This document shows positions 1 to 64,000 of a DNA stretch of 64,000 nt, in pieces (positions within the stretch are counted from its first letter, which is position 1; the number at the start of each line of letters is the position of its first letter). The position numbers and the translations under genes are program-made. The notes beneath the pieces were generated by a model. It was not told where the DNA came from. It saw only the letters and a list, made by a program, of their open reading frames with translations, and searched no databases. The stretch comes from Eledone cirrhosa (taxonomy: Eukaryota), in NCBI GenBank assembly GCA_964016885.1, contig OZ024765.1, forward strand, positions 1,922,001 to 1,986,000, given 5' to 3'.

Positions 1-74
1 AATTGATATTATATACGCTAGTATATATATTATATATACACTAGTATATATATATATATTATATATACACTAAA

Positions 75-240
75 ACATGGGCGGAGGTGGTGAGACCAGA
101 CCTCAGATCGCTGAAGCTCACAGGGGAGATGACGAAGGACCGTGACAAGTGGAGAGATGCTGTGCTGAAAAAGAGGACCCGTCCCATCCTTGCAAGCAGG
201 GAAAAGCGGACGTAATATGATGATGATGATGATGATGATG
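75..240 (+). mobile_element. RTE-clade LINE 3' fragment
   Basis: KTWAEVVRPDLRSLKLTGEMTKDRDKWR peptide and (ATG)n tail. Same family at 2800-2905-, 16269-16575-, 31898-32085+; related at 62350-62575-. Confidence 0.8.
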
Positions 241-1587
241 ATATTTCTATTTTATAAAGCTACTATTTTTACGCTATATATTGATTAGTATTTTATTTAA
301 AAATAAAACACTATCTTATTTGAAAATAATTAAATTAAATTGCTTCCATAATTTTTTTTAATGTTTTTTTTATAATTAACACTTTTAAAATCAATCAACC
401 CTCAATGCCCCTTAGGTCCTATGAAACAAAAACCTACGCACCTAAAACTAATTCCCCCTAACCACCCACCACCAGCATAATTTTAAATGAGAAGATTTTG
501 CTAACCCTTTCATGCCTGTATTTTCATTGAAATACATTTTATTTCAATGTAATTAATGAAAGATTTTGAGGGATTTATTAAAATAATTAATTACTTTAGA
601 CCAAGGTAGTAACTTAACGAATTTTCTTATAAATAATTTTGTTGGAAGATTTAATTTCACCCCTTAATGACAATAGCTCTAATGAAATACACTCTATTTC
701 AATTAATTAATGAAGAATTTTAAGGGATTTACTAAAACTATTATTTATTTCATTACGAAGGTAATAAATTAAACCTTTAGCATTTATATTATTCTATAAA
801 ATCTATTGTATTTTTGTGGTAAAGGCTTTATTTCACGTAATTATCTCACATAGTATTTACATTATTCTATACCACCACCCCCTCACCACCACCACCATCA
901 TCCTTATCACTGGCACTACCACCACCTCATCACCACCACTGCCACCACCACTACCACCACCTCATCACCACCACTGCCACCACCATCACCACCTCATCGT
1001 CACCATCACTGCCACCACCACCACCACCATCATCCTTATCACTGGCACCACCACCACCTCATCACCACCACTGACACTACCACCACCAACTTAACCCTTT
1101 AGCATTTAAACCGGCCATATCTGGCCAGTATTCTCTCACCTCTTTCTCTTCAAACTGGCTGTAACTGGCCACTCATACTGATGTTAAGGTATTGTTCTCA
1201 AAATAATTAAAATACAGTGTATTTCTTTAGAAATATGGTCCTGAAAGAGTTAAGTTACTATCTTTGTAATGAAATAATTAATCATTTTTGTGAATCCCTC
1301 AAAATTCTTCATTAATTAATTAAAATAGAGTGCATTTCGTTACAAATGCAGTTATGAAAAGGTTAAAAGACTTTCATTAGTGAATTGCTGTTAGATCATT
1401 TTTTTTTTTTCATGCCAACAATGTTTTAGTGTTGGTTAATGGTGGAAGTGGCGAATTGTCATAGAATGGTTTATGGTATTTGTTCTGGTTTTCTGCTCTC
1501 TGAGTTCAAATCCCGCCGAGGTCAACTTTTCCTTTCATTTTTTCGAGGTCGATAAAAAACACTACCAGTTTAGTCCTGGGTTAATTC

Positions 1588-1649
<62 letters not shown>

Positions 1650-2056
1650 AATAAAGTGTCTTGCTGATGTGTTGTTTCCTTGAGCAAGACACTTTATTTC
1701 ACATTGCTCCAGTTTACTCAGCTGTAGAAATGAGATGATAAGGACTGGGGTCCATATCATTCCACTGCAAAGTGGTCATGGAGGTGCCATGGCAAAAAAG
1801 CACCCAGCACTCACTGTAAATGAGGTTGGTGTTAGGAAGGGCATCCAGCTGTAGAAATCAAGCCAGAATCAGTTCCCGTCCCACCCTTGCAAGCAGGGAA
1901 AAGTGGACGTAAAATGAAATGAAAAATGAAAAATGATATATATATATATATGCAAAAGTTCTATTTAAATTGTTGGGATACAAGTAAATATTTTATAACT
2001 GTAAATTTATAACAAGTAAATATTTCATATATACATATATATATATATACATATAC

Positions 2057-2094
<38 letters not shown>

Positions 2095-2629
2095 TAAGGT
2101 TTGTTGGTTCACCACTGGATAGAACTGGTCATTCCGTATGGTCAATCCTGGTGTAATATTGTGAAGAGTACTCAACGCAGTGCAGTTCACCCATCTTCGT
2201 TTGTGTAAGGATTTACACCAGTCCAGCCTCCTGTTATTTCATTTATATATATATATATATATATATAGTACCAGTTTAGTACTGGGGTGGAGTCTTCCTC
2301 TATATCTCTTTCTCATTTCCTCTCTCTCACTTTCTATCTTTCTCTTGAAGAAATCTGCTGTACTCTGGCCTGGAGAGGGGTGGGCTCCACCAGGCTTAAA
2401 AGGGTCAATTAAATAGACCCCAGTGTATTACTGGTATTTTATGAAGGCAAAGCTAACCTCGGTGGGATTTGAACTCAGAAAATAAAGGGCCATAACTCTA
2501 TGCCGCAAAGCATGTTGTTCGAAGCTCTACCGAATCTACTAGCAATCCACCGCCGCCCCTAATTAATTAAATAAAGAAAAAAATAAATTAGCGATTGGCT
2601 GCGCAGTCACCAGTAGATATTATACTTAC

Positions 2630-2748
2630 ATTTTTATGATCATTAATCACAGGAGTACTTCCAAAACACAGCGTGTAGTTAGCCCAGAAACGGCCCGAGG
2701 CGTGTCTGAACCAGGTTCCATTCTCAGTACAGAATTTGTAAGCGGGGC
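2630..2748 (-). CDS. Class B1 GPCR (calcitonin/CGRP/DH31-receptor-like) ectodomain exon: (G)PAYKFCTENGTWFRHASGRFWANYTLCFGSTPVINDHKN
   Basis: Minus-strand acceptor tttcag (AG at 2750-2749) and donor gtaagt (2629-2624). Length 119 bp, phase 1 to phase 0, matching the phase-1 end of exon 2997-3110. The motif C-x-x-x-G-x-W-F-R-H...W-x-N-Y-T-x-C is typical of calcitonin-receptor-family ectodomains. Confidence 0.93.
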
Positions 2749-2996
2749 CTGAAATTAGATTTAAAAAAAATTAAAATAAACAAAAAATAATCACAGAATC
2801 ATCATCATCATCGTCATCACTTTATGTCTGCTTTTCCCTGCTTGCAAGGGTGGGACGGGTCCTATTCAGCACAGCATCTCTCCACTTCTCATGGCCCTTC
2901 GTCATGATGATGACGAGGAGGGGGACGAGGAGGGGGAGAGGGGGACGAGAAGGGGGGGGGGTAGATGAAATAAAAGAATGGTATTGTATATATTAC

Positions 2997-3110
2997 CTTT
3001 TCCTTGGAAGACTGGTATGTGAGCTGGGCATGCGGTTTCGGCAGTATGTCCTGCCAGGGTGTAGTTCCAACAACCCCAGCCATCAAAAGTACTTTCACAA
3101 TAAAGTTCAT
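2997..3110 (-). CDS. Class B1 GPCR hormone-receptor domain exon: (D)ELYCESTFDGWGCWNYTLAGHTAETACPAHIPVFQGK
   Basis: A (CT)n pyrimidine tract and ttcag acceptor (3112-3111), with a gtaata donor (2996-2991). Length 114 bp, phase 1/1. It carries the C-x-x-T-F-D-G-W-x-C-W-x-x-T-x-A-G...C-P signature of secretin-family ectodomains. Confidence 0.95.
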
Positions 3111-3356
3111 CTGAAGAGAGAGAGAGAGTGAGAGAGAGTGAGAGAGAATTAATAATTGTTTCTACTTTTGGCACAAGGCCAGCAATTACCCCAGTTCATT
3201 ACTGGTACTTTATTTTATCGACCCCGTATGGATGAAAGGCAAAGTTAACCTCGGCGGGTGTTTGAACTCAGACCGTAAAGGGCCGTAACTCTATGCTGCA
3301 AAGCGTGGCGTCCGACCCTCTACCGATACTGCCAATCCACCGCCCTAGAGAGAGAA

Positions 3357-3898
3357 CAATAATGGTTTCATTTATTGGACACAAGGGCCGACATGTAGGG
3401 GACAATACAAAGACAGGGACAGTGGGGGGTTTACAATAAGGTCGAGTAAAGGGGCACAATGGCACAAGACTAATTTAACAATGGAGATATAAAATTATAA
3501 AATAAACTATGCATAAATATAACAAAATAAATTCCCCAATAGGGGGTGGACGACCCTGGGGTGATTCGGGTACCCCACCAATCCTGAACCACCCTGCGCT
3601 TCTAAGGCACCCAGGGAGAGCACCCCTCTCCTCAAGTTAGCCAGCCTATAGGCGCATGGTCAGAGTAGGCCCATTCACACGGGCCATTCTCGCTACATTC
3701 ATCCACCTTTTAGCAAATGTACTGGGGTGGGGGGGGGGGGGTGGGGGGGCAGCACTTCTCTCTCCACCCTCACCTTCCTTTCCAGGTGAAACTTGAAGAA
3801 GTTGATGAGGGATTGGCCGAAGAGAAAAGTGTCTGACTTCAGTCCTTTTAATCTGGTTCACCATATAACCTCTTTCGCAACTGCCACCAGACAGAGGA
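3357..3898 (-). mobile_element. 3' end of an L1/Tx1-clade LINE (decayed ORF2 C-terminus and 3' UTR)
   Basis: Minus strand reads FLCLVAVAKEVIW*TRLKGLKSDTFLFGQSLINFFKFHLERKVRVERE...FAKRWMNVARMARVNG. The AK-x-x-IW-x-x-R motif fits L1/Tx1 ORF2. AATAAA precedes an (ATT) tail. Confidence 0.65.
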
Positions 3899-4459
3899 AT
3901 ATAATAATAATTGTTTCTACTTTAGGCACAAGGCCAGCAATTACCCCAGTGCATTACTGGTGCTTTATTTTATCGACCCCGTAAGGATGAAAGGCAAAGT
4001 TAAACTCGACGGGGGTTTGAACTCAGACCATAAAGGGCCGTAACTCTATGCTGCAAAGCGTGGCGTCCGACCCTTAACTGATACTGCCAATCCACCGCCC
4101 TAGAGAGAGAATAATAATAACATTAAAGGTTCCAATTATTTCTTTATACGTCCCTTTACGATCTGAGTTCAAATCCCGCCGAGGTTAACTTTGCCTTTCA
4201 TCCTTACGGGGTCGATAAAATAAAAGTACCAGTAATGCACTGGGTAATTGCTGGCCTTGTGCCAAAAAGTAGAAACAATTATATTTCAATAAGAGAATTC
4301 TGCTGTACCTCTGTCACTATTTAATATAATATATGTTGTCATCCGTAACTTCCATATTTTCATGGTTTCTATACATTGTAAGGAGCGCTTAACTATTTCT
4401 ATTGTTTTCTCACTCTCTCACTCTCTCTCTCTCTCTCTCTCTCTCAATGTGGAAGGGGT

Positions 4460-4995
4460 GGAGGAGAAGAAGATGGTAAAGAAGAAGAAGTAGGAGGAGA
4501 AGAAGATGGTAAAGAAGAAGAAGTAGGAGGGGAAGAAGATGGTAAAGAAGAAGGAGGAGGGGAAGAAGATGGTAAAGAAGAAGAAGTAGGAGGGGAAGAA
4601 GATGGTAAAGAAGAAGAAGTAGGAGGGGAAGAAGATGGTAAAGAAGAAGGAGGAGGGGAAGAAGATGGTAAAGAAGAAGAAGTAGGAGGGGAAGAAGATG
4701 GTAAAGAAGAAGTAGGAGGGGAAGAAGATGGTAAAGAAGAAGGAGGAGGGGAAGAAGATGGTAAAGAAGAAGAAGTAGGAGGGGAAGAAGATGGTAAAGA
4801 AGAAGGAGGAGGGGAAGAAGATGGTAAAGAAGAAGGAGGAGGGGAAGAAGATGGTAAAGAAGAAGAAGTAGGAGGGGAAGAAGATGGTAAAGAAGAAGGA
4901 GGAGGGGAAGAAGATGGTAAAGAAGAAGAAGTAGGAGGGGAAGAAGATGGTAAAGAAGAAGGAGGAGGGGAAGAAGATGGTAAAGAAGAAGGAAG
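4460..4995. repeat. Purine-rich ~30-bp minisatellite
   Basis: ggaggggaagaagatggtaaagaagaag(aagt)a repeated. Confidence 0.95.
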
Positions 4996-5537
4996 AAAAA
5001 GAAAAAGAAAAAGAAAAAAAGAAGAAAAAGAGTTTTATTGATTGTCAGATAACAACAACAACAACAGCAGCAACAACAATAGCAGTAACTATGGCAACAG
5101 CAACAACAACAACAGTGGCAGTAGCGAGAATAACAACAATAACAACAACACTACAGCAAAAACTATGACAGTAACTATGGCAACAACTACAGCAACAATT
5201 ACAACATCAGCAGCGACTGTAGTCGCAGTAACAACAGTAGTAGTAGTGGTGGTGGTAGTAGTAGCAGCAGCGGTGGTAGCGTTAGTAGTAGTAGTAGTAG
5301 TAGAGGTAGTAGCAATAGTGGTGGTGGTAGTGGTAGTAGTAGTAGCAGTAGTAGTAGTTGTGATGGTGGTAGTAGTGGTGGTGGTAGTAGTAGTAGTGGT
5401 GGTGGTGGTAGTAGTAGTAGTAGTAGTGATGGTGGTAATAGTAGTGGTGGTGGTCGTAGTAGTGGTAATAGCAGTGGCAGTAGTAGTAGAAGTAGGGGTG
5501 GTGGTGGTAGTAGTAGTAGTAGTAGCAGTAGCAGTAA

Positions 5538-5572
<35 letters not shown>

Positions 5573-5959
5573 ATCGCAACAAAGCTGTAACAACAACAAC
5601 GACATCATTAAGAACATCAACAACAAAATTATCTTTATCAAGAACAAAGGGTTTACAAAATAATAAAAAATAACAAAAAATAACTAAAAAAATATAACAA
5701 CAATAATAAATAAAATAAAATAAAATAAAAATAAGAATTACTGTGAAGGACACAGCAGGAAGTTTATGGGTGTGTATACATATATTAGCAAAAACAACAG
5801 ACTAAACTATATAACTACAATAAAAAAGGAAGACAATACCTATGGTTTCATAGGAAGCATTAATAATGCTTTCTACATTGAGCACAAGGCCAGCAATTTA
5901 TTTCATATCTCAGTGATGTGGTTACAATATCTAGTTTACTTTCTAATAACAATTTCCTC

Positions 5960-6316
5960 GGTTCTAACCCTACATTTGTCCCTGTAAATAGTTATTTCTC
6001 CAAAGTTACACAAGGTCCTCGGTTCTAACCCTACATTTGTCCCTGTAAATAGTTATTTCTCCAAAGTTACACAAGGTCCTGGGTTCTAACCCTACATTTG
6101 TCCCTGTAAATAGTTATTTCTCCAAAGTTACACAAGATCCAGGGTTCTAACCCTACATTTGTCCCTGTAAATAGTTATTTCTCTAAAGTTACACAAGGAC
6201 CAGGGTTCTAACCCTACATTTGTCCCTGTAAATAGTTATTTCTCCAAAATTACACAAGGTCCTGGGTTCTAACCCTACATTTGTCCCTGTAAATAGTTAT
6301 TTCTCTAAAATTACAC
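5960..6316. repeat. 61-bp minisatellite, ~6 copies
   Basis: ggttctaaccctacatttgtccctgtaaatag starts at 5960, 6021, 6082, 6143, 6204 and 6265. Confidence 0.95.
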
Positions 6317-6486
6317 ATATATTTAACCCTATATGTCATTTGTACATATATAAACATGGCCGCAATTTACCAAAAATAAATATTCTTAAAAAGACTCCAG
6401 TTGCATTTTCAATTTCTTTTCCGTATACTTTCACTCGTGTAGGACATCTCGTTTTTATTTTTCATTAAAAAAAAAACCCCTCATTT

Positions 6487-6525
<39 letters not shown>

Positions 6526-6650
6526 AGTTCTATTTAAATTGTTGGGATACAACAAGCAAATATTTTTATAACTGATATAAAGCACTCAACAAATATTTGG
6601 AGTAAAAATACGATATTAACAAATGGAAACTATATTTATAAAACCATATT

Positions 6651-6715
6651 TATTTCATTATACATATTTCAAGGACACCAAGTTAAATTATGGTGTGCTT
6701 TCATCAGATAAAATA
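6651..6715 (-). ncRNA. Hammerhead ribozyme motif, family C (left arm of palindrome)
   Basis: Reverse complement of the copy at 6874-6938; core intact. Confidence 0.75.
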
Positions 6716-6873
6716 TAATATAGATCAGTTTTATAAATAAATATTGACATACCCTTAAAGAATGCAACCATTACTGTTGGAAGCTCCCGATAGACTATCC
6801 GGGAGCTTCCAACAGTAATGGTTGCATTCTTTAAGGGTATGTCAATATTTATTTATAAAACTGATCTATATTA

Positions 6874-6938
6874 TATTTTATCTGATGAAAGCACACCATA
6901 ATTTAACTTGGTGTCCTTGAAATATGTATAATGAAATA
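6874..6938 (+). ncRNA. Hammerhead ribozyme motif, family C
   Basis: UAUUUUAU-CUGAUGA-AAG C ACACCA(loop)UGGUGU C CUU-GAAA-U AUGU AUA-AUGAAAUA: 8-bp stem I, two-part stem II, short stem III, AUA triplet. Confidence 0.75.
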
Positions 6939-7186
6939 AATATGGTTTTATAAATATAGTTTCCATTTGTTAATATCGTATATATATATATTTCTTTGGG
7001 TTTGTTAGTTCACCACTGGATAGAACTGGTCAGTGTGTGTGGTCAGCCTCGATGTAATATTAGGGAAAGCACTCAACATAATGCAACCACCCGTCTTCGT
7101 TTGTGTAGTTGGTGGTGCGAGTACGAAATTAATTATTACAAAATAACAGGAGGCATGCTCTGGTGTAAATCCTTGAAATGTTGATT

Positions 7187-7244
7187 TTACTATGATCATT
7201 TCAATGACCGGGTTCAGTATGAATCCTGTGACATCATCAGGTAA
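7187..7244 (-). ncRNA. Hammerhead ribozyme motif, family E
   Basis: UUAC-CUGAUGA-(imperfect hairpin with UUCA/UGAA)-GAAA-U GAUC AUA-GUAA. Stem III is the palindrome AUGAUCAU. Confidence 0.6.
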
Positions 7245-7565
7245 TTCAAAATATAACGAAGGAATATATCAGATAAAAAATCCTTGGTGTTTAAATCAAA
7301 GACAGGAGGGCGACCGGTATTTTAGCGACTTGTATCTGCGTCGACCACTATATATATATATTTATTAAAATAACAGATAAAGTTTAAGCAAAGAATCACT
7401 GCTTTCACCCTTAACGGGATCTTAAGGGTGAAAGCAGCGATTCTTTGCTTAAACTTTAATCTGTTATTTTAATAAATATTTGCTCTACGGTTCTTATATA
7501 TTTGATATATATTTATCCTTATCGAGCCCTCTTTGGATTTTAGTCTTCAAATTTATTATTATTAC

Positions 7566-7607
<42 letters not shown>

Positions 7608-7612
<5 letters not shown>

Positions 7613-8135
7613 CGGGTAAAATTCCCGAGATCCATGGACAAGTTCTCTCCAGCGGTCTCTGTCCCTCATTATCGCTGCCATGTCCTGCGTCTCCAACAGA
7701 CCAGTGTCTGTCCTAAGGGCATCAACATACGTTAACCTTGGTCTTCCTCTTCTAGTGTCCATGCAGGGGCTCCCACAGGAGCACTGAGTGCAGTGTCAAC
7801 TCTGGATGTTGGTGAGCATGTCCAGCTAACCTCAGTCTCCTCTGAATGTCCCTTTCGAGCTGACTTTTGGGAGGCTCCGCGGTCTCTGTCCGTCATTATC
7901 GCTGCCATGTCCTGCGTCTCCAACAGACCAGTGTCTGTCCTAAGGGCATCAACATACGTTAACCTTGGTCTTCCTCTTCTAGTGTCCATGCAGGGGCTCC
8001 CACAGGAGCGCTGAGTGCAGTGTCAACTCTGGATGTTGGTGAGCATGTCCAGCTAACCTCAGTCTCCTCTGAATGTCCCTTTCGAGCTGACTTTTGGGAG
8101 GCTCCCAAACAGCTCTGAGTTTTTCATCCTCAGTG
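7608..8135 (-). mobile_element. Same LINE family as 63140-63560, with an internal 227-bp tandem duplication
   Basis: RRLRLAGHAHQHPEL...RRGRPRLTYVDAL occurs twice; 7652-7878 is repeated at 7879-8105. Confidence 0.85.
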
Positions 8136-8148
8136 TATATTAATGTCC

Positions 8149-8190
<42 letters not shown>

Positions 8191-8439
8191 AGAGAGAGGG
8201 GGGGGGGGGAGAGAGAGATGGAGAGGAAGAGAGAGAGGTTGAAAGAAAGCTATAACAGTAAAGATTACTAACTGTAGCTTTGACAAGGGGCACATTTCGA
8301 TTGAAATGTTAAAAAGACTAAACAGAAAGTCTGACATGAAATACCTGAGGTGACAATTAAATGATGTTTGAACTTGAAGGATTTCTAAAGTGTGGCATGT
8401 AGAGAGTGGACTGTGTAGTGGGTGTGCTGGGTGTGACAT

Positions 8440-9570
8440 AGTAGTGGTGTGATGGTAGAGGTGGTTGTGGTGATGGTGGGATGGCGGTTGTGGTGATTAG
8501 TGTTTGTGGTAGGTGTAGCGTAGTAATGGTGTGATGGGGGTGGGGGTTGTGGTGGTGTTGGTTGTGTGATGGTAGTGGTGTTGGTGCATTTGGTTGTGGT
8601 GTTGTTGGTGGTGTATAGGTAGTGGTGGTGCTGAGGTGGTGGTGTTTGTGGTGGTGGTGGTGGTGGTGGCGTGATGGTGGTGGTGGTGGCGTGATGGTGG
8701 TGGTGGTGGTGTGATTGTGGTGTTGGCGGTGGTGTTTGTTGTGGTGTGATGGTTGTGGTGTTGGTGTATTTGGTTGTGGTGTTGTTGGTGGTGTATAGGT
8801 AGTGGTGGTGCTGAGGTGGTGGTGTTTGTGGTGGTGGTGGTGGTGGTGGCGTGATGGTGGTGGTGGTGTGATTGTGGTGTTGGCGGTGGTGTTTGTTGTG
8901 GTGTGATGGTTGTGGTGTTGGTGTAGCTGGTTGTGGTAGTAGTGGTAGTGGTGGTGGTGGTGGTGCAATGGTGGTGGTGGTGTGATGATTGTGGTGTTGG
9001 TGGTGTAGAGATGATGGTGGTGGTGTGATGGTGGTGTGGTTGTGGTACTGCTCATGGTGATGATGGTGATGGTGATATTGATGATGATGATGATGATAGC
9101 AATGATGGTGATGATGGTTGTGATGATGTTGATGATGATGATGATGATGGTGATGGCGATAATGATGATGATGATGGTGATGATGGTGATGGTGATGATG
9201 ATGATGATGGTGATGGTGATGGTGATGATGGTGATGGTGATGATGATGGTGATGATGGTGATGGTGATGATGGTGATGATGGTGATGGTGATGATGGTGG
9301 TGATGGTGATGATGGTGATGATGGTGATGGTGATGATGATGGTGATGGTGATGGTGATGGTGATGATGATGATGATGATGGTGATGATGGTGATGGTGAT
9401 GATGGTGATGATGGTGATGGTGATGATGATGGTGATGGTGATGATGGTGGTGATGGTGGTGGTGATGATGATAATGATGATGGTGATGGTGATGGTGATG
9501 GTGGTGATGATGGTGGTGATGATGATGATGTAAATTGAGATGATGATGGTGATGGTGATGATGATGATGG
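8440..9570. repeat. (GGT)n/(GAT)n low-complexity tract
   Basis: Direct reading. Similar trinucleotide tracts lie at 5050-5580, 15150-15960, 36470-36920, 38700-40410, 42930-43300, 49185-49970 and 55790-56400. Confidence 0.95.
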
Positions 9571-10799
9571 CCAATTAGAATTGTTCACACAGTTATGAGT
9601 AAGGTCAGATAAAAATCTAAAAAAAGAAAACTGTGAACTATAAAAAAACCCAACATACATAAATAAAATATATATTAAATAATATTAAAAAAATATAAAA
9701 TAAATGTTAAGCTGGTGTTTGGAACATAACTTAAGAAAGGTTCTTACATAAAATTATGGTGGAAAGTTTTGAGATAAATATAAACACTTTAACCCTTTCA
9801 TTACCATATTTCTAATGAAAGACACTGTCTTATTAACCTGGTGTTTGGAACATAACTTAACAAAGGTTCTTACATAAAATTACAATGGAAGGATTTTAGA
9901 TAAACCCTTTCATTACCATATTTCTAATGAAAGACACTGTCTTATTAACCTGGTGTTTGGAACATAACTTAACAAAGGTTCTTGCATAAAATTATGATGG
10001 AAGGTTTTTAAAATAAATGTAAACACTTTAAAATAAAGTTTTGTATCATAGAACCAGGGGTATTTGGAACATAACTTAACAAAGATTCTTATATAAAATT
10101 TTACTGGAAGGTTTGCAGACAAACATAACACAGAACCAGGGTGTTTGGAAACTTAAAGGTCTTTATATAAAATTTTACTGGAGGGTTTTTAAACAAATAT
10201 AAGCTCTTTAAAGCAAACAGTTTTGTATCATAGAACCAGGGGTGTTTGGAACATAACTTAACAAAGGTTCTTACAGTTTTGTATCACTTTAAAACAAACA
10301 GTTTGTAATCATAGAACCAAGGGTGTTTAAAACAAACAGTTTTGTATCATAGAATCAGGGGTGTTTGGAACATAACTTAACAAAGGTTCTTACAGTTTTG
10401 TATCACTTTAAAACAAACAGTTTGTAATCATAGAACCAAGGGTGTTTAAAACAAACAGTTTTGTATCATAGAACCAGGGGTGTTTGGAACATAACTTAAC
10501 AAAGGTTCTTATGTAAAATTTTACTGGTATGTTTCTAAACAAATAAACTCTTTAAAAGAAACATTTTTTTTAAAATTACAGAACCACATAATTTCAGGGT
10601 GGTATAACAAGAACTAGTTTGTAACTAAGAGTGATTATATTCAGACTAATAACCTATTAATATCTCTCATCTAAAGTTTCATTATCTAACATTATATCGT
10701 TAGTGGTTTTAATTAATTTTTGCTAGTGAGAATTAACTCGGGTGGTGTGTGGTGGTGTGTGGTGAGATTGTGGTTAGGTTTGGTGGCCTGGGTTTGACG

Positions 10800-11215
10800 T
10801 ATGAGTCGGTTGGAAAAATTCATAAGCCGACTAAGATACTCTCATGGAATGACCAAATGAGGTTTATTTTTCAACATAGTCGCAAGAAAGAAACAATGTA
10901 GTTATTAATAAGAAGAGTTGAAATTAATGACATGCAATATTTCACAGCTCTAGCATCACTCCTTCATAAACTGACTAAGATACTCTCATGGAATGACCAA
11001 ATGAGGTATATTTTTCAACATAGTCGCAAGAAAGAAACAATGTAGTTATTAATAAGAAGAGTTGAAATTAATGACATGCAATATTTCACAGCTCTAGCAT
11101 CGCTCCTTCTAAAATAAGATACTCTCATGGAATGACCAAATGAGGTTTACTTTTCAACATAGTCCCTGGAAAGTAACAATACAGTTATTAATAAGAAGAG
11201 TTGAAATTAATGTAT
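10800..11215. repeat. Three ~140-bp tandem copies, possibly from a mariner-like terminus
   Basis: taagatactctcatggaatgaccaaatgagg..ttttcaacatagtc repeats at ~10833, 10976 and 11116. The mariner assignment rests on resemblance only. Confidence 0.5.
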
Positions 11216-12909
11216 GCAAGGGGAGGGCAAGAGAGATGAGGGCAATGACTATTGGAACACATAGGTAAGCACTTGGAATTTGGTTAGTACCTCCCTATAT
11301 ATAACAAAGTAAGTGTGGTAAGGGACCAGCTGGACCATAACCCACCAGAGTACTCAATACTTAGGGTAGTAGAGTGGGTAATAGGAAAAGAGTCAGGACC
11401 CCGACGGCTGAGCTCCGGCCGTTTCGACATCTAGATCCGAACTCTGGCTGTCAAAACGGCCGGAGCTCAGCCGTCGGGGTCCTGACTTTTTTCCAATATA
11501 TCATCATCATCATCATCATTTTACGTCCGCTTTTTCCCTGCTTGCAAGGGTGGGACGGGAACTGATTCTGGCTTGATCTCTACAGCTGGATGCCCTTCCT
11601 AACACCAACCCCATTTACAGTGAGTGCTGGGTGCTTTTTTGCTGTGGCACCTCCACGACCACTTTGCAGTGGAATGATAGGGACTGGGGTCCCTATCACC
11701 TCATTTCTACAGCTGAGTAAACTGGAGCAATGTGAAATAAAGTGTCTTGCTCAAAGAAACAACACATCACCCGGTCTGAGAATTGAACTCACAACCTTTC
11801 GATTGCAAGCCCAATGCTCTAACCACTAAGCTTATATATATATTGATAATTAGCAGTATATTAGTGTATTAGTAGTGTATTTAGTTTGTTTATCAACTTC
11901 TCAACCAAACATTGCAGATATAATTCTAATTACTTTACAAGGTAATCATATCTCCGATAAAAAAAAAAAGGCCCAACAACATAAAAAAAAAAAGGAACGA
12001 ACCCGTAACAGTCACAGACAATCTGATGCCAGACAGAACAATGAAGTACCTGTTATTGGAACATATAAATTATCAATGCTTATTAACTTCAGTAATTGCA
12101 TTTAGCTTTTACGTCTATCTCATGCATTGGTAATATCATTCCATTTGAACTTTTTCCTTCATTTGTGTGTGTTGTACATTAATTTGTGTAAGTTTAAGTT
12201 TAGACAAATAGACTAATATATCTTATCTTAGTTTCGTTATCTGAAATCATATGAGAAGTTTTAATTAACTCTGTAATCTTTAAGGTTGTCTTGGCACCTT
12301 TCATTAATGAAATCCTCAATTTCATATCTCAAACACTTCTTCTTCTTCTTCTTCTGTTAAATCTGTGCATTGTATGGCTTGCTTTGAAATTGTCATTGTC
12401 GTTGTTATTATTATTATTATTAGTGGGTTAGCGGTGGAGGGTCGGACGCCATGCTTTGCAGCATAGAGTTACGGCCCTTGCCATTCTGAGTTCAAATCCC
12501 GCCAAGGTTAACTTTGCCTTTCATCCTTACGGGGGTCGATAAAATAAAGTACCAGTAATACACTGTGGGGTGATTGCTGGCCTTGTGCCAAAAGTAGAAA
12601 CAATTATTATTATTTTTATTATTTGTATTATTATTAATGTTATTATCACCATCATCATCATCATCATCGTCATCACAATTATTTTCATCATCATCATCAT
12701 CATCATCACCATCAATATCACCATCATCATCATCACCATCATCACCATCATTACTATCACAGATATCATCATCAGCATCATTATTATTATTATTATTATG
12801 ATGGTGGTGATGATCCCCATAGCAACCAATAAACACATAACTGCAGCACAGATACACCCCCTTCAACAACACAACCACCACGAACACAACCAACAAGAAC
12901 ACCACCACC

Positions 12910-13009
<100 letters not shown>

Positions 13010-13817
13010 TTTACGTCCACTTTTCCCTGCTTGCAAGGGTGGGACAGGAACTGATTCTGGCTTGATCTCTACAGCTGGATGCCCTTCCTAACACCAACCT
13101 CATTTACAGTGAGTGCTGGGTGCTTTTTTGCCGTGGCACCTCCACGACCACTTTACAGTGGAATGATAGGGACCCCAGTCGCTATCATCTCATTTCTACA
13201 GCTGAGTAAACTGGAGCAATGTGAAATAAAGTGTCTTGCTCAAGGAAACAACACATCACCCGGTCTGAGAATTGAACTCACAACTTTTCGATTGCAAGGC
13301 CAATGCTCTAACCACTAAGCCATCTGCCTCCAGATGCGTCTTGATTCTACGAAGCAGATTTTCCTAATGAACTTTTACATCGATATCCTTCGCCTGTCAG
13401 CTTAGATCCTGTTGCTGTCATTCCATGAGTAGTCAAGAACTGTACACATCATTGATATTTCTAGCCCCTCATGGTTGTCAACTATTGGGTTCTTTTCCTT
13501 CTCCACCTGTCAATCAAAGTTGTTTCTTAGATTGGAATTACTACTGTAGTATATTGTTATACTTGGGGAGGGTCATATTGTTGTAATAATATTGCCAGAA
13601 ATAATAACAGAACACACTCACTGTTTGGTTGGTTTTCGCTTCTGTATCTTTTATATCTCCATAGTTAATTTATTTGGCAATCAATGTTTATCATTGATTG
13701 ACCAACAGTTAAAATTACAGATATAAATATATATAGAGAGTCTATCAAATATTTGTTTCGACACACGATTTCATATAAAAAACCTTGCGAAACAAATATA
13801 TATATATATATATATAT

Positions 13818-14052
13818 ATGTTAACCTTGGTCTTCTTCTTCTAGTGTGTCCATGTAGGGGCTCCCAAAGGAGCACTGAGTGCAATGTCAACTCTGGATGT
13901 CGGTGAGCATGTCCAACCAACCTCAGTCTCCTCTGTGCCCTAAGGACAGACACTGGTCTGTTGGAGATGCAGGATATGGCAGCGATAATGAGGGACAGAG
14001 ACCGCTGGAGAGAACTCGTCCATGGATCTTGGGAATTTTACCCGCCTTAGAT
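13818..14052. mobile_element. Same LINE family, 5'-inverted copy
   Basis: 13818-13935 matches the family on the minus strand, and 13938-14052 matches its 3' end on the plus strand. Confidence 0.75.
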
Positions 14053-14110
<58 letters not shown>

Positions 14111-14138
14111 ATATATATATATATATATATAAATATTA

Positions 14139-14467
14139 AATGATATTAAAATAAATGGAAACTATATTTATAAAACCATATTTATTTTATTATATATATT
14201 TGAAGGGTACCAAGACACATTGATATGCTTTCATCAGATAAAATACAAAGTTTGTTTTATAAATAGAGACGTACCCATGAAAAACATACCTTATCGGTTG
14301 TAAATTCACTGATAAGGTATGATTTTCATGGGTACGTCTCTATTTATAAAACAAACTTTGTATTTTATCTGATGAAAGCGTATCAATGTGTCTAGGTACC
14401 CTTCAAATATATATAATAAAATAAATATGGTTTTATAAATATAGTTTCCATTTATTTTAATATCATT
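14139..14467. repeat. ~330-bp palindrome, same family as 6608-6981
   Basis: Arms are reverse-complementary around ~14303; flanked by (TA)n. Confidence 0.9.
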
Positions 14468-14566
14468 GCATATTTACTCCAGTAAACTGTTGAGTGCTCT
14501 AAATCAGTTATAAACATTTATATTTGTTGGACTTTCAACAAATTAAATACCCCCTCTTCTTATATA

Positions 14567-14609
<43 letters not shown>

Positions 14610-14685
14610 CCGGGTTGAGTCGGAGGTAACCACAGTAAGTAACGTACTCAATACATTGCAGAGTATAAAAGTTTTAATATACATG

Positions 14686-14736
14686 AGATTCTACAGGACT
14701 AGAACTGTTTCATTCTTTAGAAATCATCAGGAATCT
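14686..14736 (-). ncRNA. Hammerhead ribozyme motif, family B
   Basis: AGAUUC-CUGAUGA-U UUC UAAA GAA U-GAAACAG UUCUAGUC CUGUA-GAAUCU: 6-bp stem I, 4-bp stem III, GUA triplet. The inverted partner at 14769-14817 has the core mutation CUGGUGA. Confidence 0.75.
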
Positions 14737-14817
14737 TTAGAAATCATCATTCTTTAGAAATCATCAGGGATTCCTGGTGATTTCTAAAGAATGAAACAGT
14801 TCTAGTCCTGTAGAATC

Positions 14818-14872
<55 letters not shown>

Positions 14873-14878
14873 CATACA

Positions 14879-14928
<50 letters not shown>

Positions 14929-16268
14929 CATACATACATACACACACATATATATATATATACGTTTCTGCGTGTGTTAGAAATGAGATATTGTTTCACT
15001 CTCATGTGTCATAGCATCTGTCAATAATTCTATTATTTTATAATTCAGCAATTCTATAATTCCGTTAATTCTGTCATTCCGCTGTTCTGTAATTCTTTAT
15101 AATTCTGTTGACATATGATATACTATGGTAGATTTCATGTAGCGTTATATGGGTTGTAGTGGTGGGAGTGGTGGTAGTGGTGGTGGTGGTGGTGGTGGTA
15201 GTGGTGGTGGTGGTGGTGTTGGTGGTGGTGGTGGTGTTGTTGTTGGTGGTGGTAGTGGTGGTAGTGGTGGTAGTGGTGGTAGTGGTGTTGTTGTTGTTGG
15301 TGGTGGTGGTTGTGTTGGTGTTGGTGGAGGTAGTGGTGGTAGTGGTGGTGGTGTGGTGGTGTTGGTGGAGGTAGTGGTGTTAGTGGTGGTGGTGTCGGTG
15401 GTTGTAGTGGTGGTGGTGTTGGTGGTAGAGGTAGTGGTGCTAATGGTGTTGGTGGTGGTGGAGGTGGTGGTGGTGTTGTTGTTGGTGGTGGTGGTGTTGT
15501 TGGTAGTTGTGGTGGTTGTGTTGGTGTTGGTAGAGGTAGTGGTGTTAGTGGTGGTGTTGTGGTGGTGTTGGTGGTGGAGGTAGTGGTGCTAGTGGTAATG
15601 GTGGTGGTGGTGGTATTGTGGTGGTGTTGTGGTGGTGGTGTTGTTGGTGGAGGTAGTGGTGTTAGTGGTGGTGTTGTTGAGGTGGTGTTGGTGGTGGAGG
15701 TAGTGGTGCTAGTGGTGGTTGTAGTGGTGGTAGTGGTGGTGGTGTTGTGGTGTTGTTGTTGTTGGTGGAGGTAGTGGTGTTAGTGGTGGTGGTGGTGGAG
15801 GTAGTGGTGTTAGTGGTGGTGTTGTTGTTGTGGTGTTGGAGGTAGTGGTGCTAGTGGTAATGGTGGTGGTGGTGGTGTTGTGGTGGTGGTGTTGGTTTTA
15901 GTGGTAATGGTGGTGTTGTTGTTATTGTGTTGGTGGTGTTGGTGGTGGTGGCAGTGTTGGTTGGACAGGAAGCTGCAGTGTAGGTGGGTGGAGGTTTATC
16001 CTTGTTGTAAAACACAACATGCCTTCCACTCCCACCTTACAGTTCTCACCCACTTAACCACTTCCTATGAATAGGCTTTATTGAAAGATACACTTACAGC
16101 CTTTGACAAATATATTTATTGATTTCTCTGCCACACAGAAATGGTAAATGGTATTGGAATGGTATGGAATGGTATTGGAATGGTATGGAATGGTATTTCA
16201 GGAAATTGGTCACTGAATATCTAAAGTTTGTAGACGGAAACTGCGAGGAAGCCTATTATATATATATA

Positions 16269-16575
16269 TCATCATCATCATCATCATTTTACGTCTGCTT
16301 TTCCCTGCCTGCAAGGGTGGGACGGGTCCTATTCAGCACAGCATCTCTCCACTTGTCACGGTCCTTCCTTCGTCATCTCCACCGTGAGCTTCAGCGATCT
16401 GAGGTCTGCTCTCACCACCTCCACCCATGTTTTTCGTGGTCTACCTCTACTGCGTATTCCTTCTACTGGGATTTCTTGGCACTTTTTTACCCATCGGTCA
16501 TCCTCCATGTGCATCACATGTCCATACCACCGCAGTCTCCTCTCTCGCACACTACATTCTATCCCTCTCAGACAC
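16269..16575 (-). mobile_element. RTE-clade LINE 3' fragment
   Basis: ERRLRWYGHVMHMEDDRWVKK...VEGIRSRGRPRKTW is the typical RTE ORF C-terminus. Confidence 0.88.
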
Positions 16576-16626
16576 AGTTTCTCTCTCTTATATATATATT
16601 TATGTAATAAACGACATAAGACAATT

Positions 16627-16701
16627 ATTCCATTTACCAAAGGTTTCACGAAGACAGACGAGCTCAACACAGACGTCTGAAATCACTCATCAGAATGAAA
16701 T
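16627..16701 (-). ncRNA. Hammerhead ribozyme motif, family D
   Basis: AUUUCAUU-CUGAUGA-GUGA UUU CAGACG(loop)CGUCUG UCU UCGU-GAAACC UUU GGUA-AAUGGAAU. Confidence 0.72.
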
Positions 16702-18177
16702 TTTATTTTATATATATATCATCATCATCACCGTTTTATGTCTATTCTTCCACGTCTATGTCTATTCTGTTGTGGGTAGTGTCCAGTCGGCTGACCTTGT
16801 CTTGCTCATCCGGGAACTGATTTTGGCTTGATTTCTCAGCTGGATGCCCTTCCTAAGACCAACCCCATTTACAGCGAGTACTCTGAGCTTTTTTACCGTG
16901 GCACCTCCACGACCACTTTATGGTGTGGGCTGGTTGCTTTTTTTGTCGTGATACCTCCATGTCCACTTTGCAGTGGGAAGGGGTGAGGGCATGTTGTCTA
17001 TATGCTTCAGCTTCAGCTTGTACCCATGGGTCGTCTGTATTACTGCGTGACGCCAGGGATCACGGCCGTGTGTCATCGCCTTTGAGAAGTGCAATTGGGC
17101 AAGGTCTGCTTTTATCACCTCATCTCATATAAATATATATGTATATATACATACATATATAAATATATATATATACATACATATAAAAATATATATACAT
17201 ACATATATAAATATATACATACATACATATAAAAATATATATACATACATATATAAATATATATATGTATATATATATTTTCATATATATATTAAAGTTA
17301 CACATCAAAAAGACCAAATATATGGGACAAATAAATGAAAGGATTTATCCTCTTGAGCCACTCACTGGGCAATGCAGTTTTGTACTTTTATGTAAGGACC
17401 TTTGTTAAGTTATGTTCCAGACATCACCTTAATAATGAGAAAGTTAGTTATATCACTAAACCTCTCAGACTCTGAATTATTTTCAAAATTAATAGAAAAA
17501 CCACAGACAGAGTCTTTAATTAGAAATATGGTAACGAAAGGGTTAATTAATTAGAAATATGGTAACGAAAGGGTTCAAGTGTTTATATTTATCTGAAAAC
17601 CTTCCATCATAATTTTATGTAAGAACTTTAATTAAGTTATGTTCCAAACACCAGGTTAATAAAACAGTGTCTTGCATTAGAAATATGGTAATGAAAGGGT
17701 TCAAGTGTTTATAATTATCTTTAAAAATCCTCCATCGTATATTTTATGTAAGAACCTTTGTTAAGTTATGTTCTAAACACCAAGTTAATGAAATTCTTGA
17801 TTATTTTCAAAATGATTTAATATCATAAGTAGAGTCTTTCATTAGAAATATGGCAAGTGTAGGATTACGATGTTCCAAAAACCAATTATTAATTTATGCG
17901 AAAATTGGTTATATTATTAAATTACTCAAAATTCTTAACTATTTATAAAAATGCACACAATTATTTCGTTTTCCCATTTTCTTTTTTTGTAATTATATAT
18001 TCATCTTATAAATTGGCCAAACATACAGAACAAGAAAAAAGTATTAGAAAGTACTATAAATGCCATAAATGAGAGCAAAAGGAGGGAAAGAACAAGGGCT
18101 ATTGGACAAAATTTTCAAATATATTTGATAAAACAGACAGTGTCTTTCATTAGAAATATGGTAATGAAAATGCTAAG

Positions 18178-19540
18178 ATCATCATCATCATCGTTTAATG
18201 TCCATTTTCCATGCTAGCATGGGTTAGACGGTTTTGTTCCATTTGATGTGGGAATGGTCAGGAGACCATGTCTCACTCGTTTGGAAGTATCTCTGGCAGG
18301 TTTTTTTTACAGCTGGATGCCCTTCCTAACAACAACCACATTTATAGTGTGGACTGGGAGCCTTTTCACTGTGTCTCCTACATGGCCACTGTACAGTATG
18401 GACTGGGAGCCTTTTTACTGTGTCTCCTACACAACCTCTTTACAGTGAGGACTGGGAGCCTTTTCACTGTGTCTCCTACATGGCCACCGTACAGTATGGA
18501 CTGGGAGCCTTTTTACTGTGTCTCCTACACAACCTCTTTACAGTGTGGTCTGGGAGCCTTTTTACTGTGTCTCCTACACAACCTCTTTACAGTGAGGACT
18601 GGGAGCCTTTTTACTGTGTCTCCTACACAACCTCTTTACAGTGTGGACTGGGAGCCTTTTTACTGTGTCTCCTACACAACCTCTTTACAGTGTGGACTGG
18701 GAGCCTTTTTACTGTGTCTCCTACACAACCTCTTTACAGTGAGGACTGGGAGCCTTTTCACTGTGTCTCCTACATGGCCACCGTACAGTATGGACTGGGA
18801 GCCTTTTTACTGTGTCTCCTACATAACCAGTTTACAGTGTGGACTGGGAGCCTTTTTACTGTGTCTCCTACACAACCTCTTTACAGTGTGAACTGGGAGC
18901 CTTTTTACTGTGTCTCCTACACAACCTCTTTACAGTGTGGACTGGGAGCCTTTTTACTGTGTCTCCTACACAACCTCTTTACAGTGTGGACTGGGAGCCT
19001 TTTTACTGTGTCTCCTACACAACCTCTTTACAGTGTGGACTGGGAGCCTTTTTACTGTGTCTCCTACACAACCTCTTTACAGTATGAACTGGGAGCCTTT
19101 TTACTGTGTCTCCTACACAACCTCTTTACAGTATGGACTGGGAGCCTTTTTACTGTGTCTCCTACACAACCTCTTTACAGTATGAACTGGGAGCCTTTTT
19201 ACTGTGTCTCCTACACAACCTCTTTACAGTATGGACTGGGAGCCTTTTTACTGTGTCTCCTACACAACCTCTTTACAGTGTGGACTGGGAGCCTTTTCAC
19301 CGTGCCCCCTACACAGCCACCTTACAGTGTGGACTGTCGTGTCATCGACAAAGTGGACGGAACGGGAGAGGGAGGATGGAGTTGGGTGTGGGGGTGAGGT
19401 GTACATTGGGTTAAGAGGTACCTACTGACTGTAGGTTTGTATGCAATGGCTGTCAGGTCTTCTGTACAACTGCATGGCACCAAAAAAGGTCTCGATCCAG
19501 TGTTATTGTCTTAGAGAGGTGTAGGTGGCCAAGGTCAGCT
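18178..19540 (-). mobile_element. RTE-type LINE 3' region containing an expanded 49-bp minisatellite
   Basis: RTE tail (catcatcgtttaatgtcc...catgctagcatgggttagacgg) followed by ~20 units at 18345-19335. Relatives with 2-3 units lie at 30730-31100 and 46780-47240. Confidence 0.75.
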
Positions 19541-20554
19541 CCCAAACACCAGTTAATAAGACAGTGTCTTTCATTAGAAATATGGTAATGAAAGGTTTAA
19601 AGTGTTTATATTTATCTAAAACCTTCCATCTAATTTTATGTAAGAACTTTTGTTAAGTTATGTTCCAAATACCAAGTTTCTTTCATTAGAAATATGGTAA
19701 CAAAAGAATTTAAATATTTATGTTTATAATAAAGAAAACACTTCCATCATAATTTTAACCTGCGTTAAGTTATGTTCCAAACACCAGCTTAATAACGAGA
19801 AAGATAGTTATATTATTAAATTTCTCAGAATTATTTGATAAACATAGGTAATGTCTTTCATTAGAAATATAACAGATATCTGTATACGACATGTACCAAG
19901 CACCAACTTGATAATGAGAAAGATATATATTTATATTAAATTCCTCAAAATTATTTATTACTTTCAAAATTATTTGAAAACCACAAACGGTGTCATTTAT
20001 TAGAAATATGGTAATAAAAGAGTTTAAATATTTATATTTATAATAAAAATCCTTTCCATCATAATTTTATATAAGAACCTTTGTTAAGTTATGTTCCAAA
20101 CACCAGTTTAATATTATTTTAAAACCAGTGTCTTTCATTAGAAATATGGTAATGAAAGACTGAAATATTTATATTTAAAGTAAACAACCCTTCCATCATA
20201 ATTTTATATAAGAACCTTTGTTAAGTTATGTTTCAAACACCAGCTTAATTTTATTTGAAAACCAAACAGCAGTTTTTGGTAATGAAAATTATTTGATAAC
20301 ACAGGGAGTGTCTTTCATTAATATTCTACAGATATAGAATATTAAGATATATTCACAAAACTAACTTAATAATGAGAAAGATATTTATATATTACTAAAT
20401 TCTTCAGAATTCTAAATTATTTTCAAAATAATCAGCATCTTTCATTAGAAATATGGTAGATGTTGGATCAATTATTATAACTGGTTGACAAAACTAGGTT
20501 TAGTTTGATAGAAACAGCAAGCTTTAACCCTTTAGTATTTACATTACTCTATAT

Positions 20555-20600
20555 CAGTGGTTCCCAACCTTTTTTGCTCCATGCCACACAGCAACATCTA
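20555..20600 (+). mobile_element. hAT/Charlie-like terminal fragment
   Basis: CAGTGGTTCCCAACCTTTTT resembles hAT-Charlie TIRs; no partner TIR was found. Confidence 0.35.
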
Positions 20601-20659
20601 AAAAATGTTTATGTTCCCCTTCGATATAAAAACAAGTTTTGTTCAATATCCTGCAAGAT

Positions 20660-21725
20660 ATGTGAGATAAAGCCTTTACTGTGAAAATACAATAGTATAT
20701 ATAGAGTAATGTAAATGTTATGTGAGATATTATGTGAGGTAAAGCCTTTACTGTGAAAATACAATAGTATATATAGAGTAATGTAAATGTTATGTGAGAT
20801 ATTATGTGAGGTAAAGCCTTTACTGTGAAAATACAATAGTATATATAGAGTAATGTAAATGTTATGTGAGATATTATGTGAGGTAAAGCCTTTACTGTGA
20901 AAATACAATAGTATATATAGAGTAATATAAATGTTATGTGAGATATTATGTGAGGTAAAGCCTTTACTGTGAAAATACAATAGTATATATAGAGTAATGT
21001 AAATGTTATGTGAGATATTATGTGAGGTAAAGCCTTTACTGTGAAAATACAATAGTATATATAAAGTAATGTAAATGTTATGTGAGATATTATGTGAGGT
21101 AAAGCCTTTACTGTGACAATACAATAGTATATATAGAGTAATATAAATGTTATATGAGATATTATGTGAGATAAAGCCTTTACTGTGAAAATACAATAGT
21201 ATATATAGAGTAATGTAAATGGTATGTGAGATATTATGTGAGATAAAGCCTTTACTGTGAAAATACAATAGTATATATAAAGTAATGTAAATGTTATGTG
21301 AGATATTATGTGAGGTAAAGCCTTTACTGTGACAATACAATAGTATATATAGAGTAATATAAATGTTATATGAGATATTATGTGAGGTAAAGCCTTTACT
21401 GTGAAAATACAATAGTATATATAAAGTAATGTAAATGTTATGTGAGATATTATGTGAGGTAAAGCCTTTACTGTGACAATACAATAGTATATATAGAGTA
21501 ATATAAATGTTATATGAGATATTATGTGAGGTAAAGCCTTTACTGTGACAATACAATAGTATATATAGAGTAATATAAATGTTATATGAGATATTATGTG
21601 AGGTAAAGCCTTTACTGTGAAAATACAATAGTATATATAGAGTAATGTAAATGTTATATGAGATATTATGTGAGGTAAAGCCTTTACTGTGAAAATACAA
21701 TAGTATATATAGAGTAATGTAAATG
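20660..21725. repeat. 72-bp minisatellite, ~15 copies (also 24820-25063 and 41420-41775)
   Basis: Unit aaagcctttactgtgaaaatacaatagtatatatagagtaatgtaaatgttatgtgagatattatgtgaggt. Confidence 0.95.
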
Positions 21726-22700
21726 GTAATGGATAATGGAGTTCTGAGGTGGATTAAATCCTCAGATTGTTACATTTCATACACTACACAATGTTAAGAA
21801 TTAATATAAAATTAAAGAAATTATATTTTAATAATATTGATAATCCATCTGAAGAATTATTTCATTGATAATAGAAAAGAATTTGGCTTCTTTGTGTTTT
21901 TGACATTTTTTAAAAGGTAAATTCTATCATATATGAAACTAATGTAAAGTATATATTTGTATTTATAAGTATTTATAATTTAAAAGTGCACATAAAGGCT
22001 TTAAAAGGACTGTGTGTGTATGTATCTATGTGTGTTTGTGTGTGTACAGACACAAACACACACAGATACATACACACACACATATTTATATATATATATA
22101 TTTACACACATACACACTCACGAGCATTGGCCTTGCAATCGAAAGATTGTGAGTTCAATTCTCAGACCGGGTGATGTGTTGTTTCCTTGTGCAAGACAAT
22201 ACATTTCACATTGCTCCAGTTAACTCAGCTGTAGAAATGAGATGATAGGGACTGGGGTCCCTATCATTCCACTGCAAAGTGGACGTGGAGGCGCCACGGT
22301 AAAAAAACACCCAGCATGTAAATGAGGTTGGTGTTAGGAAGGGCATCCAGCTGTAGAAATCAAGCCAGCACCAGTTCCCGTCCCACCCTTGCAAGCAGGG
22401 AAAAGCAGACGTAAAATGATGATGATGATGATGATGATATTTACATATATATATATAGTTACATACACACACACATATATATATATCATACATTATCTGT
22501 TTTGCCGTTCTTATTTATCCCCCACTCCTTTCACCCTCTCCCCCTCCCTCTACACCCCCCCCTCTCCCCTACACAGCATGACTTTATATTTTTCCTCACA
22601 TCCAATAATTTTAATGAATGTTCCCCATTGTCCAGGAATCGTATCTGTCTTTAATTTCCGATATTGTATATAAATCTATACACCATTGGTGTGTATATAG

Positions 22701-22778
<78 letters not shown>

Positions 22779-23167
22779 CCATCATCATCATCATCATATA
22801 TATACACACACACATATGCACACATATACACACACACCCTTGCTAGGAGTTAAAGAGGACATTAAAATGACAATGATTCATATATATATATATGTATATA
22901 TATGTATATGTGTGTCTGTGTGTGTATGTGTACATGTCTGTATATATATATATATATAGCTACATGCATGTAAGAATATATAGTATAATATAATATAATA
23001 TAATATAATATATATATATATATAAATATATATATGCAGAGGTTATATTTAATTTGTTGGGATTCAAGAAGCAAAATATTTTATAACTGATATAAAGCAC
23101 TCAAGAAATTATTGGAGTAAAAATACGATATATTAACAAATGGAAACTATATTTATAAAACCATATT

Positions 23168-23233
23168 TATTTCATTATACATATTTCAAGGGCCACCACG
23201 TTAAATGATGATGTGCTTTCATCAGATAAAATA
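23168..23233 (-). ncRNA. Hammerhead ribozyme motif, family C
   Basis: Same core and stem I as 6874-6938; stem II is AAG/CUU plus CAUCA/UGGUG. Confidence 0.7.
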
Positions 23234-23348
23234 TAATATAGGTTAGTTTTATAAATAAATATTGACATACCCTTAAAAAATGCAACCATTCTGGTTGGAA
23301 TCTCCTGGATAGTGAAATATGTATAATAAAATAAATATGGTTTTATAA

Positions 23349-23392
<44 letters not shown>

Positions 23393-23399
23393 ATCTCCC

Positions 23400-23447
<48 letters not shown>

Positions 23448-24110
23448 AATATATTTATATATATACTCTCGGCTGGCCCCTTCCTCACACTTTCACTCAC
23501 TCACTCTCTGCTACTCCCCCTCTCTCACTTCCTCCCGTCTGACCTGCGGGAAATATTCATTCCTCTCTCCCTTTTCTCGTAGCTCGGACGTGTCTGTTTC
23601 TTCTCGGACTTAAGCCCAGAAGATTCACTGACTTTGTCTCTCTTTTCCTCTCTTTACGTTGCATTACTACCATGTTGTTTCTTTCCTTTCCTCTCTTTTC
23701 CTCTGTCCCGATAACTTAATTTAGTTATCGCTCGCACTGATTTTAGGTATCTAGTCTTTAATGCGAAGAAATACCAATGATAATCAGCAGACTACTGATG
23801 ATGGACAGTCTTGTTTCTCGGTTTATTTTTATTCATATATATATATGTGTGAGAAAAACCACAGACCCTCCATCTCAACTCTACTTTTGCAAAGCAGAAG
23901 AACTGCGAAACCGGTAAAGGAACCAAATAAATATATATATATTTTTTTAAAATAAGACTCCAGTTGCATTTTCGATTTCATCCTTTTTTCTTTATACTTT
24001 CACTCGTGTAGGACACCTCGGTTATTTTTCATTTTGTAAAAAAAACCTCACTTTCTAATATATATATATATATATATGTGTGTGTGTATCTATCTTCCTC
24101 TCCCCCTCTC

Positions 24111-24146
<36 letters not shown>

Positions 24147-54855: not shown

Positions 54856-55100
54856 AGAGTGGTTTTAGTGTTCTCAAGGTAACATATGGGTGACTGTAGT
54901 TAGACAGGTGAGGTTTATTGCCCCCTGCTCACCTGGCAGGTAAGAAACTGGAATATATATACATCGCTATTTCAGAGCACCGATCCTAATACCTAATGTT
55001 TGCTGGACCAGCAATCGCTCTGTATAATCAGCTCCTGATTATTACTGGAATTCTATAAGAATCCAACTTCTCTAATTTTCAGCGGAAGCAGGGGGAGCAT

Positions 55101-55142
55101 GGCTCTGATGATCGCCAACCAGCGTGAAACAGACTGTCAGCT
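55101..55142 (+). ncRNA. Hammerhead ribozyme motif, family F
   Basis: GGCU-CUGAUGA-U CGC CAACCA GCG U-GAAACAG A CUGUC-AGCU, GUC triplet. Confidence 0.72.
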
Positions 55143-55300
55143 TCTCTCCCATCTTTCGCCGAAAAGAAGTAAGTGACATAGTCACTACTTTAAAACTGAT
55201 AGCGTATAGTCTTCTAAATGTTTTTAATTAAACATCCGGTATATTGCCAAATATACTATACATACATTCATGTATACATCGCTATTTTAGAGCACCAATC

Positions 55301-55354
<54 letters not shown>

Positions 55355-55356
<2 letters not shown>

Positions 55357-55498
55357 GAAGTGGTTACACAACAGTTAGTTCACCATACCGAGAACAATTG
55401 TTTCACTTTAGCGGATCCTCAGCTCGTGATCTGAGGATCCGCTAAGGTGAAACATTTGTTCTCGGTATGGTGAACTAACTGTTGTGTAACCACTTCTA
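55355..55498. repeat. ~144-bp palindrome containing family G hammerheads
   Basis: tagaagtggttacacaac...ggatcctcag pairs with ctgaggatcc...gttgtgtaaccacttcta. Confidence 0.9.
55389..55426 (-). ncRNA. Hammerhead ribozyme motif, family G
   Basis: CGAG-CUGAGGA-UCCGCUAAAGU-GAAACAAUUGUU-CUCG, with palindromic stem III ACAAUUGU. The inverted partner at 55431-55464 lacks the 5' strand of stem I. Confidence 0.65.
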
Positions 55499-56274
55499 CC
55501 TAACTCGTCCCTTGGACTGAGTGCTCTACCACTACGGATATTACCTTCCAGTGTTCTACCACTATATATATATATATATATATAACGAAGGAGGTGTAGT
55601 AAGGAACCAGATGGACTATAAGGCAGCAGTCCAGAAATAGCCATCGAAACGGCTTGAGCTCTGCCGTCGGGGTCAAACATTTTCTCTCTCTCTCTCTATA
55701 TATATATATAGAAAGAGGTATCATGTGATTATAGCTAGACTGGTGAGGTTTATTTGCCCCCTGCCCCTCTCCCCACTGTCACACACATACACCACCATCA
55801 CTACCACCACAAAGGCAACAACACAACAACAACAACTACAACAACCAACACCACCAACACCACCACCACAACTACAACAACCACCAACACCACCACCACA
55901 ACTACAACAACCACCAACACCACCACCACCATCATCATCATCACATCCTATTTCTATCAATATAGTTTGATATTTTTAAGGGAATCAATAGTAATTTAGT
56001 AATTGGACCTCGAAATGACTGGGTGGTAGTGGTAGTGGTAGTGGTGGTGGTGGCGGTGGCGGTGGTGGTGATGGTGGTGGTGGTGGTGGTGGTGGTAGTG
56101 GTGGTGGTGGTGGTGGTGGTAGTGGTGGTGGTGTTGGTGGAGGTGGTGGTGGTAGTGGTGGTGGTAGTGGTAGTGGTGGTGGTAGTAATAGTAGTGGTGG
56201 TGGTGTTAGTGGTGGTGTTAGTGGTGGTGGTGGTAGTGGTGGTGGTAGTGGTGGTGGTAGTAGTAGTGGTGGTG

Positions 56275-56306
<32 letters not shown>

Positions 56307-56455
56307 GGTAGTGGTGGTGGTGGTGTTAGTGGTGTTGTTAGTGGTGGTGGTGTTGTTAGTGGTGGTGGTAGTAGTAGTGGTGGTGGTGGTGGTGATGATA
56401 ATGTAATAATAAAAGATAACCAAATGGAAAGAAATGCTTTTAAAGTATATATATG

Positions 56456-56501
<46 letters not shown>

Positions 56502-57170
56502 AATATATATATATAGAGACATATACACACACACACACACCATGTGCACACATATTCATGATATATATATGTATATATACACATATTTACATACCATATA
56601 TATATATATATATGTGCGTGTGTATATATATGTATATATATGTATATCTATATTTATATATTGGGTCGTCAACTATGAAATTTGTAGAAATTTGTACAAA
56701 AAGAACAAATTTCTAAAAATTCCATACTTGACAACAATATATACATATATACACATATATATACATATATATATACATATATACACATATATATATACAT
56801 ATATACACATATATATATATACATATATATATACATATATACACACATATATATACATATATATATACATATATACACATATATATATACATATATACAC
56901 ATATATATATATACATATATATACATATATTTATATACATATATATATACATATATACACATATATATATATACATATATATACATATATTTATATACAT
57001 ATATATATACATATATATACACATATATATATACACATATATATATATACACACACATATATATATACACACACATATATATACACACACACATATATAT
57101 ACACACACACATATATATATACACACACATATATATACACACACACATATATATACGCACACACATATAT

Positions 57171-57237
<67 letters not shown>

Positions 57238-57508
57238 TATATACACACATATATACACACACACACATATATATATACACACACATACATACACACATAT
57301 ATATATACACATATATATATACACACACACACACATACATACATATATATATATATATACACATATATATATATACACACACATATTCATACATACATAC
57401 ATATATATATATACACATAGATTCATACATACATACATATATATATATACACATATATATATATACACACATATTCATACATACAGACATATATATATAT
57501 ACACACAT

Positions 57509-57554
<46 letters not shown>

Positions 57555-58721
57555 ATGGGCCTGTGGGTCAATGAAGTGAAAATTGGGAGATAGTAACTTA
57601 ATTATGGGTCGTTAGGGCGGGAGATTAAATTAACTTGTTTTGCTTTTTTTGATGTTTTTGATGTTTTTTGGTAGGGACTGACATGGCATAGAAATAGAGT
57701 TACTTGTTGTGGTAGTGGTAGAGTCTTTTATTAGACATAGAGACTGTGTAGGGGGGATGTCAGGAGGTTGTGGGGAAGGGCATGTGTGGGGGGGGGATGT
57801 CAGGTGGTTGTGGGGAAGAGGTTGTGTGTGTGGGGGGGGCTGTGTGTGTGTGTGGTGCGTGTGGGTGTATGTGGGTGTGTGTGTGAGTGGGGGCTTGTGG
57901 ATCTCAGGAGGTTGTTGGGAAGAGCATGTGTGTGTTGGGGTGGGGTGTGGGGGGGTGTATGTGGGTGTGTGTATGAGTGGGGGCTTGTGGATCTCAGGTG
58001 GTTGTGAGGAAGAGCTTGTGTGTGTGTGTGTGGGGGGGTGTTTGTGGGCTGTGTGGTGTGTGTGGTGCGTGTGGGGCGTGTGGGGGGGGGGGTGAGTGAG
58101 TGGGGGCTTTTGAGGAAGAGCTTGTGTGTGTGTGGGTGTTGTGTTGTGTGTGTGTGGATGTGTGTGAGTGTGTGAGTGGGGGCTTGTGGATCTCAGGTGG
58201 TTGTGACGAAGAGCTTGTGTGTGTGTGTGTGGGTGTTGTGAGTGTGTTGTGTGGTGTGTGGGGGTGTGTTGTGCTGTGTGGGTGTGAGTGGGTGTGAGTG
58301 TGGGGCGTGGGTGTGAGTGGGTGTGGGTGTGAGTGGGTGTGTGGGTGGGGGTTGTGGATCTCAGGGGCTTGTGATGGAGAGCTTGTGTCTCTGTGTGTGT
58401 GTCTGTGTATACACAGACACACACACACACACATATATATATATATGTTTATATATATATATGTATATATGTATATACATACACCTTAACCATCCAGCCA
58501 TGGTGGGGTAGAGCACTGGTTGAGTGAGTTTGAGGGAATCTGGCTGCTATGTCTAGCAGGTAAAGAGACACCCTAATTGGCTGATGATAGAAGTGGGTGG
58601 ATATGATTCATAGATGGCGCTTCAAGTGTAGCACTGGAAGATGGTAGTTATATAGAAGGGAAGTAGAGATACATACAATATATATATATAAATTAATATA
58701 TACACAGCCATAAATATACAC

Positions 58722-58769
<48 letters not shown>

Positions 58770-58851
58770 TTTTGCATGTATATTTTCAATGTATACATCA
58801 TATTTATCTAAATCTATCTACCCTTCTCTCTCTCTCTCTATATATATATAC

Positions 58852-58909
<58 letters not shown>

Positions 58910-58953
58910 GTGCGTGTATATGTATATACATACACACACGCAAATGCACACCC

Positions 58954-58988
<35 letters not shown>

Positions 58989-59031
58989 TATATATACCTT
59001 TTTGCATATATATTTTTCAAAGTAATACAGC

Positions 59032-59175
<144 letters not shown>

Positions 59176-60173
59176 GCATATCTGGGTGTTTACATACACA
59201 TATACTTGTTATAACCCAAAACCACAGAGATTACTGGAGGTTGACTGATGAGATGGGACTGCCCATCACTCCATCCCCTTTGTCCTGTCTGTCCCCTATT
59301 TTGAAATTATATTCTAAAGACTTAGTCATGCGGCCTTTTTTTTTTTTTATACTATATTCATATAAATTTATATATGAAAGTATGTATATTATGTATGTAT
59401 GATGATGTATGTAGGTATATATATGTGTGTCAGGTCACCAGTTGGTGCTACTGGTAACATGTATCCCAGTACAACCTGTCTCATGGTCGGGTCGTTGGCG
59501 ACTAAACTGGCAACCCCACCAAGGTTTCTTGGTGAGGAGTGTGACTTTGGACATCCTGCAGGACTAAAAACAAAACCTGTCAAAGGGCAAAGGAGCTCTT
59601 AAGAGTCAATGGCCATCCAAAATCACCGGGAGAGATGACCCCTTAGCCTTTGTCAAGGCAGAATTCTAGGAGAAGGAAAACTCTGATATAACACCTGCAA
59701 CCCTGATGGTATCCAATGATGTTGACTTGTTCTTCTTTTTGGTAAATATCATCTTGGTTAAGAGAGTGGGACTGGCTTTGTGCAGTGCCTTTGCTCACTA
59801 TAAAAGCTTCACGGCACAGGCATTGCTTTATATCTGGAGATCTCTCTGCACTTGTCCTCACATGGTACCATGGGCCCAGCACTATGTGTCAATAATTGTC
59901 ACAAGTGTAGTGTTTGTACCAGAGTTTTCAAGTCGCTGGCTGGACTAAAAAGTCACACTCGTTCAGCGCTTCGGTAGGGGTTCTCCTACATGGATATAAA
60001 GTAGTGGCCGTACTCGAAAACGAGTTGGCAGCCACCATATGTGTGTATATATGAAGAATTCAGAAACTTAAAGTGCAGTGACAATGAAGAAGAGAGAGAT
60101 AAACCAAACCCAAAATACGTTAAAACAAAACACACAGTATATATATATTTATTTATTAAAATAGCAGATTAAA

Positions 60174-60223
60174 ATTTAAGCAAAGAATCGCTGCTTTCAC
60201 CCTTAACCGGATCTTCTGAAACT
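60174..60223 (-). ncRNA. Degenerate hammerhead motif, family I
   Basis: GUUU-CAGAAGA(U4>A)-U CCG GUUAA GGG U-GAAAGCA...UGCUU-AAAU. The 3' halves of the same motif form the hairpins at 7358-7479 and 47810-47908. Confidence 0.5.
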
Positions 60224-60301
60224 AACAAAGTCAATCTGTAAACGCAGAAGTAAATATTTCAAAAACGCTGCAACCGGAGGAAGACAGGAAGACGATACTT
60301 T

Positions 60302-60578
60302 GGTTCGTGGAAACGTTCCCTGGCAAAGAACGGGAAAAAACGAATATAATACGTCATTATTTGGAGCGGTGGAAAACAATTACACGCAAAGACAGAACCA
60401 CGTTTTTGGTATAAAAGAAGTCGTAGACTAATATTCTCTTAGGTGGTTCATAGAGACGTTCTCTGGCAATGAACGGAAAAAACGAAGATAATACGTCATA
60501 TGTGGGGCGTGGAGAACAATTGCACGCAAAGACCAAACCACGTAAATGGTATAACTAAAGTCGTAGACTAAAATTCTA
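60302..60578. repeat. Two diverged ~143-bp direct repeats next to the family I hammerhead
   Basis: ggttcgtggaaacgttccctggcaaagaacgg...gtcgtagacta (60302) versus ggttcatagagacgttctctggcaatgaacgg...gtcgtagacta (60445). Confidence 0.8.
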
Positions 60579-60882
60579 ACTAGGAAACCGAATGATTTTC
60601 CGCTTCAGAGTTAAGAATAAATTAAATACAATACGCGGTGCCCCAGCATGGCCTCAGCCGGATGGCTGAAACAGGTAAAAGAGTAAAAGAGTAATACAGA
60701 GGTAATTGAAATTAAATAAATACATACACGCATCCATATACGTACATACACAAGCATACGCGAAAACACTCGCCATAGGTATACAAATACACGCACATAT
60801 AAATATGTGTGTGTACAAATAATTAAATGGATCTCGGGAATTTTACCCACCCTAGATATAAATAAATGTATATATGTGTGTA

Positions 60883-60969
<87 letters not shown>

Positions 60970-61301
60970 ATATTTATATATTATATATATGTGTGTGTGT
61001 ATATTTATATATATATATGGTGTGTGTATATTTATATATATATATGTATATATATATACATACATGCAAATTACACACTTCAAGTCCCAAAACACTACAG
61101 ACAGACAACCCAACAGCCCACACACATTATCTCTCAACACCATCAATACACATACACATACATACACACACATACACACACGCAGTGAGGCTATCACCTG
61201 CCATCAAACACACCCATACACACATAAATCCATACACTCACACACATAAACCCATACACATACGCACATACACCCATACACACATACGCACATAATCTCA
61301 T

Positions 61302-61332
<31 letters not shown>

Positions 61333-63139
61333 TAATCCCTTACACACACATGCACGCCCATACACCCATACCCATACAGCCATACACACACATACATAAT
61401 CCCATACACACACACACACCATTATACTCCACTTCACAGACACACACACATACACACCCGCCCATACACACACACACACCCATACACACATACCATTATA
61501 CTCCACTTCACAGACACACACATACATCCATATACACAGGCACCCATACACACACACACACCCATACACACACACACACACACAGACACCATTATACTCC
61601 ACTTCACACACACACACACACCCATACACACACACAGGCACCCATATACACACACACACAGGCACCCATACACACACACACACACCCATACACACACACA
61701 CACAGACACCATTATACTCCACTTCACACACACCCATACACACACACAGGCAACCCCCCCCCCCCCACACCCACAGGCACCCACACCCACACACACACAC
61801 ACACACACACCGTTACACTGCACTTCACCCATACACACACATACAGGGAGTAAATGCCCGAGAAGCCACCATGAAACAGAACAAGTCATTGTACAGAGAC
61901 CAGGCGGAAATATTTCCCTCTTTAAGACATGTGAAAGAGATGACTCACATACTAACACCATTATATATATACACACACATATATATATATATACACATAT
62001 ATATATATGTATGTATGTATGTATGTATATATGTGTGTAAATATGTGTGTATATGTATATACATATTTGCTTCTACATATACATCTCTATATACATAGTT
62101 GTATAGGCTTATCTATCCATCCATCTATCTATATATATATATGTGTGTGTGTGTGTTAAAACGATTATATATATATATGAATATATATGTATATATGTGT
62201 ATATATATAGATCTATATATGTGTGTGTGTTAAAACGATGATATATATATATATATATACATACATATCTATATATCATCGTTTTTTACATCTGCTTTCC
62301 CTGCTATATATAGATTAATAAATATGTGTGTTTGTGTTTGTGTGTGTATCATCATTTTACATCCGTTTTTCCACGCTTTCTTGGGTCAGGCAGGTCCTGT
62401 ATAGATAACAGAATCTCTCTATTTGTCACGTTCCTTTGTCTCCACCCAAGTCTGCCTTGGTCTTCCTCTACTGTGGCTGCCTTCCACTGGGATGTCTTGG
62501 CCCATCTTCACCCACTGATCATTATCTATATATGTCATATGTCGATACCAGCGCAGTCTTCCCTCCATTCATCTCAGTCCCTCTTCTCAGAGTTTCATCT
62601 ACTAGTGATGTAGAAAAAGCTTTTACAGGACTAGAAGATGCTCTGTGTTGGCATGCGAACAGAACTGCAGACACTAATATTTCTAGGTATAATGAAGGAC
62701 AAACTTTTTTCATATGTAACCCATTTGCAACTCCGCAGCGCCCTTATTATCATATTTACACATATTTTTTCCGAATTACACATATGTTTACCGAATTCGC
62801 AGACCAGATCCCTTCTTCCTCCCGTTAGACCTGTGCGAAATTCCTTCCTTGCTCACATTTCAACCAGGTTTGATGATCTTTATTCTCTCGTTCACGATTT
62901 CACCGAATTTAAATTCATAAAAATCTGGGACTTGTCTCCTTCTTCCTCACTTTCTGTTGCTTCACCATTTTGTTTGTTTACCCTCGCGTCCCCTTTATTT
63001 ACGTGTCCCAACGACTTTTTTTAGCCGTTGCTCGCACCAACCGGAGGTATATGGTCTTTAAAACGATGAAAAGCCTATGATGGTTGGAAGATCACTGATA
63101 AAGGACAAACTTTTTTCATATATATATATATATATATTC

Positions 63140-63557
63140 GTAAAGACCTGAAAATCCGCCTTTTCATTGCTGTAGTGGAGTCTGTGCTGCTGTATGGGTC
63201 TGAGACTTGGACACTGACCAAGAAACTCACTCAGATGGTGGATGGGTGCTACACGAGAATGCTGAGGATGGCTCTGTACATTAATCAGTATACACTGAGG
63301 ATGAATAACTCAGAGCTGTATGGGAGCATCCCAAAAGTCAGCTCAAAAGTGACACAGAGGAGACTGGGGTTAGCTGGACATGCTCACCGACATCCAGAGT
63401 TGACATTGCACTAGAAGAGGAAGACCAAGGTTAACGTATGTTGATGCCGCAAGGACAGACACTGGTCTGTTGGAGATGCAGGACATGGCAGCGATAATGA
63501 GAGACAGAGACCGCTGGAGAGAACTCGTCCATGGATCTCGGGAATTTTACCCGCCTT

Positions 63558-63560
<3 letters not shown>
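63140..63560 (+). mobile_element. RTE-type LINE 3' fragment, second family with (TA)n tail
   Basis: KIRLFIAVVESVLLYGSETWTLTKKLTQMVDGCYTRMLRMAL...RRLGLAGHAHRH; terminus ccatggatctcgggaattttacccgccttaga(TA)n. Confidence 0.88.
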
Positions 63561-63613
<53 letters not shown>

Positions 63614-64000
63614 CAAAATTCAGTACAGCATCATCAAAGCTCTGGTTGCAGCGAAGCTAACGAATGCAGTCGGGGTGTGCAGCTAAGCACTCAATAGGGT
63701 ATATTACACTAGAGTTATAACATTACGTTTAGACAGCTTTGCAAATTGAAGACACCGACCGATAGGCGGGCCGCAGTGACCATAGCGACGAAAAAAACTA
63801 TATATATATATATATTGTTATAGTTGGGGAGGGTCATATTGTTGTAATAATATTGCCAGAAATAATAACAGAACACACTCACTGTTTGGTTTGGCCAGAA
63901 TTTTATGATGACGTCGAAAAACAACCGCCAACAACAGGACAAGCGAGGAAGATGTTTTTTGAAGCTAACACCCCAGTGAGAAAATTTGTTCCGAAATTAT

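Follow-up and report, generated by a model that had tools for sequence, protein, structure and literature searches.

How does a small non-coding element carrying a hammerhead ribozyme come to lie within TA microsatellite sequence as slightly more than one copy of its own repeating unit? The question is raised by a locus at about positions 54955-55306 of a microsatellite-rich 64-kb window of Eledone cirrhosa contig OZ024765.1 (the window is the whole stretch of DNA analysed, and its coordinates are used throughout), where the end of a 315-base unit repeats its beginning. An initial annotation, whose 'Family F' is a label of that annotation only, had proposed a circularly permuted unit, either retrozyme-like and copied from a small circular RNA or a tandem pseudo-LTR. 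The locus is best explained, and quite probably so, as one monomer of a non-LTR retrozyme together with a tail, placed in (TA)n by the machinery of Penelope-like elements.

Hammerhead, fold and repeat of the window copy

Table 1. Coordinates of the element and its parts in the window (strand '.' where orientation does not apply).
Feature	Position	Strand	Basis and remarks
(TA)4 at 5' junction	54954-54961	.	sequence; depth rises above flank in bin 54940-54954
5' repeat copy (37 bases, unit start)	54955-54991	+	sequence comparison
One 315-base period	54958-55272	+	39% GC, non-coding, strongly self-folding
Long stem I arm carrying the hammerhead	55077-55164	+	predicted fold; 55077-55097 paired with 55144-55164
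Type I hammerhead, predicted cut after C55138	55101-55142	+	pattern match; stem I closed by 55101/55142
Hammerhead core	CUGAUGA 55105-55111; GAAA 55126-55129	+	sequence
Stem II, 6-nt loop	55112-55115/55122-55125	+	U.U at base in window copy
Palindromic 3-bp stem III, GUC ending at C55138	55129-55137	+	sequence
7-bp hairpin, A/C-rich loop, 3' foot at 55276	55257-55276	+	predicted fold; putative first start of reverse transcription
3' repeat copy	55270-55306	+	sequence comparison; includes extension 55277-55306
Extension read as Penelope-type tail	55277-55306	+	27-30 bases, border blurred by TA; its end is the putative second start of reverse transcription
(TA)26 microsatellite, one G inside	55305-55356	.	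sequence; putative insertion target

The two copies of the direct repeat (Table 1) are identical at 34 of 37 positions and lie 315 bases apart, start to start (blastn E = 1.6e-9 against the window), which bears out the repeat that had been annotated at ~54960 and ~55275 with that period; blastn found no second copy of the 315-base unit within the window. The same annotation placed (TA)n at both ends: TA is indeed present on both sides, but the runs are lopsided, 4 units on the left against 26 on the right, and the left run shares its last 4-7 bases with the junction sequence of the element itself (microhomology). The internal differences between the repeat copies are minority letters of the window copy, from which 120 of 131 reads differ at 54982 and 700 of 717 at 55288 (where at most 17 of 717 X8 reads, a set described below, carry the window letter); the repeats were therefore probably identical at insertion, and the window copy is not young. 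The majority of X8 reads also differ from it at 16 of the 40 variant positions listed.

The GUC hammerhead had been annotated at the right coordinates. A paired-stem pattern match recovers it as a CUGAnGA / GAAA / UH core with three helices, of which helix I is open, the arrangement of type I, and 2 of 5000 dinucleotide-shuffled versions of the unit contain the pattern. The Rfam model Hammerhead_HH9 (RF02275) shares its core, 4-bp helix II, 6-nt loop and an internal loop in helix I, and matches over its whole length but weakly (14.4 bits, E 0.35, where the gathering score is 52), a likeness of geometry rather than membership; at gathering level, the Rfam search returned no hammerhead anywhere in the window. 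In the window copy a U.U closes the lower end of helix II, and proximal helix I is down to 4 pairs (6 bp in the canonical motif), and the self-duplex of helix III is predicted at -6.9 kcal/mol. Letters that complete the helices occur in X8 reads among the variants listed: 290 of 545 at 55112 (giving A-U), 683 of 751 at 55151 and 166 of 183 at 55099. Another of the variants listed replaces C55138 by T (256 of 790 reads), a change at the cut site that hammerheads tolerate. Within the helix III loop (55130-55134), small insertions behind 55133 were seen in 26 X8 reads and one X4 contig, and in the rows listed they leave the flanking letters of the stem intact.

The lowest-energy fold of the window copy traps the catalytic core, at -35.4 kcal/mol against -28.2 for the hammerhead fold (7.2 lower), energies that leave out tertiary contacts. 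Folded as a circle, the unit is predicted to reach -83.9 kcal/mol with 63% of its bases paired (z -5.6, with 0 of 100 shuffles as low), whereas the linear fold has a z of -5.2 and the minus strand one of -3.0; strong self-pairing of this kind, as modelled, is what is expected of a non-LTR retrozyme RNA. Covariation in the reads supports the predicted fold only weakly: of 26 changes at paired positions, 13 keep the pair with the window partner and 13 break it, three pairs having been added by hand after the variants had been seen. One X4 contig (depth 3.12) carries double changes at 55114/55123, 55084/55157 and 55087/55154, of which the first two are CpG transitions (2 of 3).

Copies and 3' ends in public sequence sets

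Seven public runs contain part of the 315-base unit. Four sequence sets were aligned to 54880-55312 at a likeness threshold of 80%: X1 (6879 contigs, organism label A), which is possibly the source of the assembly and hence not independent, X1-X3 being one sample; X8 (5123 raw RAD reads), which has the same species label as X1 but comes from a different sample and study, and is a reduced-representation library cut at AATT sites; X4 (28 contigs, organism label B); and X6 (3 contigs, organism label C). The counts that follow are drawn from the best 40 of 240 variants, 15 of 38 joints and 12 of 20 between-joint rows, and the evidence on ends and pieces from the best 21 of 516 loose-end rows and the best 20 of 7019 pieces; summed depth is not a copy number.

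Depth in the flank (54880-54939) is 4.7 in X1 and 0 in X8, X4 and X6; it is far higher inside the unit, so that the element starts at ~54953-54958 and belongs to an abundant family, found in public reads under three organism labels. The junction of repeat with body is common: X1 depth at 54994 is 30,311 against the flank's 4.7, one variant at 54998 is carried by 101 X1 contigs, and single contigs cross the junction in X4 (record 9, 54962-55031) and X6 (54958-55069), while loose ends before 55001 look like a diverged version of the same junction. Among the joints listed, a joint from 55272 back by 315 bases to 54958 occurs in one X1 contig, three X8 reads (with two starts) and one X6 contig, and is absent from X4; X6 record 17 reads 55241-55272 and then 54958-55069, passing through the repeat into the body. 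Single X1 contigs have joints 55302->55002 and 55307->55024, and overlapping pieces among those listed (X6 record 17; X1 records 2, 4 and 5) cover the whole 315-base loop without an inserted open reading frame. Since other copies carry the junction internally, the repeat belongs to the element and is not a target-site duplication. The initial proposal, a head-to-tail, retrozyme-like unit present as slightly over one monomer, is supported by these joints and by X6 record 17, and it withstood its own stated refutation, a repeat confined to this locus.

From such joints we infer tandem source arrays for the 315-base family, with the proviso that run-through reads could also derive from monomers with different ends. 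Few joints show run-through directly (3 X8 reads among the joints listed), and X8 undercounts it, since in most copies an AATT cut site follows the repeat within a few bases. No piece among those listed carries two hammerheads, and the window locus holds one. Joints to the opposite strand within the unit occur in other copies (for example 55109/55237 in 20 X8 reads with three starts, among the joints listed), as would be expected of Penelope-type inverted 5' pieces; some of them may be library chimeras. A pattern scan for relatives gave no match in metagenome contigs and none in viral contigs, and two matches in prokaryote genomes were rejected, extending over at most 21 bases where 4.3 matches were expected by chance.

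The initial annotation also expected circular permutation, that is, variable end points, and here the copies disagree with it: their 3' ends fall into two clusters, one at 55276 and one near 55306. Among the loose ends listed, exit into (TA)n at 55276 accounts for 357 X8 reads and 44 X1 contigs, and X8 coverage falls from 1261 reads at 55272 to 717 at 55288. The window copy stops ~30 bases beyond 55276. A comparable end is seen in X1 record 8, which reaches 55310 into TA with 18 differences and thus represents another locus, and in X4 record 16, which stops at 55306; roughly at least 124 X8 reads extend through 55306 into TA, a rough bound from bin depths, so the frequency of this longer end is an estimate only. 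Insertion in (TA)n or AT-rich sequence is seen both in the flanks of the window copy and behind 55276 in the 357 reads. There is no step in depth at the predicted cut site (673 then 801 in X8; 61,744 then 72,028 in X1), and cut linear monomers therefore do not look like the main template. Further X8 end clusters at 54995, 55049-55052 and 55226-55229 were rejected as biology and attributed to AATT library cuts: two coincide with an AATT that the window itself carries, and at the third the majority letter at 54998 creates one.

Kinship, competing explanations and a candidate insertion route

Non-LTR retrozymes are described as non-coding units of 150-450 bp with less than 50% GC (Cervera and de la Peña 2020, PMC7229834; Li et al. 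2026, bioRxiv 10.64898/2026.07.22.740005), and the unit studied here lies within these bounds, with one type I hammerhead and many copies. It shares with animal non-LTR retrozymes the 315-bp length, 39% GC, lack of an open reading frame (its longest stop-free stretches are 45 aa on the plus and 51 aa on the minus strand), abundance, strong predicted self-pairing and a head-to-tail junction, as well as a single canonical type I hammerhead with a weak palindromic helix III; the U.U at the base of helix II recurs in HHR_Amex2 of the axolotl. By size, GC, canonical ribozyme geometry, predicted folding and abundance the element is, as judged from sequence, a non-LTR retrozyme. What sets it apart from these relatives is that the window copy lies dispersed in (TA)n as a 1.1-mer, and that there is a second preferred end at a distance of ~30 bases. 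Plant LTR retrozymes, which have type III hammerheads in LTRs of ~350 bp, a PBS, a PPT and a 4-bp TSD, were rejected as a class for it, given a single type I motif and a 37-base repeat.

The ends, by comparison, resemble those of Penelope-like elements, for which a frequent 30-40-bp extension at one end and a preference for (TA)n have been reported (PMC8557442), as has an optional tail of 31 bp (PMC3846280). With the endonuclease-bearing members of this group the element shares a hammerhead upstream of the 3' end, an optional extension of ~30 bases (27-30 here, at the low edge of the reported range), insertion into AT-rich or (TA)n sequence, the lack of a clear target-site duplication and a cut site that is intact in the genomic copy. 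It differs in being a 315-base unit without a reverse transcriptase (RT) or GIY-YIG reading frame, in having a canonical rather than a minimal hammerhead, and in having a tail that is followed by the 315-base unit again and not by an open reading frame. The purified Poseidon protein of the anole has two internal start sites for reverse transcription, which lie downstream of the hammerhead and close to an AC-rich stem-loop; the Poseidon tail is the stretch between these two starts, the dominant substrate is uncut RNA, and the optional tail is described as shared among Penelope elements and unique to them (PMC11167929). In the account given there, Poseidon starts at +111-118, ~85-92 bases past a cut at +26, while the two 3' ends considered here lie 138 and 168 bases past the predicted cut. 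An autonomous Penelope-like element was rejected: the unit has no long frame, and none of 58 window frames (53 complexity-filtered and 5 hand-picked, of 114 complex frames of at least 60 aa) matched an RT or GIY-YIG family in Pfam, nor was there a match to any retroelement family among them, the weak matches lacking a passing stretch. The window frames thus offer no autonomous partner.

What, then, accounts for the overlap of the unit's ends? The main reading of the initial annotation, in which a 315-nt circle is reverse-transcribed in rolling fashion from arbitrary starts, with the overlap as a chance overshoot and the permutation random, draws on a unit that closes on itself in other copies, on the strong circular fold (z -5.6), and on RNA circles proven for other animal retrozymes (PMC7229834). 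We nevertheless hold it to be improbable, since 3' ends pile up at 55276 and recur near 55306, and since the only other strong X8 end clusters among the loose ends listed are the library cuts; the 30-base overlap is, in our analysis, better accounted for by a Penelope-type tail than by copying that overran a circle arbitrarily. A second possibility, that the element is a rare, not self-amplifying by-product of a long autonomous Penelope-like element, internally deleted to a tail, a pseudo-LTR and a tail, is unlikely, although it is accorded a small share of our belief. The tail-and-TA anatomy would suit it, X1 record 7 runs on for 664 unaligned bases beyond 55306, and shrimp Penelope elements have been reported with hammerheads whose helix III is small and palindromic (PMC4209133). 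Against it stand the frequency of the repeat-to-body junction in X1, which is also present in X4 and X6, the stops that interrupt all three frames from hammerhead to tail, and a 4-bp helix II, as in canonical hammerheads and unlike the 7-8 bp of minimal motifs (PMC4209133). X1 record 7 itself is a 973-base contig that matches 55159-55306 at 81%, and its unaligned extension could be either genomic flank or a longer parent element.

A longer tandem array that was cut down here by unequal recombination, or that collapsed in the assembly, would agree with a report that retrozymes are usually tandem, with monomers in all proportions (bioRxiv 10.64898/2026.07.22.740005), but it leaves the two preferred ends unexplained and still requires a mechanism of insertion; nothing in the locus suggests assembly collapse, and we give the idea very little credence. 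Least credible of all is a 37-base, locus-specific target-site duplication around a 280-base insert: such duplications in retrozymes are said to exceed 4 bp when present (PMC7229834), yet the depth of the repeat in X1 is 10^4-fold that of the flank, in other copies, and in other organisms, unit sequence adjoins the repeat on either side, and the repeat is predicted to pair with internal segments (54965-54971 with 55198-55204, and 54973-54978 with 55017-55022). X6 record 17 and the 55272->54958 joints refute it.

Returning to the preferred reading of a retrozyme monomer with a Penelope-type tail, we infer target-primed, Penelope-mediated insertion from two 3' ends ~30 bases apart downstream of the hammerhead, which match the geometry of Penelope tails. 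Source arrays would be transcribed, and a Penelope RT-endonuclease would nick (TA)n and start reverse transcription inside the RNA, either at 55276 (giving no tail) or at ~55306 (giving a tail). For the window copy, synthesis would have begun at the distal site and copied one period plus the tail, crossing the predicted hammerhead cut site intact; copying would then have ended one period on, at the TATA junction, with the 5' end joined to the target through TA microhomology.

An intact cut site in the cDNA means that the template would have been either a re-ligated circle or an uncut tandem transcript, two templates that leave identical DNA, so genomic DNA cannot tell them apart. The uncut transcript seems somewhat the better candidate and the circle somewhat the weaker one. 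In favour of the circle, canonical invertebrate hammerheads cleave efficiently and circles are abundant in coral, mussel and axolotl (PMC7229834); the Poseidon result, in turn, shows that no circle is required. The window copy, drifted since insertion and with a single ribozyme, would not itself release a circle. A more specific version, in which a 315-nt hammerhead circle is the Penelope RT template and is copied once round from two fixed starts beside the hairpin, is tentative and on balance doubtful. If true, 1.1-mers with and without a tail would be a direct genomic footprint of a link between the RNA circles of animal retrozymes and the Penelope machinery; some 'long target-site duplications' noted for these retrozymes would then really be Penelope tails.

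Much of this has precedents. Circles have already been suggested as templates for more-than-unit copies (PMC4209133), and a dependence of retrozymes on Penelope has been proposed (PMC7229834; PMC7761336), with Penelope-like elements put forward as carriers on the grounds of co-occurrence, a shared ribozyme type and pseudo-LTR homology (PMC7229834; bioRxiv 10.64898/2026.07.22.740005); in Xenopus, where monomers are common, it is the pseudo-LTR homology that supports this dependence (bioRxiv 10.64898/2026.07.22.740005). The word 'tail' has no occurrence in the main text of PMC7229834, PMC7761336 or bioRxiv 10.64898/2026.07.22.740005, whose supplementary insertion figures could show tails, and a literature search over titles and the beginnings of abstracts returned none linking the tail to retrozymes. 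A tail on a retrozyme would be a modest, testable addition, the element itself being of known type. The mechanism of retrozyme insertion is not shown in the literature covered, and the optional tail would be a mechanistic footprint of the Penelope partnership; it yields two exact predicted start sites for reverse transcription, a detail useful to specialists rather than a new kind of system.

Hammerhead-rich surroundings

Paired hammerhead patterns number 10 in the window and 0 in every one of 20 shuffled versions. Beyond the one described above they belong to several families and lie at 6707 (-), 6882 (+), 14730 (-), 16693 (-), 23225 (-), 27077 (-), 31736 (+), 40810 (-) and 44205 (-). Some are set in head-to-head palindromes, typical of Penelope 5' inversions, and a window of this composition fits a Penelope-rich genome.

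An element of another family adjoins at 55355-55562. It consists in part of a 144-base near-perfect palindrome (55355-55498), with two head-to-head minimal hammerhead-like motifs whose cores lie at 55431 (+) and 55422 (-), and it ends in (TA)n; a repeat with a spacing of 30 bases (55520-55541/55550-55571) may mark a tail of its own. A 36-base repeat occurs in three copies around the cluster (54687-54722, 54890-54925 and 55725-55760), each followed by C-rich sequence. Farther off, at 11776-11832 (-), lies a partial tRNA match (30.7 bits, model positions 9-63) that is perhaps the head of a SINE.
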